Program-made: the position numbers and the translations under genes
Part shown: positions 1-60,165 of the stretch, one piece after another
How the letters are laid out: every line of letters begins with the position of its first letter
Position numbering within the stretch: the first letter of the stretch is position 1
DNA from: Escherichia phage vB_Eco_SLUR76
Length of the DNA: 60,165 nucleotides
Sequence record: LR025195.1
Strand: one strand, 5' to 3'
The notes under the pieces: model-generated
What the model was told of the DNA's origin: nothing
The model's input: only the letters and a program-made list of their open reading frames with translations
Databases searched by the model: none

Positions 1-127
1 AGCAGGAGGAAGAGAAAGATATGAAACATGCAAAAGCTGCCACGCAGGTTTCTGAAATCAAAATTGAAGAGCCAAAAGCTGCCGCGCCAAAACAGGATGC
101 AAAAGCTGCTCGCTGTGATTTCAAAAA
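1..127. repeat. Terminal overlap: bases 1..127 are identical to 60039..60165 (circular closure or terminal redundancy)
   Basis: Direct comparison of the first and last 127 bases of the window shows them to be identical. Confidence 0.9.
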
Positions 128-311
128 TGGCGCTCGCAAGCCTCTGAAAGGAAAAACCGCCGAAGTGTGGGCAATGGGCGACAAACTTTTAGCCGAACTG
201 GGCCGCACGCCGGAGCTGAAAGAAATGAAAGCGGCAATGCCTTCTTACAACGGGACAACGGTCGCCATTCAGTTTTATGCTTGGAGAAAGTTCCACGGAC
301 TGGACGCATAA
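1..311 (+). CDS. Hypothetical protein, 3' part of a junction-spanning CDS (59735..60038 joined to 1..311, about 204 aa)
   Basis: The ORF at 59735 reads in frame through the repeated end into 21..311; stop TAA at 309..311. Confidence 0.5.
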   Translation, partial: QEEEKDMKHAKAATQVSEIKIEEPKAAAPKQDAKAARCDFKNGARKPLKGKTAEVWAMGDKLLAELGRTPELKEMKAAMPSYNGTTVAIQFYAWRKFHGLDA

Positions 312-349
312 TCTATAACCACATCAACCAACGGGCTTTCTGCGGGAGC

Positions 350-685
350 CTATTTAAGATAAAGATTCTCAATCATGTCGTTCTTCGGGTCGTTAATATA
401 CTTCCCGAAGACAGCTTTCTTACCCTGCGCCCCGTTAAACATTTCGTATATAATACGCGCCCGTAAGACTTTACGGTTTTCCCCACCGCAAATTGGAGCA
501 ACACTAATCTTAGCTTGCAGATGTGCAGCGCATATATCCTTAGCCTCATCACCTTTAGATATGCCATATTTTTTAAAAGACTTCTTCCAGAATAGTTCTC
601 CGTCGCGGTATTCAAAATACCTATTCCAATTAGGTTCCTTCTTCCACCAGTGCTTTTCATAATCCCATTCAAGACTCATAGTCAT
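350..685 (-). CDS. HNH-AP2 endonuclease-like protein, degenerate and truncated paralog of 53272..53763
   Basis: N-terminus RDGELFWKKS and RARIIYEMFNG align with DGKLFWKTS and RHRIVWEMHNG of the intact HNH gene, but the IDHINH histidines and the AP2 region are missing. Confidence 0.45.
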   Translation of the reverse strand: MTMSLEWDYEKHWWKKEPNWNRYFEYRDGELFWKKSFKKYGISKGDEAKDICAAHLQAKISVAPICGGENRKVLRARIIYEMFNGAQGKKAVFGKYINDPKNDMIENLYLK

Positions 686-1059
686 TCCTCTTGATGATTT
701 AATTTGCGCGCGCTACGTAAGACAGCCTCCTTAGACTTGTTATTGCGGGAGCAGCTACCCGTGTTACCGGACCGCTGCAATAACTCCTCTCTGCCTTAAC
801 GCAGATTATAGCTTGATATACCTTCCGATCACAACAGTTCAATAAATTTCCCTCAAAAGCACTTGACTTCTCATTTTTGATCTGCATCCGTTCAGGTTTA
901 TTAAAATTTATAGAGTTTATATTGTGAAGTATAAACAATCACATAATACCAATAGGTACTATATACAATAATAATAAATCCTTATTTTATATATATTTAT
1001 AGTTATTATTAATATTAGTTTAATTAGGTTTATTTTAGTTAGTTGACTGAAAGTTTATA

Positions 1060-1356
1060 AGTTTATAGGGGTATACACCAAATTTTTTAGAATCATAGTA
1101 TAGGGAGTAGGGTATAGGTATTTGCCATTGTTATACCCTAGTACCCCTATCTTTAGTTTTTCTGCGGGGGCGCAAGGGGTAAACTAAAACTATAAATTTA
1201 GAAAGCTACATAGGGAGGGTATTTTATAGGGTGTTTATAGGGTTACCCTATACGAACCCTGTATTGCACCCTATACCTATTGTTTTACAATAACTCTTGC
1301 AATTTAATAGGGAGGGTCTTACCATAGGGTTAAGGCAATACCCTATCGGAGGCTAT
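1060..1356. repeat. AT-rich non-coding region with at least 12 copies of a TAGGG / CCCTA motif in both orientations (candidate origin or regulatory array)
   Basis: Repeated tataggg, atagggag, tagggt and their complements accctat, ccctatac, seen directly, with no plausible ORF. Confidence 0.6.
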
Positions 1357-2139
1357 ATGAATACAGAGCTGACTAACAATAACGCGGTGGCGGAGGAACA
1401 GCCAACCAGCACTCACTCCAATGTGGTTAAGGATTTGTGCTTCGCAGCCTGGGTCGTGCAAGCGTGTTCCCGTATTCGCGGAAAGGTGACTAAAGAGCAG
1501 GCTCTTAAGATGGTTGAGGATTATTTTGATAGTGCACAAGATGTGACGCCTAAAGTTAAACACGGAAAAGCTGCTGCAAAAAAAGAAAACCCTGAGCGTG
1601 ATAAGTTTATGGCATGGGTGCGCGAACAAATAAAGGAAAAAGAAAACCGTGAACTTACAACTAAAGAAGTTGCAAAGTTCCGCGGCAAGTTTGACTACTA
1701 CAAACGGTTTGGACCACAAGCGCCATATGAGAATGCTTTTAAGGTTTGCCAAACAAAGGATAAAAATAATGAGTCTGCGTTTAAAGTTTGGCTTGCCAAG
1801 AATGAGCGTGCGAAGGGTGAGCAGTTAACGGAAAAAGAAATCACATCTCTTAAAAATAGATGGTATTCGCGGCCGGATAAAAACGTGGAACCCTCAATTT
1901 GGGATAATCGTGGACGTTGGCCTGTTTGCAAGCTCAAGGCATATGGCAACGCCGCTACGGGCATAGAGGTTGCACTAGCTGGTGGAAACTTTTTTCCATG
2001 GCAAGCATTTCATGACATCACGAAGGCTCAGCAACGCCTTGGACAATTGGACGAATGGATGATAAATCTACGGGAAGGTCGCACTCCTGAAGAGGTATAT
2101 GAATGCGTTATGGAGTACGCAAACTTTGCCGCGCAATAA
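1357..2139 (+). CDS. Hypothetical protein
   Basis: Long ORF; ATG at 1357 preceded by RBS atcggagg. Confidence 0.6.
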   Translation: MNTELTNNNAVAEEQPTSTHSNVVKDLCFAAWVVQACSRIRGKVTKEQALKMVEDYFDSAQDVTPKVKHGKAAAKKENPERDKFMAWVREQIKEKENRELTTKEVAKFRGKFDYYKRFGPQAPYENAFKVCQTKDKNNESAFKVWLAKNERAKGEQLTEKEITSLKNRWYSRPDKNVEPSIWDNRGRWPVCKLKAYGNAATGIEVALAGGNFFPWQAFHDITKAQQRLGQLDEWMINLREGRTPEEVYECVMEYANFAAQ

Positions 2140-2200
2140 TGCAAATTTGGTTGCAATGGCTCCTCTTATCTGTGTATAGTGTGCGGACAAAGGAGGAGCT

Positions 2201-2404
2201 ATGACTGCACAAGACGAGTTTGATGCTAAATATATAACCACATCAGAGATTGAAGCCCGTTTCGGGGTTAGTCGTTATAAGTTGTGCCGCAATCGAGATA
2301 TACTTCCTGGAGCTGTTCGTATCGCTAACGTATTTGTATACGTGCGCGAAATTGCTGAGCCAGCACTTATAGCAATGCAAGGCGATAAGCGTCGGAGGTC
2401 ATGA
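2201..2404 (+). CDS. Small hypothetical protein, possible AlpA-like HTH DNA-binding protein
   Basis: RBS aaaggagg; sequence TSEIEARFGVSRYKL resembles a helix-turn-helix. Confidence 0.4.
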   Translation: MTAQDEFDAKYITTSEIEARFGVSRYKLCRNRDILPGAVRIANVFVYVREIAEPALIAMQGDKRRRS

Positions 2405-2616
2405 TGGTACTTAGTGAAGTTGGACAAAATAAGCTTCGGGAGCAGGGATGGTTCATTGGGCATTATATGCATTACCGCACAGCTTATATTATGGTTGCAG
2501 GGACTATTATTTACCTTGGACATTATGAGAGCTATCTGGATGCAGAGAAAGTGATCAACGAGACTAAGAAGCACTTATTTGCTGCTATCGGTTGTGCAAT
2601 GGTTAGTTCTCAGTAA
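2401..2616 (+). CDS. Hypothetical protein
   Basis: ORF with overlapping start ATGATG after RBS ggagg. Confidence 0.5.
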   Translation: MMVLSEVGQNKLREQGWFIGHYMHYRTAYIMVAGTIIYLGHYESYLDAEKVINETKKHLFAAIGCAMVSSQ

Positions 2617-2627
2617 AAGGATAAGTC

Positions 2628-4970
2628 ATGGAACTGTTTCCCGCTGAAATTAAAGCTTTCCCACAATGGGCGGTCGCCGATGCGGACAAAAAGCCGCTGG
2701 TATGGGATAGCGATATTGGACGTTTGATGGCGGCGGACGTTACCGATCCGGATATGCTTATGACGTTTGAAGCTGCCAAAGGTTGCGCCGCTCATTTCAA
2801 TAAACCTTATATTGGATTCGTGCTTACTGCACAAGACCCGTTCACCTGCATCGACCTGGATGTGAAGAACGCAACCAATGAACCTGATCCCAAGAAACAC
2901 ACGACGCCAGAGCAGTTGCGCCGCTTCGAACAGATCATGACTGCGTTCGATACTTACACCGAAGTAAGTCGCTCAGGCCTGGGTGTCCACCTGTGGTTAA
3001 GAGGTAACATCGGTAAAGGTCGTCGACGTGATGGTGTCGAGGTTTATAGTCAGGAGCGTTTTATTATCTGCACGGGCAATCCTGTCTACAACAAACCAGT
3101 TGCAGAACGTGATCATTACCTTACTATGCTTGTGAATGAAATTGATCTTCAGCGCAAGACATATGAAATTGAACTGGTAGAAAAAGATCCGGTAGAAGAT
3201 GATGCAACTATTCATCAGCGCGCACTTGAAGCAGATAACGGCGATAAGTATGCGCGGTTATTCAATGGTGAATGGGTTGAAATGGGTTTCCCTTCCCAGT
3301 CTGAAGCAGATCTTGCCCTTATTTCTATGTATGCATTCTACACGGAAAGTAATGAGCAATGTCGTCGTCTGTTCCGTTATAGCGCACTGGGCAAACGTGA
3401 GAAGGCTAATAAGAACAATGTTCATATTGACCGTTGCTTGCGCATGTGTCGCGGTCGCATGGAGCGTGAGCGCATTGCCCAGGAAAACGTAGCGGCGCTG
3501 GCGCGGGATTATGCTGCCCGTATGCAAGCGGCACACAGTGCAATGCAGCAGGTAGCGGAAATGCCCGTAACTGTTGAAACAACACAGGGGCAGACAGTAG
3601 TTGCAGAAAGTACATCTATTGATGCAACCGCTATTGACTGGCCGCCGGGACTTGCTGGGGAGCTTGCGAAGTACATCTACAAAGCATCCGTCCGACCAGT
3701 GAAAGAAATTTCTATTGTGACAGCACTAGGATTTATGGCTGGTGTATGCGGGAAGGTTTGGCAGATTCCACAATCGGGTCTTAATGGATATTTCGTCCTT
3801 ATTGCTCGTTCTGGTGTTGGTAAAGAAACGTTGAACAGTGGGCTATCTAATATAGTTAGCCAGCTTCAGGAACCGTTTCCGCAGATTCATAGCTTTGTAT
3901 CCTTTGACCGATGCGCTTCCGGCTCCGCACTGCGTAAATCTTTTGCGGACAAACAATCTTTTATCAACTTGAACGGTGAGTTTGGTAAGATTATTAAAGC
4001 AATGGCTACGGCGCCAGCAGGTTCACCGATGCAAAGCTTCAAGAACGACCTTACCGATGTTTATCAAAAGTCCGGTCAGATGTCTATTGTCGGTGGTATG
4101 TCTTATTCTGATAAGGCTAATAATACGGAAGCTCAACAAGGTGTGGCCTATAGCATCATGGGCGAAACGACACCGGATACGTTCTTTGAAGCATTAACCC
4201 GTGAAATGATGGAGGATGGTTTCTTATCCCGTTTCCATGTTGTCCGCTATGAAGGGGATCGACCGCCTTTAAACAAGAACCAGCAGACTACAATGGATCA
4301 GCATTTGCGGGATATGGTGTGTCATCTTGTTAACCACACCTTAGTCGCAATGGCAAAGCATCAAAGTATTGAAGTGCAGTTTAGCCCGGATGCGGAAGCA
4401 TTATGCGATCAGTTTAACGATGAATGTGACCGTAATATTAACGCAACCAAAGACGAAGCGATCCGTCAGCCGTGGAACCGTGCGCACCTGAAGGTGTTAC
4501 GTCTATCCGCCCTGTTAGCTGTGGGAGAAAACTGGATCAATCCGGTTGTGCAGACCTATCATGTTCAATGGGCCTTGGACTTTGTGCGTCATGGACAGGA
4601 TATCATTATGAAGGAATGGCATAGTGGGGGTATTGGTACTAATGACGAAGCTCGTATCCGTACTATGTGCCAGGTTTGTGTCAATTATCTAACTAAAGAT
4701 TGGGTGAAAGTTAAACGTGTAGATCTGCGTAAGGAAGGAATTATCACGAGGGGTGATATTACTACTCGTCTTGCAAGTAAGTCCGCGTTTAAAAACTATC
4801 ACCACGGATTGTCCGCAGCAATTGAGTCTACGATCAAGGAGATGGTTGCTATGGGTGCTCTTGTTCCGGTAACACGGGAGGAGACTATCAAACTGGGATT
4901 CACTGGCGCAGCTTGGCGCATTACGCAAGATGTTGAAGGTATTATAGCAAACTTAGGAGAAGAGGAATAA
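2628..4970 (+). CDS. Primase-polymerase (archaeo-eukaryotic primase fold) with C-terminal P-loop/helicase-like domain
   Basis: AEP motifs CIDLDV (DxD), SGLGVHLW (SGxGxH), ERFIICTG; later P-loop-like ARSGVGKET; 780 aa. Confidence 0.6.
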   Translation: MELFPAEIKAFPQWAVADADKKPLVWDSDIGRLMAADVTDPDMLMTFEAAKGCAAHFNKPYIGFVLTAQDPFTCIDLDVKNATNEPDPKKHTTPEQLRRFEQIMTAFDTYTEVSRSGLGVHLWLRGNIGKGRRRDGVEVYSQERFIICTGNPVYNKPVAERDHYLTMLVNEIDLQRKTYEIELVEKDPVEDDATIHQRALEADNGDKYARLFNGEWVEMGFPSQSEADLALISMYAFYTESNEQCRRLFRYSALGKREKANKNNVHIDRCLRMCRGRMERERIAQENVAALARDYAARMQAAHSAMQQVAEMPVTVETTQGQTVVAESTSIDATAIDWPPGLAGELAKYIYKASVRPVKEISIVTALGFMAGVCGKVWQIPQSGLNGYFVLIARSGVGKETLNSGLSNIVSQLQEPFPQIHSFVSFDRCASGSALRKSFADKQSFINLNGEFGKIIKAMATAPAGSPMQSFKNDLTDVYQKSGQMSIVGGMSYSDKANNTEAQQGVAYSIMGETTPDTFFEALTREMMEDGFLSRFHVVRYEGDRPPLNKNQQTTMDQHLRDMVCHLVNHTLVAMAKHQSIEVQFSPDAEALCDQFNDECDRNINATKDEAIRQPWNRAHLKVLRLSALLAVGENWINPVVQTYHVQWALDFVRHGQDIIMKEWHSGGIGTNDEARIRTMCQVCVNYLTKDWVKVKRVDLRKEGIITRGDITTRLASKSAFKNYHHGLSAAIESTIKEMVAMGALVPVTREETIKLGFTGAAWRITQDVEGIIANLGEEE

Positions 4971-4996
4971 ATAAAGGGCCGAAAGGCCCTTTATTG
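4971..4996. terminator. Bidirectional rho-independent terminator
   Basis: Perfect hairpin aaagggcc-gaaa-ggcccttt flanked by an A-run and a T-run, between convergent genes. Confidence 0.7.
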
Positions 4997-5221
4997 TTAG
5001 TTAAGGTAGTAATCATCGACGTCGTACCTTGCCATAATTTCGGATGCTTCCGCCGCACTTTCCGCTTCTTCATAAGCTTTCTCAGCGTCATCATAAGTAC
5101 CGTAATACATCCAACCTTCACCCATTGGACGGATGTATGCTTCAAATTTACCAGTACGCGGGTGACGTACAACTTTATAATCCGCGCCCATTGTGCTATA
5201 TACTTTATTCAGCATGACCAT
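4997..5221 (-). CDS. Hypothetical protein
   Basis: ORF with RBS cggagga 8 nt upstream of ATG on the minus strand. Confidence 0.6.
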   Translation of the reverse strand: MVMLNKVYSTMGADYKVVRHPRTGKFEAYIRPMGEGWMYYGTYDDAEKAYEEAESAAEASEIMARYDVDDYYLN

Positions 5222-5379
5222 TTTGTAATCCTCCGCTCTGTTTATGAGTTAATAGTACAGCTAGACGGATCAGAGGTAAAGGCAAATCGTGCTATTTTAT
5301 AGATGCATTTCAAGTCTAAAGTTGTTGCACACATCGCAAGTCCTGTTATACTTACAGCATAAAGTTAACGGAGGGAACA

Positions 5380-5457
5380 ATGTTCGAGCTTTTAAAATTA
5401 TTTGCGGGTGCTATTTTCGTAGCTGGTTATTTCTGGTTTATGTATATTCTGTGAGGT
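5380..5457 (+). CDS. Small hydrophobic peptide (25 aa)
   Basis: Strong RBS acggaggg then ATG; MFELLKLFAGAIFVAGYFWFMYIL; not in the ORF track because it is under 60 aa. Confidence 0.3.
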
Positions 5458-5462
5458 GTAAG

Positions 5463-5660
5463 ATGTCTCAACAATTATTCAATATTGCTTTACAAGCAAT
5501 AATAGATACCGCAAAGCAGGCTTATATTGAAGGTTATAATCAGTGCTTAATTAGTGCTGCTTATTCACCTGAAGAACCTTCACAAATCGAGGAAGACTGG
5601 CAAAACTCTTCTGTAAAAGCTGCCTGCGACAGAATGATTCAAAACTTAAGGAGTAACTAA
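5463..5660 (+). CDS. Hypothetical protein
   Basis: ATG at 5463 after tgaggtgtaag; in-frame part of track ORF 5289..5660. Confidence 0.5.
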   Translation: MSQQLFNIALQAIIDTAKQAYIEGYNQCLISAAYSPEEPSQIEEDWQNSSVKAACDRMIQNLRSN

Positions 5661-5986
5661 TGAAAGATAACGTTCTAAGATTATTTGCTTATGGTTTAGC
5701 AAGTAAATTTGGCTTCGGTGATGGTGATATTCTCGAATATTTTTGTGAAGACAATGATATTGATTTACAAGGACGAGATGAACATGACGTTTTAATTAAA
5801 CTGGTAAGGACTTATCTTTTGCCGCTTATCCCTCATGTTCAAGTATATGAGATTGGAAGTTTACATAATCCAATTCGTTGCGAGGAACAATTCGTAGAAG
5901 AGCTTAAAGATAGCAAAATATACGTTGATGTAAGTATTGATCAACTTGTACAATGTATCAACGAAACAGAAAAGGCGGACTGGTGA
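5660..5986 (+). CDS. Hypothetical protein
   Basis: RBS aaggag then ATG. Confidence 0.55.
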   Translation: MKDNVLRLFAYGLASKFGFGDGDILEYFCEDNDIDLQGRDEHDVLIKLVRTYLLPLIPHVQVYEIGSLHNPIRCEEQFVEELKDSKIYVDVSIDQLVQCINETEKADW

Positions 5987-6300
5987 TGGGAATTGTAAAC
6001 ACTATCTGTGAAGCAATTTATGCGGAGCTGATCCGTATTGAAACTAATCTGCATAAAGAAGGACGAAAAGAAATTAAAAGAATTCTTGTTGATTTCCCAA
6101 CGGCAATGGATATTCGAAGAGATGGGCATTTATACTATTGGGGCAATGAATACATCGATGAATGTGACGGAGGGCATCGTATCCACATGGCTATTATGAA
6201 TTACCCTATTGTTCCAACCGATCAAGTAACAGGTTTTGAGTTGATGTTAAATGATGGTACTTTAGCACCAAAAGCGGCAAAGGGAACCGCGCAAAATTGA
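5986..6300 (+). CDS. Hypothetical protein
   Basis: TGATG stop-start overlap with the upstream gene. Confidence 0.55.
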   Translation: MGIVNTICEAIYAELIRIETNLHKEGRKEIKRILVDFPTAMDIRRDGHLYYWGNEYIDECDGGHRIHMAIMNYPIVPTDQVTGFELMLNDGTLAPKAAKGTAQN

Positions 6301-6611
6301 AGCTTGCCATTCAAGACTGCATCCTTTAAGATAACCACAGTTAACGAGGTTTAACAATTTAACAACATTAACTTAGTGAACGATGCTTAACTCAAGCCCT
6401 TGAAAGCGGTAGCTGTACCTCCTTACAGCAACTACTTTCGCTGGGCTTCCTGGAGCGGACAGGGTAAACCCGCAACTTACTGAACGATGTAAACGATGTT
6501 TAACGCGACGGCGCCAGATGTACCAAACCGTCACCGGCCTTTGGCGAGGCTGTACAAGTAGGCCAGGATAGACGAAGACGGCAGTCAAAGTAAGCTATCC
6601 GACAATCAAGA

Positions 6612-6645
6612 GAGCCCAGGAATCCTTATGCCTGGGCTTTTTTGT
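6612..6645 (+). terminator. Rho-independent terminator
   Basis: Hairpin agcccagg...cctgggct followed by tttttt. Confidence 0.7.
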
Positions 6646-6717
6646 TCCTTGAGATCAACAGAACTTCAATATAAAATTCTTTATGAAGTGTTTTACATTA
6701 AAGTTATGGAGACAGAC

Positions 6718-7185
6718 ATGGCAGTAAATATTCGCGCTAAAGGTCAACGCGGTGAGCGGGAAGTATGTGATTTCTTTAATGCAATTTATGCCGAAATTTA
6801 CGCAGAGCTGGGGATGCAGTTACCGGAAAAACCTATTGCTCAGCGTAACCAGAATCAAAGTGCGGTCGGTGGTTGCGACATTAGCAATACATGCCACCAT
6901 GCAGTTGAAGTAAAAAACCATGCTACGCCACAAGTAAACACATGGTGGAAGCAGACTGTTCAATCTGCTAAAGAGCTTGGCAGATATCCAGTTCTGATGT
7001 ATAAAATAGAACGTAAAGGATGGAAGGTTGTTCTACCACTTAATCCGGTTGTCTTCAGTAATGGTGAATGGCAGTGGTATGAAGTTAAAGATTCCATCCG
7101 CGCGGAAATTAGTCTTGATGACTACCGCATTATTTTTAAAGCGCACGCGAAACAATGGTTAATTGATCGCGGCTCAATCCAATAA
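6718..7185 (+). CDS. Holliday-junction resolvase-like PD-(D/E)xK nuclease (Hjc-like)
   Basis: KGQRGEREV and GCDIS...AVEVK resemble the archaeal Hjc motifs GxxE, D and ExK. Confidence 0.55.
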   Translation: MAVNIRAKGQRGEREVCDFFNAIYAEIYAELGMQLPEKPIAQRNQNQSAVGGCDISNTCHHAVEVKNHATPQVNTWWKQTVQSAKELGRYPVLMYKIERKGWKVVLPLNPVVFSNGEWQWYEVKDSIRAEISLDDYRIIFKAHAKQWLIDRGSIQ

Positions 7186-7194
7186 GGTGAAATT

Positions 7195-7851
7195 ATGACT
7201 GACGTATTAAATAACATGCACACTATTTCTATGACTAATTCTAGCATAACTGCTACATCCTTTGCGCCAACTCTTCTCGGGGTAAAACGCTTAACAGACA
7301 CCGCAATCCTGCCATCGTTTGCCAGTGCTGGGGCAGCTTGCTTTGACCTGCACGCGGACCTTAAGAGTGAAGAAGGTTGTGAACAAATCATTTTCTCTTA
7401 TGAACACATATTCCGCACAGGGTTGGCGTTTGATATTCCTGAAGGTTACGCGCTTATGGTCTATTCCCGTAGCGGACACGGATTCAAAAACGACGTGCGT
7501 CTGGCAAACTGCGTGGGCGTCATTGATAGCGACTACACTGGGGAACTTAAGGTTAAGATTACTATTGATAACGATGGTAGTTTTACTGTCAATCATGGTG
7601 ATCGCATTGCGCAAGCTATGCTTATTAAGCTGCCCAGCGTGCAACTGGTAGAAGTGGACGAGCTTAAGAGCACTGAGCGCGGTGCTAATGGCTTTGGGTC
7701 CACTGGTACGGGCGAACTTAAAAAGGGTAACGGCAAAGGGTGGAAACTTGGAGACGAGCAGTCCAACAACTTTGTACCTGCGACTGATGTGGTTACATCT
7801 GAGGAAGAAGTGTCTTTGCATCCAATTATGACTTCCCGCTATTTGAAATAG
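7195..7851 (+). CDS. dut: dUTP diphosphatase (dUTPase)
   Basis: dUTPase motifs RSGHGFKN, GVIDSDYTGE, GDRIAQ and RGANGFGSTG. Confidence 0.85.
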   Translation: MTDVLNNMHTISMTNSSITATSFAPTLLGVKRLTDTAILPSFASAGAACFDLHADLKSEEGCEQIIFSYEHIFRTGLAFDIPEGYALMVYSRSGHGFKNDVRLANCVGVIDSDYTGELKVKITIDNDGSFTVNHGDRIAQAMLIKLPSVQLVEVDELKSTERGANGFGSTGTGELKKGNGKGWKLGDEQSNNFVPATDVVTSEEEVSLHPIMTSRYLK

Positions 7852-8092
7852 GCTATTTATGGGTAAACGGAAGAAAAAGTTATCAAAGCAAGTAATATCT
7901 GACATGGAACCCTATATACCTTGTCCGATACCTGAAGCGTATAAGCCTTCACCATTAATGGAGGATGCCGAATGGAGGAAGGTTGCTAGATTACTAATCC
8001 GTTTAAAAAGATTAATTGATACAGATTGAGTCTTGCCCTGTCACATGGATGTGCTATTATACATACATCGAAACACAACAGAGGATAGAAAA

Positions 8093-8503
8093 ATGTTCGA
8101 CGCAGATAAAGCAGTACAAGCAACCGAAGCAGATGTTATTGAGTGGTATAAAACCAAAGCAGAATTACAAAAGCTTCAAGCTCGCGAGCGAGCACTACGC
8201 GAAAAGATTATTAAGTCCTATTTCCCTGCTCCATCAGAAGGGACTAATAAAGTTGAAATTACTGGCGGGGTTATGAAAATGACACACAAGATTGATCGCA
8301 AGATTGATCTTCCAAGCCTTAACGGAATCCTGGGCGATCTGATTAAAGTTGGTGTTAACGTTGATCAGCTTGTGGAAAATAAACCTGTGTTGAAAGTTGC
8401 GGCTTGGCGTAAACTTACAGCGGAGCAAGCCGCAGTCTTTAACCAGTGCGTTGAATCGAAAGTTGGTTCCGCGTCTCTGGAAATTGTGCCGGATAAAGCC
8501 TAA
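8093..8503 (+). CDS. Hypothetical protein
   Basis: ATG at 8093 with RBS gaggatag. Confidence 0.55.
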   Translation: MFDADKAVQATEADVIEWYKTKAELQKLQARERALREKIIKSYFPAPSEGTNKVEITGGVMKMTHKIDRKIDLPSLNGILGDLIKVGVNVDQLVENKPVLKVAAWRKLTAEQAAVFNQCVESKVGSASLEIVPDKA

Positions 8504-8544
8504 CCACATTAACGGGCGGTCAATCCGCCCAAGAGGAAACTAAA

Positions 8545-9336
8545 ATGCGTAAAGAATTTCAGAAAGCTTATCATGCTCTGTTAAAAGGCGTTGTAACTGT
8601 CAAAGTTAAGTTTGAAGCAGGTGGTCGTCTTTATACCTACCGTGCTCTGGAAAGTGACGAATTGCAGCCGGGCGATACAGTTGTTATTCAATATAACGGC
8701 AAGTTCTTTACTACGGAAGTAGTAGAAGTAGATCAGTATCCGGACTTCAGCAAGGATGTTGAATATAAATGGATTGTGTGCAAAGTAGACGAAGAGCGCT
8801 ATGCTCACTTCCTGGAACAGGAACACATGTTCGAACAACAGATGTTGGCTTTGTCCGCAAACAAAGAAGCAGAAGCAACCAAGAAAGAACTGATCGAGTT
8901 GTACGGTGAAGAAAACGTCGGTTATTTGGCAGGCATTGCCCAGGGCAAAGTGACGGTTCCAACATTGAATGACGTTATTGAAACTATGCTACACAACTTT
9001 GCGGATGGTGCAGATCTTAACGGTAGTGTTGTTGAGTTTAAAACCGGACCTTATAATGGTGAAGCTGTACAACGTCAGAAAGATTTGTATGTACAGGTGC
9101 TTGGGCGCGGTTTACGCAAGATGGAAGGTCCGCGTCTGGACTGGGAAAGCCGTTACAACAAGCACATCGCTAAGATGCATAATCTGAACGGTTTTACATG
9201 GCGTGATTTTATGGCACCGGGCGCAAGTAAAGAGAGCGACGAAGACGTAGAATCTGCTAAAATCTTGTTTGATCGTTTCAAGCGTAAGCAGTATCCGATC
9301 GAGCAATATATCGAAGAGTTCAAAGACAAACTGTAA
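8545..9336 (+). CDS. Hypothetical protein
   Basis: 263-aa ORF with RBS agaggaaa. Confidence 0.6.
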   Translation: MRKEFQKAYHALLKGVVTVKVKFEAGGRLYTYRALESDELQPGDTVVIQYNGKFFTTEVVEVDQYPDFSKDVEYKWIVCKVDEERYAHFLEQEHMFEQQMLALSANKEAEATKKELIELYGEENVGYLAGIAQGKVTVPTLNDVIETMLHNFADGADLNGSVVEFKTGPYNGEAVQRQKDLYVQVLGRGLRKMEGPRLDWESRYNKHIAKMHNLNGFTWRDFMAPGASKESDEDVESAKILFDRFKRKQYPIEQYIEEFKDKL

Positions 9337-9347
9337 ACGGGGGAATA

Positions 9348-9578
9348 ATGGCTGTAAGAAAGATCAAAGCGACCGATGCGCTACCTGGAATGATTTACCG
9401 TGACTTTTACGGTAACGAAATGAAAGTAGAAAGTATCTGTCATTACGAGCAGGATAATACGATAGCCCTTACCTTTGCTTTCGGGCGTCCAGGAGACGGG
9501 TTTCGACTAACCTTCCAGAATGAGGAAGAGATCGAGATTGTTATTCCGGAAGCACCGGAAGAATCCATTCCTGCATAA
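9348..9578 (+). CDS. Hypothetical protein
   Basis: ORF with RBS gggggaa. Confidence 0.5.
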   Translation: MAVRKIKATDALPGMIYRDFYGNEMKVESICHYEQDNTIALTFAFGRPGDGFRLTFQNEEEIEIVIPEAPEESIPA

Positions 9579-9582
9579 CTAT

Positions 9583-9608
9583 AAGGGGTCAACAGACCCC
9601 TTTTTATT
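9583..9608 (+). terminator. Rho-independent terminator
   Basis: Hairpin aaggggtc-aaca-gacccctt followed by ttttatt. Confidence 0.7.
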
Positions 9609-9619
9609 AAGGATAAACA

Positions 9620-10273
9620 ATGAGAGTAACAATTATATCTGATGCAAGTTTTTGTCCAAATACAAAAGCTGCGGGATACGGTGGATGGGTAGTGTGCAAC
9701 CGTGGAAATAACGCTAACGGTGGACCGTTACGCGGAGCTCCTGATAATAATGCAGCTGAAACAATGGCAATCTGTAATGTTATTTGGGAGGGAATGAAGG
9801 CTAAATTAATCCATCCGGGCGATCATTTAATTGTGCAAACAGATTGTTCAACAGCTATTAAAGTGTATAAAGAAGCAAGCTGGAAAAGTGAACAGGAAGG
9901 TGTAGCTTTCAAATGGTTGAACGATCAATTGCGTAAATATAATCTAACTATTGAGTTCCGCCACGTTAAAGGTCATACGAGCACGCAAGACCAACGTAGT
10001 AAAGCACAAAGATTCTGCGATGAACGTGCGCGTTCTGCTATGCGATTGGAAAGAAGCAAAATCCGTTTGCAGGAATGCAAAGAGCTTATTTCCGAAGCAA
10101 AGAAAAAGGAAAATAGACCTAAAAAGGGCAGCGGACATTTACGTCGCAATACTCGTATGAAAGAGAAAGCTCAAAAAGCTGCAACCGTTTGGCGGCGTTC
10201 TATGGGTAAAGGTATGGGCGTAAATTCAATTACAACTCGCTCAGACTGGTCAGACTTTGACTATGAAATGTAA
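9620..10273 (+). CDS. RNase H-like protein with lysine-rich C-terminus
   Basis: RNase H-type acidic residues in the pattern ISDASF...GYGGW, ETMAI and QTDCS. Confidence 0.5.
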   Translation: MRVTIISDASFCPNTKAAGYGGWVVCNRGNNANGGPLRGAPDNNAAETMAICNVIWEGMKAKLIHPGDHLIVQTDCSTAIKVYKEASWKSEQEGVAFKWLNDQLRKYNLTIEFRHVKGHTSTQDQRSKAQRFCDERARSAMRLERSKIRLQECKELISEAKKKENRPKKGSGHLRRNTRMKEKAQKAATVWRRSMGKGMGVNSITTRSDWSDFDYEM

Positions 10274-10282
10274 GGAGGGTAT

Positions 10283-11197
10283 ATGGCATTCAAGCCACAT
10301 TTAGCGACTGACGCGGTTGAAAAAAAGATTAAGTTTCCGTGCTGTATACTGCCTAAAATCGACGGTGTGCGCGGTTTAAATCCGGACGGGCAGATAGTAG
10401 GGCGAAGCTTAAAGCTGTTTAAAAACCGCCATACAAGCGCAATTTTCAGCGGTCCCCAGTACATGGGCTATGACGGTGAACTTGCAGCAGGGTTGGAAAC
10501 AGATCCAGACCTGTGTCGTAAAACAACCAGTGCGGTAAATACAATTGAAGGTGAACCGTTGCTAATATGGCACATCTTTGATCTGTGTGCGGAAAGTGTA
10601 GCAGAGCTGGGGTATGAAGCTCGCTACAACATGATGAAAGACTTTATAACCACACAGCACGCGAAGGGTGAATTGTTCGACCTGAAAGTGGTAGAGATGC
10701 ATGTGGTTAAGTCTTTACAAGAGCTGCTCTACTGGGAAAACATCTGGCTTGATATGGGTTATGAAGGTATTATTATCCGTGATCCTGACAAGCCTTATAA
10801 ACATGGGCGCGGCACAGTTCGTGAAGGTGGATACCTTCGTATTAAACGCTTTATTCAGGAAGACGCTATCGTCCTTGATATTATTGAGGGTGAAACTAAT
10901 CTTAATGAAGCTACTGTTAACGAGCTGGGAAGGACTACACGATCTTCACATCAGGAAAATAAAGTTCCTAACGGTATGATCGGGACGTTGGTTTGTAAAG
11001 ACGTTAAGACGGGCAATACAATCAACGTTAGTCCTGGTAAACTAACGCAAGAGGATAAGATTTATTATTGGAATAACCCTGACAAAATTAAAGGTCGGAC
11101 TATTTCATATAAACACTTCCCTCATGGCGTGAAAGATAAACCGCGTTTTGCAAACTTTATGCATTTCCGCGATGAAAGTGATCAGGCTTTAGATTAA
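10283..11197 (+). CDS. ATP-dependent DNA ligase
   Basis: Nucleotidyltransferase motif I KIDGVRG, motif III DGEL, motif IV EGIIIR, motif V LRIKR; RBS aaggaggg. Confidence 0.8.
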   Translation: MAFKPHLATDAVEKKIKFPCCILPKIDGVRGLNPDGQIVGRSLKLFKNRHTSAIFSGPQYMGYDGELAAGLETDPDLCRKTTSAVNTIEGEPLLIWHIFDLCAESVAELGYEARYNMMKDFITTQHAKGELFDLKVVEMHVVKSLQELLYWENIWLDMGYEGIIIRDPDKPYKHGRGTVREGGYLRIKRFIQEDAIVLDIIEGETNLNEATVNELGRTTRSSHQENKVPNGMIGTLVCKDVKTGNTINVSPGKLTQEDKIYYWNNPDKIKGRTISYKHFPHGVKDKPRFANFMHFRDESDQALD

Positions 11198-11262
11198 AAA
11201 GTAATTGAGGGTTCAAAGTATATTACGTTACAATGAGCGCGAACTTAAAAGAGAGGCGTTAA

Positions 11263-11991
11263 ATGGCCATTGAAATTAAAATGTCTTCACAAGTTGTGCA
11301 GGACACAGGTGTTAAAATTCTGGTTTACGGTGAAGCAGGTATGGGTAAAACCAGCCTTGTAGCCACACTACCTAAACCAATTTTAATCAGCGCAGAATCC
11401 GGTCTGTTGTCTATTGCAGCGGAAAACCTTAACCGTGTTTATGGTAACATGGGTTTGCCCATCGTTTACGATATTCCGGTAATTGAAGTGAAATGTCTGG
11501 AAGACGTTGAAGCGGCTTATCAGTGGTGCGTAACTCCAGCTAACCAGCAGTATTTCGATTCTATTGCGCTTGACAGCTTGAGCGAAATTGCTGAACAATG
11601 TTTAAACAACGCGAAAAAGGGAACGAAAGATCCTCGTCAAGCTTATGGTACTTTGCTTGAAAAGATGCAAGATCTGATCCGTAAATTTCGCGATATTCCT
11701 GGCAAACATGTTTATATGTCTGCTAAAATGGGCAAAGACAAAGATGAAGTCTCCGGTGTTACCGCGTATGCTCCATCTATGCCTGGATCCAAATTGGGGC
11801 AAATGCTCCCTTACTTCTTCGACGAAGTATTTCGTCTGAATGTAAATAAGGATCAGCAAGGTAACTCGTATCGTTACTTGCAAACTCAACCGGACTTTAA
11901 TACAATCGCTAAGGATCGTTCGGGACGTTTAGATGCGGTTGAAGTCCCACACTTAGGTTCTGTTATCAACAAAATGAAAGGTATTAACTAA
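11263..11991 (+). CDS. RecA-like ATPase (Sak4-like recombination ATPase)
   Basis: Walker A GEAGMGKTS; about 240 aa, typical of phage Sak4-type ATPases. Confidence 0.6.
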   Translation: MAIEIKMSSQVVQDTGVKILVYGEAGMGKTSLVATLPKPILISAESGLLSIAAENLNRVYGNMGLPIVYDIPVIEVKCLEDVEAAYQWCVTPANQQYFDSIALDSLSEIAEQCLNNAKKGTKDPRQAYGTLLEKMQDLIRKFRDIPGKHVYMSAKMGKDKDEVSGVTAYAPSMPGSKLGQMLPYFFDEVFRLNVNKDQQGNSYRYLQTQPDFNTIAKDRSGRLDAVEVPHLGSVINKMKGIN

Positions 11992-12878
11992 TGACTATGC
12001 CAACTAATTTCCACTTTGACGCGAGCAGCTATCAAGCACCTTCTTACGGCGCATTGCCGAAAGGTTGGTATAAAGCAGTAATTGAAGCATCTGAATTTAA
12101 ACCGACCAAAAATGGCGGTATGGCGATCCAGGTAACGTTTAGCATCATTGATGGTTTTGCTAAAGGTCGTAAAATCTTTGCTCGTTACAACGTTATCAAC
12201 GACAACGAAGATACTGTGCGTATTGCATACGAACAACTGGGCGCGCTTTCCCATGCGGTTGGCGTAATTCGCTGGGATACTCCTGCTCAACTGCATAACA
12301 TTCCGCTGAACCTGCGTCTGAAAGTTCGTTCTCAGGAAGGTTATGAAGACAGCAACGAGCCTAACGGTTATGCTAACATCAACGATCCGGTTAAGTATGC
12401 AGAAAAAGAAGCAGGTGCTCCAGCAATGGGTGCTCAAGCGGCAGTAGCTAACCCGTTCGGTGCAGGTGCGCCAGCACAGCAGCCAGCTTTCCCGGGCGCA
12501 GCACCTCAGCAACCAGCAGCTAACCCGTTTGCACAGCAACAGCAAGCGCCTGTACAGCAGCAAGCTCCGGTGCAGCAACAGCAGCCAGTTCAGCAGCCTG
12601 TGCAGCAGCAACCAGCACCACAGCAGGGCGCAGCAGCACAACCGTGGCAGAATGCCGCACCGCAGCCGTGGGATAATCCTGCTCAAAACGCAGCACCACA
12701 GCAGCCAGTGCAGCAAGCTCCGGTACAGCAGCCAGTAGCACCGGATGCAGCCCAGCAGCCGTGGGCGCAGCAGGTAGCACAGCCGGGTCAGGCAGCAGCG
12801 CCTCAGCAGCAAGCTCAGCCGCAGCAGCAAGCTGAACCGCATCCAGCACAAGCAGCAGTCCCGCCGTGGCAGCAGTAA
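11991..12878 (+). CDS. Putative ssDNA-binding protein (DUF669-like) with Q/P/A-rich low-complexity C-terminal tail
   Basis: Position next to the Sak4-like ATPase; C-terminal 150 aa are QQQAPVQQ repeats. Confidence 0.45.
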   Translation: MTMPTNFHFDASSYQAPSYGALPKGWYKAVIEASEFKPTKNGGMAIQVTFSIIDGFAKGRKIFARYNVINDNEDTVRIAYEQLGALSHAVGVIRWDTPAQLHNIPLNLRLKVRSQEGYEDSNEPNGYANINDPVKYAEKEAGAPAMGAQAAVANPFGAGAPAQQPAFPGAAPQQPAANPFAQQQQAPVQQQAPVQQQQPVQQPVQQQPAPQQGAAAQPWQNAAPQPWDNPAQNAAPQQPVQQAPVQQPVAPDAAQQPWAQQVAQPGQAAAPQQQAQPQQQAEPHPAQAAVPPWQQ

Positions 12879-12903
12879 GATAACCCTCCCTCTGTAGTGT
12901 CCA

Positions 12904-12930
12904 TAAGCCGTCGAAAGACGGCTTATTTTT
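12904..12930 (+). terminator. Rho-independent terminator
   Basis: Hairpin ataagccgtc-gaaa-gacggcttat followed by ttttt. Confidence 0.7.
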
Positions 12931-12943
12931 CTAAGGTATTCCA

Positions 12944-13852
12944 ATGGCTATTTATATTGCAGAAAAAACACTTCAAGCGATCAATGACGGTGTGCAAAAA
13001 GATCAGGGTGGGACTTACCGTAAGTATCTTGGCGTAGTCATCCCCACAATTGAAGACGCTTATCGCCCTGAAAGCGGTAACCGCAGTCACTTAGGCGCTT
13101 CCCTTATTGGGCAGCAATGCGCACGCAAGCTTTTCTATGGATATCGCTGGGCTACACGCAAAGAGTTTGACGGACGCCAGCTTCGACTGTTTAACCGCGG
13201 ACATCTGGAAGAAGCCCGTTTCATTGCTATGCTGCTTGCGGCAGGTATGCAGGTCTACCAGCAGGACGAAAATGGACACCAGTTCCGTATCAGCGAAGCT
13301 GGCGGACACTTTGGCGGTTCCTGCGATGGTGTGGTTATAGGTTGTCCGGACGTGCAGCCTGGGATGCCTGTGCTCACCGAAATGAAGACACATAACGATA
13401 AGTCTTTTAAAAAGCTGAAAGCTAAAGGTGTTAAAGAAGCCAAACCTGAGCACTATGTACAGATGAACGTGTACATGCGAAAACTAGGTCTTGGCGCAGC
13501 GTTATATCTTGCTGTAAACAAGAATGACGATGAAGTTTACGCAGAAATTATTCCGTTTGATCCTGTTACCGCGGACATGTATATTGATCGTGGTGTGCAG
13601 ATTGCTATTGCTACAGATATTCCGGACCGCGCATTTAAAGATTCCACTTTCTTCGAATGTAAATGGTGCGATCACTCCTCACTATGCTGGCGTAAAACTA
13701 TGCCGGAAGTAAACTGCCGCACATGTCAATTCCTTGAGCCAAAAGAAGATGGAACATGGTATTGCAATTTCCATTCCGCCGCAGTGGATACGCAAGGGCA
13801 GAAAGTTGGTTGTCAAAACTATCAAGTAGCTAATTATTACGGGAAAGATTGA
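12944..13852 (+). CDS. Cas4/RecB-like PD-(D/E)xK exonuclease with Cys cluster
   Basis: CDGVV and TEMKT (D / ExK), N-terminal Cys plus C-terminal CKWCDHSSLC. Confidence 0.65.
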   Translation: MAIYIAEKTLQAINDGVQKDQGGTYRKYLGVVIPTIEDAYRPESGNRSHLGASLIGQQCARKLFYGYRWATRKEFDGRQLRLFNRGHLEEARFIAMLLAAGMQVYQQDENGHQFRISEAGGHFGGSCDGVVIGCPDVQPGMPVLTEMKTHNDKSFKKLKAKGVKEAKPEHYVQMNVYMRKLGLGAALYLAVNKNDDEVYAEIIPFDPVTADMYIDRGVQIAIATDIPDRAFKDSTFFECKWCDHSSLCWRKTMPEVNCRTCQFLEPKEDGTWYCNFHSAAVDTQGQKVGCQNYQVANYYGKD

Positions 13853-13853
13853 T

Positions 13854-15830
13854 ATGCAACTCCGCGATTATCAACAGGAAGCAGTTTATAGCGTATTCCG
13901 CTATTTTGATGCTGAAAAGGGTAACGCGGGGAACCCTTTGATCCTGTTACCAACAGGGACAGGAAAATCGCTCGTTATCGCGGGGTTCCTCGATCTGCTT
14001 TACAAATGGTATCCAAACCAGCGCGTAATGATGTTAACTCACGTCAAAGAGTTAATTGCACAAAACTATGATAAATTAATGAAAGTCTGGCCCGAAGCGC
14101 CAGCAGGTATTTACAGCGCGGGTTTGAAGCGTAAAGAAGTCTACAATCTTATTACCTTTGCAGGGATTGCGTCCGTTGCTAAGCATCCGAAAAAGTTCGG
14201 CAAAGTTGATCTTATTTTTGTGGATGAAGCACACCTTATTAGTCCGCGTGATGCAACAATGTATAAGAAGTTCTTTGCAGCGTTGCGTGAAGTTAACCCG
14301 TATTTAAAAATCATCGGTCTTACCGCTACACCTTATCGACTGGGGTATGGTTCAATTGTTAAGGAAAACGAAGACGATGATGCGTTATTTGATAAGGTAA
14401 CGTTCGATGCAACTACTCCGGAAGCCTTCAACTGGTTCCTGGAGCAAGGTTATCTTCTTCCGGTTGTGCCAAAGCGTACTAAGATGGAACTGGACCTCAA
14501 CGGGGTAGGTAAACGCGGCGGTGAGTTTATCCAGAGTGAGCTGCAAAGTGCGGTAAACCGCGATGACGCAACACTCCGCGCACTTGAGGAAGCAATTGAA
14601 TGTGGTGAAGACCGTCAAAGCTGGCTTATATTTTGTTCTGGTATTGAACACGCTAAAGACGCCTGCGATATGCTGAACGATATGGGTATTAGCTGTGGAT
14701 GTATTCACTCTAAGCTTGATGCAAAAGAACGTGACGAGATTATTGAAAAGTTCAAGCGCGGTGAATTTCGTGCATTAACTAACAATAACGTCTTAACCAC
14801 AGGTTTTGATCATCCAATGCTTGACCTGATCATCATGCTCCGCCCTACTGCGTCGGCGGTGCTATGGGTTCAGATGCTGGGTCGCGGTACGCGTCCGGTA
14901 TACGCGGAGGGCTTTGATCTTTCCACGCAGGAGGGGCGCTTACAAGCTATTGCGGCAAGCCCTAAGCAGAACTGCCTTGTACTGGATTTCAGCGGTAATA
15001 CGCGCCGTTTGGGCCCTATTAACGACCCTGTTAAACCCAAGCGCCCGGGCGAAAAAGGTGCTGGTACTGCTCCGGTTAAAGAATGCGATGTATGTGGGTC
15101 GTATAATCATGCATCCGCTCGCTATTGCGGTGGCTTCGCACCAATCCCAATGGACAGCGTCACACAGGAACAAGTTCAACAATTATATCTGAAAGGATTT
15201 AGGCTACGCGGGACGGATTACGTTAAAGAAGGCTTTTGCGGTCATGAGTTTAAGTTCCAGACCAAACTCAAGAAAGCTGCAAGTACGGAAGCCCTGATCA
15301 AGCAGGATATTCCAGTAGTTGAAGACTTCAAAGTTACGCATGTTACTTATGCAAAGCATACTAAACGCAATGACAGCTCTAAACCTCCAACAATGAAGGT
15401 GACTTATTATTGCGGTAGTAAAATATTCAGTGAATGGGTAGCTCTGCTTCATGGGGACTGGGCAGGTCGTAAAGCTGTCGCATGGTGGAAGAAAAGGACA
15501 CATTTACCTTTACCACAAACTATTGAAGAAGCTCTTGATGTTGCTGCAATGCTTAAAACACCAAAATACATCAAAGTTCATACCAATAAGAAATGGCCTG
15601 AGATATTGAACTATGATTATGATGGTACTTGTTTCGGTAAGTTTGAAGCTCCACAGGACGACGAAGCAATTCAGGTTAAAGTATACGGTCAGGATGGAAC
15701 AACGGAAGGTCCAAGCTATAACGATGATGTAAGCTGGGACGATATTGTTTCGCAGAATACGCAAGGTATAACGGTGAACAATGTGGTTAACCCTGTACAA
15801 GTAGATGATCCTGATTACGTTCCGTTCTAA
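13854..15830 (+). CDS. Superfamily 2 DNA helicase (DEAH-type) with C-terminal zinc ribbon
   Basis: Walker A PTGTGKS, Walker B FVDEAH, helicase C motifs, CDVCGSYN...YCGG. Confidence 0.8.
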   Translation: MQLRDYQQEAVYSVFRYFDAEKGNAGNPLILLPTGTGKSLVIAGFLDLLYKWYPNQRVMMLTHVKELIAQNYDKLMKVWPEAPAGIYSAGLKRKEVYNLITFAGIASVAKHPKKFGKVDLIFVDEAHLISPRDATMYKKFFAALREVNPYLKIIGLTATPYRLGYGSIVKENEDDDALFDKVTFDATTPEAFNWFLEQGYLLPVVPKRTKMELDLNGVGKRGGEFIQSELQSAVNRDDATLRALEEAIECGEDRQSWLIFCSGIEHAKDACDMLNDMGISCGCIHSKLDAKERDEIIEKFKRGEFRALTNNNVLTTGFDHPMLDLIIMLRPTASAVLWVQMLGRGTRPVYAEGFDLSTQEGRLQAIAASPKQNCLVLDFSGNTRRLGPINDPVKPKRPGEKGAGTAPVKECDVCGSYNHASARYCGGFAPIPMDSVTQEQVQQLYLKGFRLRGTDYVKEGFCGHEFKFQTKLKKAASTEALIKQDIPVVEDFKVTHVTYAKHTKRNDSSKPPTMKVTYYCGSKIFSEWVALLHGDWAGRKAVAWWKKRTHLPLPQTIEEALDVAAMLKTPKYIKVHTNKKWPEILNYDYDGTCFGKFEAPQDDEAIQVKVYGQDGTTEGPSYNDDVSWDDIVSQNTQGITVNNVVNPVQVDDPDYVPF

Positions 15831-15845
15831 TTGACTTCAACATCT

Positions 15846-15868
15846 AATGCCCCTACTATTGGGGCATT
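15846..15868 (+). terminator. Rho-independent terminator
   Basis: Hairpin aatgcccc...ggggcatt with a T-rich tail. Confidence 0.55.
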
Positions 15869-15889
15869 ACTTATTTATAGGGGATTGCA

Positions 15890-16384
15890 ATGTACGTCCT
15901 AATTGATACAGATAAATTTGAACTCTTGGCAAAACATCCCAATTGGTTGACACTACACCAACTTGGAATTATCTGTTGCCCGGAGTCAACACTGGTAACA
16001 CCAGTAAACGATTTAAAAGATCTTGAAGATGTTGATCTTCAAATGCTTTATATTAACCTGACAGAAAACTTAGGAGCTGCACCATATGAACGGGAAATCG
16101 TTGAGCGCATTTTGTCTGATTACTTTACGCAACTTCCAGAAACAATCCTGGATCACACCCAAATTAGCGCACAAGCCGAATTCTGTGTGGAATATGATAT
16201 CCAGGGCTTTTGCTCGCCTCAACTTGGGCAATACGTACCGTCAATGGATGAAGGACTTTGGAAACCTGCCCGTGTCAAATACGATGCTGAACGGGAGGGT
16301 GGTATTATTTCCGGTGCCAGGGTCATTTGTGAGCAACCCGCATTGCAAGCAGCATGGACACCGGGCAGAGGTGCGAAGAGCTAA
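15890..16384 (+). CDS. Hypothetical protein
   Basis: 164-aa ORF. Confidence 0.55.
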   Translation: MYVLIDTDKFELLAKHPNWLTLHQLGIICCPESTLVTPVNDLKDLEDVDLQMLYINLTENLGAAPYEREIVERILSDYFTQLPETILDHTQISAQAEFCVEYDIQGFCSPQLGQYVPSMDEGLWKPARVKYDAEREGGIISGARVICEQPALQAAWTPGRGAKS

Positions 16385-16511
16385 TAAGTTCTAACCCTGA
16401 TCAAAAATATTTTTAAAAATGTTTATGTAAGGGGTTGCGTGTCACAAAATCCTTTGGTACATTTAACCCCGTTGGTAACAAACGAACCCATAATAATTCG
16501 GAGTGAAGAAA

Positions 16512-17315
16512 ATGAGTAATATTGAAGATAAGAAAGCCGCTGCTGCCGCAGCCGCTGCTGCCGCTGCAAAATCTGCTAAGACTGCAAAGAAAGAAGCTAC
16601 TGCTAACGACGCAGAAGCTAAAAAAGCCGCTGCCGCTGAAGCTGCACGCGTAGCAAAAGAGAAAAAAGAAGCAGAGAAAAAAGCTGCCGCTGAAAAGAAA
16701 CAAGCTGAAATTCGTATTGAAGCGGAAAATAAATTTACCGCTCTTTCCCAGGCAGTTGAAACCGTGAAGTTTGCTTTATCCGGTATTACCGATGAAAGCA
16801 CTGTTGAACAGATTACGGAAGCAGAATCTAAGGGTTCCGAACAGCTGAAGCATTTAAAGAATGCTCTGAAAGAGCTGAAAGCAGTTGTTAAAAAATCCAA
16901 AGGTGAAGATCTGTCCGGTGCAGTAACTGCTGCTCAGAGCATGGTCGACGAACTGGATTCGTCTATCAAAGGCTTCAAAGACAAGATCCGCGCTGCTAAA
17001 CAGGCTGAAAAGGCTGCTGAAAAAGCCCGCGAAAAAGCTGAACGTGAAAAAGCGAAAGAAGCGAACCGTATGCCTGAACAGAATGGTGTTCGTCGTCCGC
17101 AACCGGAAACTTCCTGCGGTCGTGCCTGGGCTCTGATGGATCAGATTAGCGCTACGCTGGGTCAGCCTGCTCCGATCTCTTATGTTCTGAATCTGGCTGG
17201 TCGCCACGGTCTGAACGAAGATACTGTTAAAACTCAGTATGCGCGTTGGAAGAAGTTTAATGGTGTGACTGGTCGCGTACCTATGCCAGTACCGGAAGCC
17301 CTGAACGGCTTGTAA
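16512..17315 (+). CDS. Lys/Ala/Glu-rich histone-H1-like protein with structured C-terminal domain
   Basis: RBS ggag; the N-terminal 170 aa are low-complexity KAAAEKK repeats. Confidence 0.55.
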   Translation: MSNIEDKKAAAAAAAAAAAKSAKTAKKEATANDAEAKKAAAAEAARVAKEKKEAEKKAAAEKKQAEIRIEAENKFTALSQAVETVKFALSGITDESTVEQITEAESKGSEQLKHLKNALKELKAVVKKSKGEDLSGAVTAAQSMVDELDSSIKGFKDKIRAAKQAEKAAEKAREKAEREKAKEANRMPEQNGVRRPQPETSCGRAWALMDQISATLGQPAPISYVLNLAGRHGLNEDTVKTQYARWKKFNGVTGRVPMPVPEALNGL

Positions 17316-17340
17316 TATCAAAACATATCACGTTATAATG

Positions 17341-17369
17341 AAAGCGCCCAATGAGGCGCTTTCTTTTTC
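17341..17369 (+). terminator. Rho-independent terminator
   Basis: Hairpin aaagcgcc-caatga-ggcgcttt followed by ctttttc. Confidence 0.7.
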
Positions 17370-17384
17370 ACTAGAGGATTTAAG

Positions 17385-18092
17385 ATGAATATTAATCAAC
17401 AAGCTCCCGAGTCCCGTTCTAAAGAAAACGATATGTATTTAGACGTGCATTCGGTATTCTCTACCATTCAGGGTGAAGGTCCATTCTGCGGCCAACCTGC
17501 TGTATTTGTGCGTCTTGCTGGGTGTAATCTGCAATGCCCTGGCTGTGATACCGATTATACTGTTGGTCGTAGTCTTTATCATATTGTCGATATTATGCGT
17601 TTAATCGAAAGCCGTAAGCTGGAATCAGGTAATAGCACCTCACTTGTGGTTATCACTGGGGGTGAACCGTTCCGTCAGCAAATTAACCCGTTTATTGAAC
17701 AACTGTTATCGCGCGGCTATTTGGTGCAAATTGAAACTAATGGGTCTATGCCTTTACCTAAGAACTTTTCCCAGTTACCTATAATTGTATGTAGTCCCAA
17801 GACCTCAAAGATTCATCCTTCTGTGCTGCGCCGCGCTAATGCATTTAAATATGTACTTAAAGCGTGCTGTGTAAACGTGGAAGATGGTTTACCTCTTCAA
17901 GCATTAGATCATCAAGCTACGCCATTTATCGCTAGACCTCCGAAGGGTTTCAAGGGTAAGATATATTTACAGCCAATGGACGAGCAGGATGAAGACCTTA
18001 ACCACAGTAATATCCAAGCCGTTGTCCAAAGCTGTATGAAACACGGTTACACGTTGCAGCTTCAGGTTCACAAATATATCGGAGTGGAATAA
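17385..18092 (+). CDS. queE: 7-carboxy-7-deazaguanine synthase QueE (radical SAM)
   Basis: Radical-SAM cysteine motif CNLQCPGC and QGEGPF; QueE length. Confidence 0.8.
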   Translation: MNINQQAPESRSKENDMYLDVHSVFSTIQGEGPFCGQPAVFVRLAGCNLQCPGCDTDYTVGRSLYHIVDIMRLIESRKLESGNSTSLVVITGGEPFRQQINPFIEQLLSRGYLVQIETNGSMPLPKNFSQLPIIVCSPKTSKIHPSVLRRANAFKYVLKACCVNVEDGLPLQALDHQATPFIARPPKGFKGKIYLQPMDEQDEDLNHSNIQAVVQSCMKHGYTLQLQVHKYIGVE

Positions 18093-18346
18093 TGCGTGTG
18101 CTAAGCCAGGTTGTGCATACTAAAGATGTTAATTTTTGTGGTGTCACTTTAACCGTTCCAAGTCGAGTTGATTATCTGGCATCCGACAAGGATGGGAAGG
18201 TTTGGGGATATGAAGCAATTCCTCCAGAACTTAGCCATCGCTTTGATAGATGGTTGCCCGCAGATCCGGAAGCTTACGAGTACGATGAAATAGCTGATGT
18301 AGATCTTGAAGGCTTAGACTGGACTCAAACATTAACGGAGGTTTAA
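18092..18346 (+). CDS. Hypothetical protein (inside the deazaguanine island)
   Basis: Translationally coupled ORF between queE and queC. Confidence 0.5.
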   Translation: MRVLSQVVHTKDVNFCGVTLTVPSRVDYLASDKDGKVWGYEAIPPELSHRFDRWLPADPEAYEYDEIADVDLEGLDWTQTLTEV

Positions 18347-18559
18347 ATGATCACTTTGGAAGAAGCGAAACAGCATCAGGAAATGATCACTGAACTGGTA
18401 GAAAAACTTAATTCTTCAATTGCCCACGCTACTATGCAGGGCGTGCATGTAGAATTAGATATTAATTACGTTAGCACAATTGGAGCGCGCAATCACCCAA
18501 TTGTAATGTCTAACGTAACAATTAACCCTTGTGATATTAAAGGTGAAGTAAATGAATAA
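18347..18559 (+). CDS. Hypothetical protein (inside the deazaguanine island)
   Basis: Coupled ORF; overlaps the queC start. Confidence 0.5.
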   Translation: MITLEEAKQHQEMITELVEKLNSSIAHATMQGVHVELDINYVSTIGARNHPIVMSNVTINPCDIKGEVNE

Positions 18560-19259
18560 ATTAGATAAACTGGTATTCCCTGTAAAAAATCATAACTCCG
18601 CCGTTGTCGTCCTGTCTGGCGGCCAGGACAGCGTGACCTGTTTGGGTCTTGCACTTAATAACTATGATAAGGTCTACGCTATTGGTTTTGCATACGGTCA
18701 ACGTCATAACATTGAGCTGGCTTGTGCTAATCAAATTTGTAAAGAGCACGATGTCCCGTTTGTTGTCTTTGAATTACCTGCTTTGAAACAAATTGGCAAT
18801 AGCGCTTTAATCGGGAACGAAGGTGATGTTAACGAACATCACGAACAGCACAACAACCTTCCGGCAAGCTTTGTGCCCAACCGTAATGCTCTTTTCCTGA
18901 CTACCGCGCACGCCTACGCGCAGAAGGTTGGCGCGCGATATGTGGTTACGGGCGTCTGTGAAACGGACTATAGCGGTTATCCGGATTGCCGCCAGCAGTT
19001 TGTAGATTTGCTTGAAGCTACGTTAAACGTTGGATATGAAACAGATATCCATTTTGTTACTCCGCTTATGCGTTTAAACAAAGCGGAAACGTTTGAGCTG
19101 GCGGATAAGGTTGGTTTCTTAACCACAGTAATTGAGCAGTCCCATACGTGCTATAATGGCGTCCGTCGTACTCTGCATGACTGGGGATACGGTTGCGGGG
19201 AATGTCCAGCGTGTAAACTTCGTGCTAAAGGGTACAGCGAATTTATTAGCAAAGCTTGA
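18552..19259 (+). CDS. queC: 7-cyano-7-deazaguanine (preQ0) synthase QueC
   Basis: PP-loop SGGQDS and C-terminal zinc-binding cysteines CYNG...CGECPAC. Confidence 0.85.
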   Translation: MNKLDKLVFPVKNHNSAVVVLSGGQDSVTCLGLALNNYDKVYAIGFAYGQRHNIELACANQICKEHDVPFVVFELPALKQIGNSALIGNEGDVNEHHEQHNNLPASFVPNRNALFLTTAHAYAQKVGARYVVTGVCETDYSGYPDCRQQFVDLLEATLNVGYETDIHFVTPLMRLNKAETFELADKVGFLTTVIEQSHTCYNGVRRTLHDWGYGCGECPACKLRAKGYSEFISKA

Positions 19260-19379
19260 TCTTACCGCGAAAACCGCACCGCTAGCACATTGTTTAGGGT
19301 GCGGTAACCCAACTATACTACTAAAGATTTTAAACCCAACAACCAGCGAATAACGCTGTTAAAACTGGAGAACAAAAGT

Positions 19380-19859
19380 ATGAAATTTATCGTTGCTTAT
19401 CTGGCTGCAATTACATTCGTAAACCTGGGCTTTTCCTACCTTCCGATGCTTAATACGCCACTTGGCGTAGTCCCCATGATGGCTTTCTTTGTAGGCATTA
19501 TCTTTGTTCTGCGTGATTACGCACAGCGTAACGCTGGCAAAGGCGTCATCCCTGCAATGATTGTTGGTTGCATCCTTAGCTGGGTGTTCGGTAATCCTGC
19601 GGTTGTAGTTGCATCCGTTGCGTCTTTTGCGCTTAGTGAGTTTGCGGACTATGTAGTATACACGGTCACCAAGAAGCCTTTCCATCAACGAGTATTTATC
19701 AGCTCTTTGGTAGCTGTACCAATTGACTCCATTGTGTTCTTAAGTATTATAGGTATTGTTAATCCGGGATCGATGGTAGCAATGAGCTTAAGTAAGTTCA
19801 CAGCGTCTGCTATCCTTTGGGTTGTTTACGAAGTTCATTCACGTACAGCGAGAGCGTAA
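19380..19859 (+). CDS. Small polytopic membrane protein, YhhQ/DUF165-like queuosine-precursor transporter candidate
   Basis: Four or more predicted TM helices; VLRDYAQRNAGKG and FALSEFADYVVY resemble conserved YhhQ segments; sits within the que cluster. Confidence 0.4.
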   Translation: MKFIVAYLAAITFVNLGFSYLPMLNTPLGVVPMMAFFVGIIFVLRDYAQRNAGKGVIPAMIVGCILSWVFGNPAVVVASVASFALSEFADYVVYTVTKKPFHQRVFISSLVAVPIDSIVFLSIIGIVNPGSMVAMSLSKFTASAILWVVYEVHSRTARA

Positions 19860-19861
19860 AA

Positions 19862-20452
19862 ATGAAAGATAATTTGAATAAAATTTGGCACCAACACGAC
19901 GGTAAAGGAATGCCTATTTTTCTTCGTAATGAGAAGTTTGAAGTTCGTTTGCGCAACGGCACACACGTTAAGAATCTATTACATGGATGGGATTGGGCTA
20001 TGGAAGGGCGTTCAGCTATGGATGAAAATAGCCCTTATAAAGTTCAAGATATTATAGCCTGGCGCTATATCGTTGCGGATGATTACGTCAAACAGGCTAG
20101 CGAAAACACTCGCTCCGGATTGTACAATCAACCTTCTTCTGGAATAAGCATAAGTAATACATTTAATGGTGCGGTTTTTACGAAATACGAACCGTCTAAA
20201 ATTCCCATGAATAAATATCAGAAAGTTATTTATGGTAAAGATCAAAATGGGAATGTTGTAAAATGCATCGTGGACGTGTATGATGTCTTGGAAGCTTGGA
20301 AGACAACTAACCCAGCTTTACAACATTTGATTAAAAAGGCGTTGCAGCCTGGCGAACGCGGTCATAAGCATGTGGTAGAAGATTTGAAAGACATTATTGC
20401 GTCGGCGCAGCGTGCGTTAGAAATTGAACAGTCTAAAGAGGTATTAAAATGA
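19862..20452 (+). CDS. Hypothetical protein (inside the deazaguanine island)
   Basis: 197-aa ORF coupled between the transporter-like gene and queD; no recognisable motif. Confidence 0.55.
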   Translation: MKDNLNKIWHQHDGKGMPIFLRNEKFEVRLRNGTHVKNLLHGWDWAMEGRSAMDENSPYKVQDIIAWRYIVADDYVKQASENTRSGLYNQPSSGISISNTFNGAVFTKYEPSKIPMNKYQKVIYGKDQNGNVVKCIVDVYDVLEAWKTTNPALQHLIKKALQPGERGHKHVVEDLKDIIASAQRALEIEQSKEVLK

Positions 20453-20985
20453 GTTATACAGTAATTCGTTCACATGAAATTTGCGCTGGACATCGTGTTG
20501 TAGGGCATGAAAGCAAGTGTCGTCACCTTCACGGTCACAACTATAAGTTTCACTTTAAGGTTGCGCCGAAAGAAACAGTTAAAGAAGTACCAATTGAAAT
20601 GGGCGGAGGTCTTGTCAACGTCGAAGTAAAAGAGCGCGCTAAGCTGGACCATGTGGGCCGAGTTATCGACTTTAGTGTGGTTAAAACTACGCTCTGCCAG
20701 TGGCTGGAAGATAATTGGGATCATAAGTTCCTGCATTGGAATCGTGATAATTTGATTGACGCTTTGAAAATTGCAGCAAGTCGCCCGAGTTGTCCTCTGG
20801 AACATGAAGACCATGAGCATTTCTTAAGCTCATTGGTAGCTTTACCATTCAACCCAACTGCGGAAAACTTAGCTGCATATATGGTTGACGTGATTGGTCC
20901 GCAACTGCTTGACGAACATGGTGTTCAACTTGTAGAATGCACCATCGAAGAAACTTCGAAATGTCACGTAAACTATAGCCTGTAA
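20449..20985 (+). CDS. queD: 6-carboxy-5,6,7,8-tetrahydropterin synthase QueD
   Basis: QueD/PTPS motifs CAGHR and HGHNY; ATGA start-stop overlap. Confidence 0.85.
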
Positions 20986-20986
20986 T

Positions 20987-21625
20987 ATGACCACATTAAC
21001 AAGGAAACTGCAAACCATGCCAAAATTTACTATTGATAACGAAGGTACTCAATTCCGTATTGCTCGCGCGGTGCATACTTTACTAACTCAGATTGAAGAT
21101 TGCATTGAATTACGTCCAGGATTAGCAGAGACTCCAGACCGTGTCGCTAAAGCTTATGCTACATGGTTTAGCGGTTACGATGTAGATATCGCTGGTCTGT
21201 TTAAAACCTTTGAGGATGGGGCGGAAAACACCAATGAAATGGTCATTGTCCGTGATATCCCTGTATATAGTCATTGTGAGCATCACATGGCTCCTATCAT
21301 CGGTCATGCTGTCGTGGGTTATGTCCCCAATGGGAAGATCGTTGGGCTTAGTAAGCTGTCTCGCGTTGTGGATGCTTTTAGTCGTCGACTGCAAGTTCAG
21401 GAACGTCTTACTAACCAGATTGCAGACGCTATTCAGGAGCATTTAAACCCGAAAGCTGTATGTGTTTATATTGACGCCAAGCATATGTGCATGGAGTCAC
21501 GCGGTGTTAAGCAGGTATGCGGCAGCTCTACTATTACTAAAGCATTCCGTGGGGCTACCGCTAACCGTGGAGATGGAACAATTGGTGCTGTTTGGCGCCG
21601 GGAGTTCCTTGAAGCTTGTAAATAA
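20987..21625 (+). CDS. folE: GTP cyclohydrolase I FolE
   Basis: FolE signature SHCEHH, GLSKLSR and RLQVQERLT. Confidence 0.9.
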
Positions 21626-21643
21626 TAGATAGCTTTACAGATC

Positions 21644-21680
21644 AAGCCCATATCGGTCATAATACTGGTATGGGCTTTTT
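21644..21680 (+). terminator. Rho-independent terminator
   Basis: Hairpin agcccata...tatgggct followed by ttttt. Confidence 0.6.
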
Positions 21681-21696
21681 AGTCATTGGGGGAAAT

Positions 21697-21903
21697 ATGT
21701 CAAGACAATTAATTTTAGAAGCTGCATTCTACAAGCTTAAAGCAGGTACTGCGGATGCTTGCTCTGCAATACAGAATGATGCGCCTACAAATGTCTTAAA
21801 GCAGCAGCTTATTAACGCTAAACATCAAGCGGACGAAGCATTTAATAATGCATGGCGCACCTTAGAACTAATTGATCAGTTTGGAGGACCATTCCAAAAA
21901 TGA
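21697..21903 (+). CDS. Hypothetical protein
   Basis: ATG after RBS gggggaaat; the upstream ATG of the track ORF lies inside the terminator hairpin. Confidence 0.45.
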   Translation: MSRQLILEAAFYKLKAGTADACSAIQNDAPTNVLKQQLINAKHQADEAFNNAWRTLELIDQFGGPFQK

Positions 21904-22820
21904 ACGTTTTTATGGCAGCAGTTTACACAAACGGATATATGCCTGGCCAGCAGCGTTATGAAAAGCTGTCTGAGCATGAGAAAAATATCACGCGCAATCT
22001 GCCCCATATTTTGGAATCATACCACTACGTTGGACGTCAAAAGTATGTTGATCAGATGCGTGCGGACGGGGCTAAAGTGTTTCTCGACTCCGGTGCATTC
22101 TCCGCGCACTCTTTGGGTGCTCACATTGATATTGTCGAATACTGCGAATACATTAAGCGCAACAAAGACATCCTTCGCGTAGAAGATGGCGCAGTAATGG
22201 CGTCAGTGCTCGATGGCATCGGTGATCCGTTGCAAACCTACCGTAACCAGCTTGAAATGGAAGCACGCGGAGCTAAACCGTTACCTTGCTTTCACTTTGG
22301 TGAAGACTTCCGCTATCTTGAATACTACATGAAGAACTACGAATATATCACCATTGGAGGCATGGTAGGGCGTTCCACAGACACGCTTAAAACTTGGCTT
22401 GACCGCATGTGGGACAAATATATTTGCGATGGTAGCGGACGTGCTAAGATTAAGCTTCATGCGTTTGGTATTACGTCAACAACCATTATGGAGCGTTATC
22501 CGTGGTATAGCTGTGACTCATCCTCCTGGATTCAAGCGGCAGCGTTTGGAAGTGTGGTTACCCCTCCGTGGGGACCAATGCGCGTATCAGATAAGTCACC
22601 GGACCGCCATCATTTTGGTAAGCATGTTTCAACATTAACTGAAATTGAACAAGACGCTGTCCTTAAATACCTTGAGCAAAACGGTTTCACTTACGAACGT
22701 TTATCAACAATCTATGAATCACGTGCTGCCTTCAACTTATGGGCGTATGGTGTAATTGCTGCAAACATTAACGCCACCCATGACGGCACATTCCGTGATC
22801 GTGTGATGGAGTTGTTCTGA
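21900..22820 (+). CDS. dpdA: DpdA-like 7-deazaguanine DNA transglycosylase (tRNA-guanine transglycosylase superfamily)
   Basis: TGT-like motif FLDSGAF; located immediately downstream of folE, queD, queC and queE. Confidence 0.6.
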   Translation: MNVFMAAVYTNGYMPGQQRYEKLSEHEKNITRNLPHILESYHYVGRQKYVDQMRADGAKVFLDSGAFSAHSLGAHIDIVEYCEYIKRNKDILRVEDGAVMASVLDGIGDPLQTYRNQLEMEARGAKPLPCFHFGEDFRYLEYYMKNYEYITIGGMVGRSTDTLKTWLDRMWDKYICDGSGRAKIKLHAFGITSTTIMERYPWYSCDSSSWIQAAAFGSVVTPPWGPMRVSDKSPDRHHFGKHVSTLTEIEQDAVLKYLEQNGFTYERLSTIYESRAAFNLWAYGVIAANINATHDGTFRDRVMELF

Positions 22821-23047
22821 TGGCTAACTTAAGAAGACCAAAAGGTAGACGTAAATATACTCACACAGGCGTAAGAATTAATTATTACGGTGAAAACAGA
22901 GTAGTATTTCTCCACAAGACACCTAAGCAGTGGCAGGATCCGTCAGGCACATGGTTTAATGCACAAGGAAAACAAATGGGGCTTTATGGATACCCTCCAA
23001 CCTGTGAATTAGATTTAACCACAATTAGAGCAATCGAGGACCGCTAA
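22820..23047 (+). CDS. Hypothetical protein
   Basis: TGATG-coupled small ORF. Confidence 0.5.
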   Translation: MANLRRPKGRRKYTHTGVRINYYGENRVVFLHKTPKQWQDPSGTWFNAQGKQMGLYGYPPTCELDLTTIRAIEDR

Positions 23048-24000
23048 TGTTAGACGCTCTTAAATTTGTTCAAGGCTCCGTCGCTAAAAAGGAACTGGTA
23101 GAAGGGCTTACCAGCTTTCTTATCCGTGATGGACAGGTACAGGGCTTTAACGGTGTTATTGCACTGGGTAGCCCTATTGAGCTGGATATTGATTGCAAGC
23201 CCGAAGCTGGACCTATGATTAAAGCTATTTCAAACTGTGACGAAACCGTACAGTTAACAATGATGGCTAACGGTAAACTTAATATCAAGTCCGGACCATT
23301 TCGTGTTGCTATACGCTGCATTGACAAGGAAACGCCTCACGTATTCCCGGAAGGGGAGTTATACGAAATAGACGGTGCTCGCTTCGTACACGGTGTGAAG
23401 TCCGTTGCTCCGTTTGTAGGCTCAGATGCATCCCGCCCGTGGGCTTGCGGTATTCTGATTAATAACGGTAGCTTGTTTGCTACAAATAACGTCACCATTG
23501 CCGAATATTGGTTTGGTAATCAATTCCCTATTGACTGCATAATACCGTCTGTTGCTATTAAAGAAATACTGCGCATTAAAGCTAACCCGACACATATTCA
23601 GGTTAGCAAGAACAATGTGACGTTTCATTATCCGGAAGGTCGCTGGTTGCGAACACAGCTTATTGATGCGGAGTGGCCTGATATACGTCGTATTTTAAAT
23701 GTTCAATGCAATGCACATCCTGTTGATCCAGGTCTTTTTGAGGGTTTGCATAAAATTAAACCTTTTGCAGAAGATCGTCCTCGCGTATATATTGAAAACG
23801 GTCTAGCGCGTACCCATTATGACGATGCGGAAGGTGCAAGCTTCGTATTACAGGACCGCACAATAACGGGAGTGTACAATATTGACGTCCTGTTATTACT
23901 CGAAAATGTGGTTAAGACTGCGGACTTTAGTTTATATCCGCAACCTTGCGCATTCTTTGGGGAAAATCTTCGCGGTGTGTTAATTGGAGAACGTGTCTAA
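23047..24000 (+). CDS. Hypothetical protein (possible polymerase accessory or modification-associated protein)
   Basis: 317-aa ORF coupled TAATG to the upstream gene and ending on the polymerase start. Confidence 0.55.
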   Translation: MLDALKFVQGSVAKKELVEGLTSFLIRDGQVQGFNGVIALGSPIELDIDCKPEAGPMIKAISNCDETVQLTMMANGKLNIKSGPFRVAIRCIDKETPHVFPEGELYEIDGARFVHGVKSVAPFVGSDASRPWACGILINNGSLFATNNVTIAEYWFGNQFPIDCIIPSVAIKEILRIKANPTHIQVSKNNVTFHYPEGRWLRTQLIDAEWPDIRRILNVQCNAHPVDPGLFEGLHKIKPFAEDRPRVYIENGLARTHYDDAEGASFVLQDRTITGVYNIDVLLLLENVVKTADFSLYPQPCAFFGENLRGVLIGERV

Positions 24001-25985
24001 TGCGGACAGATGCTATTGGTTTCTTTTGGCAGGACTTACCGCCTGAGCCAAAAGCAAAGAAAGAAAAAGTTAAACGTTTACCGCCGGAGCGCACTTGGGA
24101 GCGCCCGGATTATTTGCCTAACCTTGAGGAAGCGCGGAACTTCCAATACAACCTGTATACACAGGATGAACTTATTCAAGCATGGATTAACCGCGAACCG
24201 CTTGTATACGATATCGAATGTTATCCAAACTATTTCTTAATTGCATTTCGCGGAGTACGAACTAAGAAAGTTGTCTACTTCGAGATGTATCACGGTTGTA
24301 GTTTGAATTGCTTGCTACTTAACTGGGTAATGACAAACTTCCTTATCGTGAGCTTTAACGGTAATGGGTACGATATGTCCATTGCTACGCTTGCGCTTAA
24401 CGGCTGCTCTAATGCTCAGCTTAAAGACGCAACTGATAAAATAATCGTTGAAGACTGGCGTCCTTCGGATGTATTGAAGAGTTACCGTCTCAAGCGTATG
24501 CAGAACGTTAACCACATCGATATTATGGAAGTGCTGCCTGGGTCCGGTGGTTTGAAACAATATGGCGGACGTGTACATACTCGTCGTATGCAGGATTTAC
24601 CGTTCAAGCCCAATACAATGTTGACGCAAGACCAGATGCTTATTGTGCGCTGGTACTGTATTAACGACCTTGTACAGACGGAAGAATGTTTTATTGCATT
24701 ACAAGAGCCTATTCACTTGCGTGAAATTATGTCGCAAGAGTACGGTGTGGACCTGCGTTCACGCTCCGATGCACAGATTGCAGAAGACGTGATTAAGCAC
24801 GAAATTCAAGCGTTAACGGGCGTGCGCCCACAGCGTCCGCAAGTTTATCCTGGAACAAAGTATGCATACAACATACCGGACTTTATTCGTTTTCAAACAC
24901 CTTTGATGAATAGTGTTCTGGATATTGTTCGGGACTGTCGCTTTATTGTTAGCGATAACGGTGGTGTCAGCTTACCTCCAGCATTAACAGGTCTTGAGAT
25001 CAAGATTGCAGACGGTGTCTACCGTATGGGTATTGGTGGTTTACATAGCTCCGAAGAGTGCGCTGGCCACGGTAAAGAGCCTGGTATCAAAAAGCGGGAC
25101 ATTGACGTAACGTCTTATTATCCTTCAATCATTCTTAATCAGGGCTTATATCCAGAACAGTTGGGACCAGCGTTCCTTCGTGTTTATAAGAGTATTGTAG
25201 ATCGTCGTATTGCAGCTAAGCACTCAGGGGATAAGAACACAGCCAACACGCTGAAGATCGTTATCAACGGATCGTTCGGTAAGTTGGGGTCCATGTGGTC
25301 TGTACTGTACGCGCCCCAATTATTGATACAAGTTACATTAACCGGACAGCTTTCACTGTTGATGCTTATTGAAGCGTTTGAGCTGAACGGTGTTAAAGTA
25401 ATTTCAGCCAACACGGATGGTATTGTGGTCAAGTATCCGGACCATATGCAGGACTTCGTTGATAATATGATCAAGTGGTGGGAATCCGTAACAGGTTTTG
25501 AAATGGAATCCAACTACTATGACAAGCTGTACAGTGCTAACGTCAATAACTATGTTGCCGTAAAAGAACCTGACGAGGAAGGAAATGTTGAAATTAAACG
25601 TAAAGGCTGGTTCGCAAAGACAGGTCTTCAAAAGAACTGTACTGGTGAGATCATTATGGAAGCTGTATGCGAATGTTTGGCCCACGGTACGCCTGTTTCT
25701 CGTACTATACGCAATTGCAACGATATTAGAAAATTCATTATCCTACGTGCGGTAAAAGGCGGCGCGGTATGGAATGGCGAATTTTTGGGTAAGGTTGTAC
25801 GCTGGTACTTAAGCACTAATGAAGAAACACCTGAAATAATCTATGCTAACACGGGCAACCGTGTAGCTGGTAGCGCGGGAGGTGTTCCGATCATGACGCT
25901 ACCGGATAAAGTGCCGGACGACATAGATTATGATGCTTATATAGCTAAAGCAGAGAAGTATCTCGAAGACATGGGATACGCCTAA
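24000..25985 (+). CDS. DNA polymerase with 3'-5' exonuclease domain, family-B-type motifs
   Basis: Exo I YDIE; Pol motif A DVTSYYPSII; motif B KIVINGSFGKLG; motif C ANTDGIVV. Confidence 0.75.
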   Translation: MRTDAIGFFWQDLPPEPKAKKEKVKRLPPERTWERPDYLPNLEEARNFQYNLYTQDELIQAWINREPLVYDIECYPNYFLIAFRGVRTKKVVYFEMYHGCSLNCLLLNWVMTNFLIVSFNGNGYDMSIATLALNGCSNAQLKDATDKIIVEDWRPSDVLKSYRLKRMQNVNHIDIMEVLPGSGGLKQYGGRVHTRRMQDLPFKPNTMLTQDQMLIVRWYCINDLVQTEECFIALQEPIHLREIMSQEYGVDLRSRSDAQIAEDVIKHEIQALTGVRPQRPQVYPGTKYAYNIPDFIRFQTPLMNSVLDIVRDCRFIVSDNGGVSLPPALTGLEIKIADGVYRMGIGGLHSSEECAGHGKEPGIKKRDIDVTSYYPSIILNQGLYPEQLGPAFLRVYKSIVDRRIAAKHSGDKNTANTLKIVINGSFGKLGSMWSVLYAPQLLIQVTLTGQLSLLMLIEAFELNGVKVISANTDGIVVKYPDHMQDFVDNMIKWWESVTGFEMESNYYDKLYSANVNNYVAVKEPDEEGNVEIKRKGWFAKTGLQKNCTGEIIMEAVCECLAHGTPVSRTIRNCNDIRKFIILRAVKGGAVWNGEFLGKVVRWYLSTNEETPEIIYANTGNRVAGSAGGVPIMTLPDKVPDDIDYDAYIAKAEKYLEDMGYA

Positions 25986-25994
25986 ATTCTACTT

Positions 25995-26018
25995 GCAGAC
26001 CCTTCGCGGGTCTGTTTT
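25995..26018 (+). terminator. Rho-independent terminator
   Basis: Hairpin gcagaccc-ttcg-cgggtctg followed by tttt. Confidence 0.65.
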
Positions 26019-26049
26019 AATATATGCATACAACAAGAGGAGATACAAA

Positions 26050-26334
26050 ATGAGCTTAGTAGACGATTACAATAAAGGTAAAATCGACGCGGTAGAACTT
26101 AACCGTCAGCTTAATAAACAAAATGAAGAACGCAAACAAGGTAAGTACCTTACAATGATTGTTGCGCTTATCTTCACTCTTATTGGTGGATGTGTTTACG
26201 GCTACATTAACCACACTGTTGAAGTCGGCAACGAATGTCGCGCTAAATATCCAATTCACGTTGGTGTAACTCCACAGGAAGACATTGATGCGCTTCTGGA
26301 ACTTCAAGCCTTATGTCGTAAAGGGAAAGCATAA
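26050..26334 (+). CDS. Small membrane protein
   Basis: RBS agaggaga; one TM segment LTMIVALIFTLIGGCVYGYI. Confidence 0.5.
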   Translation: MSLVDDYNKGKIDAVELNRQLNKQNEERKQGKYLTMIVALIFTLIGGCVYGYINHTVEVGNECRAKYPIHVGVTPQEDIDALLELQALCRKGKA

Positions 26335-26627
26335 TGAAACGTTTATTACTCGTAACTTTGCTGATAGCGCCTGGTGTCCAAGCTGTGGATTTAAAAGATG
26401 CAGCAAAGAAACTATGCCAAGACCATCCTATTAAGTTACAATGTGAAGAGCTTGTATCCAGCATGTTAACCCATTCTTACGTGATGGGACAAACGCAGCT
26501 TGGATGTGAGTTAGGTATTATTGATGCGTGCAAAGCAGCGCGTACCAATAAACATTTTGAAAAGAACGCACGTTGGCTGGAGCAGCGCATTAGAACCCTT
26601 GATCATATGGGTACTTTTGGGGGCTAG
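26334..26627 (+). CDS. Secreted Cys-containing small protein
   Basis: Signal peptide MKRLLLVTLLIAPGVQA. Confidence 0.5.
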   Translation: MKRLLLVTLLIAPGVQAVDLKDAAKKLCQDHPIKLQCEELVSSMLTHSYVMGQTQLGCELGIIDACKAARTNKHFEKNARWLEQRIRTLDHMGTFGG

Positions 26628-26659
26628 CCGCGTGTAAAACCTTAAAGGGGTACATTAGC

Positions 26660-26866
26660 ATGGCTGGTAAAGAAAAGAGCGTAGCAAGCGATTTAGGTGT
26701 GGATGTAGCAAGTCGCGAACCGTGGCAACATGGTGACAAACCAGTAGTTTACATTCACGTCTATTACTGGAATAATATGACCGCGGAGCAACAAGAAGCG
26801 TTAAAAGTTTTAGCCGACGTTATTGTTGTTCCTGATGAACCATCACCGGAAACACCGGAAGCGTAA
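26660..26866 (+). CDS. Hypothetical protein
   Basis: ORF with RBS aaagggg. Confidence 0.5.
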   Translation: MAGKEKSVASDLGVDVASREPWQHGDKPVVYIHVYYWNNMTAEQQEALKVLADVIVVPDEPSPETPEA

Positions 26867-26872
26867 TAAAAT

Positions 26873-26898
26873 AATACCCGCGTTCGCGCGGGTATTTA
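26873..26898 (+). terminator. Rho-independent terminator
   Basis: Hairpin aatacccgcg-ttcg-cgcgggtatt followed by t. Confidence 0.6.
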
Positions 26899-26908
26899 AG
26901 GAGTGAGC

Positions 26909-27097
26909 ATGGCTAGAGCTGCAAAAGGTTATCGACAGACTTTTAAATTGATAGGCGGACCGTGGGACGGACAAAAGGTGCAACTATATAGCACCGGAAC
27001 GCTGGAGTTTTCAGTGAAAAGCTTCGATCCACGTCCAGGGCGCTATGTACCAGCGGGAAATAATTATAATCTGATTTGGGAGTTTACCGATGTATGA
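26909..27097 (+). CDS. Hypothetical protein
   Basis: RBS aaggagtgagc then ATG. Confidence 0.45.
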   Translation: MARAAKGYRQTFKLIGGPWDGQKVQLYSTGTLEFSVKSFDPRPGRYVPAGNNYNLIWEFTDV

Positions 27098-27296
27098 ATA
27101 TGTGGTTATGTATTTTGTAATTGGTGCAGTTATTGCAGCAATGACTTATTTCTTTTGTTGGAATAACTATGATTATGCGCTAGCCCATAAGAAACGTTGG
27201 GAGAAGATTGTAAGTCTTCTATGTATACTCGCTTGCTGGCCAGTCACTATTATTGCGACTGCGTATGATCAATACATGTACAGGAGACGCAAATGA
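27090..27296 (+). CDS. Small membrane protein
   Basis: Two hydrophobic segments; overlaps neighbouring genes. Confidence 0.5.
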   Translation: MYEYVVMYFVIGAVIAAMTYFFCWNNYDYALAHKKRWEKIVSLLCILACWPVTIIATAYDQYMYRRRK

Positions 27297-27574
27297 TGGA
27301 ATATCTATTAGTTGTCGTTTCGCTATTTCTAATCATTGTTGTTATAATGACCGGAGATAGTAATGAGAAGGGCTTTACAGCAATGAGCAGGGCGTTATTA
27401 CGCGCCCTTGCTGTAGCACTGCTTGGGACCAGCTTTGCTATGGCGTTTGGGATTGTAGACATCCCTAGCACCTATTATGGCTTTGTTAAAGTTCAACACC
27501 AACTCACTTATGCTACCGTCGTCGGATTGGGTGCTGTAACACTTGCAATCCTGTCAGCTTTTCATAAGCGTTAA
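27293..27574 (+). CDS. Small membrane protein
   Basis: RBS caggaga; three hydrophobic segments. Confidence 0.5.
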   Translation: MMEYLLVVVSLFLIIVVIMTGDSNEKGFTAMSRALLRALAVALLGTSFAMAFGIVDIPSTYYGFVKVQHQLTYATVVGLGAVTLAILSAFHKR

Positions 27575-27576
27575 AG

Positions 27577-27603
27577 AAAGGGGCGTTTGCCCCTTTTCTC
27601 TTC
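27577..27603. terminator. Bidirectional terminator at the convergence of + and - transcription units
   Basis: Hairpin aaaggggc-gttt-gccccttt with A/T runs on both sides. Confidence 0.7.
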
Positions 27604-27807
27604 TTAGAATATACGAAAGAAAGCACCGTATGGGTATACGCCAAAAGTATTGAAAACAGGCGGTGCAAAAGCATTCACAAACACAGGAGTTGGCGCTACT
27701 GGTTGAAAAGTTTTGCAATTACACGCTGCTTGAGCCAATTGCCCCTGAAGTATACCTGCTTGTGTTGCAGGACTGCCTAGACAGCAACGGTTAGTATTAC
27801 CACACAT
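27604..27807 (-). CDS. Small Cys-rich protein
   Basis: RBS aaggagg 7 nt before ATG; 8 Cys in 67 aa. Confidence 0.5.
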   Translation of the reverse strand: MCGNTNRCCLGSPATQAGILQGQLAQAACNCKTFQPVAPTPVFVNAFAPPVFNTFGVYPYGAFFRIF

Positions 27808-27818
27808 AGTAGACCTCC

Positions 27819-28103
27819 TTAAAGGTCGCTTTCGTTATCCTGCTTGGAACTGGGCTTTTCAGCTTCAATCATCCCAAGTACCGCAATAACTTTAACAGCA
27901 ATACGCTGAGCTAGACTGATTTGCTGCTGGGTTAATTTTCCGGTCGAAACCACAGTCATTAACCCGCTTAAGTTTCCAAGAGACTTAAAATCGCTGAATG
28001 CAGATTTCATAATTGTAAGTTGATCATGACCTTCGTCTGCTATAACATGAGCACGAATAGAAAGTCCTTCAACGACTTTATCAATACCTTCATTCTTCGT
28101 CAT
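27819..28103 (-). CDS. Hypothetical protein
   Basis: RBS aggtga before ATG. Confidence 0.5.
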   Translation of the reverse strand: MTKNEGIDKVVEGLSIRAHVIADEGHDQLTIMKSAFSDFKSLGNLSGLMTVVSTGKLTQQQISLAQRIAVKVIAVLGMIEAEKPSSKQDNESDL

Positions 28104-28620
28104 TTGGTTTCACCTTCTGCTCCGGTTTCTGAGGGACCGTTTGAGCGGTCTTTGGTTGCAGCACTTCCTGATCAATCATGGGTGGCCACGGGCTAATATG
28201 CTCGCGTGCTTCTACAGGCTGCTCCGGTTGCATACCAAGAAACTTACTAATAAAATCCCCTGCGAAGTCTGTGCCATCGCTGACGTAAACATGCATACGA
28301 TCAAGATCTGATTGACTAATGGAGTTTGGAGCAATTGTAATCTTGAACTGGTGGAAGCCGACATACATCACATTCACGGGTCGTTCGATAGTGCCCGGCG
28401 TAGGCGGTATCACTCCCATAATCCAACAGTAATGAACCCTTCCATCACCCATAGGTTCACATCCAGCATTAAGCCAGCTCACCTTCTGGTGTGGGAACAT
28501 GGTAGTTGAATCGGTAGCGTCCCGACGTAACGTCCAATCAACACCGCCCATGTTGATGGAGTTTTTCGGTTTCATCCCGTTGAACTGGGTTACGCCCATT
28601 CCTGCGTTTACGTTTTGCAT
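28090..28620 (-). CDS. Hypothetical protein
   Basis: RBS aggaag before ATG. Confidence 0.55.
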   Translation of the reverse strand: MQNVNAGMGVTQFNGMKPKNSINMGGVDWTLRRDATDSTTMFPHQKVSWLNAGCEPMGDGRVHYCWIMGVIPPTPGTIERPVNVMYVGFHQFKITIAPNSISQSDLDRMHVYVSDGTDFAGDFISKFLGMQPEQPVEAREHISPWPPMIDQEVLQPKTAQTVPQKPEQKVKPNDEE

Positions 28621-28635
28621 GTCGGCTTCCTATTC

Positions 28636-29004
28636 TTACATATCTTTCATTTTTTGAAGAGCACAAGTACAAGCTGCGGCAAGATCGGTCAACTCTTTCA
28701 TGATCCCTGCGCGGTCGCCTTCTTTCTTACACTCCATTAATTCGCGGTATTCCATTTCAACAATGGACATCATACCGCCGGGCTTGTCGTGGTACGCCGC
28801 CCACGTATGCGGAGGTTCTTCCATCCGGTCAAGAACATTTGACATAGCTGCCATATGTTCATGATCTCGAGCATAAGAGTGAGCATGTTTATATTCCTCT
28901 TTCTCATGTTCATGGTGGTGCTCACCTACGCTAATGCGAGGTAAAGCAACCTTAGGCAATTTGACCCGTGGCATTCCCATCGTTGCAATTTTAATGTGGC
29001 TCAT
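28636..29004 (-). CDS. His-rich hypothetical protein (possible MazG-like or metal-binding)
   Basis: RBS agaggtag; N-terminal HHHEHEKEEYKHAH. Confidence 0.5.
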   Translation of the reverse strand: MSHIKIATMGMPRVKLPKVALPRISVGEHHHEHEKEEYKHAHSYARDHEHMAAMSNVLDRMEEPPHTWAAYHDKPGGMMSIVEMEYRELMECKKEGDRAGIMKELTDLAAACTCALQKMKDM

Positions 29005-29075
29005 GATACTACCTCTGTTAAAAGCGCCCCAAGCGGAGGAGCGAAAGGCGCTTTAGTTTAACCACACTTCAGCGA

Positions 29076-29783
29076 TTAGCAGCAGCCAGTCGGAGGAGTT
29101 GGAGGAGTTGGCAGTTTAAAGTTAACTAACTGCTCAACCTGATTGATTTTACAGGTAAGGCCAGCCGTCTGCGCCAACTGAGAGTTTGCAAAGCGAGCTT
29201 CCTGCAACTGGGACTTCAGGTCACAGATCAGAACAGCTTGCGCTTGTGCGTGCTGATCGCGCAGGAGAGCACGAGTAGCTTCTGCTTGACGCTCGATGTT
29301 TAGGTTGGTTTCGCAGCAACACTTCTGAGCTTCTAACTGAGCCTGGAAAGAACGGGTAATGTTAGCCGCTTCGTTGCTACACAGAGCCGCGAGCACTTGG
29401 CTGGTGCCGCCCTGGATCTGCGTGTTCAGACCAGCAAAGCCCTGAACGGAAGCGAGTAGGTTTTGAGTGTTCTGCTGAGTAATACCGTTATAGGTAGAAG
29501 CAGCGGAGCGCTCAACAGTCAGGTTAGTACCGTTCTGCCCCTGAATGGTCTGAAGAGTACCGTTGTTGATAGCTTGCAGAATTGCGTTGGTGTCAACAGA
29601 AGCTTGCACTTCCACCGGGCCAGCGAAGTTACCGCGACCACCCCAACCACCATTGCCGCCCCAACCATTACCGATCCAGGAACCAATTAAGCCACCGATC
29701 GCGCCACCGATACCAGCCGCACCAGCTTCACCACCGAAACCGTCGCCACCGAGATTAGTAGGTAAAAGAGTCATGTCAGACAT
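29076..29783 (-). CDS. Glycine-zipper / coiled-coil protein ending in Cys-Cys
   Basis: RBS ggagat; GGAIGGLIGSWIGNGWGGNGGWGG then Q/N-rich coiled coil and terminal GCC. Confidence 0.5.
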   Translation of the reverse strand: MSDMTLLPTNLGGDGFGGEAGAAGIGGAIGGLIGSWIGNGWGGNGGWGGRGNFAGPVEVQASVDTNAILQAINNGTLQTIQGQNGTNLTVERSAASTYNGITQQNTQNLLASVQGFAGLNTQIQGGTSQVLAALCSNEAANITRSFQAQLEAQKCCCETNLNIERQAEATRALLRDQHAQAQAVLICDLKSQLQEARFANSQLAQTAGLTCKINQVEQLVNFKLPTPPTPPTGCC

Positions 29784-29955
29784 AGGAAAATCTCCATATA
29801 TGGATTTGTTAAGCGGATGTAACCAACTGGTTACGAAGTAAAGCATACCCCTTAACATGCTTTTTACAATGATCCAAATGTAAAGATTTTGTAAATTAGG
29901 ATTGACAGTCAATAAAAAGCGCGCCCCGAAGACGCGCTGAGGAAGTTAGATGTGG

Positions 29956-32856
29956 TTATGGTAGTGATTCTTTATTAACAAGCGTCGCAACTAACTTTTT
30001 GAGTTCCTCAACTTCAGTTTCAAGTTTTGTAATGCGGTCATCTGCTTCACGACAAACCTGAACCAGAAGACCGGTTACCGCGGAGTAGTCGACGCTAAGG
30101 TAACGTTTACCAAAATCCAAGGTTATATCATTACCTTCTACGTCCTGACCATCCATATATTCATGCTTTGTGAAACTGCTAACAGCTTCAGGTAGTGCTT
30201 CCATAACTTCCTGAGCAATTACACCAGCATAAGGTAGACCGTTCTCCTTAAGTGTATATGTATAACCATTCATTTTCCGAATTGCTTCAGTAGCTGAACT
30301 TATTACCTGTATGTTATCTTTTAAGTCTCTATCGGATGACTGATTAACTGTAACACAGTTAACAGCACCATTTACTTGAAGTTGTAGGCTGTTATCCGGA
30401 TTCTGTTGACCATAAAAAATCCAAGTATCCGATGCATCCGTGTCGGGGTTTTTTACTTTACATTCAATAACTGTCGGTCTATCGGAGTTACCCCAAGTAT
30501 ACAGTTCAATATTCTTAGCAGAATTTCCGCCAGTTAATATGCGCGTAATTCTACCACCATTAACCACAGATAAATTATTTGTTAATAATCTATTGTTAAA
30601 TGTATTTGGCTGTGTCCATATATTTTCAATATCCAAAGCTGCTAACTGATGCCAGGGTGAATCAGTTTTCGATGCTTGTGGATTATCGGAGAGTAGGAAA
30701 CGGTAGTACATTTTACCATCCGCACCAATCCACGCTTGACCAATCCTTGATGTAGCATAGCATGATTGGAACCCTGCCCCATATGTAGGAACCCATGAAG
30801 GATTTGTTGATCCATCGCTAATAAAGCAATCGCGACCGTCCAGAGGTGTATTGGCTCCAAAAGATGAAGTAAGTAGCTTCAACCATTCGCCATTTGTACT
30901 AGCTTCGATTGTTCTAATAAAAGCATTGTTCCTACGACCTGCTATTTGAAATGCGTAGTTTCCGCTAAAACCTACATGTACACCACCATAAACAACATTT
31001 GTAGAATGTTCAGGACCGTTAACGCCTCCAGCAATCCCGTAGAATTTATTCACGGTATTGATTTGACCGTTCCAATCGGATCCAGTTGCTGATAACAATC
31101 CATTTGGGGAACTAAATGTTCCATCCAGATTAAAGTTAAAAAATTGATGTCTGGCAGCAGATGACATATCACGCACAACAATCTGTCCATTGCTATCTCC
31201 TGCGCGAAGTTCTGTCTGATCCAATGTTATATTTTTTTCAGCATTTGTTCTTCTGCTTATAAAAGATCTACCTTCAGTAGAATCGCTATACCCTATAAAT
31301 CCCTGTGTTGCTTGTATTTTTCCAAGTAATGTGAAACTAGGAATTGACGCAATAAAAGAATCACCTGTAGACAGATTATTTGTTAGTGCAAAGTTTTGTG
31401 AACTTCCTTGTCTAAATGGAGAATTGCTATAGAATCCACTACCACCACCTTCAAAGTTAAGGATGTTTGTAACGTTATTCTCCGTGTCACCTTCAGTTGG
31501 AGCGGACACTCCAAACTTAAAACGAACACCATTAGTACCTAAAACATAGTCTTCAATTGGTACTATGACATTTGCCTTGTAACCAACTTGAATCCTAATT
31601 GGAAAAGCTTTTTTGTGGATATAAAAAGCTATATGATTGCTATAATCCTTTTTAGAACCTTTGACGCAAAGTATTCCAACTTCTTTTGGATCATAAGTTG
31701 CTAGATAACCAAAAGCAGCATCTTTCAAATCTGACCAACCGCCACAACGAATGTATCCAAAGAACGAACTATTATTCATCGGATCGTTTGCTGGTGCACT
31801 TTTAGTGACAATATCAACAGGGCATAGCATGTTCCCATACCCGTTCATATTACCTGTATAGATTATAATAGGATAATATTTTTCATCCTCTGACCCTTCC
31901 GGGGCGTTGATGGTTATGATGTTTGACAAACCACCTTCCGGGATTTGGAGATTGGTCTTAGCGTCTGCTATTGTTAAAGCTCCAGTCCCACCTCTATTGA
32001 CAGGTAAAGGAAGATATCTACTACCAGAGACGTCAAATGCGCCCCAACTTATATTATTTTCAACTATAATTTTTGCATTACGATTTGGAGAGTATAAAGC
32101 TGTCTCTGTGCTTGCTTGCGCTAATCTGTCTACTTGACTATAAAGAACACCTTTCCACCATACAGTTCCAGTTTGAGCGGTCCATTTGTAGCTATAAACA
32201 GTTCCTGTCACATCACCTATAAACAAGCCAATAAAGCCCGGGCTTCCGTCCATAGGGGAAATAAAGCCACCTAGAACGTTATCACTATTAGCAATGCCCG
32301 GATACCCGACGGTTGAACTTCTAAGTATTCTTAAAAAACCCAGGAAGCTAGAAGGATTAACAGTAATATCTGCGACATGTCTTGCGCTGCTAGTTAAGCC
32401 GATAGATGCCTTCATGCCATTAGCGGTGTCTTCTGCCTTTTTAGCAGCAGCTTCTGCTTTAACTCTCTCCTGCTCGGATTTAGTAGCAGAAGTAGATGAA
32501 GCGTTCTTAGCTGTTTCGGCTTGTGAAACTAAATCTCTAACCTGTGCAATAACTTCCGGAGTTAATTCTTCCGGGGCCCATGTGGTTAAATAGTTATTCA
32601 GCGTACCTTCTTTACTGTCCGCGTAAATAGCAATTTCACCAGCTTTATAAGGCTCGCTACCTTGAGGCCCAATAATAACCTTGTAATAGCCTGTCTGGAC
32701 GGTGATGTCATAAGTTCCGGTTGCACTTGTTTTAAAGATAGCTTCGCTGCTGGATAATACGGTAAGACTGTTTCCTTTAGCTAAAAGCGCAACTGTAGCG
32801 TTGATAATTGGTTTGCCCAGTCCATCACGCAAAGTACCATATAAACGAGTTGCCAT
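29956..32856 (-). CDS. Long tail fiber protein with C-terminal S74-type intramolecular chaperone domain
   Basis: 966 aa; C-terminus SDRDLKDNI...GVIAQEV...LSVDYSAVTGLL matches the autoproteolytic chaperone domain of tail fibers; RBS gggaga. Confidence 0.8.
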   Translation of the reverse strand: MATRLYGTLRDGLGKPIINATVALLAKGNSLTVLSSSEAIFKTSATGTYDITVQTGYYKVIIGPQGSEPYKAGEIAIYADSKEGTLNNYLTTWAPEELTPEVIAQVRDLVSQAETAKNASSTSATKSEQERVKAEAAAKKAEDTANGMKASIGLTSSARHVADITVNPSSFLGFLRILRSSTVGYPGIANSDNVLGGFISPMDGSPGFIGLFIGDVTGTVYSYKWTAQTGTVWWKGVLYSQVDRLAQASTETALYSPNRNAKIIVENNISWGAFDVSGSRYLPLPVNRGGTGALTIADAKTNLQIPEGGLSNIITINAPEGSEDEKYYPIIIYTGNMNGYGNMLCPVDIVTKSAPANDPMNNSSFFGYIRCGGWSDLKDAAFGYLATYDPKEVGILCVKGSKKDYSNHIAFYIHKKAFPIRIQVGYKANVIVPIEDYVLGTNGVRFKFGVSAPTEGDTENNVTNILNFEGGGSGFYSNSPFRQGSSQNFALTNNLSTGDSFIASIPSFTLLGKIQATQGFIGYSDSTEGRSFISRRTNAEKNITLDQTELRAGDSNGQIVVRDMSSAARHQFFNFNLDGTFSSPNGLLSATGSDWNGQINTVNKFYGIAGGVNGPEHSTNVVYGGVHVGFSGNYAFQIAGRRNNAFIRTIEASTNGEWLKLLTSSFGANTPLDGRDCFISDGSTNPSWVPTYGAGFQSCYATSRIGQAWIGADGKMYYRFLLSDNPQASKTDSPWHQLAALDIENIWTQPNTFNNRLLTNNLSVVNGGRITRILTGGNSAKNIELYTWGNSDRPTVIECKVKNPDTDASDTWIFYGQQNPDNSLQLQVNGAVNCVTVNQSSDRDLKDNIQVISSATEAIRKMNGYTYTLKENGLPYAGVIAQEVMEALPEAVSSFTKHEYMDGQDVEGNDITLDFGKRYLSVDYSAVTGLLVQVCREADDRITKLETEVEELKKLVATLVNKESLP

Positions 32857-32938
32857 AATATCTCCCACATTTATTTGACTTACTCAACACAACAAGTATA
32901 TTAAAATTGAACCTTGACAACAACACAAAGGAGTCCCG

Positions 32939-33172
32939 ATGAAACACGCTCTAATTATGCTGGCATTATGTTTGTCCCTTACTGCATGTGGTAATGGTTT
33001 AAATACTGGTAAACCTAATTCCGGTGTCGTTCCAAAACCTTTGGATCGCGATGGTAACGGTTCTTTAATTTATGATACCGAAAAGCTTCCAATGACTGGG
33101 CAATGGTGTCATGAAATTGATCACGAATACCGACGAATTGGCTCACCTTCAAACTGTGTGATTGATTATTGA
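32939..33172 (+). CDS. Small outer-membrane lipoprotein, Llp/Cor-like superinfection-exclusion candidate
   Basis: Signal peptide with lipobox LTAC; 77 aa; opposite strand, wedged between receptor-binding tail genes. Confidence 0.55.
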   Translation: MKHALIMLALCLSLTACGNGLNTGKPNSGVVPKPLDRDGNGSLIYDTEKLPMTGQWCHEIDHEYRRIGSPSNCVIDY

Positions 33173-33174
33173 AA

Positions 33175-33203
33175 ATTAACCCCTCGTTTGAGGGGTTAAT
33201 TAT
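33175..33203. terminator. Bidirectional terminator
   Basis: Hairpin aattaacccctc-gttt-gaggggttaatt. Confidence 0.7.
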
Positions 33204-33206
33204 TTA

Positions 33207-36200
33207 TTACGACCAACTACCAGTTCCGCGAGTCATTAATATTACAGATGGGCGCAAGTAGCTCCCATAGACGTTCGTATACTCCTCCTTAACGCTTATT
33301 GTTACGCTCGACGCTGTCTTTCCTTTCACTGCTAAAGGTATGGTTACATCCATGGCAGGACCATTAGCAGCTCGCTCAATCCTCCTTGTAATTGATGTCC
33401 CCCCTATGTTAGCAGTCACAATTATACGACTTGCCTGATTTGATGTATATGCGGTTAAACTATAACTTAATAGCAACACAAAGTCTTTAGATAATGTTGA
33501 ACCAGATGAGTCTTTGAAAGTTTTTGTCCAGGTTCTTGAACTTGTAGTTTGTGTGTTTGGTATTGCAGACTCAGCAATGACACACATATTCGCAACATCA
33601 CCCACAAAACTGGTGGCTTCCACAGTACCCTTGAATTTACCGCTTGTTGCGTTCACTGTACCTGTGAAAGATCCGTTGCTAGCGTATACAGTACCTCTTA
33701 TCGTTACGTTGTTAAACTGAGCGCTACCATTCTTGTTAATCATCCAACCCGCGCTATTGTTAGCGTAGTTTGTTGACTGAATTTGGTTTGCTATCTTAGC
33801 ACTGTCGATAGTACCATTTTCAATAAATGTAGCCTTCATAAACACTTGACCGTTTTTAACGGCAAATGCTAATTCAGCGGCGCTGTTTGTCGGGTTATAG
33901 ATAGCAAAGTTGTTAGCACTTACCATAAAGTAAGACTGAACAGCGCCACCGGAACCCTCCATACCTAGCTGGATACCAGCGACGTATTTTTGTCCTTTAC
34001 TATCAACCTGTACCTTAGCGCCCCATTGAGCGTTAACATTACCTTCCAGATCTACAACTGCTTTACTTGTCTCCTGCACGGTCGCGCTAACCGTTTCAAT
34101 AGTCTTACCTTGAGTGTCAATCAACTTACCCTGTGCGTCGATAAGCTGTCCTTGTTCGTTAATGGTAACGCCCTGATCCTGAACAACACCGTCCAAAGTA
34201 ATAACGCTTTGTTGAACATTGCTAACGCTTTGACTTAAACGCTGTTCAGTTTCTACTACAGTTTGGCTAAGCTGAGTAACTCCATCTTTAACACCTGTGA
34301 TTTCAGTAGTGAGCTCTTTATAAGTCTCCGTCTTCTTGAATTCAGAATCAATTTGTGGCATCAAATCTGTAGCTGTTGTAAAGCACAATGCAGCTACTTC
34401 TACAAATGCAGATGATCCGAAAGCGTTAATGGTGCGGACATACCAGTAATAAGTGTGGTCATTCTTCAAACCTTCCGAAGTCCAGGTTGTGCCCATGCCT
34501 TTACGAGTTGCTTCACGCTCAACAACGTCTGTAGACACAGATGACAATCTTGTTTCACCGGAAGTCCAGAAATCATACTGCGTGCTAACGTTTGCAAGGT
34601 CCGCAGATTTAGGGATTAGGCTTATAGCAAAGTAACCCTGTTGTACTTCAATAGATGTTGGTGGCGGCGGAGCCTGAATATTAAATTCCAGATACGCTTC
34701 AGGCGATATTGCCCCGCTATAAGCTACCGCTTGAACATGCGCTGTATACGCGCCCCGCAGCAACCCAGTAACGCGAACGTTTTGGCCAGGGACTTGTGCG
34801 GTCCAAACCGTTGTACCTCCCTGTCGCACGGCTACGCGGTTATATGCTACCTGCCCAATATTGCTCCACGTTAAAACACCCTGCACAACATCGCTAATCT
34901 GCAATACCTGATACTGAAGGTTTTGCGGTTGAGCAATAGCACCAGACGGAAGGTCTACCAGATCCGGGCGCTCCATTGGCTTACCAATAGCGTCGTCCCA
35001 CATTTCCAGGAAGTCTTGACGAAGGACAAGATTAATCCCACCTTTAGGATCGAATGACCATTTAGTAACGCGCATCTCAACGTTTTTCATTCCGATATTT
35101 GAAATGGTTACGTTGACATACATGCCCGGGCGGAATTTATACCCCTTCATGTTACACGGCACTTCAATTGTTCGACCAACACGCTTACGACGTAAAATAA
35201 TATTAGCAAGACGTTGAGCTTGATATTCACTTGTAACAAAGCGGAAATCCATGTCTTGCGTTATTTCACCGCCATCTTTTTCCACCCATTCCTTAACCAC
35301 AACTGGAGGAAAATCTGCTTCAGCGTATGTTTGCTTCGGGTCGACGAATGTACCTGTAATGGTATTGGTACGCTCTTTATAAGACGTCTCAGGGATTATT
35401 TTGATATCCCCAGCAATGCAGCTTTCATCCAAAGTCATGGTGGCTGGGCCGTAATAAGCACCAACTAACAGACCATGCTTGCCGCCAATATAGGTTAGTT
35501 CCCCACCGCAAGCTTCAAGCATAGCATCAAGAATCTTGGCAGGTGCTTCGTCCACTTCAAACTCACCGTTAATGCGATAGCGTCTTTCCGTAGTGCTATC
35601 TGCGTTAGTAACAAACTCATCGCAGATGTTAGCAGCTTCCTTGAATTGGTCCCAGTTAATATTCTCGTCCTTTCGCTTTAAATACGTGCGGAAATAATCA
35701 AGAATAACAAGAGCAGCGTTATCGCTAAAGACAGTTTGACCGGAACGTGGGTCATAAACTCTACGTCCCTTTTTCAACACCTTGACGTTTGGCAAACCGG
35801 ATGGGAATTTTTCAGCATCAAACTTTAAGCTTAAACGTAGCCATGCAATACCCTTGCCAATCATATCCTCCTTCCAGGAAGGACAATGTTTTAACATGAA
35901 TGGGTCAACAGTCTGACGGTCGTTATGAAACTCCCAAGTAGCGTTTTCACCAAACCAATCAATTCCGTCATCACCCAACCAAATCGTTTCAATACCTTCC
36001 AATTTATGACTGGCAAGAACGACAACAAGATGCATCCATTCACCTTCATCTTGATCTCCAGCTTCTTCCTCCGCAAATGCTAATAGTCCGGACGCTACAG
36101 TCGTGCCATATACAACAGAACGTGACGCTGTAGCTGCACGCAGAACCTGTTTACGCTCTTGCTGCCCCTTGTAAGCATCAAAGTTCATATTTGGTGCCTT

Positions 36201-36329
36201 AGTTAAAAGAGCACCTGCCGCGGTTGCAGCAATACCGATAACGAGAGCGGTAGTAGCCGAAATAATACTAGCCGCAGCAGCAGCCGACGCACCTAAAGCT
36301 ATTGCTGCTCCAATTATTGCTGGTGGCAT
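33207..36329 (-). CDS. Tail tip / central fiber protein (lambda J-like host specificity protein)
   Basis: 1040 aa; position after the tape measure and minor tail genes; RBS ggaggg before ATG (the track start is an upstream TTG). Confidence 0.75.
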   Translation of the reverse strand: MPPAIIGAAIALGASAAAAASIISATTALVIGIAATAAGALLTKAPNMNFDAYKGQQERKQVLRAATASRSVVYGTTVASGLLAFAEEEAGDQDEGEWMHLVVVLASHKLEGIETIWLGDDGIDWFGENATWEFHNDRQTVDPFMLKHCPSWKEDMIGKGIAWLRLSLKFDAEKFPSGLPNVKVLKKGRRVYDPRSGQTVFSDNAALVILDYFRTYLKRKDENINWDQFKEAANICDEFVTNADSTTERRYRINGEFEVDEAPAKILDAMLEACGGELTYIGGKHGLLVGAYYGPATMTLDESCIAGDIKIIPETSYKERTNTITGTFVDPKQTYAEADFPPVVVKEWVEKDGGEITQDMDFRFVTSEYQAQRLANIILRRKRVGRTIEVPCNMKGYKFRPGMYVNVTISNIGMKNVEMRVTKWSFDPKGGINLVLRQDFLEMWDDAIGKPMERPDLVDLPSGAIAQPQNLQYQVLQISDVVQGVLTWSNIGQVAYNRVAVRQGGTTVWTAQVPGQNVRVTGLLRGAYTAHVQAVAYSGAISPEAYLEFNIQAPPPPTSIEVQQGYFAISLIPKSADLANVSTQYDFWTSGETRLSSVSTDVVEREATRKGMGTTWTSEGLKNDHTYYWYVRTINAFGSSAFVEVAALCFTTATDLMPQIDSEFKKTETYKELTTEITGVKDGVTQLSQTVVETEQRLSQSVSNVQQSVITLDGVVQDQGVTINEQGQLIDAQGKLIDTQGKTIETVSATVQETSKAVVDLEGNVNAQWGAKVQVDSKGQKYVAGIQLGMEGSGGAVQSYFMVSANNFAIYNPTNSAAELAFAVKNGQVFMKATFIENGTIDSAKIANQIQSTNYANNSAGWMINKNGSAQFNNVTIRGTVYASNGSFTGTVNATSGKFKGTVEATSFVGDVANMCVIAESAIPNTQTTSSRTWTKTFKDSSGSTLSKDFVLLLSYSLTAYTSNQASRIIVTANIGGTSITRRIERAANGPAMDVTIPLAVKGKTASSVTISVKEEYTNVYGSYLRPSVILMTRGTGSWS

Positions 36330-36745
36330 TAGACCCTCCAAATATCCGTAATTTTGATCTTATTAAGCGGGAATGTTTCCACACCGTTCGGACCCATAGC
36401 CCATACATATCCAGTCCATAATATGCCAGCAGTTAAGCCCAATGCTCCCTCAAATGTAACCACATCGCCTCTTTGCGCATAGTTCTTGTCAACTCGTTCG
36501 CTGAGGTAAGTATCCAATAACAATGGAAGGTAAGCGGTTCCAACTCTTTCAATAGTGAACTTTTTACTTCCAAGCTCGGTACTATATTTTCCAGCAACTT
36601 GTTCGTAGATATTTGTGCCGTATTGCGCATCAACACATTTAGCCGCGAAGGTGCAGCAATCATTTTCACCCCAAGAAAAAGGAGTCGATGACAACTCCTT
36701 TACTGTGGTTAATAAACGTGTCTGCCAGCCCGGCAACTTACTCAT
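36329..36745 (-). CDS. Minor tail / tail assembly protein
   Basis: Start ATG overlaps the upstream stop (ATGAGTAA); tail-module position. Confidence 0.5.
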   Translation of the reverse strand: MSKLPGWQTRLLTTVKELSSTPFSWGENDCCTFAAKCVDAQYGTNIYEQVAGKYSTELGSKKFTIERVGTAYLPLLLDTYLSERVDKNYAQRGDVVTFEGALGLTAGILWTGYVWAMGPNGVETFPLNKIKITDIWRV

Positions 36746-37322
36746 AGGAGAACCCTGGCGCATCTTTCTTACTCCCCCAAAAGATTGAACGTTCAGCCAT
36801 TTGTGCAATGTATCTAAAGAAACGGTCGCCTGGATATAAACGCTGTTGACTTTCATCTGTATAGCGATCCGGTAAACCTTGTGACCAACGCTCAAACACG
36901 TTGGAAATAACATAACTCAAGGCATTCTGTTGACCTGCTTGTAATGCGGTGTCTGTAATAAAACCTTCAAATAAAATATTAGCAGCAATGACATTACCTT
37001 GATCGTTCATCACTGCAATATAGCAAACAACATTACGCCCGATAACTTCTTCGTTTAATGTCTCCCCAACAAGACTCATGTCCAGACCGCTAAGCGCCAT
37101 GGACATTGTGCTGGAGCTAGTGCTGTTTTCCTCAGTCACTGACCCAACGTCCCCAAGAGTACCAACGCCAAGGAAAGTTTGACCATTAATAACAACAACC
37201 CCTGTCCCAGTATGCACACGCGTTACACCAGAAGGAAAGTCAATTTCCGCAGCAAGCACCAGACTAACGTTCGGCTGCTCCATTGCGTTGAGAAGCGTAT
37301 CGCTGAAAGGACTGAATAGCAT
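36738..37322 (-). CDS. Minor tail protein
   Basis: TAATG coupling; tail-module position. Confidence 0.55.
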   Translation of the reverse strand: MLFSPFSDTLLNAMEQPNVSLVLAAEIDFPSGVTRVHTGTGVVVINGQTFLGVGTLGDVGSVTEENSTSSSTMSMALSGLDMSLVGETLNEEVIGRNVVCYIAVMNDQGNVIAANILFEGFITDTALQAGQQNALSYVISNVFERWSQGLPDRYTDESQQRLYPGDRFFRYIAQMAERSIFWGSKKDAPGFSYE

Positions 37323-37906
37323 TAGAACGCCTCCGAGAATTTTAGAGTGAATGAATTATTAAAAGCTGGCTGACGCTTAACCCCGTTAGTATTTTCCGCT
37401 AACCGGAAAGCCCCTTGTGGCTTTTGAGTTTCGATTTTAGCCCCATTCGGTGGAATAGTCCTTAGCATCGGGGCGATATTTAATATCACGTTGCCAGAAG
37501 AATCGCTCCAAGCATCCTCGGTTATTAATTTTAATTCATTGTTTACTGCGATGTAATCCCCTTCCCATAAAACCTTTCTATTAGGTGTCCAACCTTTAGT
37601 TGATAAAGTTGTCCCCGTATTGTTTGCACCGTTAACCACAGGTGATCCAATCGGTGCACGTCCCCAACGACCAAAATCCTGGAGCATGATTCGACCAGCT
37701 TTACCATCAAGCTTAGCTAATGTTGATTCAAGCTTTCTGGATTGCCAGTCATTTAAATTACTAAATGTCAACGTTGCTTCCCATCGTGATCCAGGATAGG
37801 ACACAGTTTGGGAAGCCCCATTGAAGGGGCTTGTAAATTCTACAGAGTTTGAAACTAGATACCATTCCATCTCAGACGGTCTAATTTCTTCGGGCCAAGT
37901 GAGCAT
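37322..37906 (-). CDS. Minor tail protein (distal tail candidate)
   Basis: Immediately downstream of the tape measure gene. Confidence 0.55.
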   Translation of the reverse strand: MLTWPEEIRPSEMEWYLVSNSVEFTSPFNGASQTVSYPGSRWEATLTFSNLNDWQSRKLESTLAKLDGKAGRIMLQDFGRWGRAPIGSPVVNGANNTGTTLSTKGWTPNRKVLWEGDYIAVNNELKLITEDAWSDSSGNVILNIAPMLRTIPPNGAKIETQKPQGAFRLAENTNGVKRQPAFNNSFTLKFSEAF

Positions 37907-37909
37907 ATA

Positions 37910-40900
37910 TTACCCCATTGCAGTTCTACGAATTGTTCCTCGGGATGCAAAGTCATTGAGAACTTTATTATATCCCTGCTCAGCGCCATCACGGGCCGCT
38001 TTTTGCATGGCTTGTGTGAGTGCTGCATCGCCATTCCCTTGCACCGTGATATACTGAACAATGCTAACACCACCGGACATATTCACGCCACCTTGTTGTG
38101 AAGCTTGGCTATCCAGGAAGCGATTTAACTTGTCATTAGACGGAGCATTAAGTACACGTTCACCCTTATCCAGCAGCCATGTACCTTCACGCGGAACGTT
38201 ATCAATACCGTCGTGAGCCATACCAGCGATCGCTAAGCCACCCACAGTAGCAGCGGACGCATAACCCATAGTTTTCACTATAGCTGCCATTGTTGCACCC
38301 ATCGTAGCACCTCCTTGCTGTGTACCCCATGCAAGCGCCGCAGATGCTGCCGTTTCCGTGTTGGCAAGGATTGATGGGATTTGCATTGCTTTCTGTGCTG
38401 CAAACATAGCTTTATAAAAGAAGTTCTGCTGGCTTACAGCCTGTGACAGGCCATCCATTATAATGCTTAAGGATTCCTGAGAAAAAGATATCATTCGGTT
38501 CATAAGAACTTTATCCAGATTTTCTCTTTCCATACTTGCTTTCTTCAGGACTTGCGTCTTTGCATCTTCGTAGAGCTTATAATGCTCAAGATCATCCGCT
38601 TGTTGATCCCTGTGAAGCTTCATAATCTTTTCTTGCATCTCGTATTCAATTTGCGCGTAGTCTGTCATACCTTCATCTAACAGACCCTGAGCAAACTTAC
38701 GATTCTTCTTACGCTCGTCCAGTTTCTTTTGAGCTTCTTCTGCATCGTAAATTGCAGCAGCAAGACTAACAACTTCTGCTTTTTCCGCAGCCGTTGCGGA
38801 CGCATTTAACTTATTGAGTGCTACAGCTTGCGCTTTAGCTTTAGCGTTTTCCTTAACCCCTGTGGTTACTTCGTTAAGCTTGTTGCGTAAATCGTCAATA
38901 ACTTTGGCGTTCTGTTGATCCGCCTTAATAGCGTCTTCTGTAGCTTTGGTTCGATTTCTCTCCGCTTCTTCAAGATCATAATTCTTGCCGTAAGCTTCCG
39001 CTAGCTCTTGAGCATATTTAACAAGTTCTTTTGCGGACTCGCTTGTTGCTTCAGAGCTAACATCCTGCCCCATAGCTACTTTGCGAATTAGACTTCCGTA
39101 GGTGTCTGCATCTTTGCCCAGAGTTTGATACAGCCCACTAAGGATTGCAGCCTGGCGAGCATTACCAGCACCTTTAACCGTGTTAACGTCAATCTCACGG
39201 TTAACGTCACCTAACTGACCTTTAAAACGATCAAGCACTTTCTCGTCAATAAGCGGACCGGATTTGATATTAAGCACTGCTTTCATATCCGCTGCAAGCT
39301 GACGAGCTAACGGAATTATCTTCTCGATAGCAGGGCTTGTCATTTCTAAGACATTGTTGTAACGGCGTTGAGCTTCTTCAGCACGTTCAGCAGCAAGCTT
39401 GACGTTATCCGTAGCAATCTGTAAATTCTTCTCGGCACTAGCTGTATTACGACCGGACGCAGCGCGACGTTTTAATTGTGCTTCATAGAACTTCTGCGTT
39501 TCCGTTGCAGATTTAAGAGCAGTTTGCTCCCGCTTCATTTGCTCTTCAAGTTCGGGGAGAATTGCGCGAGCTTTAACTGCGTTAGCTGCCAACTGAGCTT
39601 CTGTCATCTGCATCAGTTTATCGCGTACAGTATCAACACTATCCGCAAACTGATTGTTTTCCGCACGACCAGCTTCCAACGATGCTTTATAGGAGTAAAT
39701 CGCACCCGCTGCCAGCATTGCTACACCAACAGGACCGCCAATTAACCCCATAGCACCGCGCAGCACGCTCATTGCTGTAGCTGCCCGGCTTGCGGCTGGT
39801 ACAGTTGCATTAAGTGCAGCATTGAGCGCTTGCCGCGCTTGTACGTCCGCCATAATTGCCGCAGAATGCGCACGGGTAGCGTTAATAAGCGCAAGACGTG
39901 CACCTGCTTCCGCTGCCGTACCTTTAGCAACCGCTAATGACCCGCGAGCAACCTGTAACGCTGCAAGCGAAGCAGCACGATCCGCAGCCGCTTTCTGTGC
40001 AGTAACGCCAATAGAGCTTTGCATCACCGCAGTAGTTGCCGCAGTCTGTGCAGCTTCCATCTGAGATGCTTTTGCAGCAGCTATAGACGCTTTAGTCTTA
40101 GCAAGCATCGCCGTAATGATACGCGCAGTAATCACTGTGGCTAAAGCTGAACCAACTGTTACAACCGTTCCTAAGTTTTCGGACAATGCGACAAACGTCT
40201 GTCCCAATGCAGCAACCGCACCTTGAGTCTTTTGGGATTCACCCATAAACTTAGTCAAGTTGTTTGTTGCAACCGTCCATTGCTGGTTGAACGTTGGCAT
40301 AGTGCGGCTAAATTCTTTATCAATTGTATCCGCAGCACCAGACAACGATTTGATAACCACATCAGCACTCAACTTGCCGCTGTAAGCCATTTCACGCAAT
40401 TGTCCAATGGTAACACCTAACGCATCGGACATGATTTGAGTTAAGCGGGGTGCTTGTTCTGCAACAGAGCGGAATTCATCCCCTCGCAGAACACCGGATG
40501 CCATCGCTTGCGAAAACTGAATAAGGGCAGCGCTTGCTTCATGTGACGTTGCACCGGAAACAATCATCGCTTTGTTAATTGTTTCAGTGATACGTCCAAG
40601 CTCCATACCCGTCATACCAGTATTCTTCATTGCATGCTGAAGACGGGAATATAGAGTTGCAGTTGCTTCCAAGCTTGTACGTGACCGCTGGGCAATATCA
40701 AACACGCGTTGCTGGGCATCCGCAACGGTTTCATTACCCGTACGAGCCAGTTCAAGCTTGTTGGTGAGGATAGTCCAGGAGTCCGATAGCGAAATAACAC
40801 GGTTAATGGTGTCGACGCTAACCAATCCTACAATTGCAGCATCTAAACGACTTGTGACAGTTGCAAGTTCGTTAGATGTGTTAGACAATGTCTTATAGCT

Positions 40901-41026
40901 GGATGTGACACGTTGAGCGGAACGCTCCGCTGTGTCACCTGTACGCGCAAGGTTACGCAGCATGGAGTCCGCTGTGCTAATCCCTTTCGCGTCAACCCTG
41001 ATTACTAGCGAAGCAGTTTCGGCCAT
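37910..41026 (-). CDS. Tail tape measure protein
   Basis: 1038 aa, Ala/Gln-rich helical protein immediately downstream of the G/GT chaperone pair. Confidence 0.85.
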   Translation of the reverse strand: MAETASLVIRVDAKGISTADSMLRNLARTGDTAERSAQRVTSSYKTLSNTSNELATVTSRLDAAIVGLVSVDTINRVISLSDSWTILTNKLELARTGNETVADAQQRVFDIAQRSRTSLEATATLYSRLQHAMKNTGMTGMELGRITETINKAMIVSGATSHEASAALIQFSQAMASGVLRGDEFRSVAEQAPRLTQIMSDALGVTIGQLREMAYSGKLSADVVIKSLSGAADTIDKEFSRTMPTFNQQWTVATNNLTKFMGESQKTQGAVAALGQTFVALSENLGTVVTVGSALATVITARIITAMLAKTKASIAAAKASQMEAAQTAATTAVMQSSIGVTAQKAAADRAASLAALQVARGSLAVAKGTAAEAGARLALINATRAHSAAIMADVQARQALNAALNATVPAASRAATAMSVLRGAMGLIGGPVGVAMLAAGAIYSYKASLEAGRAENNQFADSVDTVRDKLMQMTEAQLAANAVKARAILPELEEQMKREQTALKSATETQKFYEAQLKRRAASGRNTASAEKNLQIATDNVKLAAERAEEAQRRYNNVLEMTSPAIEKIIPLARQLAADMKAVLNIKSGPLIDEKVLDRFKGQLGDVNREIDVNTVKGAGNARQAAILSGLYQTLGKDADTYGSLIRKVAMGQDVSSEATSESAKELVKYAQELAEAYGKNYDLEEAERNRTKATEDAIKADQQNAKVIDDLRNKLNEVTTGVKENAKAKAQAVALNKLNASATAAEKAEVVSLAAAIYDAEEAQKKLDERKKNRKFAQGLLDEGMTDYAQIEYEMQEKIMKLHRDQQADDLEHYKLYEDAKTQVLKKASMERENLDKVLMNRMISFSQESLSIIMDGLSQAVSQQNFFYKAMFAAQKAMQIPSILANTETAASAALAWGTQQGGATMGATMAAIVKTMGYASAATVGGLAIAGMAHDGIDNVPREGTWLLDKGERVLNAPSNDKLNRFLDSQASQQGGVNMSGGVSIVQYITVQGNGDAALTQAMQKAARDGAEQGYNKVLNDFASRGTIRRTAMG

Positions 41027-41433
41027 TACCTTCTCCTTTTCCTTCTACCTTTATTCAGATTCTGCATTTGACTTTCCATGAGTTTAGCATTTTGTTCAGC
41101 TTCAGACACGCGCTTTTCAAGCCATAGCTGTCGCAGTATTTCGCATTCGTACGGTTGAAGATGTAAGCCCATTGTTACCTGATAGCTGTGCAATTCTGTA
41201 TAACTAAAATCCCCTCCAGTGTAAATGTCATCAAATAAAGTAGACAGGTATTCAAAGCAGATCGGTATTTCCTTTTCCCGATATTCTTTAAGCTTAGGTG
41301 GCGTCTTACCAGACTGTTCCTCAACCTTTTGCAGTTGCGATAATAAAGAAGATCCCCCGCCGGGGACTTTGCTATTTAGTTCCCATTGGAGGATCTTCTT
41401 ATCAATTAACTGTCTGCGCGCTTTTAGAAAAAA
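41026..41433 (-). CDS. Frameshift extension of the tail assembly chaperone (GT-like product = 41831..41427 joined by a -1 slip to ..41026)
   Basis: Slippery heptamer T_TTT_TTC (minus strand; + strand 41427..41433) two codons before the G stop; the -1 frame stays open for 133 codons and stops on TAA overlapping the tape measure ATG. Confidence 0.6.
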   Translation of the reverse strand, partial: FFLKARRQLIDKKILQWELNSKVPGGGSSLLSQLQKVEEQSGKTPPKLKEYREKEIPICFEYLSTLFDDIYTGGDFSYTELHSYQVTMGLHLQPYECEILRQLWLEKRVSEAEQNAKLMESQMQNLNKGRRKRRR

Positions 41434-41831
41434 TTACTATCTTTGGCGGCAAATACGTTAAGATCTTCTCGAACAGTTGGGTTCTCCGTTAAGAACTCAA
41501 ACACGTTGTCAACAGTCGGTGGCTCGTCAAAAGTCCAACCTGCTACAAGGTTACACAGTGAACGGGTAAGGATATCTTCCTTCATAGCATCCGTTACTTC
41601 ACCGTCTTTACCCTGCATAAGAGCCAACAGTTGACGCTGTGCTTTCAGTTCAGCATCACGGTACTCTGTGCAGTAGCGGCTACGAATGTAGAGTTTTTCG
41701 CCAGTGTCGCCTACACCAGGAATAACCACATTCATTGGCTTAGTGTTTGCCGGGTCGTTAGCCCGGCTCACAGTTTTAAAATCACGGAAGCTTTTAGCTA
41801 CTACAACTTTGGCTTTTTTGGTGTCGGTCAT
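41424..41831 (-). CDS. Tail assembly chaperone (lambda G-like)
   Basis: 135-aa ORF directly upstream of the tape measure gene with a slippery site at its 3' end. Confidence 0.7.
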   Translation of the reverse strand: MTDTKKAKVVVAKSFRDFKTVSRANDPANTKPMNVVIPGVGDTGEKLYIRSRYCTEYRDAELKAQRQLLALMQGKDGEVTDAMKEDILTRSLCNLVAGWTFDEPPTVDNVFEFLTENPTVREDLNVFAAKDSNFF

Positions 41832-41840
41832 TTCTTATCC

Positions 41841-42764
41841 TTAGGCTCCCGCTACAACGCGGGTAATTTTGATGGAACTTGCGGTTGTTGGGTCCAGCAA
41901 TCCGCGGTAGCCCATATTAAGCATGATATCCCCTTCGCCGTCAATAGGACGTGGAGCTTCAGTGAACTTCACGCGAGGGATTTCCACAGTGTATTTTTGT
42001 TCCGGATTGCTTGGGTCAATCAGATCAAACTTGATTGAAGTTTCCACTTCATCCAGATACTTCATACGCAGCTTGTTATCCAGGAAGTACACGTTAGCTG
42101 TACCAGTTACCGCACGACGACCAGCGGACGGTTCAATGGAGAACTTAGAACCAACAACAAAGCGTGGCGCAATATCGTTTTCAACGGTAAGACCGATTTC
42201 CGTAATAACGCTGATTTCTTCGTTGTTTTCCAGCAAGCGACCGGAGAAACCATCCATCGGTGACGTAGTTGTACGGTCTTTGATAGTTGCACCAGATGGA
42301 AGCGATTCCGCAATTTCCATCGAGCGCCCAACAATACCGAATTCCACTGTGGTCATGTTTTCCGCAGACAATGAGAAAGTCATGCTATTAACTTCGCAAC
42401 CGCGATAAATTGTATATTTACCTGACGGTAGATCTGCGTTATAGTCTACGAAAGTAAATGACTGACGGATAATACCGCCTTTAAGGACGTTGTCTTGCCA
42501 CTCCCCACGAAGTGCAGCAGCAATAAGATCATCGAAGGTGCCGAAGGACATTTCGCCCGTTACTGTACCTTCAACACTGCGAGCACCGAGGCGGAAGTCC
42601 GCAGTTTCAGCGTCATCGCGCAGTTCTTCAGATTCCAGCGTTGCAATATTAATGTCCAGACCGGAGCTGGTCACACGGAACGGAGTAAACTTCGCACTCG
42701 CTGGCGTAGTGTTGCTTACATCTTCTTTGACGTAGTAACACGAATAACGTGAACCTGTAGCCAT
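41841..42764 (-). CDS. Major tail (tube) protein
   Basis: 307 aa, immediately upstream of the chaperone-tape measure genes. Confidence 0.65.
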   Translation of the reverse strand: MATGSRYSCYYVKEDVSNTTPASAKFTPFRVTSSGLDINIATLESEELRDDAETADFRLGARSVEGTVTGEMSFGTFDDLIAAALRGEWQDNVLKGGIIRQSFTFVDYNADLPSGKYTIYRGCEVNSMTFSLSAENMTTVEFGIVGRSMEIAESLPSGATIKDRTTTSPMDGFSGRLLENNEEISVITEIGLTVENDIAPRFVVGSKFSIEPSAGRRAVTGTANVYFLDNKLRMKYLDEVETSIKFDLIDPSNPEQKYTVEIPRVKFTEAPRPIDGEGDIMLNMGYRGLLDPTTASSIKITRVVAGA

Positions 42765-42778
42765 ATTTAGATCCTCTC

Positions 42779-43228
42779 TTACCTCGGCTCACGAGCCGAC
42801 CAATAGATTGTGATAAAGTTAACGTCCCAGTTATCTTCAACCCCGCCTTTGGTAAAATCGTTCAGCGAAGTTTGTCCACCTTGCGAAAAGTCTAAACTGA
42901 CAATCCGTAACGTGTGGTCATCCGGGCACGGGATACGCAAGCCCAGTTTAAACTTTTTCCGAATAGAATCCAAGATTTGATTCTGCTTAGACGTTCCAGT
43001 GTTTAAAGGGCTATATACTGTGATTTGGTAGAAGCCTGGAATTTCATTCAGACCGTTATCACCTAGCGTTGCAGCGTAAGTGGAAGCGGGAGCATTGATT
43101 GCCTTTAACCACATCTGGTTGGCTTTAGGTGTCAACTTCTTATTCTTCCACGCTATACCAATCTCCGGTCCAACTGCTTCGCGTAGCATCTTATTAAATG
43201 CATCATTAATGAAATCGTATTCAAGCAT
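42779..43228 (-). CDS. Tail terminator / tail completion protein
   Basis: Position between the neck genes and the major tail gene. Confidence 0.45.
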   Translation of the reverse strand: MLEYDFINDAFNKMLREAVGPEIGIAWKNKKLTPKANQMWLKAINAPASTYAATLGDNGLNEIPGFYQITVYSPLNTGTSKQNQILDSIRKKFKLGLRIPCPDDHTLRIVSLDFSQGGQTSLNDFTKGGVEDNWDVNFITIYWSAREPR

Positions 43229-43635
43229 TATAGTTTTCCTTCTGCTATAGCTTGACGTATCAACATTGGAAGCTTCGCTACGTTAATACGAACCATACCG
43301 TTCGGGGCTTGCTGCGACCAACCTAAGAACTCCAGTTTGCCAGCATATGGTGTCAGGTTGCTAAAATAGAAAGTCCAGTCTTTATCATTAGGTAGTTGGC
43401 GTGCGACAACTCGGGCTTCAGCTTTAGCCATCTCTCCAGTAGGATCGAGGCGGATAGTTTCCGTTGCATACGGCGCACCAATGGATGACCGCCAACCACC
43501 TTTTGTGCGTCCGGTCTTAACAGGAGTATCCTGTATCACGTTCTCTGTGAACTTGACAACGACTTTTTTGGCCTGCTCGCTTGTCTGAACAAGTACCTTC
43601 TGACTTGCACGTCGAATATCCGCCCCGAATCCCAT
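43228..43635 (-). CDS. Neck protein (HK97 gp10-like)
   Basis: Size and position; GRTKGGWRSS resembles the gp10-family motif. Confidence 0.45.
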   Translation of the reverse strand: MGFGADIRRASQKVLVQTSEQAKKVVVKFTENVIQDTPVKTGRTKGGWRSSIGAPYATETIRLDPTGEMAKAEARVVARQLPNDKDWTFYFSNLTPYAGKLEFLGWSQQAPNGMVRINVAKLPMLIRQAIAEGKL

Positions 43636-44015
43636 TATCGCGTCACCTTAAAAGTGTAAAGAACAGAAACGTTAGCTGGTCGTGTATCAACAAACTCATT
43701 TATTGTCCACACTTCCAGCTCCCCATCCGGTGACACACGCTCAATGCGTGCAGTCATTGCTTTATCGCGAGTCAATGGAGGTGTCATTGGGTAAGTCAAC
43801 ACTTTCAGTTCACCAGCAGAAACAAGACTGCCGCCAATCATCTTTTCCTTCGGTGAAAGGAAAGCTCCAATGAATGGGTATCGTTTTTCAACGCTCGGAT
43901 CGTCCCATTCATCTTGACCTTCCCCTTGCTCCATAACAACAAGGGTACAGTTAACACCAGCATCGTTGATCATTTGCTTTGCAGCTTCAACTAGCTGCTC
44001 GTAAGGAAAGCTCAT
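43635..44015 (-). CDS. Head-tail adaptor / head closure protein
   Basis: Size and position in the neck module. Confidence 0.45.
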   Translation of the reverse strand: MSFPYEQLVEAAKQMINDAGVNCTLVVMEQGEGQDEWDDPSVEKRYPFIGAFLSPKEKMIGGSLVSAGELKVLTYPMTPPLTRDKAMTARIERVSPDGELEVWTINEFVDTRPANVSVLYTFKVTR

Positions 44016-44018
44016 AAA

Positions 44019-44525
44019 TCACCGTATCAATCTATTACCCATTTGATAACCCAGCAAAGGTGATAAAAACGTCATAGCTTTATCATATGTTTTTGCTGGA
44101 CCTGACTGTGCTGTGCTACCAGTTGCGTATTCAATCTCAAGACCTTCTACTTTAGTTCTTTTGACTGCATATGCAGTAGTTTTCCCATTAAGAGGACCGC
44201 CAGTAGCTGAGTCCGCTGTAAGCTGGCAAACAGCGTTTATAAGCGCCTTTGGTAAGGGGCTTTGGGGTAGCTCGAACCCATCCACAAACACCCCGTAGCG
44301 TGGCCAATTTAGCGGTTGCTGTGGGTCAATTTTATAACCTTTAAAGCGTTGGCTGTACCCTTCCACAAAATCCATAGCGTCAAAGATCTTTGTCTTTAGA
44401 TCTTCGTCTTCACTTGGAAGTACAATACCTCGCATTGCTGCATACATGCGGACTTGTTCAATGGTGACATAACTGTTGGCGTCCGGTACACCAGTACCAT
44501 CTTCAACTATCAGTGGAATCTCCAT
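44019..44525 (-). CDS. Head-tail connector protein (gp6-like)
   Basis: Size and position in the neck module. Confidence 0.45.
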   Translation of the reverse strand: MEIPLIVEDGTGVPDANSYVTIEQVRMYAAMRGIVLPSEDEDLKTKIFDAMDFVEGYSQRFKGYKIDPQQPLNWPRYGVFVDGFELPQSPLPKALINAVCQLTADSATGGPLNGKTTAYAVKRTKVEGLEIEYATGSTAQSGPAKTYDKAMTFLSPLLGYQMGNRLIR

Positions 44526-44663
44526 CTTTCTTCCTCATTGCGATGGTTGTAGGGATAAGCGGCGGGAGCTCTTCTTCAGGAACAGAAACGGCGTCTTCTT
44601 GACGCCGTTTTCTATTACGTCGGAGGAGCCACAACACATATTGTCTATGGCTCATTTCCATGG

Positions 44664-45317
44664 TTAACCTCGACGCATCATATTACGTGCAACCATACGG
44701 GCGACCGGATCGTCAATAGGGTTCTGGAAGCGATGGTCAGAAAGCATGTCTTCCGGTTTACGTTTTTTCTGCGCTTCAAGATACATCTGAGTTGCAGTAA
44801 GACCGGACTTAGGACGACGACGCTCCTGCTCAACGATAATCTTATCCAGATCCGCTTGAACGTCTGCGATAGCGAGCTCCAACGCGTGCTTAGTGTGGGC
44901 AATCTCTTTAACCACATTGCTAAGCTTTTCGCGCTTCGCTTTGAGTTCTTCATCGGTTAAGCTGGAAGCGTCACCGATTTTTTCCGGCTCCAGAATAGCA
45001 CGCAGTGCTTCGCTAATCTTAACTTCGATTTGCATCGTTGCAACCGCGACTTTCTTTTGTTCTTCATGAGCTTTCTCCTGTTTAACTGCTTCATGTAAAA
45101 CTGGATCAGCAGATTTAACGGGTTCCACAGGCTCAGGCTCTTCCAGCACGCGGTTGTCGCGGGTGAATAGAGGGGCAGCAGTTGTAATATCGTCGCGGGT
45201 TAAAGACGGGTTAGCGGTAGCGAAACGCAAAGCATCCACTTTAGGTAGACCGTCGCTAGTCCAATGATTCGGGTTATCCGGATCAAGTTCTAACAATGCT
45301 TCAATTAATGTCTTCAT
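44664..45317 (-). CDS. Hypothetical structural-module protein (acidic, coiled-coil)
   Basis: ORF in the head module. Confidence 0.5.
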   Translation of the reverse strand: MKTLIEALLELDPDNPNHWTSDGLPKVDALRFATANPSLTRDDITTAAPLFTRDNRVLEEPEPVEPVKSADPVLHEAVKQEKAHEEQKKVAVATMQIEVKISEALRAILEPEKIGDASSLTDEELKAKREKLSNVVKEIAHTKHALELAIADVQADLDKIIVEQERRRPKSGLTATQMYLEAQKKRKPEDMLSDHRFQNPIDDPVARMVARNMMRRG

Positions 45318-45333
45318 TGTTTAATCCTTATTT

Positions 45334-45657
45334 TTAGGTCACATTAATAACACATGTACCAGTAACACTATCCTTTGCCTTGGACGTTACTGTCAAGTTT
45401 GAAGTACCACTGCTTGCGGTTGTGGTTACGGTAATTGTACCGTCCCCGTTGTCTTTAATTGTAGCAGAGGAACCGTCAACTGACGCGCTATACGCTTTGT
45501 TTGTAGTTCCGCCTGGGACAAAGTTTATTTTAACAGTAACCGTTTTTACTTCTGAAGTTGTGGTGTCAATCGTAGCAGGATCGAGAGTAATCGAAATTGG
45601 CTCCACCTGCAACGATTTTTCCATCAAGTCATGTCGCTCATAACGTTGATAACGCAT
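45334..45657 (-). CDS. Ig-like domain protein (head decoration candidate)
   Basis: Thr/Ser-rich beta-strand sequence TITVTTTASSGTSNLTVTSKA typical of Big2 folds. Confidence 0.5.
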   Translation of the reverse strand: MRYQRYERHDLMEKSLQVEPISITLDPATIDTTTSEVKTVTVKINFVPGGTTNKAYSASVDGSSATIKDNGDGTITVTTTASSGTSNLTVTSKAKDSVTGTCVINVT

Positions 45658-45660
45658 GGT

Positions 45661-45692
45661 TGTTCTCCTAAAAAAGAGGGGACATAAGATGT
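45661..45692 (-). terminator. Terminator or attenuator downstream of the major capsid gene
   Basis: Hairpin ggggacat...atgtcccc followed on the minus strand by ctctttttt. Confidence 0.55.
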
Positions 45693-45727
45693 CCCCAAAA
45701 TACTACAGCGCGGCGTTGAGTGAAGCC

Positions 45728-46789
45728 TTAGGAACCCTGATACTCACGAGTGATCAGGCGTGCAACTTTAAGCTGCTTGCGCTCAGGGAACGCACGACGC
45801 CAGGAATCTTCATGGGCCAGGTTGTTAGTGGTAGCAGCGTTAGACGGACCACCTTTGGCAGTTTGAGAAGCTGCCCAAGCATGACCAACTGGATGCAGAA
45901 TCCATTCAACACGGTTGTGAAGAACTTCTTCACCAGCGCCTTGGTTAGCGGCTTCGTCACGAACCACGGCGGTCGGAACTTTCGGTGAACCAGCACCCAT
46001 TGCAGTAGCGCCCGGGCCGAACAGCCAGCTTTCAAAGATACCAGTAGACGGATCGTGCGGCATGGAGTCGTCTTCAATAATACGCAGACCCTGATAATAC
46101 TCAAACTGAGTTTCACCGCGAGCATCCGGAATGAAGTCGATCAGGTTCAACTGACGCATACGGTTACGAACGGTAGAGTGTACCATAATCATGGTCAGAC
46201 CGCGAGCAGCATCACCCATCGTTGCAGTTGCGTTGATGAAGTTAGACGCGGTAAAGTTGGTCTGGTTATTCGTAAAGGACTCGCCGGAAATGTCGAAAGT
46301 CAAATCGTCGTTATGAGATTTCTTCGCATTAGCAAATACACCTTTCCAGGTTGCGATGTATGCAGCTTGCAGACGGCGAACCCACCACGCAGACACGCGG
46401 TTACCGATAGCGGTCATTGGGTCGTTACCGATCAAAGCTGATACCAGATCCGCAGAACCCCAGGATTTTGAACGACTCATACGAACCTGAACTTCAGATC
46501 CGGTAGTGATGTTAGACGGTTTGGATGGATTGCCTTTATCAACTGCGATATCTTCGTCTTCATCTTTCAGGTCGTTATAGAACGGCTCGTTAAAAGTCAG
46601 ACCTGCACCAGCAAGGTTAGCAGATAAACGCTCGTCCATTACAACCGCACCGGATTGAATCAGAGCAGAAAGTTCAGCGGTCTGCGTCTGCACATAACCA
46701 GTGAAGATCTCAGGGACAATGACATCCGTCAAACGAGTTAGGTCAGTTTCACCACGACCAAATGGCAGAATAATTTTAGATTTAGACAT
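45728..46789 (-). CDS. Major capsid protein (HK97 fold)
   Basis: 353 aa; RBS ggaga; position after the scaffold gene. Confidence 0.8.
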   Translation of the reverse strand: MSKSKIILPFGRGETDLTRLTDVIVPEIFTGYVQTQTAELSALIQSGAVVMDERLSANLAGAGLTFNEPFYNDLKDEDEDIAVDKGNPSKPSNITTGSEVQVRMSRSKSWGSADLVSALIGNDPMTAIGNRVSAWWVRRLQAAYIATWKGVFANAKKSHNDDLTFDISGESFTNNQTNFTASNFINATATMGDAARGLTMIMVHSTVRNRMRQLNLIDFIPDARGETQFEYYQGLRIIEDDSMPHDPSTGIFESWLFGPGATAMGAGSPKVPTAVVRDEAANQGAGEEVLHNRVEWILHPVGHAWAASQTAKGGPSNAATTNNLAHEDSWRRAFPERKQLKVARLITREYQGS

Positions 46790-46911
46790 ACTTGTCTCCA
46801 GGAAAAGGATTGATTTGTTTACTGTTGGTAGCCTTTCCCCGTGGAAGGCTGTTTAGGAACCCGTGTCCCTGATGTGTTGAAACTTAACATCAGGGACGTC
46901 GGGATGTCAAC

Positions 46912-47784
46912 TTATTTCTTAGCAGGACGTACAGGCTTCAGCGGATCTACGCCATTCTTTTCAGCTAAGCGTTTAGCTAAAGATTGATTAGTTTTCCAGA
47001 GATTCATCTGCTTAGAGATGTTCCAACCGTCGTGACTGTATGGGTCTTCACCGTGATGACCGCCAGCGCCCGGACCAGATGCACCGCCGCCAGCAGAACC
47101 TTCAACCCAGTGAGGACGTTTCGGGAGGATCTCGTTAAGCCAATCCGCCGGGGTTAGGTATGGAGTTACACCCGCCCCATCTTTCGTAACCACATTGCCG
47201 TTCTCGTCGACGGTCATTTGCAACTGTGCATAAGTCACCGCATCTTCGATAGCAGACGGACGCAGCTTAGCACCGGATGCAGCGGCAATAACTGCGTCTT
47301 TAATTTTCGCTTTAGTTTCGCGAGTGCGGTAGCCTTCAATTTCCTGCTTAACGGAATCGCGTTCAGCTGCTACAGTTTGCAATTGACGCTCAAGCGGAGC
47401 AAGACGGGCTTTAACCATCTTTTCGATGTCTTCCGGAGTACCTTTACCGTTAGCGGCAGCTTCCAGTTGAGGGATACGATCAAGGTCCGCAAGGACTTCT
47501 TCAACCGGACGCCCAAGTGCGCTAATCTGTTGCTTCACCTGACGATGGTCGTTACGTTCTTTTGCCAATGCACTTTCCAGACGACGAACGCTATCAGCAG
47601 GGGCTACACCTTTAACTTTTGCAAGAACGTATTTACCGCCCTGCTCTGCGTAAAGAGTTGCAAACTCTGCCGGGATCTCTTCCGCAGATGCATATTCGTA
47701 TTCCAGTTCCACATCACCTTCACCGCGAGCGCGTGGATTAATTAAAGCCATACCAACACTAATAGCTACAGAACTCTTTTTCAT
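46912..47784 (-). CDS. Head scaffolding protein
   Basis: Charged helical 290-aa protein between portal and capsid genes; RBS ggaga. Confidence 0.55.
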   Translation of the reverse strand: MKKSSVAISVGMALINPRARGEGDVELEYEYASAEEIPAEFATLYAEQGGKYVLAKVKGVAPADSVRRLESALAKERNDHRQVKQQISALGRPVEEVLADLDRIPQLEAAANGKGTPEDIEKMVKARLAPLERQLQTVAAERDSVKQEIEGYRTRETKAKIKDAVIAAASGAKLRPSAIEDAVTYAQLQMTVDENGNVVTKDGAGVTPYLTPADWLNEILPKRPHWVEGSAGGGASGPGAGGHHGEDPYSHDGWNISKQMNLWKTNQSLAKRLAEKNGVDPLKPVRPAKK

Positions 47785-47879
47785 TTCTTATCTCCGTTGT
47801 CACCCGTGTGACGTTTCTGGAGCTGAGCCGTCCCAGCCCCGTGTTCGTTAATATAAACCAATCAACTTGGAAGTTGCAA

Positions 47880-49376
47880 CTATTCTTTATCGGAAGCGTC
47901 GTCTTCCTTAGGATCTTTGCTTACTTGCTGCTCTGCGTTTAAATCAGCTTTAGCATCATCGGGCAGAGGCCACTTCTTAAGCTCTTCTTCAAGAATTGCC
48001 ATTTCTTCTTCAAAGCTTAGTGTGGTTAAGCCCTGATCAACAAGCCAGCCATGAATAGACTGCAAGCTAATCGGAGCCTTAAGGTTGCGTGCAGTAATAA
48101 TTTGAACAAAGTCCTGACCGTTAAACATGCTCTTGGTAAATTCAAGATTAGGCTTGACCACAACTTTCTCGGGATCAGCACCCATCCACTTAGCGCAAAC
48201 CTTCAGCAAGTTCTCCAAACCAGCCGCACCAGTATACGCAATTCGAATCAAACTAGCTGTACGCGCAGCAATACGCGTTTTCATAGCTTCGCCTGATTCC
48301 TGCGTACTCTTGGTATTGTTTACCATTTGCCCGGCTTTAATTTGGGCTTCCTGCTTATCCGCTGCCAGTGCGAGACGTTGCTCGGACAAACCGTCACCGC
48401 TAACACCTACATATTTAGCGTCACCTCCCTGAGAAACGTTAATGACTGCACCAGGACCAATACGCTGAGGGGCTTTATCTCCATTTTCCATGGAACCACC
48501 AACAACAACTAAAGTATCCTGACCCTGCATATGCAAGCATTGGCGGTAATCCGCGTCACTTCGGTACATGCTTAGACAAATGTTAGCAAGACCCAACAAT
48601 GGCGGCGCTTCCGGTGCTGGGGTAATATCTGTTGTATTGACAAACTGGAAAGGAATTTCATCCAGCGTATTACCTTTATAATAAGGAGCAATCATTTGCC
48701 CTTCATCATAATTGGTATTGTTAATAAACAGATGTTGGGAGTAGACCGCCCCACCTGCAACTTCATCTGTGTCCATTGGACCTAATTGTAGAACGCGATA
48801 ACGCTTCTCTTCTTTCCAGTCAAACTGATTGACACGTACAGGGCCGCTTTCATCCAGAACAACCATGTTCAAGTTGATATTACCCAATTCATCTTTACCA
48901 TCATCCCAGTTGATAATGGATAAAGCATCATAAACACTAATATAAGGTCTGTTATTTACATCCTCACCTTTAGGCAAGTCCAGCAGCAGCCCCAAACGCC
49001 CATTTTTTAACTGCATTTCATTGATGCGACGTAGCAGAGCAATAATGTCTTCACCGTCCGCAGTACACAGCTCCCGCATGTATTCCATTTCAGGTGGGAG
49101 CTGGATTGTAGGGGGCTTCTGGTGCAGCAGACCTAAATTGTTTGTAACCGCACTTGAATAATCGTCAGGGAAGTTGGCACGCAGACGATAAGCGAGCCAA
49201 CGTTGAAAGCCCAAATCATTAGGATTATTCATCCCATCAATAATCATGGAAGCTAAAGGTGGTAGATATTTAACACCTTCTTCCTTAATTTTATCTTCAC
49301 CCTCATAGCAGTCGTTGCACTTAACCCATGCGTCCTTCCACTTGTCATATAGCGGGTGAGTTGCATCAATACCCAT
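47880..49376 (-). CDS. Portal protein
   Basis: 498 aa, immediately downstream of the terminase large subunit; acidic C-terminus; RBS ggaggg. Confidence 0.75.
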   Translation of the reverse strand: MGIDATHPLYDKWKDAWVKCNDCYEGEDKIKEEGVKYLPPLASMIIDGMNNPNDLGFQRWLAYRLRANFPDDYSSAVTNNLGLLHQKPPTIQLPPEMEYMRELCTADGEDIIALLRRINEMQLKNGRLGLLLDLPKGEDVNNRPYISVYDALSIINWDDGKDELGNINLNMVVLDESGPVRVNQFDWKEEKRYRVLQLGPMDTDEVAGGAVYSQHLFINNTNYDEGQMIAPYYKGNTLDEIPFQFVNTTDITPAPEAPPLLGLANICLSMYRSDADYRQCLHMQGQDTLVVVGGSMENGDKAPQRIGPGAVINVSQGGDAKYVGVSGDGLSEQRLALAADKQEAQIKAGQMVNNTKSTQESGEAMKTRIAARTASLIRIAYTGAAGLENLLKVCAKWMGADPEKVVVKPNLEFTKSMFNGQDFVQIITARNLKAPISLQSIHGWLVDQGLTTLSFEEEMAILEEELKKWPLPDDAKADLNAEQQVSKDPKEDDASDKE

Positions 49377-49387
49377 ATACCCTCCAG

Positions 49388-50947
49388 TTAAATACCGATA
49401 GTTTTGCCAACACCTGTATAAACAGCTTGATCCAGAACCATATAACGAACTTCATCACCCATATGGTCTTCACATTCCGTATCAACGTCGTCCTGATCCA
49501 CTTCATCGCGAGGCAGACTTGGAACCAGCTCAAAGAAATAGTTGCAGTTATCAAAAATGTACATTGCTGGATTCTCGCGCGGACCGGGCAAAGGTTTACC
49601 GTTCGCATCTTCCCGCAGTGCAGCTTTAAGGAACTCACGCATTTTCTGCCAGCCCCGTTTACGTGACCCAGCAGACTTATCACTGCGCTTCCAATGTATA
49701 CCGTCGTATAACTTCCCGTTAAGACGAATTTTCTTCGCCATTGTTGCAGCGGTGGAGTTATTGTTCTCCAGATCCCAAATGGAGTTATCCGCAGGACCAG
49801 GAACTACACGATCGTGTATACCCCAGGCCAATTCCCGCTCCAGTATACCGCTTGCAATTTCTGAGTCCAGCAAATGTAGACCTTCGTTTGTTTTACCGTT
49901 GGTCCCATACCATTCGTTAATCCTAAACAGGTCACCGCGGACCGTGGAGAATGTAGTGCCATCTTCACGCACAACATCCGAACCATCACTAATAGCCCAC
50001 CAACCGACAGAGAACGGTTTTGAAGAACCCCAGTCGAAAGAACGTGTAATCTTCCAACTCGCTGGAATCGGGAATGGTCGTACTTTGTGAACAGTGCTAC
50101 GCCACAGATCATCGAACATACCACCGGATGTAATATCCCAGCTCCCGCCCAACCATGCAGCACGCTTGTTCGGGTCTGTGATAGACATAAGTTCTGCAAT
50201 ATATTTTGGACTTAGGTTTTTGTTTTCACGGTACGAACCAAAGATATGGCATTGCGTCGTAACCACATCTTCGTCTTTCTGCGTCCTCGGGTTAAACACT
50301 CGCGTAGTCTTCCTGAGTATTTTACCCATCGGTGCAGCGTCAATGAAGCGTTTCTTAACCCAGTTATGCCCGGCGCCAAACGGGTTACTGGTGGCAAACA
50401 CTTCCAGAGGAATGTCTGGTAAATATGTGACCGTACCATCTGGATTGATAATTGGGTTATCTTCTGGTAAGAAAGATGAACGGTTACAGGACATCATAGC
50501 TTCAAACAAACGCCCGTCCGGATATTTTGTTAATTCGTTCCATCCGATAAATGGGTATTCGTGACCGTGATAAGACCAGTAATCCTTTTCTTTACAAGCA
50601 ACGCGGAACAGTAGCTCTTCACCTGTAGGCCAAACCCATTTATAATCAGACTTAGAGCTAAGGAATTTAGCCCCGTCTTTAAATTCAGGAAACCAACGCT
50701 GGGATTTAGTTACAAGGTCATCAAGGTTTTTATATTCACGGTCGAATATAATACCCTTCCAAAATTTACCGTACCCTACACCAACATTCTTACGGAAACG
50801 CATAAGCTGGCAGTCCGTTTTTCCAGGACCGCGAGTTCCGTGGTATAGGATAATATCAGCGGGGCAGGATAGAGCGAGTGTCTGTGAACCTGGATGTGGT
50901 TTCCAGACGACTCGCGGCATGTTATCAGGTTGTCGGTTTAGCTCCAT
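49388..50947 (-). CDS. Terminase large subunit
   Basis: Walker A HGTRGPGKT; 519 aa; position before the portal gene. Confidence 0.85.
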   Translation of the reverse strand: MELNRQPDNMPRVVWKPHPGSQTLALSCPADIILYHGTRGPGKTDCQLMRFRKNVGVGYGKFWKGIIFDREYKNLDDLVTKSQRWFPEFKDGAKFLSSKSDYKWVWPTGEELLFRVACKEKDYWSYHGHEYPFIGWNELTKYPDGRLFEAMMSCNRSSFLPEDNPIINPDGTVTYLPDIPLEVFATSNPFGAGHNWVKKRFIDAAPMGKILRKTTRVFNPRTQKDEDVVTTQCHIFGSYRENKNLSPKYIAELMSITDPNKRAAWLGGSWDITSGGMFDDLWRSTVHKVRPFPIPASWKITRSFDWGSSKPFSVGWWAISDGSDVVREDGTTFSTVRGDLFRINEWYGTNGKTNEGLHLLDSEIASGILERELAWGIHDRVVPGPADNSIWDLENNNSTAATMAKKIRLNGKLYDGIHWKRSDKSAGSRKRGWQKMREFLKAALREDANGKPLPGPRENPAMYIFDNCNYFFELVPSLPRDEVDQDDVDTECEDHMGDEVRYMVLDQAVYTGVGKTIGI

Positions 50948-51482
50948 CTTCAGTCTCTTTAACTAGTCGTTGTTGAGACTCGGATGCAGTTTTTTCCCAT
51001 TCGTCAATATTTGCTACAGCAGGGACTATCATTACGCCGCCTCTGTTAGTAACATCAATCTTAGCCTTCTTGGGAGCATCCAAATCATAAATTTGTGCAA
51101 GCTTGCCCAATGCGGCGACTCTAGCAGCTTGAGAAGATCCCGGTCCTGTATAATGAGCTTCACGTTTTAATGCTTCAATGATATGCTGACGCTCAAGGTC
51201 TGCTTCAATGTTAGCTTGCTCAGAAGTACGTTGAACACGGGATCTTTCAATCTCCTTGAGCTTCCATCGAACATAACAGTCCGTGGCAAAGCGTTGGCCA
51301 AGCTCCTGTGCAAACATAGCATTGAACCCGCATCTCATGCAAGCGTTAGTCCAATTGTAGTCGAACATGTACTCAGCAACAACTTTGTCACGTATTGCCA
51401 TCTCTTCAGCGGACAAGCTATTTGCATACTGGATGTAATTCGTCCAGTCACGATCATATTGCTCTTGACTTGCCCCGTTCAT
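50925..51482 (-). CDS. Terminase small subunit (candidate)
   Basis: 185-aa ORF whose 3' end overlaps the terminase large subunit start. Confidence 0.5.
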   Translation of the reverse strand: MNGASQEQYDRDWTNYIQYANSLSAEEMAIRDKVVAEYMFDYNWTNACMRCGFNAMFAQELGQRFATDCYVRWKLKEIERSRVQRTSEQANIEADLERQHIIEALKREAHYTGPGSSQAARVAALGKLAQIYDLDAPKKAKIDVTNRGGVMIVPAVANIDEWEKTASESQQRLVKETEDGAKPTT

Positions 51483-51503
51483 GGAAGCCCCCCTTTCTTA
51501 TTG

Positions 51504-51809
51504 CTATTTAGGCTGAATATAATTGCTTGATCCTACAAAATCAAGCGAAACATTTTCAGCTTCATAGCGTATGATTTCCTTAACCCTCAGTTTACATTCA
51601 GTCAGAGCTGTTTCTGTATCCTGCAAACGTTGGATAATATCCCTCGTATAAACCAAAGGATATTTATCAACTTCCCGACATTCTACCAATAGATGAGCTG
51701 GAAGTTTTATCTTCACTATCTGCGGCGGTGGTGGAGGTTGTATCTCCGTCGAGCAGCCTGCGCAAATCATCAGGAACACGCTCATTAAGATAAGCTTTGA
51801 CGTCGGCAT
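51504..51809 (-). CDS. o-spanin (Rz1-like outer-membrane lipoprotein)
   Basis: Signal peptide plus Cys (MICAGCS), proline run PPPPP; overlaps the i-spanin 3' end in another frame. Confidence 0.65.
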   Translation of the reverse strand: MPTSKLILMSVFLMICAGCSTEIQPPPPPQIVKIKLPAHLLVECREVDKYPLVYTRDIIQRLQDTETALTECKLRVKEIIRYEAENVSLDFVGSSNYIQPK

Positions 51810-52143
51810 TGCTTTTCTCCAGTGCTTTTAATTTGTCCTGAAGCAACCTGTGGTTATGTTGCTCACTTTCAATTGCTGAAGCCAATTTTCGATAAGATTC
51901 AGTATCCTTCTCCCGTTGGGAAGCAAGAAATACAACAGCCTCGCCCAGCTTTGCATTGTCCTGTTCCACAACGGTTAGTCTTTGCTCAGCATGATTTAGA
52001 TTAGTTTTGCTAAGCTCGTTCTGTGACCACAAGTATGCAGCCACCCCGCATAAAAACACAACCGCGCCGATCATCAAATACTCGATAAACAGACGCGGTT
52101 TAGTTTTTATAAAACTGAAGAAGTTATTTAGAATCGTTTTCAT
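51667..52143 (-). CDS. i-spanin (Rz-like)
   Basis: N-terminal TM anchor followed by a coiled-coil periplasmic domain. Confidence 0.65.
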   Translation of the reverse strand: MKTILNNFFSFIKTKPRLFIEYLMIGAVVFLCGVAAYLWSQNELSKTNLNHAEQRLTVVEQDNAKLGEAVVFLASQREKDTESYRKLASAIESEQHNHRLLQDKLKALEKSNADVKAYLNERVPDDLRRLLDGDTTSTTAADSEDKTSSSSIGRMSGS

Positions 52144-52468
52144 GTTTGCAGTCCCCTGAATCGAGTTTGATCCCTGTCCGTGAAGCTATAAGCGACGTTA
52201 GGGCTTTTAGCGTAGCACGTGAACCTGCCCAAGCAAATAGGCCAGCAAGGCCAAAAGCGAACCAAAGGCTGATGTTAAACTCCCTGTAGATCGCATACAT
52301 TATAACGCCAAAGAAAGCGGCGGATAAGCCTTCAAGAAATGCAATGCTTGCCCGTACTTTCTTACCAGCGTCTATTGTACGCATGACATAACCGAGAGCT
52401 CCCCCAATGAGGGAGATAAACGCAAACCCCGCTAGAACTGCCCAATGTTCGTTGGGTGAATTGAACAT
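52124..52468 (-). CDS. Holin (candidate, 3 TM)
   Basis: Three hydrophobic helices with a charged C-terminus; RBS ggaggg; position in the lysis cassette. Confidence 0.55.
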   Translation of the reverse strand: MFNSPNEHWAVLAGFAFISLIGGALGYVMRTIDAGKKVRASIAFLEGLSAAFFGVIMYAIYREFNISLWFAFGLAGLFAWAGSRATLKALTSLIASRTGIKLDSGDCKHENDSK

Positions 52469-52504
52469 GTTCCCTCCAAATAAAAGGGGCTAACGCCCCG
52501 TCAG

Positions 52505-52942
52505 TTAAAGTACCATTGCAATAGCGCGGTTAATTACGTCATCGGTATAGGGCATCATGCCATTTTCATGACGAATGATTGCTTTCACCAATCCTGACAT
52601 AATTGCCTTGTCGAAGACATTAATTGGATCGTTAGGTTGAACACCAATTGCTTTGGCAACAGAGCGAATATACGATTCCGTATCGTTTTCGTTAGGCGGT
52701 GCCCAGCGAGCGATGATTTCACGTACAGTGTCGATGTTTTTCTTACCCACATTGGGTAAGCCTTCACGTTTGGTGTAGTTTGTCAGGATTTTCGCTAGTG
52801 CGCGAATGCCGTAAATCGGTTGCGTGAATTGCGCAAAAGATTTATCGGTTCGCTTATCAACAGGAACCAAGCCCTGCCAATTATCACCCCAGCGAATATT
52901 GCCTGGATTGTTATTACGAATACCACGAGGTTGAAGTGCCAT
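52505..52942 (-). CDS. Putative endolysin (unassigned family)
   Basis: Soluble 145-aa protein with RBS ggaggagg, directly upstream of the holin and spanins; motif NNPGNIRWGD; family not identified. Confidence 0.4.
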   Translation of the reverse strand: MALQPRGIRNNNPGNIRWGDNWQGLVPVDKRTDKSFAQFTQPIYGIRALAKILTNYTKREGLPNVGKKNIDTVREIIARWAPPNENDTESYIRSVAKAIGVQPNDPINVFDKAIMSGLVKAIIRHENGMMPYTDDVINRAIAMVL

Positions 52943-53027
52943 AGATAAAGCCTCCTCCGCTTGATTTAGGCTTGATAATATTAACAGGCTTTGATCAAGA
53001 GGAGCAAGCTGAATTGGATATGACGAA

Positions 53028-53297
53028 TTATCTATTAAGGAATGCCAGAACGCAGGACTTAACGAATAATGAGCCCCCTTCGCCAAGATACTTTTCTGAA
53101 TATACTGAGTAATCGTTAACCCCATCCCAAAAGATAACAAGGCCATTAGTTTGCAGACTATCAATAATCGCAATAGCTACCTCCTCACAATTAGTGAAGA
53201 AAATATCATCGTTCACTTGGACATAGTTATGAAAATCTTTTATCCTCCAGTTTAATTGTGAAGGTAAAACATCAAAAACTCTTACGTTCAGTTCCAT
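53028..53297 (-). CDS. Hypothetical protein
   Basis: ORF between the HNH gene and the lysis cassette; weak RBS. Confidence 0.35.
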   Translation of the reverse strand: MELNVRVFDVLPSQLNWRIKDFHNYVQVNDDIFFTNCEEVAIAIIDSLQTNGLVIFWDGVNDYSVYSEKYLGEGGSLFVKSCVLAFLNR

Positions 53298-53763
53298 GGT
53301 TCTCGTGGTATTCATATACAATCTCAGCATTTTTACGAGCATTGACGGCATCTTCAAAATTAATAAAAGAGCCAAGTCTTACTTGACCGACCTGTGTATT
53401 AATATAAGCTATCCATCTTTTATTCCTTTTGTGATAGCAAACACCAGTAATACCAGACTTATTAAGCTTAGATCTGGTTACGTTCCTATTATTCAATGTA
53501 CTTGTAACTAATCTAAGATTCTCTATCCTATCATCTCCAGGAACGTGATTAATATGATCTATTTGCATATCTTTGGGAATAGGACCATTATGCATTTCCC
53601 ATACTATACGATGCCTTAGATAGAAACTACAACCGCATCGTATTTTGACGTAACCCCTCTTTGTAGCATGACCAGCAAGTGCTCCTGGTATAACTCTACC
53701 ACCTCTAGAAGTTTTCCAGAACAGCTTTCCATCCAAATAAGTGAATATGGAAGACCATTCCAT
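53272..53763 (-). CDS. HNH homing endonuclease with AP2-like DNA-binding domain
   Basis: HNH motif DHINHVPGDDRIENL; C-terminal ITGVCYHKRNKRWIAYI...EDAVNARKNAE resembles an AP2 domain. Confidence 0.75.
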   Translation of the reverse strand: MEWSSIFTYLDGKLFWKTSRGGRVIPGALAGHATKRGYVKIRCGCSFYLRHRIVWEMHNGPIPKDMQIDHINHVPGDDRIENLRLVTSTLNNRNVTRSKLNKSGITGVCYHKRNKRWIAYINTQVGQVRLGSFINFEDAVNARKNAEIVYEYHENHGTERKSF

Positions 53764-53764
53764 T

Positions 53765-54229
53765 TTAAAAAGCCTCAAATGATATTGTATCAACTCCCAG
53801 GAATGCGCATGTGGTGTGTTTAATTGCCAGCTCAATAGCTTCGCTTGCGCTTGCACCAGCGGCTAATGCACCAGCAGCAAACACACAACCGCTACCCTCA
53901 GATCCCCATCCATCCAGCATGGGCTCGCTCAAAGTACCATCATTATAAATAAAATGGCAAGTACCTTCCGGAGTGACAGCAAGACCGCAAGTTTGCCCGT
54001 AATCATCATCTTTACTGTAAAGTTTAATATCAGGGAACTTAACAGGTTCCGCGCTATTAAAATAACGCAACACCTGATCGGTAAATGCTGTCAAACCGCA
54101 CAAGCCCAGTAAAAACCGTCCACGATGTCCATTCACGCTATGAACTTTCTTATAAGCAGTCACAGCTTCCCCGCGCATAACGCCACGGTCCGCAGCTAAT
54201 ACTTTTCCATCAAACGCAATTGTGGTCAT
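53765..54229 (-). CDS. Ntn-hydrolase peptidase, HslV / proteasome beta-subunit-like
   Basis: N-terminus MTTIAFDGKVLAADRG matches the HslV TTI N-terminal nucleophile; GSEGSG glycine loop; RBS aggaaag. Confidence 0.5.
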   Translation of the reverse strand: MTTIAFDGKVLAADRGVMRGEAVTAYKKVHSVNGHRGRFLLGLCGLTAFTDQVLRYFNSAEPVKFPDIKLYSKDDDYGQTCGLAVTPEGTCHFIYNDGTLSEPMLDGWGSEGSGCVFAAGALAAGASASEAIELAIKHTTCAFLGVDTISFEAF

Positions 54230-54411
54230 TTAACTTTCCTTTGGTCTTGGATAATAACAATGCATAAAACAAATAGAATAAGACAGATGCAAAGCCCTGT
54301 ACTTGCAAAGATTCGGATAACCGTGGAAGGTTGTTCGACTACTGTATAGGTATAAAGCCCAGCGAACATCAACGTCGCAAATAAAAACAATCCGGCGTAT
54401 AGTTTGGTCAT
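54226..54411 (-). CDS. Small membrane protein
   Basis: Two TM helices; RBS agagggg. Confidence 0.5.
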   Translation of the reverse strand: MTKLYAGLFLFATLMFAGLYTYTVVEQPSTVIRIFASTGLCICLILFVLCIVIIQDQRKVK

Positions 54412-54473
54412 TGTGTACCCCTCTTATTCGATGGGTACACAATACAATGAAGGGTTATGTGATAGCAAGAAAA

Positions 54474-54896
54474 TTAATAAGGCAGGATTTCAACGTCTTT
54501 GACCCAAGTATGAATGATAAAAGCTCCAGGCTCTTCAGGATCTTGATCCGGACCAACATAGAACTTTTTACCTTCCCATCCTTTAATTGGATCATGCACA
54601 ATAAACTTGTGATCCGTCATATCAATCACAATCTGGTGCAATGCGCCAGGAATATTAAGACTTGGCACCGTGCACAGGAACAAACCTCCCATATGCAAAG
54701 TTTCACGCCCACCACCTTCTGAACAATGATGCCGGACGCCGTTTTTAGTCAAATATTCGCTGATAGTGATTTCCCAGTTGTTATAATAACGACTATGAAA
54801 TTCCTCAATGACCTTCTCAACAGGTTTATTAAGGATCATTGCCAAACACGCAGAAACGCATGTATTCAACGTTGGCTGTTTAACGTGTTTTATCAT
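54474..54896 (-). CDS. Papain-like cysteine peptidase, C39-like
   Basis: QPTLNTCVSACLAMIL resembles the C39 motif Q-x-x-x-x-DCGxACLxM, with downstream His; RBS ggagaa. Confidence 0.45.
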   Translation of the reverse strand: MIKHVKQPTLNTCVSACLAMILNKPVEKVIEEFHSRYYNNWEITISEYLTKNGVRHHCSEGGGRETLHMGGLFLCTVPSLNIPGALHQIVIDMTDHKFIVHDPIKGWEGKKFYVGPDQDPEEPGAFIIHTWVKDVEILPY

Positions 54897-55099
54897 ACAA
54901 GAGGTTCTCCGGTATAGTTACACCAGCAGCGTCGAGCGCGAGCCCAAGCACCCAATAAACCTTTAGGCGTGCTCTTACCCATCGCGTATTTAACGCTAAT
55001 TTCGTCAAATACCTGGGCAGTTCGACGCATAGCATGGTCTTCCGGTAAACCGTCCCGATCCGCACGCTCTATCATTTGTTTAGCTAATGGAGTTTCCAT
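54893..55099 (-). CDS. Hypothetical protein
   Basis: Coupled small ORF. Confidence 0.45.
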   Translation of the reverse strand: METPLAKQMIERADRDGLPEDHAMRRTAQVFDEISVKYAMGKSTPKGLLGAWARARRCWCNYTGEPLV

Positions 55100-55100
55100 C

Positions 55101-55571
55101 TTATGCCTCGTATATGACTTCCGGCTCGTTATTATAAGGACGCAGCAGCAAACGCGCTACCAGCGCCGTACGCTCGCTTAACCCTTGCGGATGTACAAAC
55201 CCAACGAACTGGTAATGACAGCCGCGCAGGTGGTGCAAGCTCTTAGCACAATGACACGCTTCCAAACGCAGTGTCTCACCCGACTGCCATTTAACCACAA
55301 TAGTAGAGCTCGCAGTCATATTGATTTCTACATCACCGATATCAATCTGAAGATATAATAAATCCTCAAGAATATTGCGGACGTAAACGAGGATCTGTGA
55401 TGTGGGCATAACAATAAGCCCGTTCCAGTCTTTCCCGCGCCCCAGTCCACAATAACGCGCAAAATTACAGACTAACTGAGTCTCTGTAACCTGTTTTACT
55501 TCAAACGACTTCTTCAGTTGGCAGTCTTTGGACTCGTCCATTGCATCAACAATAGTTTTAACGTCAGCCAT
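55101..55571 (-). CDS. Hypothetical protein (Cys/His-containing)
   Basis: RBS ggagtaa; CHCAKSLHHLRGCH cluster. Confidence 0.5.
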   Translation of the reverse strand: MADVKTIVDAMDESKDCQLKKSFEVKQVTETQLVCNFARYCGLGRGKDWNGLIVMPTSQILVYVRNILEDLLYLQIDIGDVEINMTASSTIVVKWQSGETLRLEACHCAKSLHHLRGCHYQFVGFVHPQGLSERTALVARLLLRPYNNEPEVIYEA

Positions 55572-55574
55572 TAT

Positions 55575-55967
55575 TTACTCCGCTAAAGTGTAAGGAATAC
55601 CGGATGCTTTAATCCGTCTGTACATATCCATAGTACCAGCTCCGCCAGGAAACACAATAGCGTGATCTGGTTTAGGATCAGTATCCAGCATTAATTGGTT
55701 GCGGTAAGCGCCTGCTTGTGCATTATAAGCACCTTTGGCATTATACCGTATCTTGGTATTTGGTAAGGAAAGATTGTCCCACGGGGCAGGGAATGCTTCT
55801 GTCTTAATACCGTTGCGCTCCGCCCAATGTGCGCAAATCCGGTCAACACCGTCAGCGTCACCGTGGCGAAGTGTGGTTATCCTTCTTTGCATATGCAGCT
55901 TATCCAATTGAGCGTAAATATACTCCACATGCTTAAAATCTCGACCTCCGGTGACGACTAATAGCAT
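55575..55967 (-). CDS. SLOG / DprA-like Rossmann-fold protein (DUF2493-like)
   Basis: LVVTGGRDF...HGDADGVD...VFPGGAGT pattern; RBS ggagaag. Confidence 0.4.
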   Translation of the reverse strand: MLLVVTGGRDFKHVEYIYAQLDKLHMQRRITTLRHGDADGVDRICAHWAERNGIKTEAFPAPWDNLSLPNTKIRYNAKGAYNAQAGAYRNQLMLDTDPKPDHAIVFPGGAGTMDMYRRIKASGIPYTLAE

Positions 55968-56034
55968 TATTTCTTCTCCAATGGTTTCAACATTTCGTCA
56001 ATAAAGCCTTTCCAATATTTGATATTTTCTTCAA

Positions 56035-56304
56035 TCACCATGCTACCTCAGTACGATCGTTATCACGTTGGTCCATGGAAGGATAATATAGCACCGTAAA
56101 ACCAGAATCGGCTAACCATTTAGCGATCTTCATAGTGGTTGGGTCTTGAGTGTCAGGATTGCCAACAGCGCCGTATTTGGTCACCAGTGATACTTTATTG
56201 TATCCCTTTGTAGCAGCTACGCGAATGCTGTCACTGATAAATTCAATATCTTCGCTAATATCCAGCTTATCGCTTAATTCACGAGCTTCTTGAGCAGTAA
56301 TCAT
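56035..56304 (-). CDS. Hypothetical protein
   Basis: RBS aaggaga. Confidence 0.5.
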   Translation of the reverse strand: MITAQEARELSDKLDISEDIEFISDSIRVAATKGYNKVSLVTKYGAVGNPDTQDPTTMKIAKWLADSGFTVLYYPSMDQRDNDRTEVAW

Positions 56305-56504
56305 TTCACAATCTCCTTAAAACGGTTATACAAATCACGATAGAACAAAGGACCATATTTATTACGACGCAGGAAGTCCTTTGCTACAGCTCGAAGTTCC
56401 TTCACCTCTTGTGCTAAAGACATAACCTCCTCATTGCTTGCACAGTCATATTCTGCAAGCTTAGCAACGCGCTCATCGGATAGTCTATCCATTATTATCT
56501 CCAC
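56301..56504 (-). CDS. Hypothetical protein
   Basis: Coupled ORF. Confidence 0.5.
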   Translation of the reverse strand: MEIIMDRLSDERVAKLAEYDCASNEEVMSLAQEVKELRAVAKDFLRRNKYGPLFYRDLYNRFKEIVK

Positions 56505-56719
56505 CTGTTACGGTCATTGCATTTATATTCATACTCAGTAATAACCTGAGGATACATTGACATAACATTACCTTTTGCATCGTAAATATATTGCCAAATG
56601 ATATCCTCACGGCTGTTACCAGTGCGTTGGCAGTTTTGCCGCTCCATTTCTTTAGAGTCTACAATTGCAAATACAACGAAAGCGGCAACTATAACGCCTA
56701 GTATCATGAATATTTTCAT
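56495..56719 (-). CDS. Small membrane protein
   Basis: N-terminal TM helix. Confidence 0.5.
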   Translation of the reverse strand: MKIFMILGVIVAAFVVFAIVDSKEMERQNCQRTGNSREDIIWQYIYDAKGNVMSMYPQVITEYEYKCNDRNRWR

Positions 56720-57018
56720 GGGTTAAGCCTATATTCTTTGATTTCCCTTAGCGTATCGCGCCAGTCCAAACCTTCAAGGTCAACTTCACCGCAGTAGCGC
56801 ACATGCAAACCGTATACGCCAAGCATCCATTGCTTACCAGATTCATAGCAAGAAGGTTTGGCGTCATAACAATGAACTTTACCGTCTGCATCTACAGCGA
56901 TAAAGTTAGCCCAGGGCTCAACAGGGACAGCAGACCCGTAATAGTCTGTAAATACTCGCGTCTCCTTGTTAACAGAAGGGATCGCGTGTCCAGTTTCGTC
57001 CATTCCTAAATACAGCAT
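56716..57018 (-). CDS. Hypothetical protein
   Basis: Coupled ORF. Confidence 0.5.
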   Translation of the reverse strand: MLYLGMDETGHAIPSVNKETRVFTDYYGSAVPVEPWANFIAVDADGKVHCYDAKPSCYESGKQWMLGVYGLHVRYCGEVDLEGLDWRDTLREIKEYRLNP

Positions 57019-57069
57019 AACAACCTCCAGATAATTAAGGGCTCCGTAGAGCCCATTATAGATTGATAA

Positions 57070-57360
57070 TTATACTTCTTCCAGGAAATTGGGACTTACC
57101 AGACCTGTATACGCAACTTCGTAAGTATCGTCTTCGCCATCAAGGTCCACATAACCATCTTTACCGAAGGTGACAATAACTGCATGTGGCCATCTGCCGT
57201 CATGAACACTGTATAAATCGGTAACGACCTTGTTAACTGTCACGATAGCACCTTGCGGAAGGACGTTAAAACAAGCCGCATTATCCGGAGTATACCCAAC
57301 ACCACCAATATCGGTCAGTAAACGATACTCTTTGCCTTCAACAATCTCTTCTACACGCAT
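57070..57360 (-). CDS. Hypothetical protein
   Basis: ORF in the early minus-strand operon. Confidence 0.5.
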   Translation of the reverse strand: MRVEEIVEGKEYRLLTDIGGVGYTPDNAACFNVLPQGAIVTVNKVVTDLYSVHDGRWPHAVIVTFGKDGYVDLDGEDDTYEVAYTGLVSPNFLEEV

Positions 57361-57602
57361 TCTTCTTGCTCCTCTACATATTTAGTGACACATTTTTGAA
57401 AATTAAGAACGATATTTTTCTCTTTTACGGAATGAAATTTAACACGTTCTGGACAGATAATCCAGCCTTCAAAACGTTGAGTAGCGTCATTCCATGCTGC
57501 CCGACCATAATACCCGCGATATGGGCCTAATCGCATTGCATTTACCTCTGTAACCACATTGCTGGAGGTGCTGGGTGCAGCGCTTGCACTGGAGTCGCAC
57601 AT
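57351..57602 (-). CDS. Hypothetical protein
   Basis: ORF in the early minus-strand operon. Confidence 0.5.
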   Translation of the reverse strand: MCDSSASAAPSTSSNVVTEVNAMRLGPYRGYYGRAAWNDATQRFEGWIICPERVKFHSVKEKNIVLNFQKCVTKYVEEQEECV

Positions 57603-57859
57603 AAATACCTCCTCGATGCTCTAAAAACAGGTGTGAACTGATAGAAATTGGTTGCATCCGCTTAAAGATGATAGCTATGGAGCAGCTACAAGACGAATTA
57701 TACGTTGACGACTCAGAATTTACTACCAAAATCCATATATTTAGAAAGGATGAGTGCAATATATTCAAAAAGAAGGTAGGTGGGGTCATGGATGTAGGTG
57801 GATAGGGATGTGACAGGTGAGATTTAGGCAAGGACTTACTATCAGGATAGACAGGGCAC

Positions 57860-58010
57860 GCCCCAGCGATCCAAGTACCTGGAAAAGGATGGGTCGGGTC
57901 GCGCGGCTGGGCCTGCGTGGGTCTGTGTGCGCTGTGCGAGCTGTGCGCGACGCTGTGCGTCTGTTTCGCCCGAGCTAATGCATTACCATTACCTATGTAC
58001 ATTAGCTCGC
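57860..58010. repeat. GC-rich tandem repeats (GCTGTGCG-like units, at least 4 copies) plus 10-bp perfect palindrome cgagctaatg / cattagctcg
   Basis: Seen directly inside a 550-bp non-coding stretch between two minus-strand genes. Confidence 0.6.
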
Positions 58011-58150
58011 TAGCGTGGCGCTGTGTGCGTTATTCAATGTGGTTAATTATTGCATAATAGATAGCACATAGTAACACAGTATACAGTGTCAGTGATAATA
58101 TTATCTTCCAGTGATTCATAGCGACCTCACAGTTTAATATTGAATTGTTA

Positions 58151-58480
58151 TCACTCTTGATTAATGTGAGCTGCAAGCATTGCCGCAGTGGCTAACGCCA
58201 AATAGTGCTTGCGAGCGTCATAGTCCGCTCCAAAACGGTCACGAAGGATATTATTAACCTGTTCAACATTTCGATATTGACCGTTTAAAAATAATCTTTT
58301 TACAGTTTGACAATAAGCAATGTCACTATCAAGCGTGGTTTTATTCTTATAGTTATCTTGTTTAATAAGCTCTGCCACTAAGGCTTTACAGCTATAGGCA
58401 TCTAGCACATAATCCGCAGCTTCACAACTATTGACTGCGAATACACCAGCAAACAAAGCAGCAATCAATAGACGTTTCAT
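58151..58480 (-). CDS. Secreted (signal-peptide) protein
   Basis: MKRLLIAALFAGVFAVNSCEA signal peptide; RBS gggagg. Confidence 0.55.
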   Translation of the reverse strand: MKRLLIAALFAGVFAVNSCEAADYVLDAYSCKALVAELIKQDNYKNKTTLDSDIAYCQTVKRLFLNGQYRNVEQVNNILRDRFGADYDARKHYLALATAAMLAAHINQE

Positions 58481-58481
58481 T

Positions 58482-58619
58482 TTACACCTCCCGCATCGCT
58501 TGATACATAGCGCGACCGAAATCCATTGCGCTGCGCCATCCGTAGGTTTTGTATTGCAGCTTCATTGCTTTAATTAATAACGCGTGCTGTGCGCGTGTAA
58601 GCGCGTATTTGCGTGACAT
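58482..58619 (-). CDS. Small protein (45 aa)
   Basis: RBS gagg then ATG; tightly coupled between flanking genes; not in the ORF track because it is under 60 aa. Confidence 0.4.
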   Translation of the reverse strand: MSRKYALTRAQHALLIKAMKLQYKTYGWRSAMDFGRAMYQAMREV

Positions 58620-58620
58620 A

Positions 58621-58770
58621 TTAAAATACCTCTACCAGTTCAATAATAGCTGCAAAATCGGCGATTCCAAGTTGCATCTCTGCGCGAACGAAACCTTCTG
58701 CATCTGCACGGTTTGGAGCTTTAACGTCTCCAATGTAGTTACCGTAGTACATGACTTTAAACTTTCTCAT
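58621..58770 (-). CDS. Small protein (49 aa), first gene of the minus-strand early operon
   Basis: Strong RBS ggcggaggaaaataaa then ATG. Confidence 0.45.
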   Translation of the reverse strand: MRKFKVMYYGNYIGDVKAPNRADAEGFVRAEMQLGIADFAAIIELVEVF

Positions 58771-58813
58771 TTTATTTTCCTCCGCCTTTCGGCTTTATCT
58801 TTCCTTTGACTAT

Positions 58814-58842
58814 ATAGTACGCCATGGCTTGATCTATGTCTA
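58814..58842 (-). promoter_or_regulatory. Candidate sigma70-type promoter for the minus-strand early operon
   Basis: Minus-strand TAGACA, 17-nt spacer, TACTAT, about 45 nt upstream of the first minus-strand ATG. Confidence 0.3.
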
Positions 58843-59227
58843 GGCCAAACGTGGCATTTATACTGACAAAACACATGTCATTTTATGACATCCCGGTTTG
58901 TTCCTTTTTATGCGCTACAAACATCAAAATTTTACACCCTTATAAATCAATACGTTAGACGCCTATAACGTCCAAATTGATACAAGATTTACCATAAATC
59001 AATAACTTAGCTATTTAACATAATAGACGTTATACGTACTAAGAGTGATGTGCACAAAATCTACATGTTTAGCAAACGTAAGACTTTGCATTTTTAGCGT
59101 AGCGTTACTGCAAAGCTGTAGATGTAATAGTGATCTAAAATAGCACTTTTGGCCTATTCAATATCACGATGCAAGGCTATTATTACTTCAACAAAGCAAT
59201 ACTGCTTAACCACAATAAGGGTTCACA

Positions 59228-59344
59228 ATGCGTAAATACCATCACATTAGTCTTGAGCTCGCTATCGCTCTGTTTGAAAAATACGGCTACGCTGTAGTCT
59301 GCGACGGTGACAGCAAGCGTATTGCCCACAAACAAATTAAGTGA
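59228..59344 (+). CDS. Small protein (38 aa)
   Basis: RBS aaggg then ATG. Confidence 0.3.
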   Translation: MRKYHHISLELAIALFEKYGYAVVCDGDSKRIAHKQIK

Positions 59345-59352
59345 TTTATATC

Positions 59353-59381
59353 TTGCCTAGTTGATCTGACTGGGCAATAAT
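59353..59381 (+). promoter_or_regulatory. Candidate sigma70-type promoter (TTGCCT, 17 nt, AATAAT) overlapping conserved motif TGGGCARTAATAAG
   Basis: Hexamers and spacing seen directly; the motif recurs at 59691..59704 upstream of the next gene. Confidence 0.3.
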
Positions 59382-59412
59382 AAGTCAACTTAAACAAAAC
59401 GAGGATTACATC

Positions 59413-59661
59413 ATGGCTACTTCTATCGTCACCAAATTTTTGGCACCAACCAACACTAAAGGCTCACGCATTGCAGTTAAAGGTTTTGGCAAGCGCAAAG
59501 TCTATAGCTGGGACTATGCTATCGACGTAACTCTTAACCATAAAGCAGCGGTGCAGCAGTTCCTCAAAGCTTTTAACGCGGACAACGACACCGACTATAG
59601 CATCGTTGCTTTCGCAAGCATGGATATCGCAACCGCCGATTTCGTAGCAATCGTGCAATAA
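59413..59661 (+). CDS. Hypothetical protein
   Basis: RBS acgagga then ATG. Confidence 0.55.
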   Translation: MATSIVTKFLAPTNTKGSRIAVKGFGKRKVYSWDYAIDVTLNHKAAVQQFLKAFNADNDTDYSIVAFASMDIATADFVAIVQ

Positions 59662-59734
59662 GTTTTCTTATACACTGCTCATCATTACGGTGGGCAGTAA
59701 TAAGCAAACTAATATTAATGAAAGGAGCTATACC

Positions 59735-60165
59735 ATGTCTAAAGTAACTCACCGCGAACAGGATAAAATGCGCTACACCATGAAAACGAATGCACGCCGT
59801 GCCCTTAAGACCCGTTGGGGTCAGGTTGCACGCGACGCACACGAACAGCTTATCCATCAGGACGAGGTCGGTTTTTACATCGTCGAGAAGGAAGTGCTTC
59901 AGGTGCTGCGCGACCATAAAAAAGCGCAACAGCCGGAGCAGAAAGTACCGGCACCGACCGCCGCGCCAGCTGCCAGCGTCTCGGTACTGCGCCCGATGGT
60001 AAATCCGGAAATCGTCAAAAGCTGCCTCGAAGCTCTGGAGCAGGAGGAAGAGAAAGATATGAAACATGCAAAAGCTGCCACGCAGGTTTCTGAAATCAAA
60101 ATTGAAGAGCCAAAAGCTGCCGCGCCAAAACAGGATGCAAAAGCTGCTCGCTGTGATTTCAAAAA
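59735..60165 (+). CDS. Hypothetical protein, 5' part of the junction-spanning CDS (continues into 1..311)
   Basis: RBS aaaggag then ATG; frame runs through the window end into the repeated start. Confidence 0.55.
   Translation, partial: MSKVTHREQDKMRYTMKTNARRALKTRWGQVARDAHEQLIHQDEVGFYIVEKEVLQVLRDHKKAQQPEQKVPAPTAAPAASVSVLRPMVNPEIVKSCLEALEQEEEKDMKHAKAATQVSEIKIEEPKAAAPKQDAKAARCDFK
60039..60165. repeat. Second copy of the 127-bp terminal overlap
   Basis: Same as 1..127; the reading frame of CDS 59735.. continues into 21..311. Confidence 0.9.

What the first reader, a model, noticed from the sequence alone, without database searches (positions are those of the whole stretch)
22820..24000. Unassigned ORFs between the DpdA-like transglycosylase and the DNA polymerase
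A 75-aa and a 317-aa ORF are chained by TGATG/TAATG overlaps from the dpdA-like gene straight into the polymerase gene. This coupling could link modification to replication. The 317-aa protein could be a polymerase accessory or clamp-like factor, or a partner that targets the transglycosylase to DNA.
Basis: inference. Interest (0 to 1): 0.5.

Follow-up and report, generated by a model that had tools for sequence, protein, structure and literature searches.

The report
Phage sliding clamp next to DpdA
The 317-aa gene is a phage version of the bacterial ring-shaped sliding clamp that holds the neighbouring DNA polymerase on DNA (public annotation already says so), the 75-aa gene is a small orphan of unknown role, and a conserved clamp-binding-like tail on the DNA-modifying enzyme DpdA hints that the same clamp may also carry the modification enzyme.

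Summary
The window is the whole genome of Escherichia phage vB_Eco_SLUR26 (Seuratvirus). The ORFs and their TGATG/TAATG overlaps are exactly as described. Such overlaps occur at 15 of 40 plus-strand junctions in this genome, so the chaining alone carries no weight.

The 317-aa protein is a three-domain DnaN-type beta sliding clamp. Its AlphaFold model has pLDDT 93, and Foldseek matches only beta clamps (E 8e-20, TM 0.83). GenBank and PHROGs already name it a polymerase processivity factor. It always sits directly upstream of a Pol II-like family-B polymerase, including in phage genera that lack dpdA. No clamp loader is encoded.

The 75-aa protein is a real gene (dN/dS about 0.1). It is basic, all-beta, and restricted to Seuratvirus. 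It occupies a junction that is empty or holds unrelated small ORFs in sister genera. Its function remains unknown.

One result appears new. All 74 distinct Queuovirinae-type DpdA sequences end in a conserved [VI]-Q-E-L-F tail (VMELF here) that resembles the beta-clamp-binding motif QL[SD]LF. A second DpdA clade (Dp-1 type) also ends in LF and also lies upstream of a clamp gene. Actinophage DpdAs have neither feature and sit beside a ParB-like gene instead. Tethering of DpdA to the clamp is therefore plausible but untested.

The parts
21900..22820 (+). dpdA: DNA 7-deazaguanine transglycosylase, 306 aa
   Evidence: PHROG 887 at E 8e-96. Identical to the Seuratvirus DpdA of slur01 and Seurat. In the close relative CAjan (region 96% identical), deleting dpdA abolishes dPreQ0 (PMC6884629, PMC7544227).
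22803..22817 (+). C-terminal VMELF tail of DpdA: candidate clamp-binding motif (inferred)
   Evidence: All 74 distinct homologues carry L-[FY] within the last 7 residues, 64 of them at the exact C-terminus. Consensus is F-x-x-R-[VI]-Q-E-L-F. Entropy is 0-1.4 bits at the last four positions against 2.7-3.5 bits at positions -13 to -6. DpdA is the only one of 41 plus-strand proteins of this phage with such a tail.
22820..23047 (+). 75-aa small basic all-beta protein, Seuratvirus-specific, function unknown
23047..24000 (+). Three-domain beta-type (DnaN-like) sliding clamp, 317 aa
   Evidence: PHROG 947 at E 7e-82. AlphaFold pLDDT 93, pTM 0.87, with two helices in each of three domains. The Foldseek top 50 are all beta clamps, E 8e-20, TM 0.76-0.84. 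The PDB profile search reaches 4trt at E 4e-5. hhalign against E. coli beta gives E 1.6e-5. pI 5.56.
24000..25985 (+). Family-B DNA polymerase of the Pol II-like 'NTDG' phage subgroup, 661 aa
   Evidence: PHROG 1252 at E 1e-227. Exonuclease motif YDIECY and polymerase motifs DVTSYYPS, KIVINGSFGKLG and SANTDGIVV can be read in the sequence and are conserved in alignment A4. The NTDG subgroup is defined in PMC3201878.
24009..24029 (+). N-terminal DAIGFFW peptide of PolB: candidate clamp-binding motif (inferred)
   Evidence: G-[FLIM]-[FW]-W lies within the first 60 residues of all 69 distinct PolB homologues. An [FL]F-type N-terminus is also present in dpdA-less genera.
25995..26015 (+). Terminator-like hairpin closing the queE-to-polB transcription unit
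   Evidence: An 8-bp GC-rich stem followed by a T run, 10 nt after the polB stop. The previous strong plus-strand hairpin is at 17340-17363. Two related records annotate a terminator within the matched region. The scan's total count is not above chance, so this is positional evidence only.

Best explanation
The 317-aa ORF encodes a divergent, compact member of the bacterial beta (DnaN) sliding-clamp superfamily. It most likely forms a head-to-tail homodimeric ring (three domains per subunit) that encircles DNA. Its likely role is as processivity factor for the Pol II-like family-B polymerase encoded immediately downstream, probably by binding the polymerase's conserved N-terminal DAIGFFW peptide in the canonical hydrophobic pocket. 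The phage encodes no clamp loader, so the ring is presumably loaded by the host DnaX complex. dpdA, the 75-aa gene, the clamp gene and polB are the last four genes of one early/middle operon that begins with the preQ0 synthesis genes and ends at a hairpin after polB. Their start/stop overlaps are normal operon packing. The 75-aa gene is a lineage-specific small basic beta protein inserted at a junction that is variable among related phages. It is not a conserved part of the dpdA-clamp-polB module, and its role is unknown; the most likely reading is a dispensable nucleic-acid-binding or replication accessory factor.

Shown: the fold, the homology, the synteny, the motif conservation and the absence of a loader gene. 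Inferred: ring formation, the PolB contact and loading by the host.
For: Fold: AlphaFold pLDDT 93. Foldseek against the PDB gives only beta clamps, E 8e-20, TM 0.83 over the full length.

Sequence: PHROG 947 at E 7e-82. PDB profile hits to beta clamps at E 4e-5. TIGR00663 dnaN at E 1e-8. hhalign against E. coli beta at E 1.6e-5 aligns the family-invariant ATNN (145-148) with ATDGH (171-175), and WPDIRRIL (210-217) with FPDYRRVL (241-248). By my recollection, not checked here, these E. coli segments line the peptide-binding pocket.

Charge: pI 5.56, acidic like ring clamps (E. coli beta 5.25), not basic like loader-independent clamp homologues.

Synteny: the clamp gene lies directly upstream of polB in Seuratvirus, Nonagvirus, Nipunavirus, Vidquintavirus, Iggyvirus, Vibrio and Rhizobium phages. 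The same holds in the dpdA-less genera Septimatrevirus, Lokivirus and Rosemountvirus. The order is kept in 74 of 74 metagenomic loci.

PolB: NTDG motif (Pol II-like subgroup). The N-terminal G[FL]FW motif is present in 69 of 69 distinct sequences.

No loader: the only ATPase candidates are an AAA_24 (Sak4-like) protein and helicases.

75-aa gene: present only in Seuratvirus. Sister genera have nothing or unrelated ORFs at that junction.
Against: No experiment exists for this clamp family. Dimerisation, ring closure and loading could not be modelled with the tools available. Curated DnaN models are not reached: Pfam gives 22 bits against a cut-off of 27 and matches the central domain only, and TIGR00663 gives 34 bits against 137. 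hhalign did not align domain III. The PolB N-terminal peptide is only motif-level evidence of a contact. The 75-aa gene is under purifying selection, which argues against it being junk. However, natural frameshifted or truncated alleles exist in phage Seurat, P0126, P0128 and L017.
Confidence: 0.85

Rival explanations
1. Extension rather than exclusion: the clamp is also the DNA-targeting platform for DpdA. DpdA binds the clamp pocket through its C-terminal VMELF tail and rides on clamps left on newly replicated DNA. This would couple G-to-preQ0 base exchange to replication and replace the ParB-like ATPase DpdB that bacterial DpdA needs.
For: The tail is conserved in 74 of 74 distinct DpdA sequences, follows a variable segment, and sits at the exact C-terminus in 64. 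It resembles the beta-clamp motif QL(S/D)LF, which is typically C-terminal (PMC9690074); some members are near-canonical (QMELF, QMELL). dpdA lies upstream of the clamp gene in 74 of 74 loci and abuts it in 42. An independent DpdA clade (Dp-1/Flasso, about 30% identity) ends in LF in 24 of 25 unfused members. It has a different, DnaN-type clamp gene downstream in 23 loci. Actinophage DpdAs have no tail and no clamp but a ParB-like neighbour. Bacterial DpdA requires the DNA-encircling ParB-like DpdB (PMC10164549). A beta clamp stimulating a base-excision enzyme has a precedent in M. tuberculosis Nei2. No paper in the searchable library links DpdA and clamps.
Against: The evidence is purely correlative, and phylogeny confounds it: there are effectively two or three independent clades. 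Q sits at -3 rather than -4 in most Queuovirinae, and SLUR26 has no Q at all. Phage DpdA2 enzymes expressed alone in E. coli modify plasmids (PMC10516641). So a phage clamp is not strictly required for that subfamily, though host beta could serve. DNA-metabolism genes cluster in phages in any case.
Confidence: 0.35
2. The 75-aa protein is a functional adaptor or specificity factor for the module. For example, it could bridge DpdA and the clamp, or add the second (GGC) target motif reported for CAjan DpdA.
For: It is translationally chained between dpdA and the clamp gene. It is under purifying selection. It is basic, with an RRPKGRRK tail. Kot et al. draw it as the last gene of the 12-gene 7-deazaguanine cluster of CAjan. 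CAjan modifies both GA and GGC, whereas Iggy, which lacks this gene, modifies only GA (abstracts). Distant 64-aa relatives overlap the start of a RepB-primase gene, which is also a replication context.
Against: It is absent from every other genus that keeps dpdA-clamp-polB. The junction is an insertion hot spot holding unrelated ORFs. Truncated alleles occur in viable phages such as Seurat. Its QMGLY stretch is not conserved. It has no fold or family match with a known function.
Confidence: 0.12
3. The clamp homologue is a host-takeover factor rather than a processivity factor. For example, it could poison host beta by forming heterodimers, or sequester host clamp-binding proteins.
For: No cognate loader is encoded. 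The pocket-lining motifs resemble those of host beta.
Against: The gene is invariably paired with a phage polymerase gene across many genera and hosts. The polymerase has a co-conserved terminal motif. Identity to host beta is only about 15-17%, which makes heterodimer formation unlikely.
Confidence: 0.04

Closest known systems
Bacterial beta sliding clamp DnaN (e.g. E. coli beta, PDB 6FVM/7AZC; P. aeruginosa 4TSZ)
   Same: Three-domain fold over the full length (TM 0.83). Acidic pI. Conserved ATxx and [FW]PDxRR[VI]L segments that align with E. coli beta segments which, by my recollection, line the peptide-binding pocket. C-terminal ...GMRx consensus resembling ...PMRL.
   Different: 317 aa rather than about 366 aa. 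Only 13-17% identity. Below the Pfam and TIGRFAM thresholds. Partner is a family-B polymerase rather than Pol III alpha. No cognate loader in the genome.
Phage 'replicative clamp' family, PHROG 947 (e.g. 9g/JenP1 gp31, Pseudomonas phages NP1 and Ab26 ORF27)
   Same: This is the family the gene belongs to (E 7e-82). The gene order clamp then polB is the same.
   Different: None in kind. The family is annotated by homology only, and I found no biochemical study of it.
E. coli Pol II with the beta clamp (family-B polymerase using a beta-type clamp through a terminal QLGLF motif; my own knowledge for the motif)
   Same: A Pol II-like 'NTDG' PolB is paired with a beta-type clamp. A short hydrophobic terminal peptide is the presumed contact.
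   Different: The candidate motif here is N-terminal (DAIGFFW) rather than C-terminal. Related dpdA-less phages (Ab26 ...AALSFF) have a C-terminal one as well or instead.
Bacterial DpdA-DpdB (Salmonella Montevideo Dpd system)
   Same: A DNA transglycosylase that needs, or appears to have, a DNA-encircling partner encoded next to it.
   Different: The partner there is a ParB-like ATPase dimer. Here it would be a passive sliding clamp, contacted through a short tail. Phage DpdA scores only 17 bits against the DpdA equivalog NF041059, whose cut-off is 200.
Clamp-tethered DNA modification or repair enzymes (M. tuberculosis Nei2 with beta clamp; eukaryotic DNMT1 with PCNA, the latter from my own knowledge)
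   Same: The concept is an enzyme acting on bases in duplex DNA that is recruited to newly replicated DNA through a clamp-binding motif.
   Different: No such link has been reported for 7-deazaguanine insertion. Here it is inference only.

Membership tests
Beta sliding clamp superfamily (DnaN fold) | Three topologically equivalent beta-alpha-beta domains in one chain | tested here: met
   The AlphaFold model (pLDDT 93) has two helices plus beta sheets in each of three roughly 105-residue domains. The Foldseek top 50 are all beta clamps, TM 0.76-0.84.
Beta sliding clamp superfamily (DnaN fold) | Match to curated sequence models (Pfam DNA_pol3_beta N/central/C; TIGR00663 dnaN) above threshold | tested here: not met
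   Only the central domain matches, at 22.3 bits against a cut-off of 27. TIGR00663 gives 34.2 bits against 137.65. The protein is therefore a remote superfamily member, not a DnaN equivalog.
Beta sliding clamp superfamily (DnaN fold) | Head-to-tail homodimer forming a closed ring around DNA | not testable with these tools
   No multimer prediction was available. The acidic pI of 5.56 is consistent with ring clamps rather than direct DNA binders.
Beta sliding clamp superfamily (DnaN fold) | Conserved hydrophobic peptide-binding pocket between domains II and III | tested here: inconclusive
   hhalign places family-invariant A145-T146-N147-N148 and W210-P211...L217 opposite E. coli ATDGH (171-175) and FPDYRRVL (241-248). 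That these E. coli segments line the pocket is from my own knowledge. Domain III was not aligned, and no peptide docking was done.
Beta sliding clamp superfamily (DnaN fold) | Cognate clamp loader (DnaX/RFC-type AAA+) | tested here: not met
   None is annotated in the 92 CDS. The only small ATPase is AAA_24, Sak4-like. Loading by the host is inferred.
PHROG 947 'DNA polymerase processivity factor' | Full-length profile match | tested here: met
   E 6.9e-82, residues 1-317 against profile positions 12-365 of 368.
Pol II-like phage PolB ('PolIIphages', Kazlauskas & Venclovas 2011) | NTDG in polymerase motif C, plus Exo I-III and motifs A and B | tested here: met
   SANTDGIVV, YDIECY, DVTSYYPS and KIVINGSFGKLG are read in the sequence. 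D71, E73, N471, T472 and G474 are invariant in alignment A4. The definition is in PMC3201878.
Beta-clamp-binding motif (QL[SD]LF-type) in DpdA | Penta- or hexapeptide with L-F (or L-L) at positions 4-5, a small or acidic residue at 3 and Q at 1, on a terminal unstructured segment | tested here: inconclusive
   SLUR26 has VMELF at the exact C-terminus. The family consensus is [VI]QELF, with L in 74 of 74, F in 71 of 74 and E/D in 67 of 74. Q is offset by one position or absent. Disorder of the tail was not tested.
Beta-clamp-binding motif (QL[SD]LF-type) in DpdA | Physical binding to the clamp pocket | not testable with these tools
   This needs AF-multimer, ITC or a pull-down.
PHROG 38388 (75-aa protein) | Full-length profile match | tested here: met
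   E 3.1e-57, positions 1-75 of 75, function unknown. Weak links to phrog_1226 and phrog_5148, both also of unknown function.

The most novel reading that the evidence does not exclude
Phage DpdA enzymes of the Queuovirinae and Dp-1 types are sliding-clamp clients. Their conserved C-terminal ...ELF / ...xLF tail docks in the pocket of the phage-encoded beta clamp (or host beta). 7-deazaguanine base exchange would then be physically coupled to the replication fork or to clamps left on nascent DNA. The clamp would play the role that the DNA-encircling ParB-like ATPase DpdB plays for bacterial and actinophage DpdA. This could explain how these phages replace 15-30% of their G residues without a DpdB.
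Probability: 0.35. Interest if true: 0.75.

Novelty: new member of a known kind. Interest (0 to 1): 0.45.

Why it matters
On its own, the finding resolves to an ordinary and already annotated replication gene plus one orphan. It still matters for two reasons.

First, it documents a large phage clamp family that has not been studied experimentally: at least 536 protein clusters and 359 phage genomes. The family pairs a beta-type clamp with a Pol II-like polymerase and has no loader. That raises a concrete question about how host loaders are hijacked.

Second, the conserved LF-COOH tail of DpdA and its fixed position upstream of clamp genes in two DpdA clades give a directly testable hypothesis. 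The hypothesis addresses how hypermodifying transglycosylases reach their DNA substrate at high density. It would also link an anti-restriction DNA modification to replication, as DNMT1-PCNA does in eukaryotes.

Tried and rejected
1. 75-aa protein, sequence searches. Pfam and NCBIfam gave nothing. An exhaustive HMMER profile search of 1.84 billion representatives gave only 6 hits. Two were spurious matches to repeat proteins (Kelch/Hint and Kringle) and were rejected. A second iterative search gave 15 family members, none annotated.

3. A clamp-binding motif in the 75-aa protein (QMGLY) was rejected. Its last positions vary (Y, N, R, G), and truncated alleles lose the region.

4. Homology among the small ORFs that occupy the dpdA-clamp junction in other genera: none was found (all-vs-all BLASTP).

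5. The primase N-terminus MELF as a third clamp client. It is conserved in JenP1 but not in NP1 or Iggy, so it is kept only as a note.

6. Phage clamp loader: none was found.

7. PDB relatives of phage DpdA by sequence: none at E of 0.01 or better. The position of the tail relative to a solved fold could therefore not be judged.

8. Literature. No paper links DpdA with sliding clamps. The Dp-1 host two-hybrid table lists no orf7-DnaN pair. The Dp-1 intraviral interactome paper is not held.

9. Promoter scan. The number of sigma-70-like sites is not above chance (24 against 27.5 expected), so no promoter is claimed.

10. I first read the phiSM gene ending in NLF as part of DpdA. Pfam shows it is a ParB_N-like neighbour instead, and this was corrected.
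Full report
**What the window is.** The 60,165-bp window is 100% identical to Escherichia phage vB_Eco_SLUR26 (LR025198.1; Queuovirinae, Seuratvirus). Record coordinates equal window coordinates plus 2. It is about 96% identical across this region to phage CAjan, the experimental model for dPreQ0-modified DNA.

**Observation.**
- dpdA, 21900-22820
- a 75-aa ORF, 22820-23047
- a 317-aa ORF, 23047-24000
- polB, 24000-25985

The junctions read TGATG (22818-22822), TAATG (23045-23049) and TAATG (23998-24002). Each start has a GGAG or GAGGA 6-10 nt upstream.

Two corrections are needed. First, such overlaps occur at 15 of the 40 plus-strand junctions of this genome (tables). They are normal operon packing and carry no specific message. 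Second, the 317-aa ORF is not unassigned. GenBank calls it 'DNA polymerase beta subunit' and PHROG 947 calls it 'DNA polymerase processivity factor'.

Strong terminator-like hairpins at 17340-17363 and 25995-26015 bracket the queE-to-polB block. The promoter scan was not above chance, so no promoter is claimed.

**The 317-aa protein is a beta-type sliding clamp.**
- Sequence evidence is remote but consistent. Pfam DNA_pol3_beta_2 gives E 1.7e-4, below threshold. TIGR00663 dnaN gives E 1.3e-8, at 34 bits against a cut-off of 137. A 34-sequence family profile hits PDB beta clamps at E 4e-5.
- An AlphaFold model built on that alignment is confident: pLDDT 93, pTM 0.87. It shows three repeats of a two-helix/beta-sheet domain.
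- Foldseek against the PDB returns only DnaN clamps among the top 50, at E 8e-20 and TM up to 0.84 over the full length.
- hhalign against E. coli beta (E 1.6e-5) places the family-invariant ATNN (145-148) opposite ATDGH (171-175). It places WPDIRRIL (210-217) opposite FPDYRRVL (241-248). By my recollection, not checked here, these E. coli segments line the peptide-binding pocket.
- The protein is acidic, with pI 5.56. The family mostly falls between 5.1 and 6.2, and E. coli beta is 5.25. By the argument of Kazlauskas and Venclovas (PMC3201878), this fits a ring that needs loading rather than a direct DNA binder.
- No clamp loader is encoded. The only small ATPase is AAA_24, which is Sak4-like.

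**It belongs with the polymerase.** The family is large: at least 536 protein clusters and 359 phage records. The clamp gene lies directly upstream of polB in Seuratvirus (yong3), Nonagvirus, Nipunavirus, Vidquintavirus, Iggyvirus, Vibrio and Rhizobium phages. The same holds in genera that have no dpdA at all: Septimatrevirus, Lokivirus and Rosemountvirus.

PolB carries Exo I-III, motifs A and B, and the 'NTDG' motif C that defines the Pol II-like phage subgroup. All 69 distinct PolB homologues carry an N-terminal G-[FLIM]-[FW]-W peptide; here it is DAIGFFW, residues 4-10. The dpdA-less relatives have [FL]F-type termini as well. I infer, but have not shown, that this peptide is the clamp contact.

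**The 75-aa protein.**
- It is a real gene. dN/dS is 0.17 and 0.08 against two relatives, the second at dS 0.45.
- It is basic, with pI 10.0. It has an RRPKGRRK N-terminal tail and a small all-beta domain (AlphaFold pLDDT 82.6).
- It is confined to Seuratvirus: 35 phage records. An exhaustive search of 1.84 billion representatives gave 6 hits at E of 0.001 or better, 4 of them credible, and a second search gave 15 family members.
- In JenP1 and NP1, dpdA abuts the clamp gene directly. Vid5, Iggy, Vibrio AL-2, RHEph05, yong3 and a metagenomic relative carry one to three unrelated small ORFs at that junction.
- Over 74 loci, 42 have dpdA abutting the clamp gene and 32 have insertions of up to 1.9 kb. 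The junction is therefore an insertion hot spot.
- Truncated or frameshifted alleles exist in phage Seurat and three other sequences.
- Distant 64-aa relatives overlap the start of a RepB-primase gene.
- Kot et al. draw the CAjan homologue as the last, unassigned gene of the 12-gene deazaguanine cluster and did not delete it.

Its function remains unknown. My best guess is a dispensable nucleic-acid-binding accessory.

**The unexpected part: DpdA has a clamp-binding-like tail.** DpdA of SLUR26 ends ...FRDRVMELF. Across ten genera the extreme C-terminus is conserved while the preceding residues vary.

In 74 distinct sequences, L is invariant, F occurs in 71 (Y in 3), E/D in 67 and Q in 51. The motif is the exact C-terminus in 64. 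Entropy is 0-1.4 bits at the last four positions against 2.7-3.5 bits at positions -13 to -6. DpdA is the only one of 41 plus-strand proteins of this phage with such a tail.

The bacterial beta-clamp-binding consensus is QL(S/D)LF, typically C-terminal (PMC9690074). Some DpdA tails are near-canonical: QMELF in a Stenotrophomonas phage and QMELL-G in Achromobacter phage ART.

dpdA lies upstream of the clamp gene on the same strand in 74 of 74 loci.

A second DpdA clade (Streptococcus phage Dp-1, Bacillus phage Flasso) shares about 30% identity with the first. It ends in x-[KR]-x-L-F in 24 of 25 unfused members. It has a different, bona fide DnaN-type clamp gene 12-3400 nt downstream in 23 loci.

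Five actinophage DpdAs (Qyrzula, Hilltopfarm, Megan x2, Mufasa8) have no such tail and no clamp nearby. Three of these phages (Qyrzula, Hilltopfarm, Mufasa8) have a ParB-like gene next to or near dpdA. Bacterial DpdA strictly needs DpdB, a ParB-like ATPase dimer modelled as encircling DNA (PMC10164549).

The pattern suggests that DpdA enzymes use a DNA-encircling partner, and that in Queuovirinae this partner is the sliding clamp. I found no paper making this link.

Several caveats apply:
- The independent clades are few.
- The variable linker is short, so the tail could be an intramolecular or dimer contact.
- Q is offset or missing in many tails.
- DpdA2 enzymes modify plasmids in E. coli without any phage partner.

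I put this reading at about 0.35.

**Verdict.** The overlap chain is not informative. The 75-aa gene stays an orphan. The module works like a Pol II/beta-clamp pair borrowed by a phage and loaded by the host. The possible recruitment of DpdA to that clamp is the only element that would surprise a specialist, and it can be tested with peptide-binding assays and a five-residue truncation in CAjan.

Noticed in passing
window 2628-4970: The primase/helicase begins MELFPAEIK, the same M-E-L-F as the C-terminus of DpdA. JenP1 primase begins MLELFPQEIK, but NP1 and Iggy primases do not share it. It may be a third clamp-contact peptide or a coincidence.
   Followed up: partly
L099 1-1919; L103 202-2050; L105 7935-9465: In actinophages (Qyrzula, Hilltopfarm, Mufasa8) dpdA lies next to or one small ORF away from a ParB-like nuclease-domain gene rather than a clamp gene. 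This mirrors the bacterial DpdA-DpdB pair. These DpdAs lack the LF tail.
   Followed up: partly
L100 3129-4303 and 6373-7455: In Cellulophaga phage phiSM the 240-aa DpdA-like gene is followed by a 154-aa ParB_N-like protein (E 6e-5, below threshold). That protein itself ends ...SVNLF, and a DnaN gene lies four genes further on.
   Followed up: partly
L017 about 7921-8147; phage Seurat (P0125); P0126, P0128: Some relatives carry frameshifted or truncated alleles of the 75-aa ORF. L017 has a 1-nt deletion in the C-terminal third. This is either sequencing error or evidence that the C-terminal strand is dispensable.
   Followed up: partly
L008 6363-6947; L012 4484-5074; L013 4475-4828: The clamp-polB junction is also an insertion site in some relatives. 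It holds a 194-aa ORF in a Seuratvirus-like contig, a 'GTP-binding domain' ORF plus a 68-aa ORF in Iggy, and a DUF2493 ORF in Vibrio phage AL-2.
   Followed up: no
L106 7863-8588: The DpdA-like gp11 of the Hollowayvirus Epa33 ends ...GQAELSL. This resembles the hexapeptide type of beta-clamp motif (QLxLxL). No phage clamp gene was found within the 15.6-kb stretch examined.
   Followed up: no
L125, L127, L129, L130 (DpdA ORFs of 522-540 aa): Some Dp-1-type DpdAs are fused to a C-terminal extension of about 220 aa and end in ...GF or ...GFNS/GFNF instead of LF.
   Followed up: no
window 19862-20452 and 21697-21903: Two further unassigned ORFs (196 aa and 68 aa) sit inside the preQ0/dpdA cluster, between yhhQ and queD and just upstream of dpdA. 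They are part of the 12-gene CAjan cluster with no function assigned.
   Followed up: no

Follow-up and report, generated by a model that had tools for sequence, protein, structure and literature searches.

A gene for a glycine-rich protein with cysteine clusters appears to lead a mobile accessory cassette of virulent enterobacterial phages

A gene located next to the lateral tail fibre gene of a Seuratvirus appears to lead a mobile accessory cassette of virulent enterobacterial phages and not to encode a tail component. We refer to this gene as GlyCC and to the whole stretch of DNA analysed (60,165 nt, sequence record LR025195.1) as the window. GlyCC is a real, conserved gene under purifying selection. 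It appears to form a transcription unit of its own, insulated from the fibre operon and served by a predicted promoter; it also appears, judging from its gains and losses among genomes, to be functional yet dispensable. We consider it highly probable that GlyCC is an autonomous accessory unit without linkage to the fibre. As to the function, we tentatively prefer a reading in which the product is a membrane-associating oligomeric ‘moron’-type accessory protein acting at the envelope of the infected cell.

GlyCC codes for a protein of 235 amino acids (ATG at 29783, stop codon TAA at 29076–29078), annotated as hypothetical in GenBank (VAY28107.1). The protein starts with MSDMTLLPTNLGGDGFGGEAGAAGIGGAIGGLIGSWIGNGWGGNGGWGGRGN, contains KCCCE further on and ends with PTPPTPPTGCC. 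A longer ORF with a TTG start (to 29912) was rejected: the MSDM N-terminus is conserved in the family, and the extension covers the conserved (predicted) promoter and the hairpin. An earlier note on this DNA had pointed to an unusual composition, and indeed the Gly and Q/N content deviates strongly from what chance would give in this phage. Residues 12–52 include 21 Gly out of 41, with 10 in the runner-up 40-residue window among the other ORFs; GlyCC tops all ORFs of the window in Gly richness as well as in Q/N richness and has eight Cys, the CCC triplet among them. The Gly-rich N-terminus, CCC and terminal GCC described in that note are all present, along with a Q/N-rich predicted helix; of its ‘Cys-rich ends’ only the C-terminal one is an end, as the CCC triplet is situated in the middle of the protein.

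PHROG 9288 matches GlyCC over its full length (E = 3.7e-130, residues 1–235 versus profile positions 1–233/234). Distant relatives match PHROG 16490, with a weaker match to PHROG 9288. The family covered by these two PHROGs occurs in phages of Gram-negative, Gram-positive and Bacteroidota-type gut bacteria. In total, 169 homologous clusters were found, with dN/dS in the range of 0.03–0.26.

Table 1. GlyCC, the cassette that it leads and the surrounding signals (positions in the window)
Feature	Position	Strand	Description
Lateral tail fibre gene (context)	29956..32856	-	phage_tail_N and C-terminal Peptidase_S74 intramolecular chaperone domain
Rho-independent terminator of lateral tail fibre transcript	29918..29938	-	AGCGCGTCTTCGGGGCGCGCT + TTTTTATT; terminator scan; same feature annotated in relative SA80RD
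Predicted sigma70-type GlyCC promoter	29842..29869	-	-35 TTGTAA (29869-29864), 16-nt spacer, -10 TATGCT (29847-29842)
Stem-loop	29819..29834	-	GTAACC-agtt-GGTTAC; 7 nt past -10, at predicted mRNA 5′ end (or palindromic operator); unique in window
Ribosome-binding site of GlyCC	29792..29795	-	GGAG, 8 nt 5′ of ATG
GlyCC	29076..29783	-	Conserved acidic N-terminus MSDMTLLP; Gly-rich uncharged tract ~12–52; Q/N-rich predicted helix 65–223 with QGFAGLN, CCC 155–157, ICD 186–188, C211; PTPPTPPTGCC tail
Intrinsic terminator or attenuator	29021..29054	-	GC-rich hairpin and T run straight after GlyCC stop, before next gene; annotated terminator in SA80RD
Cassette gene 2 (122 aa)	28636..29004	-	Variable His-rich N-terminal tract and MazG-like all-alpha NTP pyrophosphohydrolase-type domain (ExxE...ExxD)
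Cassette gene 3 (176 aa)	28090..28620	-	Beta-rich domain, invariant His, Cys, Asp
Cassette gene 4 (94 aa)	27819..28103	-	Small protein, PHROG 7239
Optional cassette gene 5 (67 aa)	27604..27807	-	Cys-rich (MCGNTNRCC...CNC), Q-rich, Pro/Phe-rich tail

GlyCC is located 172 nt downstream of the tail fibre gene, in agreement with the proximity noted earlier, though a rho-independent terminator intervenes. The promoter is a consensus match only, which fell below the thresholds of the terminator/promoter scan and of a stricter consensus scan; still, diverged cassettes have a -10-like hexamer at the same position relative to the hairpin, and most of them a -35-like TTGnnA too. The stem-loop between promoter and gene covaries: paired cells make up 97.5% over 16 diverged cassettes, double changes occur at five out of five pairs, and the observed value was reached in 0 of 500 shuffles. 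This palindrome could be a DNA operator instead of an RNA hairpin. A hairpin with a T run equivalent to the one that follows the GlyCC stop codon was identified in 14 of 15 lineages, and the whole stretch between GlyCC and gene 2 has a folding energy of −22.5 kcal/mol. A phage-wide ‘promoter plus hairpin’ motif was rejected, as a scan of the rest of the window revealed no shared pattern.

The earlier note had suggested a fibre-associated adhesin or chaperone. We find this idea largely refuted, and it is extremely unlikely that GlyCC is a chaperone or a distal adhesin of the lateral tail fibre. Gene order speaks for it: the lateral fibre gene immediately precedes GlyCC in Seuratvirus, Nonagvirus, Hanrivervirus and other Drexlerviridae (with a remnant in T5-like phages), and in SHIN8 both genes were lost in the same deletion. 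One GenBank record (phage vB_EcoS_PJ16) even calls GlyCC ‘lateral tail fiber chaperone’; in this very phage, however, the gene is preceded by an annotated terminase large subunit gene (with a weak Pfam Terminase_6N match), not by a fibre gene. GlyCC does not co-vary with fibre sequence: it is 99.6% identical between SLUR26 and CAjan, while their fibres are 33–39% identical, and over parts only. The fibres have S74 intramolecular chaperones of their own or a separate Tfa (as in 9g and L016), and GlyCC itself matched none of the Tfa or gp38 families in Pfam, PHROG (tail category) or NCBIfam. Moreover, the terminator and the (predicted) promoter wall the transcription unit off from the fibre gene, the cassette is also found away from fibre genes (it occurs in an N4-like podovirus and also forms an isolated island), and phage 9g does without GlyCC. 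If our reading is right, the ‘lateral tail fiber chaperone’ label, now entering annotation pipelines, is unfit for GlyCC, and swaps of fibre modules for host-range engineering can omit the gene.

The four-gene cassette was detected in at least six different contexts. Its upstream neighbours are S74-type fibres, an N4-type virion RNA polymerase gene, TerL, a DUF6260 gene or a Gly_rich_2 tail protein; elsewhere it is an isolated island. In Yersinia phage vB_YenM_12 GlyCC is found amid small early-type genes. Structural genes adjoin the cassette in five of the six contexts, so that late expression and a virion role would fit equally well. In the latter case GlyCC would either be a fibrous or decoration protein knotted by disulfides or an ejected membrane-inserting ‘pilot’ protein; packaged or attached late, it would act with its fusion-peptide-like N-terminus on the target membrane of natural (O-antigen/capsule) hosts. 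The neighbourhood of genes for tail fibre, virion RNA polymerase, terminase/portal and tail proteins is in line with this possibility. So is the position of distant homologues in Firmicute-type prophages, where they belong to the head-morphogenesis module, between the gene of minor capsid protein 2 and a scaffold-like gene. Cys doublets or triplets beside helical oligomerization regions are a typical mark of oligomers that are covalently linked outside the cell, a point that we counted for a virion protein together with the weak resemblance of GlyCC to HA2 and HR1 (see below) and with the parallel between GlyCC loss on K-12 and the known side-fibre loss in laboratory phage stocks. Nevertheless, a virion-associated GlyCC seems unlikely to us given that the (predicted) promoter and the flanking terminators separate it from the structural operon, that in vB_YenM_12 it resides among early-type genes and that 9g as well as GlyCC truncation mutants are fully viable. 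No virion-proteome report or statement on GlyCC was found in the accessible literature on Seuratvirus/CAjan, 9g, 9NA-like phages, BASEL and CRISPRi-ART.

Gain and loss of GlyCC can be followed among close relatives. Phage 9g lacks the whole cassette, which is present in its relatives JenP2 and L016. Nonsense codons interrupt GlyCC at Q83 in SeppeHuegi and at Q81 in JakobBernoulli, and deletions affect it in WildeMaa and SHIN8; T5-like phages carry decayed copies, and deletion variants occur in metagenomes. Gln codons are one transition away from stop codons. Recoding or suppression of stop codons at these Gln positions was considered and rejected: tRNA genes are absent from the window, and the T5-like copy has many missense changes at invariant positions. 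We found no copy of GlyCC in 5,426 complete E. coli genomes and none in 72,556 plasmids; thus, GlyCC is a gene of lytic phages, and the candidate role of a lysogenic-conversion gene was dismissed.

In every cassette of four or five genes GlyCC comes first, followed by a gene for a MazG-like protein and two or three genes for uncharacterized proteins. Strict co-occurrence of the four genes extends over at least seven lineages of phages and reaches as far as a pair with ∼33% identity on a metagenome contig; the fifth gene is restricted to Seuratvirus and Nonanavirus copies. Of two ∼1 kb contigs with distant relatives, one showed a gene-2 homologue in the next position. The product of gene 2 matches PDB entry 2p06 (E = 1e-4) and, in two members, Pfam MazG (4e-4); in SeppeHuegi it is annotated as ‘putative pyrophosphatase’. 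An AlphaFold2 model of the gene 3 product (pLDDT 73) retrieved only uncharacterized orthologues in Foldseek searches against PDB and BFVD, and its sequence matches were uninformative. Searches in Pfam, NCBIfam and PADLOC with GlyCC and its cassette partners produced no usable family.

The envelope reading gives no account of the co-inherited genes 2–4, one of them MazG-like. An alternative that does include them makes GlyCC a cytoplasmic, possibly membrane-tethered, metal- or redox-binding scaffold in a four-protein machine with the MazG-like enzyme and the two uncharacterized proteins, e.g. for nucleotide-directed counter-defence or metabolic takeover. The strict co-occurrence in at least seven lineages argues for such a machine; so do the MazG-like gene 2, whose His-rich tract is conserved in kind, and gene 3 with its invariant residues. 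A cytoplasmic location of the domain could allow the CCC triplet and the other Cys clusters to bind metal, and the charge distribution of GlyCC favours a C-in orientation. On the other hand, distant GlyCC homologues exist without the other three genes, a conserved terminator parts GlyCC from genes 2–4, and there is no match to a known defence or counter-defence family. We therefore regard the scaffold as a rather doubtful alternative to an envelope-acting accessory protein.

Several features of the protein are relevant to the envelope reading. The AlphaFold2 monomer model is a low-confidence single long helix (residues 65–223; mean pLDDT of 55). Heptad analysis gave a weak 3.5-residue periodicity. 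For this reason we do not claim a proven coiled coil; of the coiled coil assigned earlier, the long helix is retained as a prediction while the heptad pattern is weak. A PDB search with the single sequence returned noise only. The CCC triplet is near-invariant across the family. In addition, C211 and the terminal CC are inherited together: both are present in 85 members and both missing in 97, with three exceptions.

An uncharged stretch of ∼29 residues was observed in 187 of 187 family members. In distant relatives the Gly-rich segment grades into strongly hydrophobic cores, e.g. IWVILLFILLAGG and WWIWIILLFCFW. The tract of SLUR26 GlyCC has GxxxG-type spacing (GIGGAIGGLIGSWIG) and is weakly hydrophobic: the best 19-residue Kyte–Doolittle mean is only 1.1–1.3, and the summed Hessa scale gives ∼+4.5 kcal/mol, so that insertion by the translocon is not predicted for this sequence. 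No Pfam Gly-zipper match was obtained. A sequence scan found the N-flank to be acidic and detected neither a lipobox nor a C-terminal hydrophobic segment; the acidic N-tail together with a conserved Arg after the Gly-rich segment weakly favours an N-out/C-in topology. Given the homology to the hydrophobic segments of distant relatives, we lean towards a putative membrane association of GlyCC.

The earlier note had also offered a bacteriocin-like membrane-active protein. The membrane-active half of this proposal is plausible, given the universal uncharged stretch and its hydrophobic counterparts in distant relatives; the bacteriocin-like half found no support, as GlyCC has no double-glycine leader, exporter, immunity gene or bacteriocin family match. 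A broader version would have GlyCC as a membrane-permeabilizing toxin (of a bacteriocin-like kind, or assisting lysis or its timing) that depolarizes or perforates the membrane via a glycine-zipper pore. The N-terminal tract is rich in GxxxG, recurrent inactivation of the gene could reflect toxicity, and the promoter/terminator layout may imply high and separate expression. Yet, with respect to traits of class II bacteriocins and microcins, we found no match to Bacteriocin_IIc or another Pfam family, and the cassette has neither an exporter nor a peptidase gene; holin family matches are absent as well. With 235 residues and a long conserved helical domain, GlyCC also does not resemble the small pore-forming peptides that are known. 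In the close relative SeppeHuegi the opposite end of the genome carries a complete canonical lysis cassette (with genes for endolysin, holin, i-spanin and o-spanin; this location was looked at in SeppeHuegi only), and the candidate roles of spanin or holin were rejected on this ground. Toxicity of this kind is, in our estimate, quite improbable.

We return to the envelope-acting accessory protein, which could operate as follows. The signals in Table 1 suggest that host RNA polymerase transcribes GlyCC from its own sigma70-type promoter and that the 5′ stem-loop stabilizes or regulates the message. The terminator after the stop codon would permit partial read-through into the three or four downstream genes, and GlyCC would consequently be made in excess over their products. 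The Gly-rich uncharged N-terminal segment may associate with the cytoplasmic membrane or insert into it, as its homology to the hydrophobic segments of distant relatives suggests, while the Q/N-rich helical part of ∼160 residues would oligomerize. The near-invariant CCC and the covarying pair of C211 and terminal CC could lock or regulate the oligomer via disulfides or a bound metal; disulfides would not form in a cytoplasmic C-terminal domain. The assembly would then alter the envelope of the infected cell, our best guess for the effect being superinfection exclusion or an adjustment of lysis or envelope integrity. Such a protein might be useful in natural hosts and unneeded or costly on laboratory K-12, and we propose this as the cause of the repeated losses. 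The specific superinfection-exclusion or envelope-modifying role is conceivable, though on present evidence we would not bet on it; no annotated homologue supports a function of GlyCC, the searches of Pfam, NCBIfam, PADLOC and PDB sequences being empty or marginal.

If this reading is right, GlyCC and its partners present a compact mobile module, under purifying selection and dispensable in the laboratory, that virulent enterobacterial phages of at least seven lineages have in common. The hosts of the cassette include therapy-relevant Seuratvirus, Drexlerviridae and N4-like phages. Such a profile would be typical of genes that count in natural hosts (phage–phage competition, counter-defence) and would make the cassette a good target for functional screens. 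It would also mean that reference stocks may miss the wild-type phenotype, as GlyCC is repeatedly truncated in BASEL phages Bas07, Bas23 and Bas24.

Compared with known fibre-assembly systems (Tfa, gp38 and S74 chaperones), GlyCC is alike in that it immediately follows the lateral fibre gene in several lineages, and it shares the presence of Gly-rich motifs with gp38-type adhesins. It differs in that it matches no such family, does not co-vary with the fibre, forms a separate transcription unit and also occurs without fibres. Also, the Gly-rich motifs of gp38-type adhesins are C-terminal and interleaved with hypervariable loops, whereas GlyCC has one conserved N-terminal Gly tract. With i-spanin Rz, a phage-encoded envelope-acting protein, GlyCC can be likened in the order of an N-terminal membrane segment and a helical domain with conserved subunit-linking Cys. 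However, GlyCC is outside the lysis cassette (as located in SeppeHuegi, which has its own i-/o-spanin pair), has no partner lipoprotein and no lipobox, and has weak hydrophobicity and an acidic, not basic, N-flank; furthermore, relatives of GlyCC are present in Gram-positive prophages, for which a spanin is superfluous.

Class I viral fusion proteins offer a more distant parallel. Two family profiles (A2 and A5) matched almost exclusively HA2 (residues 4–91) and coronavirus HR1 among PDB families, with marginal scores (E of 0.009–0.05, ∼19 bits); the close-family profile A1 had no match to either. In GlyCC, as in HA2 and the HR1 region of coronavirus S2, a hydrophobic N-terminal segment that is rich in Gly and contains Trp precedes a long helical region rich in Q/N, and a Cys cluster lies beyond it. 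This resemblance is one of composition and architecture, and homology is not demonstrated. Arguing by analogy, one could liken the Gly/Trp-rich N-terminus of GlyCC to a fusion peptide and its Q/N-rich helix to HR1, with a Cys cluster as the third element; the family would then be a widespread, hitherto unrecognized group of phage membrane-inserting or fusogenic proteins with the architecture of a class I fusion subunit, remodelling or fusing host membranes during infection in a way that differs from that of spanins and holins. We see this as a very long shot. Unlike class I fusion proteins, GlyCC has no C-terminal transmembrane anchor, and a trimer of hairpins is unsupported, the monomer model being one low-confidence helix.

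The closest functional parallels of the preferred envelope-acting accessory protein are the HK97 gp15-type moron, T4 Imm and Sp, T5 Llp, and Cor. GlyCC shows no sequence similarity to these proteins and greatly exceeds them in size, and its long Q/N-rich helical domain and CCC motif also set it apart; here it occurs only in virulent phages and in the company of three more genes, and the exclusion role would be an analogy. SLUR26 has, in addition, a separate Cor/Llp-style lipoprotein gene at 32939–33172, between J and the fibre gene. GlyCC displays the layout of a moron, with terminators on both sides and presence or absence among close relatives. Like the exclusion genes, it is a small accessory gene with its own (predicted) promoter and terminator, located at the tail/host-recognition region, patchy among close relatives and dispensable for plaques, and its product has an N-terminus that is putatively directed to the membrane.

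The window is 100% identical, with a 2-nt offset, to Escherichia phage vB_Eco_SLUR26 (LR025198.1; Seuratvirus, Queuovirinae). The Gly- and Cys-rich ORF beside the lateral tail fibre gene, here called GlyCC, corresponds to the GenBank CDS VAY28107.1, annotated as 'hypothetical protein'. On comparative sequence evidence it is a real gene under constraint: it matches PHROG 9288 over its full length (E 4e-130), its homologues form 169 clusters at 90% identity, tblastn detected it in 219 phage records and pairwise dN/dS values range from 0.03 to 0.26. A longer, TTG-started version of the ORF (to 29912), produced by mechanical ORF listing, was rejected as the gene start because the extension would run across conserved non-coding signals and the N-terminus MSDMTLLP is conserved family-wide.

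The sequence elements that the earlier note read in GlyCC are all present: a Gly-rich N-terminus with GGAIGGLIGSWIGNGWGGNGGWGG inside a 41-residue stretch having 21 Gly, a region rich in Q/N (41 of its 164 residues), the motif KCCCE (residues 154-158) and the C-terminus PTPPTPPTGCC. The composition is indeed unusual, GlyCC being the most Gly-rich and most Q/N-rich among the ORFs of this phage; the maximum Gly count per 40-residue window in any other ORF is 10. The coiled coil proposed in the same note stays putative: a long helix is predicted with low confidence, and heptad periodicity is weak and patchy. The AlphaFold2 model (16-sequence alignment; mean pLDDT 55) has residues 1-64 disordered and one helix at 65-223.

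The suggestion that GlyCC is a fibre-associated chaperone or adhesin is not borne out. The protein does not covary with the fibre; between SLUR26 and phage CAjan GlyCC is 99.6% identical, and the fibres are 33-39% identical over parts only. Fibres located 5' of GlyCC have their own chaperones (Peptidase_S74 in SLUR26, a separate Tfa in phage 9g and locus L016), and predicted signals leave GlyCC transcriptionally insulated from the fibre gene. Homologues also occur without fibres, and no match to the Tfa and gp38 families of Pfam and PHROG was found. It is, therefore, well supported that GlyCC is not a part of the tail fibre.

The lateral fibre gene itself shows strong mosaicism among Seuratviruses that are otherwise nearly identical (CAjan, SeppeHuegi and L010). 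Its N-terminal ~270 residues are 33-77% identical, the rest often cannot be aligned, and BLAST did not detect in CAjan the S74 domain present in SLUR26. The boundary of recombination lies at the terminator before GlyCC. On the opposite strand, a gene for a small lipoprotein separates the J-like tip gene from the fibre gene, in the same position as the Cor/Llp-type superinfection-exclusion lipoproteins of T1- and T5-like phages.

Genes and predicted signals around GlyCC (window positions)
Feature	Position	Strand	Remarks
Lipoprotein gene	32939-33172	plus	77 aa; lipobox LTAC; PHROG 12984
Lateral fibre gene	29956-32856		
Strong rho-independent terminator of fibre transcript	29938-29918	minus	also annotated in relative SA80RD
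Promoter-like TTGTAA-16-TATGCT	29869-29842	minus	after fibre terminator
Perfect hairpin GTAACC-agtt-GGTTAC	29834-29819	minus	7 nt after TATGCT; then ribosome-binding site and ATG
Ribosome-binding site GGAG	8 nt 5' of ATG	minus	
GlyCC	ATG 29783 to TAA 29076-29078	minus	235 aa
GC-rich hairpin and T run	29054-29021	minus	directly 3' of GlyCC stop codon
Cassette gene 2	28636-29004	minus	122 aa; variable His-rich tract, then MazG-like domain
Cassette gene 3	28090-28620	minus	176 aa
Cassette gene 5	27604-27807	minus	67 aa; PHROG 25697

The promoter-like element, the hairpin and the terminators thus give a predicted promoter-ORF-terminator layout, the classic arrangement of a moron (an accessory gene with its own promoter and terminator added to the phage backbone). 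An equivalent hairpin with a T run follows the stop codon of the homologue in 14 of 15 lineages; the cassette genes 3' of GlyCC probably depend on read-through. Diverged cassettes of other genera likewise have a -10-like hexamer 5-8 nt 5' of a 5-8 bp stem (equivalent positions in L005, L006, L011, L024, L025, L028, L033, L035, L038, L040, L052, L053 and L054). The stem sequence varies and pairing is kept: GTAAC/GTTAC, GTAGC/GCTAC, GTGGC/GCCAC, GCGAAC/GTTCGC, CCACC/GGTGG. Among 16 sequences, with hairpins chosen by best-hairpin search, 97.5% of cells are paired and double (compensatory) changes occur in all five pairs; none of 500 shuffles matched the observed values, and slid controls collapsed. 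The stem-loop may form at the 5' end of the mRNA, or it may be an operator palindrome that co-evolves with its regulator, for which the same covariation pattern is expected.

There is good support for GlyCC as a conserved accessory gene that is organised autonomously and stands first in a mobile cassette. In every enterobacterial-phage locus examined GlyCC is followed by homologues of the 122-aa, 176-aa and 94-aa ORFs (genes 2, 3 and 4); the 67-aa Cys-rich ORF (gene 5) is added in Seuratvirus and Nonanavirus cassettes only. The cassette is located 3' of S74-type lateral fibres in Seuratvirus, Nonagvirus, Hanrivervirus and other Drexlerviridae (with a decayed copy so placed in T5-like Epseptimavirus), 3' of the N4-type virion RNA polymerase gene in L038, L039 and L041, 3' of a DUF6260 gene in Segz_1-like phages and 3' of a Gly_rich_2 tail protein in eiAU. 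In Nonanavirus PJ16 the gene before it has the annotation terminase large subunit (weak Pfam Terminase_6N match); the GlyCC copy of PJ16 carries the sole GenBank label 'lateral tail fiber chaperone'. The cassette of Yersinia phage vB_YenM_12 has no related 5' neighbour and forms a plus-strand island amid minus-strand small genes. In phage 9g, which has no cassette, the genome end and the DNA polymerase gene come directly after the Tfa gene; a cassette is present in the 9g relatives JenP2 and L016. No GlyCC copies were found in 5,426 complete E. coli genomes or in 72,556 plasmids.

The MazG-like assignment of gene 2 comes from PDB 2p06 (E 1e-4) and, in some members, from Pfam MazG or PRA-PH; GlyCC may alternatively be a scaffold for this module. 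The His-rich tract reads HHHEHE...HAH...HEH in the window and HHHHHYHHGHH in Nonanavirus copies; His-richness is conserved though the sequence is not, which suggests metal binding. The AlphaFold2 model of gene 3 is confident (pLDDT 73), and its structure and sequence searches gave no informative match. The low-complexity C-terminal tail of gene 3 (residues 114-176) matches the C-terminus of PHROG 4128 ('tail fiber protein', E 2e-7), a family that matches the fibre gene at its N-terminus; deletion fusions between fibre and cassette, such as that of phage SHIN8, may have given rise to this PHROG. The gene 5 product starts with MCGNTNRCC and has a Q-rich central part, a CNC motif and a hydrophobic tail rich in Pro/Phe; it echoes the Cys/Gln richness of GlyCC.

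Close relatives (alignment A1) share (near-)invariant features: the acidic N-terminus M-S/T-D-M-T-L-x-P, the Gly-rich tract with a conserved Arg at its end, and the motifs QGFAGLN, CCCETNLNIERQ, ICDLK and NFKLPTPPTPP. An exhaustive profile search extended the family to 124 clusters (50% identity), most of them 200-290 aa long. The broad family (alignment A2 and 187 sequences) keeps the short acidic N-terminus, a ~29-residue uncharged stretch (the first 60 residues are ~35% Gly), QGF-GLN and a CCC triplet, duplicated in some members, followed by EGAATRxLI and LCDAKAKI. Only part of the family has the terminal CC, which covaries almost perfectly with C211 (both present in 85 members, both absent in 97, three exceptions); this suggests that a disulfide or shared metal holds the C-terminal tail folded back against the helix. 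More distant relatives, matching PHROG 16490, come from gut viromes and bacterial assemblies (Coprococcus comes prophage, Clostridiales, Odoribacter, Lentisphaeria/Victivallales MAGs). The homologues in the C. comes prophage (L056 7668-8336), L058 and L059 carry the CCC motif twice, and their N-terminal core is strongly hydrophobic. A 'phage minor capsid protein 2' gene and a scaffold-like gene flank them within the head-morphogenesis module of the prophage, and the small ORF that comes after them gives a weak BclA_C-like match.

GlyCC appears to be dispensable and is repeatedly lost. SeppeHuegi (Bas24; L003 3397-3536 region) has a CAG to TAG amber at Q83 in a gene otherwise 98-100% identical, JakobBernoulli (Bas07, from a different family; L005 5815-6519) has a stop at the Q81 position, and WildeMaa (Bas23; L060 2426-3009) has a deletion from ~residue 90 into gene 3. 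All three BASEL disruptions leave about the first 80-90 residues, which may be chance given the few events and the first Gln codon at residue 60. GenBank gives the BASEL fragments as hypothetical proteins in their own right, and one of them bears the name 'putative sugar-binding protein'. In SHIN8 the fibre N-terminus is fused to GlyCC residues 164-235; T5-like Salmonella phages have copies with several stops and many changes at invariant positions, or a 50-residue remnant. Metagenomes also contain deletion variants. The metagenomic homologue P0122 (223 aa, 61-kb contigs) is a natural fusion of GlyCC up to CCCETNLNIER with gene 3 from PVNVMYVGF, apparently a deletion between two IER-encoding microhomologies. 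Suppression of in-frame stops is unlikely, since the window has no tRNA genes.

In distant relatives the Gly-rich tract has an unmistakably hydrophobic core between Gly/Trp flanks (e.g. WFWIIILAFLFC, WWIWIILLFCFW, GMLVILFLILIMGFGG). The SLUR26 tract itself is weakly hydrophobic (best 19-residue Kyte-Doolittle mean 1.1-1.3; Hessa-scale sum ~ +4.5 kcal/mol), so we infer membrane association by homology rather than by direct prediction. The acidic N-flank, free of Lys and Arg, and the conserved Arg after the tract weakly favour an N-out/C-in orientation. A membrane-associating N-terminus with Cys-stabilised oligomeric helices is moderately supported. A putative role at the envelope of the infected cell (superinfection exclusion, for instance, or modulation of lysis or of the envelope) is put forward as no more than the likeliest kind of function; GlyCC may instead be a virion or ejection protein, or a toxin.

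Profiles of A2 and of A5, an independent distant subset, were searched against all PDB sequences. The top matches were almost only class I fusion subunits, including influenza A and B HA2 residues 4-91 (fusion peptide and following helices; E 0.009-0.06) and coronavirus S2 HR1 (E 0.026); the close-family profile had no match among PDB sequences. This marginal likeness appears to be one of composition and architecture, not evidence of homology. In contrast to class I fusion proteins, GlyCC is without a C-terminal anchor; by analogy, the likeness would offer a lead for mechanism, a membrane-inserting N-terminus on a helical oligomer.

Follow-up and report, generated by a model that had tools for sequence, protein, structure and literature searches.

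The tail region of Escherichia phage vB_Eco_SLUR76 (LR025195.1; the window, by which the whole analysed stretch of 60,165 nucleotides is meant) raises the question of what a single small plus-strand gene does between a tail fibre gene and a J-like gene which are both read from the minus strand. In the original prediction this gene was regarded as a superinfection exclusion candidate of the Llp/Cor kind. The present analysis retains the exclusion role and refines the assignment: the protein is placed in the family of the lipoprotein Lpp010, which is associated with the receptor LamB, instead of the Llp/Cor family, and we consider it likely that this predicted outer-membrane lipoprotein makes cells refractory to LamB phages, most probably because it binds LamB on the periplasmic side.

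A stretch of 900 bases around the gene is 100% identical to vB_Eco_SLUR26 (LR025198.1, 60165 bp; offset of 2 nt relative to the window) and 88–97% identical to some twenty other Seuratvirus genomes (Queuovirinae). In LR025198.1 the gene is annotated as SLURMMXVI_30050, "hypothetical protein", and is the sole plus-strand CDS between record positions 27606 and 58772, so the GenBank CDS layout agrees with the lone gene in a minus-strand block of about 30 kb that had been proposed (31 kb in the record). Its placement between a tail fibre gene and a J-like gene is likewise borne out by Pfam and PHROGs matches of both neighbours. The Seurat record already annotates a "putative lipoprotein" and a [quoted passage not shown], and the Seuratvirus comparative-genomics paper makes no mention of the lipoprotein gene. 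The features of the locus are as follows.

29956-32868, minus strand: side (lateral) tail fibre gene, 970 aa, with PF08400 at the N-terminus and Peptidase_S74 at the C-terminus, divergent from the lipoprotein gene.
32875-32902, plus strand: promoter-like site TTGACT-16-TATATT from a consensus scan, 10 of 12 matches, about 37 nt 5' of the ATG.
32928-32933, plus strand: Shine-Dalgarno sequence AAGGAG, 5 nt 5' of the start codon; a ribosome-binding site is annotated at the same position in Seurat.
32939-33172, plus strand: lipoprotein ORF with ATG start, 77 aa, MKHALIMLALCLSLTAC followed by GNGLNTGKPNSGVVPKPLDRDGNGSLIYDTEKLPMTGQWCHEIDHEYRRIGSPSNCVIDY.
32939-32986, plus strand: predicted signal peptide, residues 1-16, ending with the lipobox residues L-T-A before Cys17.
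32987-33172, plus strand: predicted mature lipoprotein Cys17-Tyr77, 61 residues and the stop codon, from the family alignment (phrog_12984).
33174-33206, bidirectional: intrinsic terminator, a GC-rich hairpin with A and T runs between the convergent stop codons.
33207-36329, minus strand: J-like central tail fibre or tail tip protein, 1040 aa from the annotated ATG (PF09327, PF24489, phrog_31).
33207-33659, minus strand: C-terminal extension of J, the last ~150 codons, presumed LamB-binding domain, from alignments of J proteins.

In the list of ORFs the J gene begins with TTG at 36341, while GenBank and Seurat use ATG at 36329 (MPPAII...); the fibre ORF is listed from GTG at 32868 versus an annotated ATG at 32856. 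The side tail fibre gene belongs to the context and has no part in the exclusion function. Its start lies about 70–82 nt from the lipoprotein ATG in divergent orientation, and the 5' part of the lipoprotein gene contains a weak minus-strand promoter-like site (32965-32994). Should transcription be stopped efficiently at the terminator behind J, the fibre gene would require a separate promoter here, so that both genes may be controlled from one divergent region. Downstream of the fibre gene the window holds small same-strand ORFs (27600-32868), and the match to phage CSP1 ends about 260 nt into the fibre gene.

The precursor begins with MKHALIMLALCLSLTA before C, with positive charge first, then a hydrophobic core and the canonical lipobox L14-T15-A16-C17; the predicted 77-aa precursor with signal peptide and lipobox LTAC is accordingly upheld by the ORF translation and by the family alignment. 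A search of all six frames of the 60-kb window with a signal-peptide-plus-lipobox pattern was passed by this ORF alone, and dN/dS relative to Seurat, SeppeHuegi, 9g, and KurtStettler was 0.08–0.11 for the whole gene and 0.02–0.13 for the mature part. Since the pattern match is unique in the window, dN/dS is low, and the cysteine residues are invariant in the family, the ORF is more than a chance occurrence, and it is confirmed that the gene is real and under strong purifying selection. The residue at position +2 after the lipobox cysteine is Gly, and by the Lol sorting rule of E. coli, under which Gly at +2 leads to the outer membrane, the window lipoprotein would be located there.

The signals around the gene differ in weight. 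The promoter-like site is a consensus match only, and such sites are no commoner in the region than in shuffled sequence; its hexamers are identical in Seurat, SeppeHuegi, and KurtStettler, and 9g deviates in the -35 hexamer only. At the other end a hairpin at 33174-33201 with a 12-bp stem (-18.2 kcal/mol with flanks), followed by a T-rich run, occupies the 34-nt gap from the lipoprotein stop codon to the J stop codon (33207). The hairpin terminator that had been predicted therefore exists; the statement that the gene is "flanked by" its own bidirectional terminator is a slight overstatement, because the terminator stands on the 3' side only and is common to J. With a host-type promoter and a terminator of its own, the gene may be expressed independently of the late tail operon which it interrupts.

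In the PHROGs collection the window lipoprotein falls into phrog_12984, "lipoprotein" (E = 1.3e-56), together with Lpp010 (E = 1e-26), while Pfam, NCBIfam, and PADLOC offered no family beyond sub-threshold matches to the signal peptide. Sequence and profile searches of the PDB gave nothing relevant, and the chains of Llp (8A60, 7QJF) and Rtp45 (9RPS), which are in that library, were unmatched. The family is small, with 28 clusters at 90% identity among 5.8 billion proteins; an exhaustive profile search of 1.84 billion representatives gave three true family clusters at 50% identity and no distant relatives informative on function. In an alignment of 25 members C17, P26-V30 (PNSGV), C57, and C73 are invariant, the core reads GQWC...R.G..NC, and the lipobox is present in 24 of the 25. 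The mature window protein thus consists of a tether rich in Gly and Asn, the PNSGV motif, and a region with Cys57 and Cys73, which probably form a disulfide. AlphaFold2 with the family alignment reached a mean pLDDT of 57 (full-length protein) and 54 (mature part), a confidence too low for fold matches to mean anything.

One family variant of 72 aa (P0026; L015 3293-3511 and L016 2212-2430) has no canonical lipobox (MKKLIAVVAIALCCTAFA...) and a shortened C-terminal motif RRPGNNC; it lies among small genes of unknown function with no J gene nearby and may be a secreted, non-lipidated offshoot. Nine matches to profile positions 32-62 (E = 2.8e-7) were found in P0030, a repetitive 4467-aa adhesin with CshA and SdrD-B repeats; they cover a short Asp/Gly-rich stretch and probably do not reflect homology, and the adhesin was not accepted as a family member. 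The DRDGNGSL...DTEK stretch of the lipoprotein may resemble the Asp/Gly-rich loops of adhesin repeats.

Among 50,697 phage genomes searched by tblastn 43 records carry the lipoprotein. Outside Seuratvirus the identity to the window protein is 90% in Nonagvirus 9g, 73–75% in Dhillonvirus EP23 and its relatives, 77% in a Salmonella phage, 55% in an Enterobacter phage of the Drexlerviridae, and 53–54% (E about 2e-21) in the temperate phages mEp010, mEp013, mEp044, mEp554, and MagusPhagus. The key member of the last set is mEp010_116 (gp116, Lpp010), which is 54% identical over 95% of the query (pairwise blastp E = 4e-31) and was described by Negrete-Mendez et al. in 2025 as the "type-C" lipoprotein of mEpimmI coliphages (PMC11893012). 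In their spot assays plasmid-expressed Lpp010 excluded mEp010, mEp044, mEp554, and lambda, and not mEp013, all five phages being LamB-dependent, and Lpp010 was called by its authors the first non-lambdoid lipoprotein reported to exclude lambda (PMC11893012). As Lpp010 fails on mEp013, it does not simply close LamB to all phages. Exclusion factors had already been placed at this J-adjacent locus (PMC8594841, PMC11990801). Thus the kind of gene, the locus, and exclusion by a homologue are already published, and the window copy extends the published work; conservation of the Lpp010 function in a protein of 54% identity is likely but not certain. The identity to a tested excluder supports the earlier view of a receptor-directed exclusion lipoprotein beside a receptor-binding gene.

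Which receptor is concerned follows from the carriers. All nine carriers with an experimentally determined receptor use LamB, namely Bas21–24, CSP1, and mEp010/013/044/554. According to table S5 of the BASEL study LamB is the terminal receptor of Bas21–Bas24 (GottfriedDienst, KurtStettler, WildeMaa, and SeppeHuegi) (PMC8594841), all four of which have the lipoprotein with 83–97% identity, and the carrier CSP1 is also a LamB user (PMC13577005). The other 21 small siphoviruses of BASEL (Bas01–20 and Bas25), which depend on LptD, FhuA, BtuB, TolC, or YncD, are all absent from the 43 tblastn records; in particular, none of the FhuA-dependent ones has the lipoprotein gene. The J protein of the LamB-dependent SeppeHuegi/Bas24 is 98.7% identical to that of the window. 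Since phages whose J proteins are 98–99% identical and whose lipoproteins are 95–97% identical to those of the window are LamB-dependent, the receptor of the window phage, judged from these alignments, is almost certainly LamB and not FhuA, and the FhuA-type receptor implied by the original prediction is given up, as close relatives by both J and lipoprotein depend on LamB.

An instructive case is the LptD-dependent VogelGryff/Bas25, a member of the same genus with the same tail genes. Its J protein has 879 aa and is followed by an opposite-strand ORF of 333 aa, where according to the BASEL authors the receptor-binding genes are located; no lipoprotein ORF, Rtp45-like ones included, was found at this locus (L012 4790-5920), and VogelGryff may have no exclusion factor there. 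The J proteins of carriers align with the window J to the last residues, while those of VogelGryff, Rtp, and T1 stop at about residue 885–900. From these end points it follows that in carriers a J C-terminal extension of ~150 residues replaces the separate receptor-binding protein, and published statements hold that the distal J domains specify LamB.

The same comparisons bear on a lysis role, in which the protein would be an outer-membrane spanin subunit or another lysis component. In favour of this, no second ORF with a lipobox turned up in the window, the endolysin region of the Seurat record is annotated with an endolysin and no spanin, and the nearby tail fibre gene and the genes downstream of it are implicated in lysis suppression in CSP1: there the fibre gene and the next two genes give turbid plaques, and one of the products binds holin (PMC13577005). 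However, the lipoprotein gene is solitary between tail genes with the endolysin region elsewhere, and no inner-membrane spanin partner adjoins or embeds it. Its absence from VogelGryff argues in the same direction, as a core lysis gene would not vanish with the receptor module; the CSP1C deletion which abolishes lysis suppression leaves the lipoprotein gene intact, and the homologue Lpp010 gives exclusion, not lysis. Altogether a lysis component is barely credible here.

Returning to exclusion by a LamB-directed lipoprotein, the link to J is also visible in the J C-terminal domain, whose 33 full-length tblastn matches all belong to lipoprotein carriers, except one in a weakly matching, unannotated Enterobacter phage. 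The two neighbours change at very different rates. Between 9g and the window the identity is 40% over the final 200 J residues and 90% for the lipoproteins; for KurtStettler the values are 46% for the J tip (partial alignment) and 83%; and in CSP1 and 9g the tblastn matches cover the first 25 of the last 150 J residues only. Conservation is much stronger in the lipoprotein than in the neighbouring J tip. An excluder that stays constant while the binding domain beside it changes fast is consistent with action on a conserved face of the host protein, and also with the cross-exclusion of lambda by Lpp010. In KS_S4 and SHIN8, where the lipoproteins are 99–100% identical to that of the window, the C-terminal part of J (window 33210-33660) has an insertion of ~111 nt, the match spanning 1012 nt versus a 901-nt query, and the last 150 J residues show 79% identity. 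That the J tip and the LamB-binding end of lambda J are homologous was considered and not adopted: the BLAST alignment, at 26–28% identity, ends at lambda residue 1037 of 1132, and because it stops short of the end of lambda J the two LamB-binding domains are not demonstrably the same.

The layout of the locus is kept across distant phages. At nine phage loci of five lineages (Seuratvirus, Nonagvirus 9g, Dhillonvirus EP23, Drexlerviridae AS5, and the temperate mEpimmI phages) the lipoprotein gene is convergent with J, with a gap of 29–34 nt that is filled by a hairpin; the hairpins vary in sequence and keep their form in 9 of 9 loci, and the gap element is annotated as a terminator or stem-loop in mEp010 and 9g. 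A Salmonella contig and a prophage of E. coli Nissle have the same convergent layout. In this lambdoid prophage of Nissle 1917 (NZ_CP148105.1 2214452-2214685) the lipoprotein is 94% identical and convergent with a J-like gene of 1308 aa. The 88% nucleotide identity to the window covers exactly 32798-33206, that is, the fibre 5' end, promoter, gene, and terminator, and ends at the J stop codon, beyond which the J proteins are only 33% identical. As the homology is limited to the cassette and halts at the J stop codon, the cassette appears to travel as a separate unit between temperate prophages and virulent Queuovirinae, uncoupled from the binding domain of J. Homologues, presumably in prophages, are found in the chromosomes of about 50 of 5426 complete E. 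coli genomes, always as a single copy and always annotated as "hypothetical protein"; about 13 of them are mEp010-like and about 37, including that of Nissle, are more distant alleles.

With its own promoter-like site and terminator, and with homology boundaries that coincide with the cassette, the gene would be classed as a moron. Such an architecture also suits an envelope lipoprotein of the lambda Bor kind that serves host fitness by altering surface properties or stress resistance, and it may be added that lambda has another moron, lom, at the equivalent position after J and that the roughly 50 chromosomal copies in E. coli point the same way. A host-fitness gene is nevertheless highly improbable: it would have little value in strictly virulent phages, where purifying selection on this gene is strong, the gene is found only beside LamB-type J proteins, its homologue Lpp010 gives an exclusion phenotype, and no similarity to any Pfam, NCBIfam, or PADLOC family was found.

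The function proposed for the window lipoprotein can be described as a sequence of steps. The precursor would be exported by the Sec pathway, lipidated at Cys17, and cleaved by signal peptidase II, and the mature lipoprotein would be sorted to the outer membrane, where it would make the cell refractory to LamB-using phages. As Llp does with FhuA and Rtp45 with LptD, it would most likely bind its receptor, LamB, from the periplasm. For a virulent phage two benefits may be expected: the infected cell would be spared wasteful secondary infection, and the progeny would not be lost on LamB in debris after lysis. The saving of progeny from irreversible loss on debris is the documented benefit of T5 Llp.

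LamB has no plug domain, and it is not known to pass a conformational change across the membrane. Because of the missing plug the mechanisms of Llp and Rtp45 may not carry over, and exclusion may instead take place after adsorption, with LamB still bound and tail-tip penetration or the passage of DNA across the envelope blocked. In that case no plug is required for a periplasmic ligand to signal outwards, and the Lpp010 assays do not separate adsorption from a later step. A further argument comes from E. coli Nissle, which was reported in 2018 to bind and inactivate lambda through LamB and to be neither lysed nor lysogenised, so that binding would occur without infection; an unidentified prophage factor that blocks DNA entry was invoked by the authors (PMC5987069). 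If the 94% identical, J-convergent copy of Nissle is expressed, its presence together with lambda binding argues against a simple adsorption block. This argument hinges on the copy being expressed and lying in the implicated prophage, and a block after adsorption would leave virulent progeny open to irreversible loss on debris; moreover, the receptor-binding protein no longer binds in the presence of either Llp or Rtp45, the two lipoproteins with solved structures (PMC9586334, PMC12685063). A block after adsorption is therefore rather unlikely, and periplasmic binding of LamB is preferred. A wider reading, in which the family disables a plug-less trimeric porin, LamB, in a way unlike Llp and Rtp45 (for instance by letting phages bind and stopping their DNA, or by obstructing the LamB channel at its periplasmic opening), the cassette moves alone, and the Nissle copy is the factor behind lambda refractoriness, is offered tentatively and is, as a whole, somewhat doubtful.

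In summary, a probable function and a probable receptor (LamB) can be proposed for a gene that some 40 phage genomes and about 1% of the complete E. coli genomes list as "hypothetical protein" or "lipoprotein". In small siphoviruses three lipoprotein families unrelated in sequence occupy one locus, namely Cor/Llp (FhuA), Rtp45 (LptD), and phrog_12984 (LamB), and since each is tied to another receptor, the presence of the gene helps to predict the receptor of a phage from its genome. For phage cocktails this means that cells infected by one LamB phage, or lysogens with the cassette, may resist other LamB phages.

Among the known systems Lpp010 is the closest, with full-length homology, a lipobox, the PNSGV(I)P motif, the GQWC...RRIGSPSNC core with two invariant cysteines, a gene convergent with J and sharing a terminator with it, and LamB-dependent host phages. 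It differs in that its carrier is temperate, while the window phage is strictly virulent and has 7-deazaguanine-modified DNA (Queuovirinae); the N-terminal tether of the window protein is shorter and rich in Gly and Asn, and in mEp010 a further small ORF lies upstream and the distance to the fibre gene is 177 nt, against 70–83 nt.

The proteins named in the original prediction stand further away. T5 Llp and the Cor proteins of T1, phi80, and N15 are similar in build, with precursors of 75–77 residues, a lipobox, two cysteines, and a mature part of ~60 residues, and their genes too lie next to the receptor-binding gene on the opposite strand and have expression signals of their own; the proteins disable the outer-membrane receptor of the phage itself. 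In T1 the receptor-binding genes downstream of J converge with cor, with a terminator annotated at the junction, while T5 llp adjoins oad/pb5 in divergent orientation. The mirroring of T5 llp and T1 cor therefore holds for position and does not extend to homology: blastp and hhalign alignments with Llp and Cor were confined to residues 1-23, the signal peptide. T5 Llp and T1 Cor match phrog_1119 (E = 1e-19 and 3e-30), to which the window lipoprotein gave no match at E <= 0.01, and with its place in phrog_12984 membership in the Llp/Cor family falls. The target of Llp and Cor is also of another type, the plugged TonB-dependent transporter FhuA and not the porin LamB.

Rtp45 is likewise a small exclusion lipoprotein of the periplasm, and in small siphoviruses its gene lies downstream of J within the receptor-binding locus. 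The protein binds the periplasmic rim of LptD and distorts its extracellular loops, as seen in structure 9RPS with LptDE (PMC12685063). Its target is LptD, and its gene precedes a separate same-strand receptor-binding gene, whereas the window J carries the binding domain itself. Rtp45 matches PF24052, "Phage lipoprotein family" (1.3e-37), and phrog_4281, and the window lipoprotein has no PF24052 match in Pfam. Kinship with Rtp45 was tried and rejected, as an hhalign probability of 84% was driven by the signal peptide and fell to 1.3% with mature-region profiles. All these lipoproteins share precursors of 75–82 residues, a lipobox, two cysteines, and a gene beside the receptor-binding gene, and on these comparisons the window lipoprotein, Llp/Cor, and Rtp45 are best regarded as analogues.

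What the first reader, a model, noticed from the sequence alone, without database searches (positions are those of the whole stretch)
41026..41831. Programmed -1 ribosomal frameshift making a G/GT-type tail assembly chaperone pair
The 135-aa chaperone gene ends ...AAT TTT TTC TAA. The heptamer T_TTT_TTC (+ strand 41427..41433) is a canonical X_XXY_YYZ slippery site. After a -1 slip the frame stays open for 133 codons and ends at a TAA that overlaps the tape measure ATG (TAATG). This is the conserved lambda G/GT arrangement, read directly from the sequence.
Basis: seen in the sequence. Interest (0 to 1): 0.5.

Follow-up and report, generated by a model that had tools for sequence, protein, structure and literature searches.

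The report
Tail chaperone G/GT frameshift site
This coliphage makes its two tail-assembly chaperones from one gene by letting a few ribosomes slip back one base on a run of T's, an ordinary, well-known phage trick that is already annotated in a near-identical relative.

Summary
The window is Escherichia phage vB_Eco_SLUR26 (Seuratvirus). On the minus strand a 135-aa gene (41831..41424) lies between the tail tube gene and the tape measure gene. It ends AAT TTT TTC TAA. The -1 frame is closed by TAG TAA immediately before T_TTT_TTC (41433..41427). It then stays open for 133 codons to a TAA overlapping the tape measure ATG.

The -1 ORF is real coding sequence:
- dN/dS is 0.03-0.11, including the 78 codons that precede any start codon.
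- It carries Pfam Phage_TAC_18.
- PHROG 569 covers the fused 268-aa protein end to end.

Among the roughly 95 related loci examined, nearly all keep the G(0)/T(-1) layout. The slip motif turns over between T_TTT_TTC, A_AAA_AAG and A_AAT_TTT. That pattern points to selection for ribosomal slippage.

The joined CDS with "ribosomal slippage" is already annotated in phage Seurat (98.5% identical protein) and in SA80RD. SLUR26's own record simply omits it.

One side observation goes beyond the finding. There is no stimulatory structure at the canonical 5-9 nt spacing. Instead the zero-frame stop abuts the heptamer, and a strong hairpin with conserved synonymous sites starts 22 nt downstream. Its role is unknown.

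The parts
41841..42764 (-). Tail tube (major tail) protein gene, immediately upstream of G
   Evidence: Pfam PF18906 Phage_tube_2, E=2.5e-41. Relatives annotate it as tail tube or major tail protein.
41838..41842 (-). Shine-Dalgarno-like AAGGA, 6 nt upstream of the G start codon; it overlaps the tube gene stop
   Evidence: Read from the sequence.
41424..41831 (-). G: zero-frame tail assembly chaperone ORF, 135 aa, including the TAA stop at 41426..41424
   Evidence: ORF list and translation. phrog_313 'Tail assembly chaperone' E=3.6e-11; phrog_569 E=7e-26. Pfam Phage_TAC_4 only below threshold. dN/dS 0.03-0.09.
41434..41439 (-). TAG TAA in the -1 frame, closing that frame immediately 5' of the heptamer
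   Evidence: Translation of the -1 frame shows '**FFLKARR'. The overlap window is 10 nt.
41427..41433 (-). Slippery heptamer T_TTT_TTC, in X_XXY_YYZ phase of G
   Evidence: Sequence. Identical in-phase heptamer in 15/15 annotated relatives and most IMG/VR relatives. Replaced by A_AAA_AAG or A_AAT_TTT in others.
41026..41427 (-). T: -1 frame extension of 133 codons plus TAA, read from the last base (C) of the heptamer. The GT product is 268 aa (41831..41427 joined to 41427..41029).
   Evidence: Translation. Pfam PF23812 Phage_TAC_18, 37.7 bits against a cut-off of 27. phrog_569 covers the fusion 1-268. dN/dS 0.03-0.11 in this frame, above 1 in the other two frames.
41341..41404 (-). Strong two-tier RNA hairpin inside T codons 8-29. 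Its first paired base is 23 nt after the heptamer (22-nt spacer). Role unknown.
   Evidence: dG about -28 kcal/mol. z=-3.99 against dinucleotide shuffles and z=-3.07 against synonymous-codon shuffles. It lies in the top 0.2% of 64-nt windows of the genome. Stem codons are invariant at synonymous sites.
41033..41038 (-). Shine-Dalgarno AAGGAG for the tape measure gene, embedded in the codons of T's basic tail (GRRKRRR)
   Evidence: Sequence. An RBS is annotated at the same place in Seurat.
37910..41026 (-). Tape measure protein gene (1038 aa). Its ATG overlaps the T stop (TAATG).
   Evidence: Pfam PF20155 TMP_3, E=9e-60. phrog_339 E=4.5e-181.

Best explanation
This is a programmed -1 ribosomal frameshift of the lambda G/GT type.

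Most ribosomes translate the 135-aa chaperone G and terminate at the UAA that directly follows U_UUU_UUC. A minority slip back one base on the heptamer: tRNA-Phe on UUU and UUC can both re-pair with UUU. Those ribosomes then read CUA AAA GCG... and produce a 268-aa fusion, GT. Its C-terminal T domain is a Phage_TAC_18 domain.

By analogy with lambda, many copies of G and few of GT coat the tape measure protein. The T domain recruits the tube protein to start tail polymerisation, and neither protein ends up in the virion.

Shown here: the geometry, coding selection in the -1 frame, family-wide conservation with motif turnover, and the domain identities.

Inferred, not shown:
- that the slip actually happens, and at what efficiency;
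- whether both tRNAs slip together, or the P-site tRNA slips while the adjacent stop codon waits in the A site;
- the roles of the proteins in assembly.

The adjacent slow-to-decode stop codon is the likeliest local stimulator.
For: 1. Geometry. The -1 frame opens at the heptamer and the zero frame closes right after it, so only a 10-nt shift window exists.

2. Synteny. Terminator PF13554, tube PF18906, G, T, tape measure PF20155 (the same order in metagenomic relatives).

3. No independent start. The first ATG/GTG/TTG in the T frame is at codon 79. Codons 1-78 still show dS 0.08-0.44 against dN 0-0.03. The Pfam domain begins at T residue 37.

4. Continuity. The fused GT aligns across the junction in 15 phages of 39-63% locus G+C, and phrog_569 spans the fusion.

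5. Conservation with turnover.
- In-phase TTTTTTC is present in 15/15 annotated relatives and most of 71 IMG/VR loci.
- Eight loci keep the FF/FY residues with non-slippery codons and carry A_AAA_AAG two codons downstream.
- A divergent clade uses A_AAT_TTT.

6. Motif competence. U_UU.U_UU.C gives more than 0.1% frameshifting in E. coli without any stimulator, and H_HH.U_UU.Y is among the most efficient classes (PMC4066793).

7. Synonymous sites are frozen at the junction codons N-F-F-L-.-A-R.

8. Independent annotators reached the same join in Seurat and SA80RD.
Against: - There is no direct evidence (peptide, reporter or ribosome profile) for this phage or any Queuovirinae member in the papers searched.
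- No stimulatory structure lies at the canonical distance. The first 61 nt downstream fold no better than shuffles (-3.7 kcal/mol, z=+1.18).
- No Shine-Dalgarno-like element is visible upstream of the heptamer.
- An extra U inserted by RNA polymerase in the T6 run would give exactly the same protein.
- The G domain reaches no Pfam chaperone family above threshold.
- Its AlphaFold model was unusable (pLDDT 45).
Confidence: 0.9

Rival explanations
1. Transcriptional slippage. RNA polymerase adds one extra U in the T6 run, producing a minority mRNA in which G and T are in one frame. Ribosomes then read it normally and make the same ...SNFFLKARR... protein.
For: The site is a homopolymer run: T6 here and T7 in Nonagvirus. 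The product would be indistinguishable from the frameshift product. Homopolymer heptamers are noted as prone to transcriptional slippage (PMC4066793; PMC5009743).
Against: - A run of 6 is short for efficient slippage by E. coli RNA polymerase, by my own knowledge of the Baranov/Penno work, which was not re-read here.
- The divergent clade uses A_AAT_TTT, C_AAT_TTT or G_GTT_TTT. These have no long homopolymer but do allow tRNA re-pairing.
- Every motif found is in the exact codon phase that tandem tRNA slippage needs, which polymerase slippage would not require. Shared ancestry of the site weakens this last point.
Confidence: 0.05
2. T is a separate small gene translated from an internal start, either TTG at T codon 79 or ATG at codon 86. 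Several GenBank records annotate it this way. No frameshift is involved.
For: KurtStettler and CSP1C annotate a 48-aa ORF, and Skure a 70-aa TTG-started ORF. A weak AGG lies about 5 nt before the ATG at codon 86 (sequence). Nonagvirus and Vid5 records annotate an ORF starting 17 codons after the slip site.
Against: - The 78 codons upstream of any start are under purifying selection.
- They contain invariant residues G158, P178 and P190 of the family alignment.
- The Phage_TAC_18 domain begins at T residue 37.
- Candidate start positions are not conserved between lineages, falling at codons 11, 17, 20, 28, 33, 57, 64 and 79.
- Homology runs up to the heptamer in all lineages.
Confidence: 0.03
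3. Chance or artefact. The open -1 frame is a sequencing indel that splits a single gene, or an accidental open frame.
For: None beyond the fact that homopolymer runs are error-prone in sequencing.
Against: The same two-frame layout appears in 34 independently sequenced close relatives and in roughly 95 examined loci from isolates and metagenomes. In 7 of those 9 Seuratvirus-like sequences the -1 frame is closed by TAG TAA just before the site (yong3 and L093 keep only the TAA). The chance probabilities are about 0.003 and 0.001.
Confidence: 0.01

Closest known systems
Phage Seurat 'tape measure chaperone' pair (KM236243.1, CPT_Seurat13/14) and SA80RD_14/15 (OL960575.1)
   Same: The locus is orthologous: 94.6% nucleotide and 98.5% protein identity for Seurat. 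It has the identical heptamer, stop and T ORF.
   Different: Nothing of substance. SLUR26's own record (LR025198.1) leaves the T ORF unannotated and calls G 'hypothetical protein'. The Seurat genome announcement names the chaperone but does not discuss the frameshift.
Phage lambda gpG/gpGT (Levin 1993; Xu 2004, 2013, 2014, as summarised in PMC5009743)
   Same: - Both lie between the major tail gene and the tape measure gene.
- The sizes are similar: G 135 against 140 aa, GT 268 against 279 aa.
- In both, the -1 shift is near the end of G and the T ORF abuts the tape measure start.
- The presumed function of setting a high G:GT ratio is the same.
   Different: - There is no detectable sequence homology (hhalign probability 1.7%).
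- Lambda uses G_GGA_AAG, with the G stop 15 nt after the heptamer and a 64-nt overlap.
- SLUR26 uses T_TTT_TTC with the stop immediately adjacent and a 10-nt overlap.
E. coli dnaX and IS3/IS911-type -1 frameshift cassettes (PMC4066793, PMC5009743)
   Same: All use a heptamer of the X_XXY_YYZ class decoded by E. coli ribosomes. U_UU.U_UU.C is used by some IS elements.
   Different: Those cassettes have a hairpin or pseudoknot a few nucleotides downstream and often an upstream Shine-Dalgarno-like element. Here neither is present at that spacing. The only strong structure starts 22 nt downstream.

Membership tests
Lambda-type G/GT tail assembly chaperone frameshift arrangement (Xu et al. 2004) | Located between the major tail (tube) gene and the tape measure gene | tested here: met
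   PF18906 tube upstream, PF20155 TMP_3 downstream, PF13554 terminator before the tube gene.
Lambda-type G/GT tail assembly chaperone frameshift arrangement (Xu et al. 2004) | Two overlapping ORFs, with the second in another frame and lacking its own start at its 5' end | tested here: met
   The -1 frame is open from the heptamer for 133 codons. The first ATG/GTG/TTG is at codon 79.
Lambda-type G/GT tail assembly chaperone frameshift arrangement (Xu et al. 2004) | Slippery sequence in the correct phase inside the overlap | tested here: met
   T_TTT_TTC fills the 10-nt overlap. The motif is frameshift-prone in E. coli (PMC4066793).
Lambda-type G/GT tail assembly chaperone frameshift arrangement (Xu et al. 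2004) | Arrangement and slip site conserved among diverged relatives | tested here: met
   15/15 annotated phages and most of 71 IMG/VR loci keep it. The motif swaps to A_AAA_AAG or A_AAT_TTT in some.
Lambda-type G/GT tail assembly chaperone frameshift arrangement (Xu et al. 2004) | Both G and GT are made, at a fixed high G:GT ratio (about 30:1 in lambda) | not testable with these tools
   This needs a reporter assay, immunoblot or mass spectrometry. No such data were found for Seuratvirus.
Lambda-type G/GT tail assembly chaperone frameshift arrangement (Xu et al. 2004) | G part binds the tape measure protein, T part binds the tube protein; both are needed for assembly and absent from virions | not testable with these tools
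   Biochemical and genetic property; inferred by analogy only.
Sequence homology to lambda gpG/gpGT | Detectable profile similarity to the lambda GT protein | tested here: not met
   hhalign of the 10-sequence GT profile against lambda GT gives probability 1.7%.
Pfam PF23812 Phage_TAC_18 | Score above the gathering cut-off (27 bits) | tested here: met
   The T part scores 37.7 bits, E=2.3e-9. 10/10 family members match, best E=6.6e-22.
Pfam PF08748 Phage_TAC_4 (G part) | Score above the gathering cut-off (21.1 bits) | tested here: not met
   14.3 bits, E=0.048. 3/10 relatives reach E<=0.01. PHROG 313 'Tail assembly chaperone' does match at E=3.6e-11.
Tail assembly chaperone fold | Predicted structure of G resembles solved chaperone structures | tested here: inconclusive
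   AlphaFold2 with an 8-sequence alignment gave mean pLDDT 45 and pTM 0.31, so no fold search was run. A profile search of PDB sequences found nothing relevant.
Canonical bacterial -1 PRF cassette (heptamer plus stimulator) | Stable hairpin or pseudoknot starting about 5-9 nt after the heptamer, or a Shine-Dalgarno-like element upstream | tested here: not met
   The first 61 nt downstream give -3.7 kcal/mol, z=+1.18. The best closed hairpin starting within +12 is -7.4 kcal/mol. No GGAG/AGGA occurs in the 30 nt upstream. The strong hairpin starts at +23.

The most novel reading that the evidence does not exclude
In Seuratvirus and its Queuovirinae relatives the frameshift signal may be a non-canonical composite. 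The heptamer is abutted by the zero-frame stop codon, and a strong hairpin frozen at synonymous sites lies 19-32 nt downstream. In this reading the distal hairpin helps set the G:GT ratio. Possible routes are stalling already-shifted ribosomes so that followers queue near the heptamer, or toggling with the small terminator-like fold at 41352..41367. The alternative is that it is merely a stability or anti-polarity element in a poorly translated stretch.
Probability: 0.2. Interest if true: 0.4.

Novelty: already known. Interest (0 to 1): 0.15.

Why it matters
Practically, it corrects the annotation. SLUR26's record, and most records of this phage group, either omit the T ORF or annotate truncated 48-115-aa fragments of it. 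RefSeq labels G as 'tail length tape measure protein'. The true product is a 268-aa GT fusion.

Biologically, it adds nothing new to the G/GT paradigm. It does show that the Phage_TAC_18 chaperone family keeps the frameshift across very different hosts and G+C contents while exchanging slippery motifs. That makes the family a clean comparative data set for how frameshift sites evolve.

The distal conserved hairpin is a small open question.

Tried and rejected
1. Fold test for G. AlphaFold2 on G with the only 8 homologues the word-indexed search returned gave pLDDT 45. I therefore ran no fold search, because a low-confidence model gives meaningless matches.

2. A profile search of PDB sequences with the GT alignment returned only chance hits: a designed repeat protein and DNMT3.

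3. NCBIfam has no model for these proteins.

4. Rfam search of 41000..41900 gave only sub-threshold noise, mir-1002 and RAGATH-25, far below their gathering scores. There is no known frameshift element here.

5. Classical covariation for the hairpin was not possible.
- Within Seuratvirus-like sequences the stem is invariant.
- In other genera the hairpin is built from different codons, offset by 1-2 codons, so paired columns are not homologous (by inspection).
- I used synonymous-codon shuffles and synonymous-site invariance instead.

6. Intrinsic-terminator reading of the GC hairpin plus U-rich tail at 41352..41367. The U-tract is not conserved in Nonagvirus, K9PH25C2 or Vid5, so I do not favour it.

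7. I searched the Seurat, Seuratvirus comparative and Vid5 papers for any discussion or proteomic evidence of the frameshift and found none.

8. I did not control the frequency of proximal hairpins in the Pseudomonas/Xanthomonas clades against random positions. That pattern is descriptive only.

Full report
**Identity of the window.** Megablast of the region gives a 100% match to Escherichia phage vB_Eco_SLUR26 (LR025198.1, Seuratvirus, Queuovirinae). That record is 60,165 bp, the same length as the window. Its coordinates are the window's plus 2. Thirty-three further records are 77-99% identical in nucleotides (all but two at 90% or more). All genes discussed here are on the minus strand.

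**Checking the observation.**
- The 135-aa ORF runs 41831..41424 and ends AAT TTT TTC TAA.
- T_TTT_TTC sits at 41433..41427 in X_XXY_YYZ phase.
- In the -1 frame the two codons just before it are TAG TAA (41439..41434). The -1 frame therefore opens exactly at the heptamer, and the zero frame closes right after it.
- Any shift must happen inside a 10-nt window.
- From the heptamer's last base the -1 frame reads LKARRQLIDKK... for 133 codons to TAA 41028..41026. That stop shares its last A with the tape measure ATG (TAATG).

The chance estimates are as follows.
- In-phase heptamers occur at 0.35% per codon in this genome.
- A 133-codon stop-free run has probability about 0.001.
- Among the 70 in-phase heptamers in long ORFs of the window, this is the only one followed by a long -1 extension beyond the stop.

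**Context.** The gene order on the minus strand is:
- tail terminator (42779..43228, PF13554);
- tail tube (41841..42764, PF18906);
- G;
- T in the -1 frame;
- tape measure (37910..41026, PF20155).

This is the order of lambda U-V-G-T-H. G has its own AAGGA ribosome binding site. The tape measure gene has an AAGGAG embedded in the codons for T's basic tail.

**Is T real coding sequence, and is it reached by a shift?**
- The T part matches Pfam Phage_TAC_18 above threshold (37.7 bits against 27). PHROG 569 aligns to the fused protein from residue 1 to 268.
- All ten diverse family members match PF23812 in the T part.
- Against Seurat, KurtStettler and Skure, dN/dS in the -1 frame is 0.03-0.11. 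In the other two frames it ranges from 0.6 to 3.6 (above 1 in four of the five computable comparisons).
- The first possible start codon in the T frame is TTG at codon 79. Codons 1-78 show the same purifying selection, for example 16.5 synonymous against 5.5 non-synonymous differences to Skure. The Pfam domain starts at T residue 37.

Independent initiation therefore cannot explain the ORF.

**Comparative evidence.** tblastn of the fused protein finds 118 phage records, usually as two pieces in different frames.

I examined 15 loci in detail. They cover Seuratvirus, Nonagvirus, Vidquintavirus, Craquatrovirus, two unclassified Klebsiella phages, Pseudomonas phages PaMx11, ZQG1 and PSA28, and a Xanthomonas phage. 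Protein identity falls to about 25% and locus G+C ranges from 39 to 63%.
- In all 15, T is in the -1 frame.
- In all 15, an in-phase TTTTTTC lies in the overlap.
- In all 15, the fused proteins align without a break across the junction.

A scan of IMG/VR returned 71 further loci.
- Most carry in-phase TTTTTTC.
- Eight carry A_AAA_AAG two codons downstream, while keeping the FF/FY residues with non-slippery codons.
- A divergent clade carries A_AAT_TTT or the degenerate C_AAT_TTT / G_GTT_TTT, in which only the A-site tRNA can re-pair.

Exchange of one canonical slippery motif for another, and movement of the site, are what selection for frameshifting predicts. Conservation of two phenylalanines alone would not produce this pattern. 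The A_AAT_TTT variants also argue against RNA polymerase slippage, since they lack a long homopolymer.

**Competence of the motif.** In the systematic E. coli study of Sharma et al. (PMC4066793):
- UUN A-site codons are among the most shift-prone;
- homogeneous pyrimidine motifs are favoured;
- U_UU.U_UU.C gives more than 0.1% shifting without any stimulator;
- it belongs to the H_HH.U_UU.Y class listed among the most efficient;
- it is used by some IS elements.

E. coli has a single tRNA-Phe that reads both UUU and UUC, so both tRNAs re-pair fully after the slip. This last point rests on my own knowledge.

**Stimulators.** No Shine-Dalgarno-like sequence lies upstream. The first 61 nt downstream are unstructured (-3.7 kcal/mol, z=+1.18).

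The zero-frame UAA directly abuts the heptamer in Seuratvirus, Nonagvirus and K9PH25C2, and is one codon away in Vid5. A slow-to-decode codon next to a slippery site is a known promoter of shifting ('shifty stops', Weiss 1987, cited in PMC5009743). I take the stop codon as the likeliest local stimulator. This is an inference.

A strong two-tier hairpin occupies 41404..41341, starting 23 nt after the heptamer.
- Its free energy is about -28 kcal/mol.
- The 117-nt downstream segment containing it gives z=-3.99 against dinucleotide shuffles; the first 102 nt of T give z=-3.07, with 0 of 300 synonymous-codon shuffles as stable.
- It is in the top 0.2% of 64-nt windows of the genome.

Nine Seuratvirus-like sequences, with G identity of 56-99%, were compared. 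These include five metagenomic contigs.
- The stem arms and the junction are invariant at synonymous sites: 16 of 26 amino-acid-invariant codons, against 9 of 89 elsewhere (Fisher p=3e-7).
- The loop and the spacer do vary.

Nonagvirus, K9PH25C2 and Vid5 have equally strong hairpins made from different sequence at +19 to +32. Several Pseudomonas and Xanthomonas relatives, whose zero-frame stop is 11-31 codons away, instead have hairpins at +5 to +8. That last comparison is uncontrolled.

A spacer of 22 nt is well beyond the 7-9 nt optimum reported for stem-loop stimulators (PMC3458567). A direct stimulatory role for the hairpin is therefore doubtful and its function is open.

**Comparison with what is known.** The join is already in GenBank for phage Seurat (CPT_Seurat13/14, 'ribosomal slippage (10236)') and for SA80RD. 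The Seurat GT protein is 98.5% identical to SLUR26's.

Other records treat the locus differently.
- SLUR26's own record leaves 41028..41426 empty.
- KurtStettler, CSP1C and Skure annotate 48-70-aa fragments.
- 9g, yong3 and Vid5 annotate a separate ORF.

The relevant papers do not discuss the frameshift.

Relative to lambda, the sizes and layout match: G 140 aa, GT 279 aa, -1 at G_GGA_AAG. There is no detectable sequence homology. This agrees with the view of Xu et al. 2004 that the arrangement is conserved while the sequences are not.

**Verdict.** It is already known for this phage genus. Its value is mainly as an annotation fix. The only unexplained element is the conserved distal hairpin.

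Noticed in passing
window 41341..41404 (minus strand): A very stable hairpin inside the T ORF, 22 nt past the slip site. Its stem codons (K K I L Q / G G S S L) are invariant at synonymous sites across 9 Seuratvirus-like sequences, while the loop varies. Other Queuovirinae genera have different-sequence hairpins at about the same place.
   Followed up: yes
window 41352..41367 (minus strand): An alternative small GC hairpin (GUCCCC-GGCG-GGGGAU) followed by the U-rich CUUCUUUAUU matches a terminator-like pattern and competes with the large hairpin. The U-tract is not conserved in other genera.
   Followed up: partly
whole window against LR025198.1: Window coordinates are the GenBank record's coordinates minus 2 although both are 60,165 nt long, which suggests that the window's start point differs from the deposited record's by two bases.
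   Followed up: no
window 41029..41050 (minus strand): The purine-rich codons of T's polybasic C-terminus (GRRKRRR: GGT AGA AGG AAA AGG AGA AGG) double as the Shine-Dalgarno region of the tape measure gene. The T stop overlaps the tape measure ATG, so tape measure translation could be partly coupled to GT translation.
   Followed up: no
related records (L003, L004, L006, L087; RefSeq NC_028831, NC_028776, NC_024146): Annotation of this locus is inconsistent. Truncated 48-70-aa 'tape measure chaperone' ORFs are annotated, one of them (Skure) with a TTG start. Some records carry separate T ORFs. RefSeq names G 'tail length tape measure protein'. PHROG 569, the chaperone family, carries the same misleading name.
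   Followed up: partly
L009 (Escherichia phage HdK1, MK373794.1) about 1270..1364: HdK1's T ORF diverges from the otherwise near-identical 9g sequence over its last 35 or so residues. Its tape measure gene is annotated as a short 'tape measure domain protein'. This looks like an indel or assembly error near the T/TMP boundary.
   Followed up: no
window 12540..12860: A long CTG/CAG-rich low-complexity stretch gives the most stable 64-nt folds in the genome (down to -32.6 kcal/mol on the minus strand). It is presumably a repetitive coding region. No tRNA genes are present anywhere in the window.
   Followed up: no
window 16463..16900 (minus strand): An ORF of more than 100 aa with four T-rich in-phase heptamers (TTTTTTC twice, TTTTTTA, AAATTTA) and a long open -1 frame. 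It is probably a shadow ORF opposite a plus-strand gene.
   Followed up: no
L049 (IMGVR_UViG_3300026160_000059): This is the one relative for which my automated G/T overlap detection failed, because the T frame is open for about 275 codons in a GC-rich contig. I did not resolve whether it has a different arrangement.
   Followed up: no
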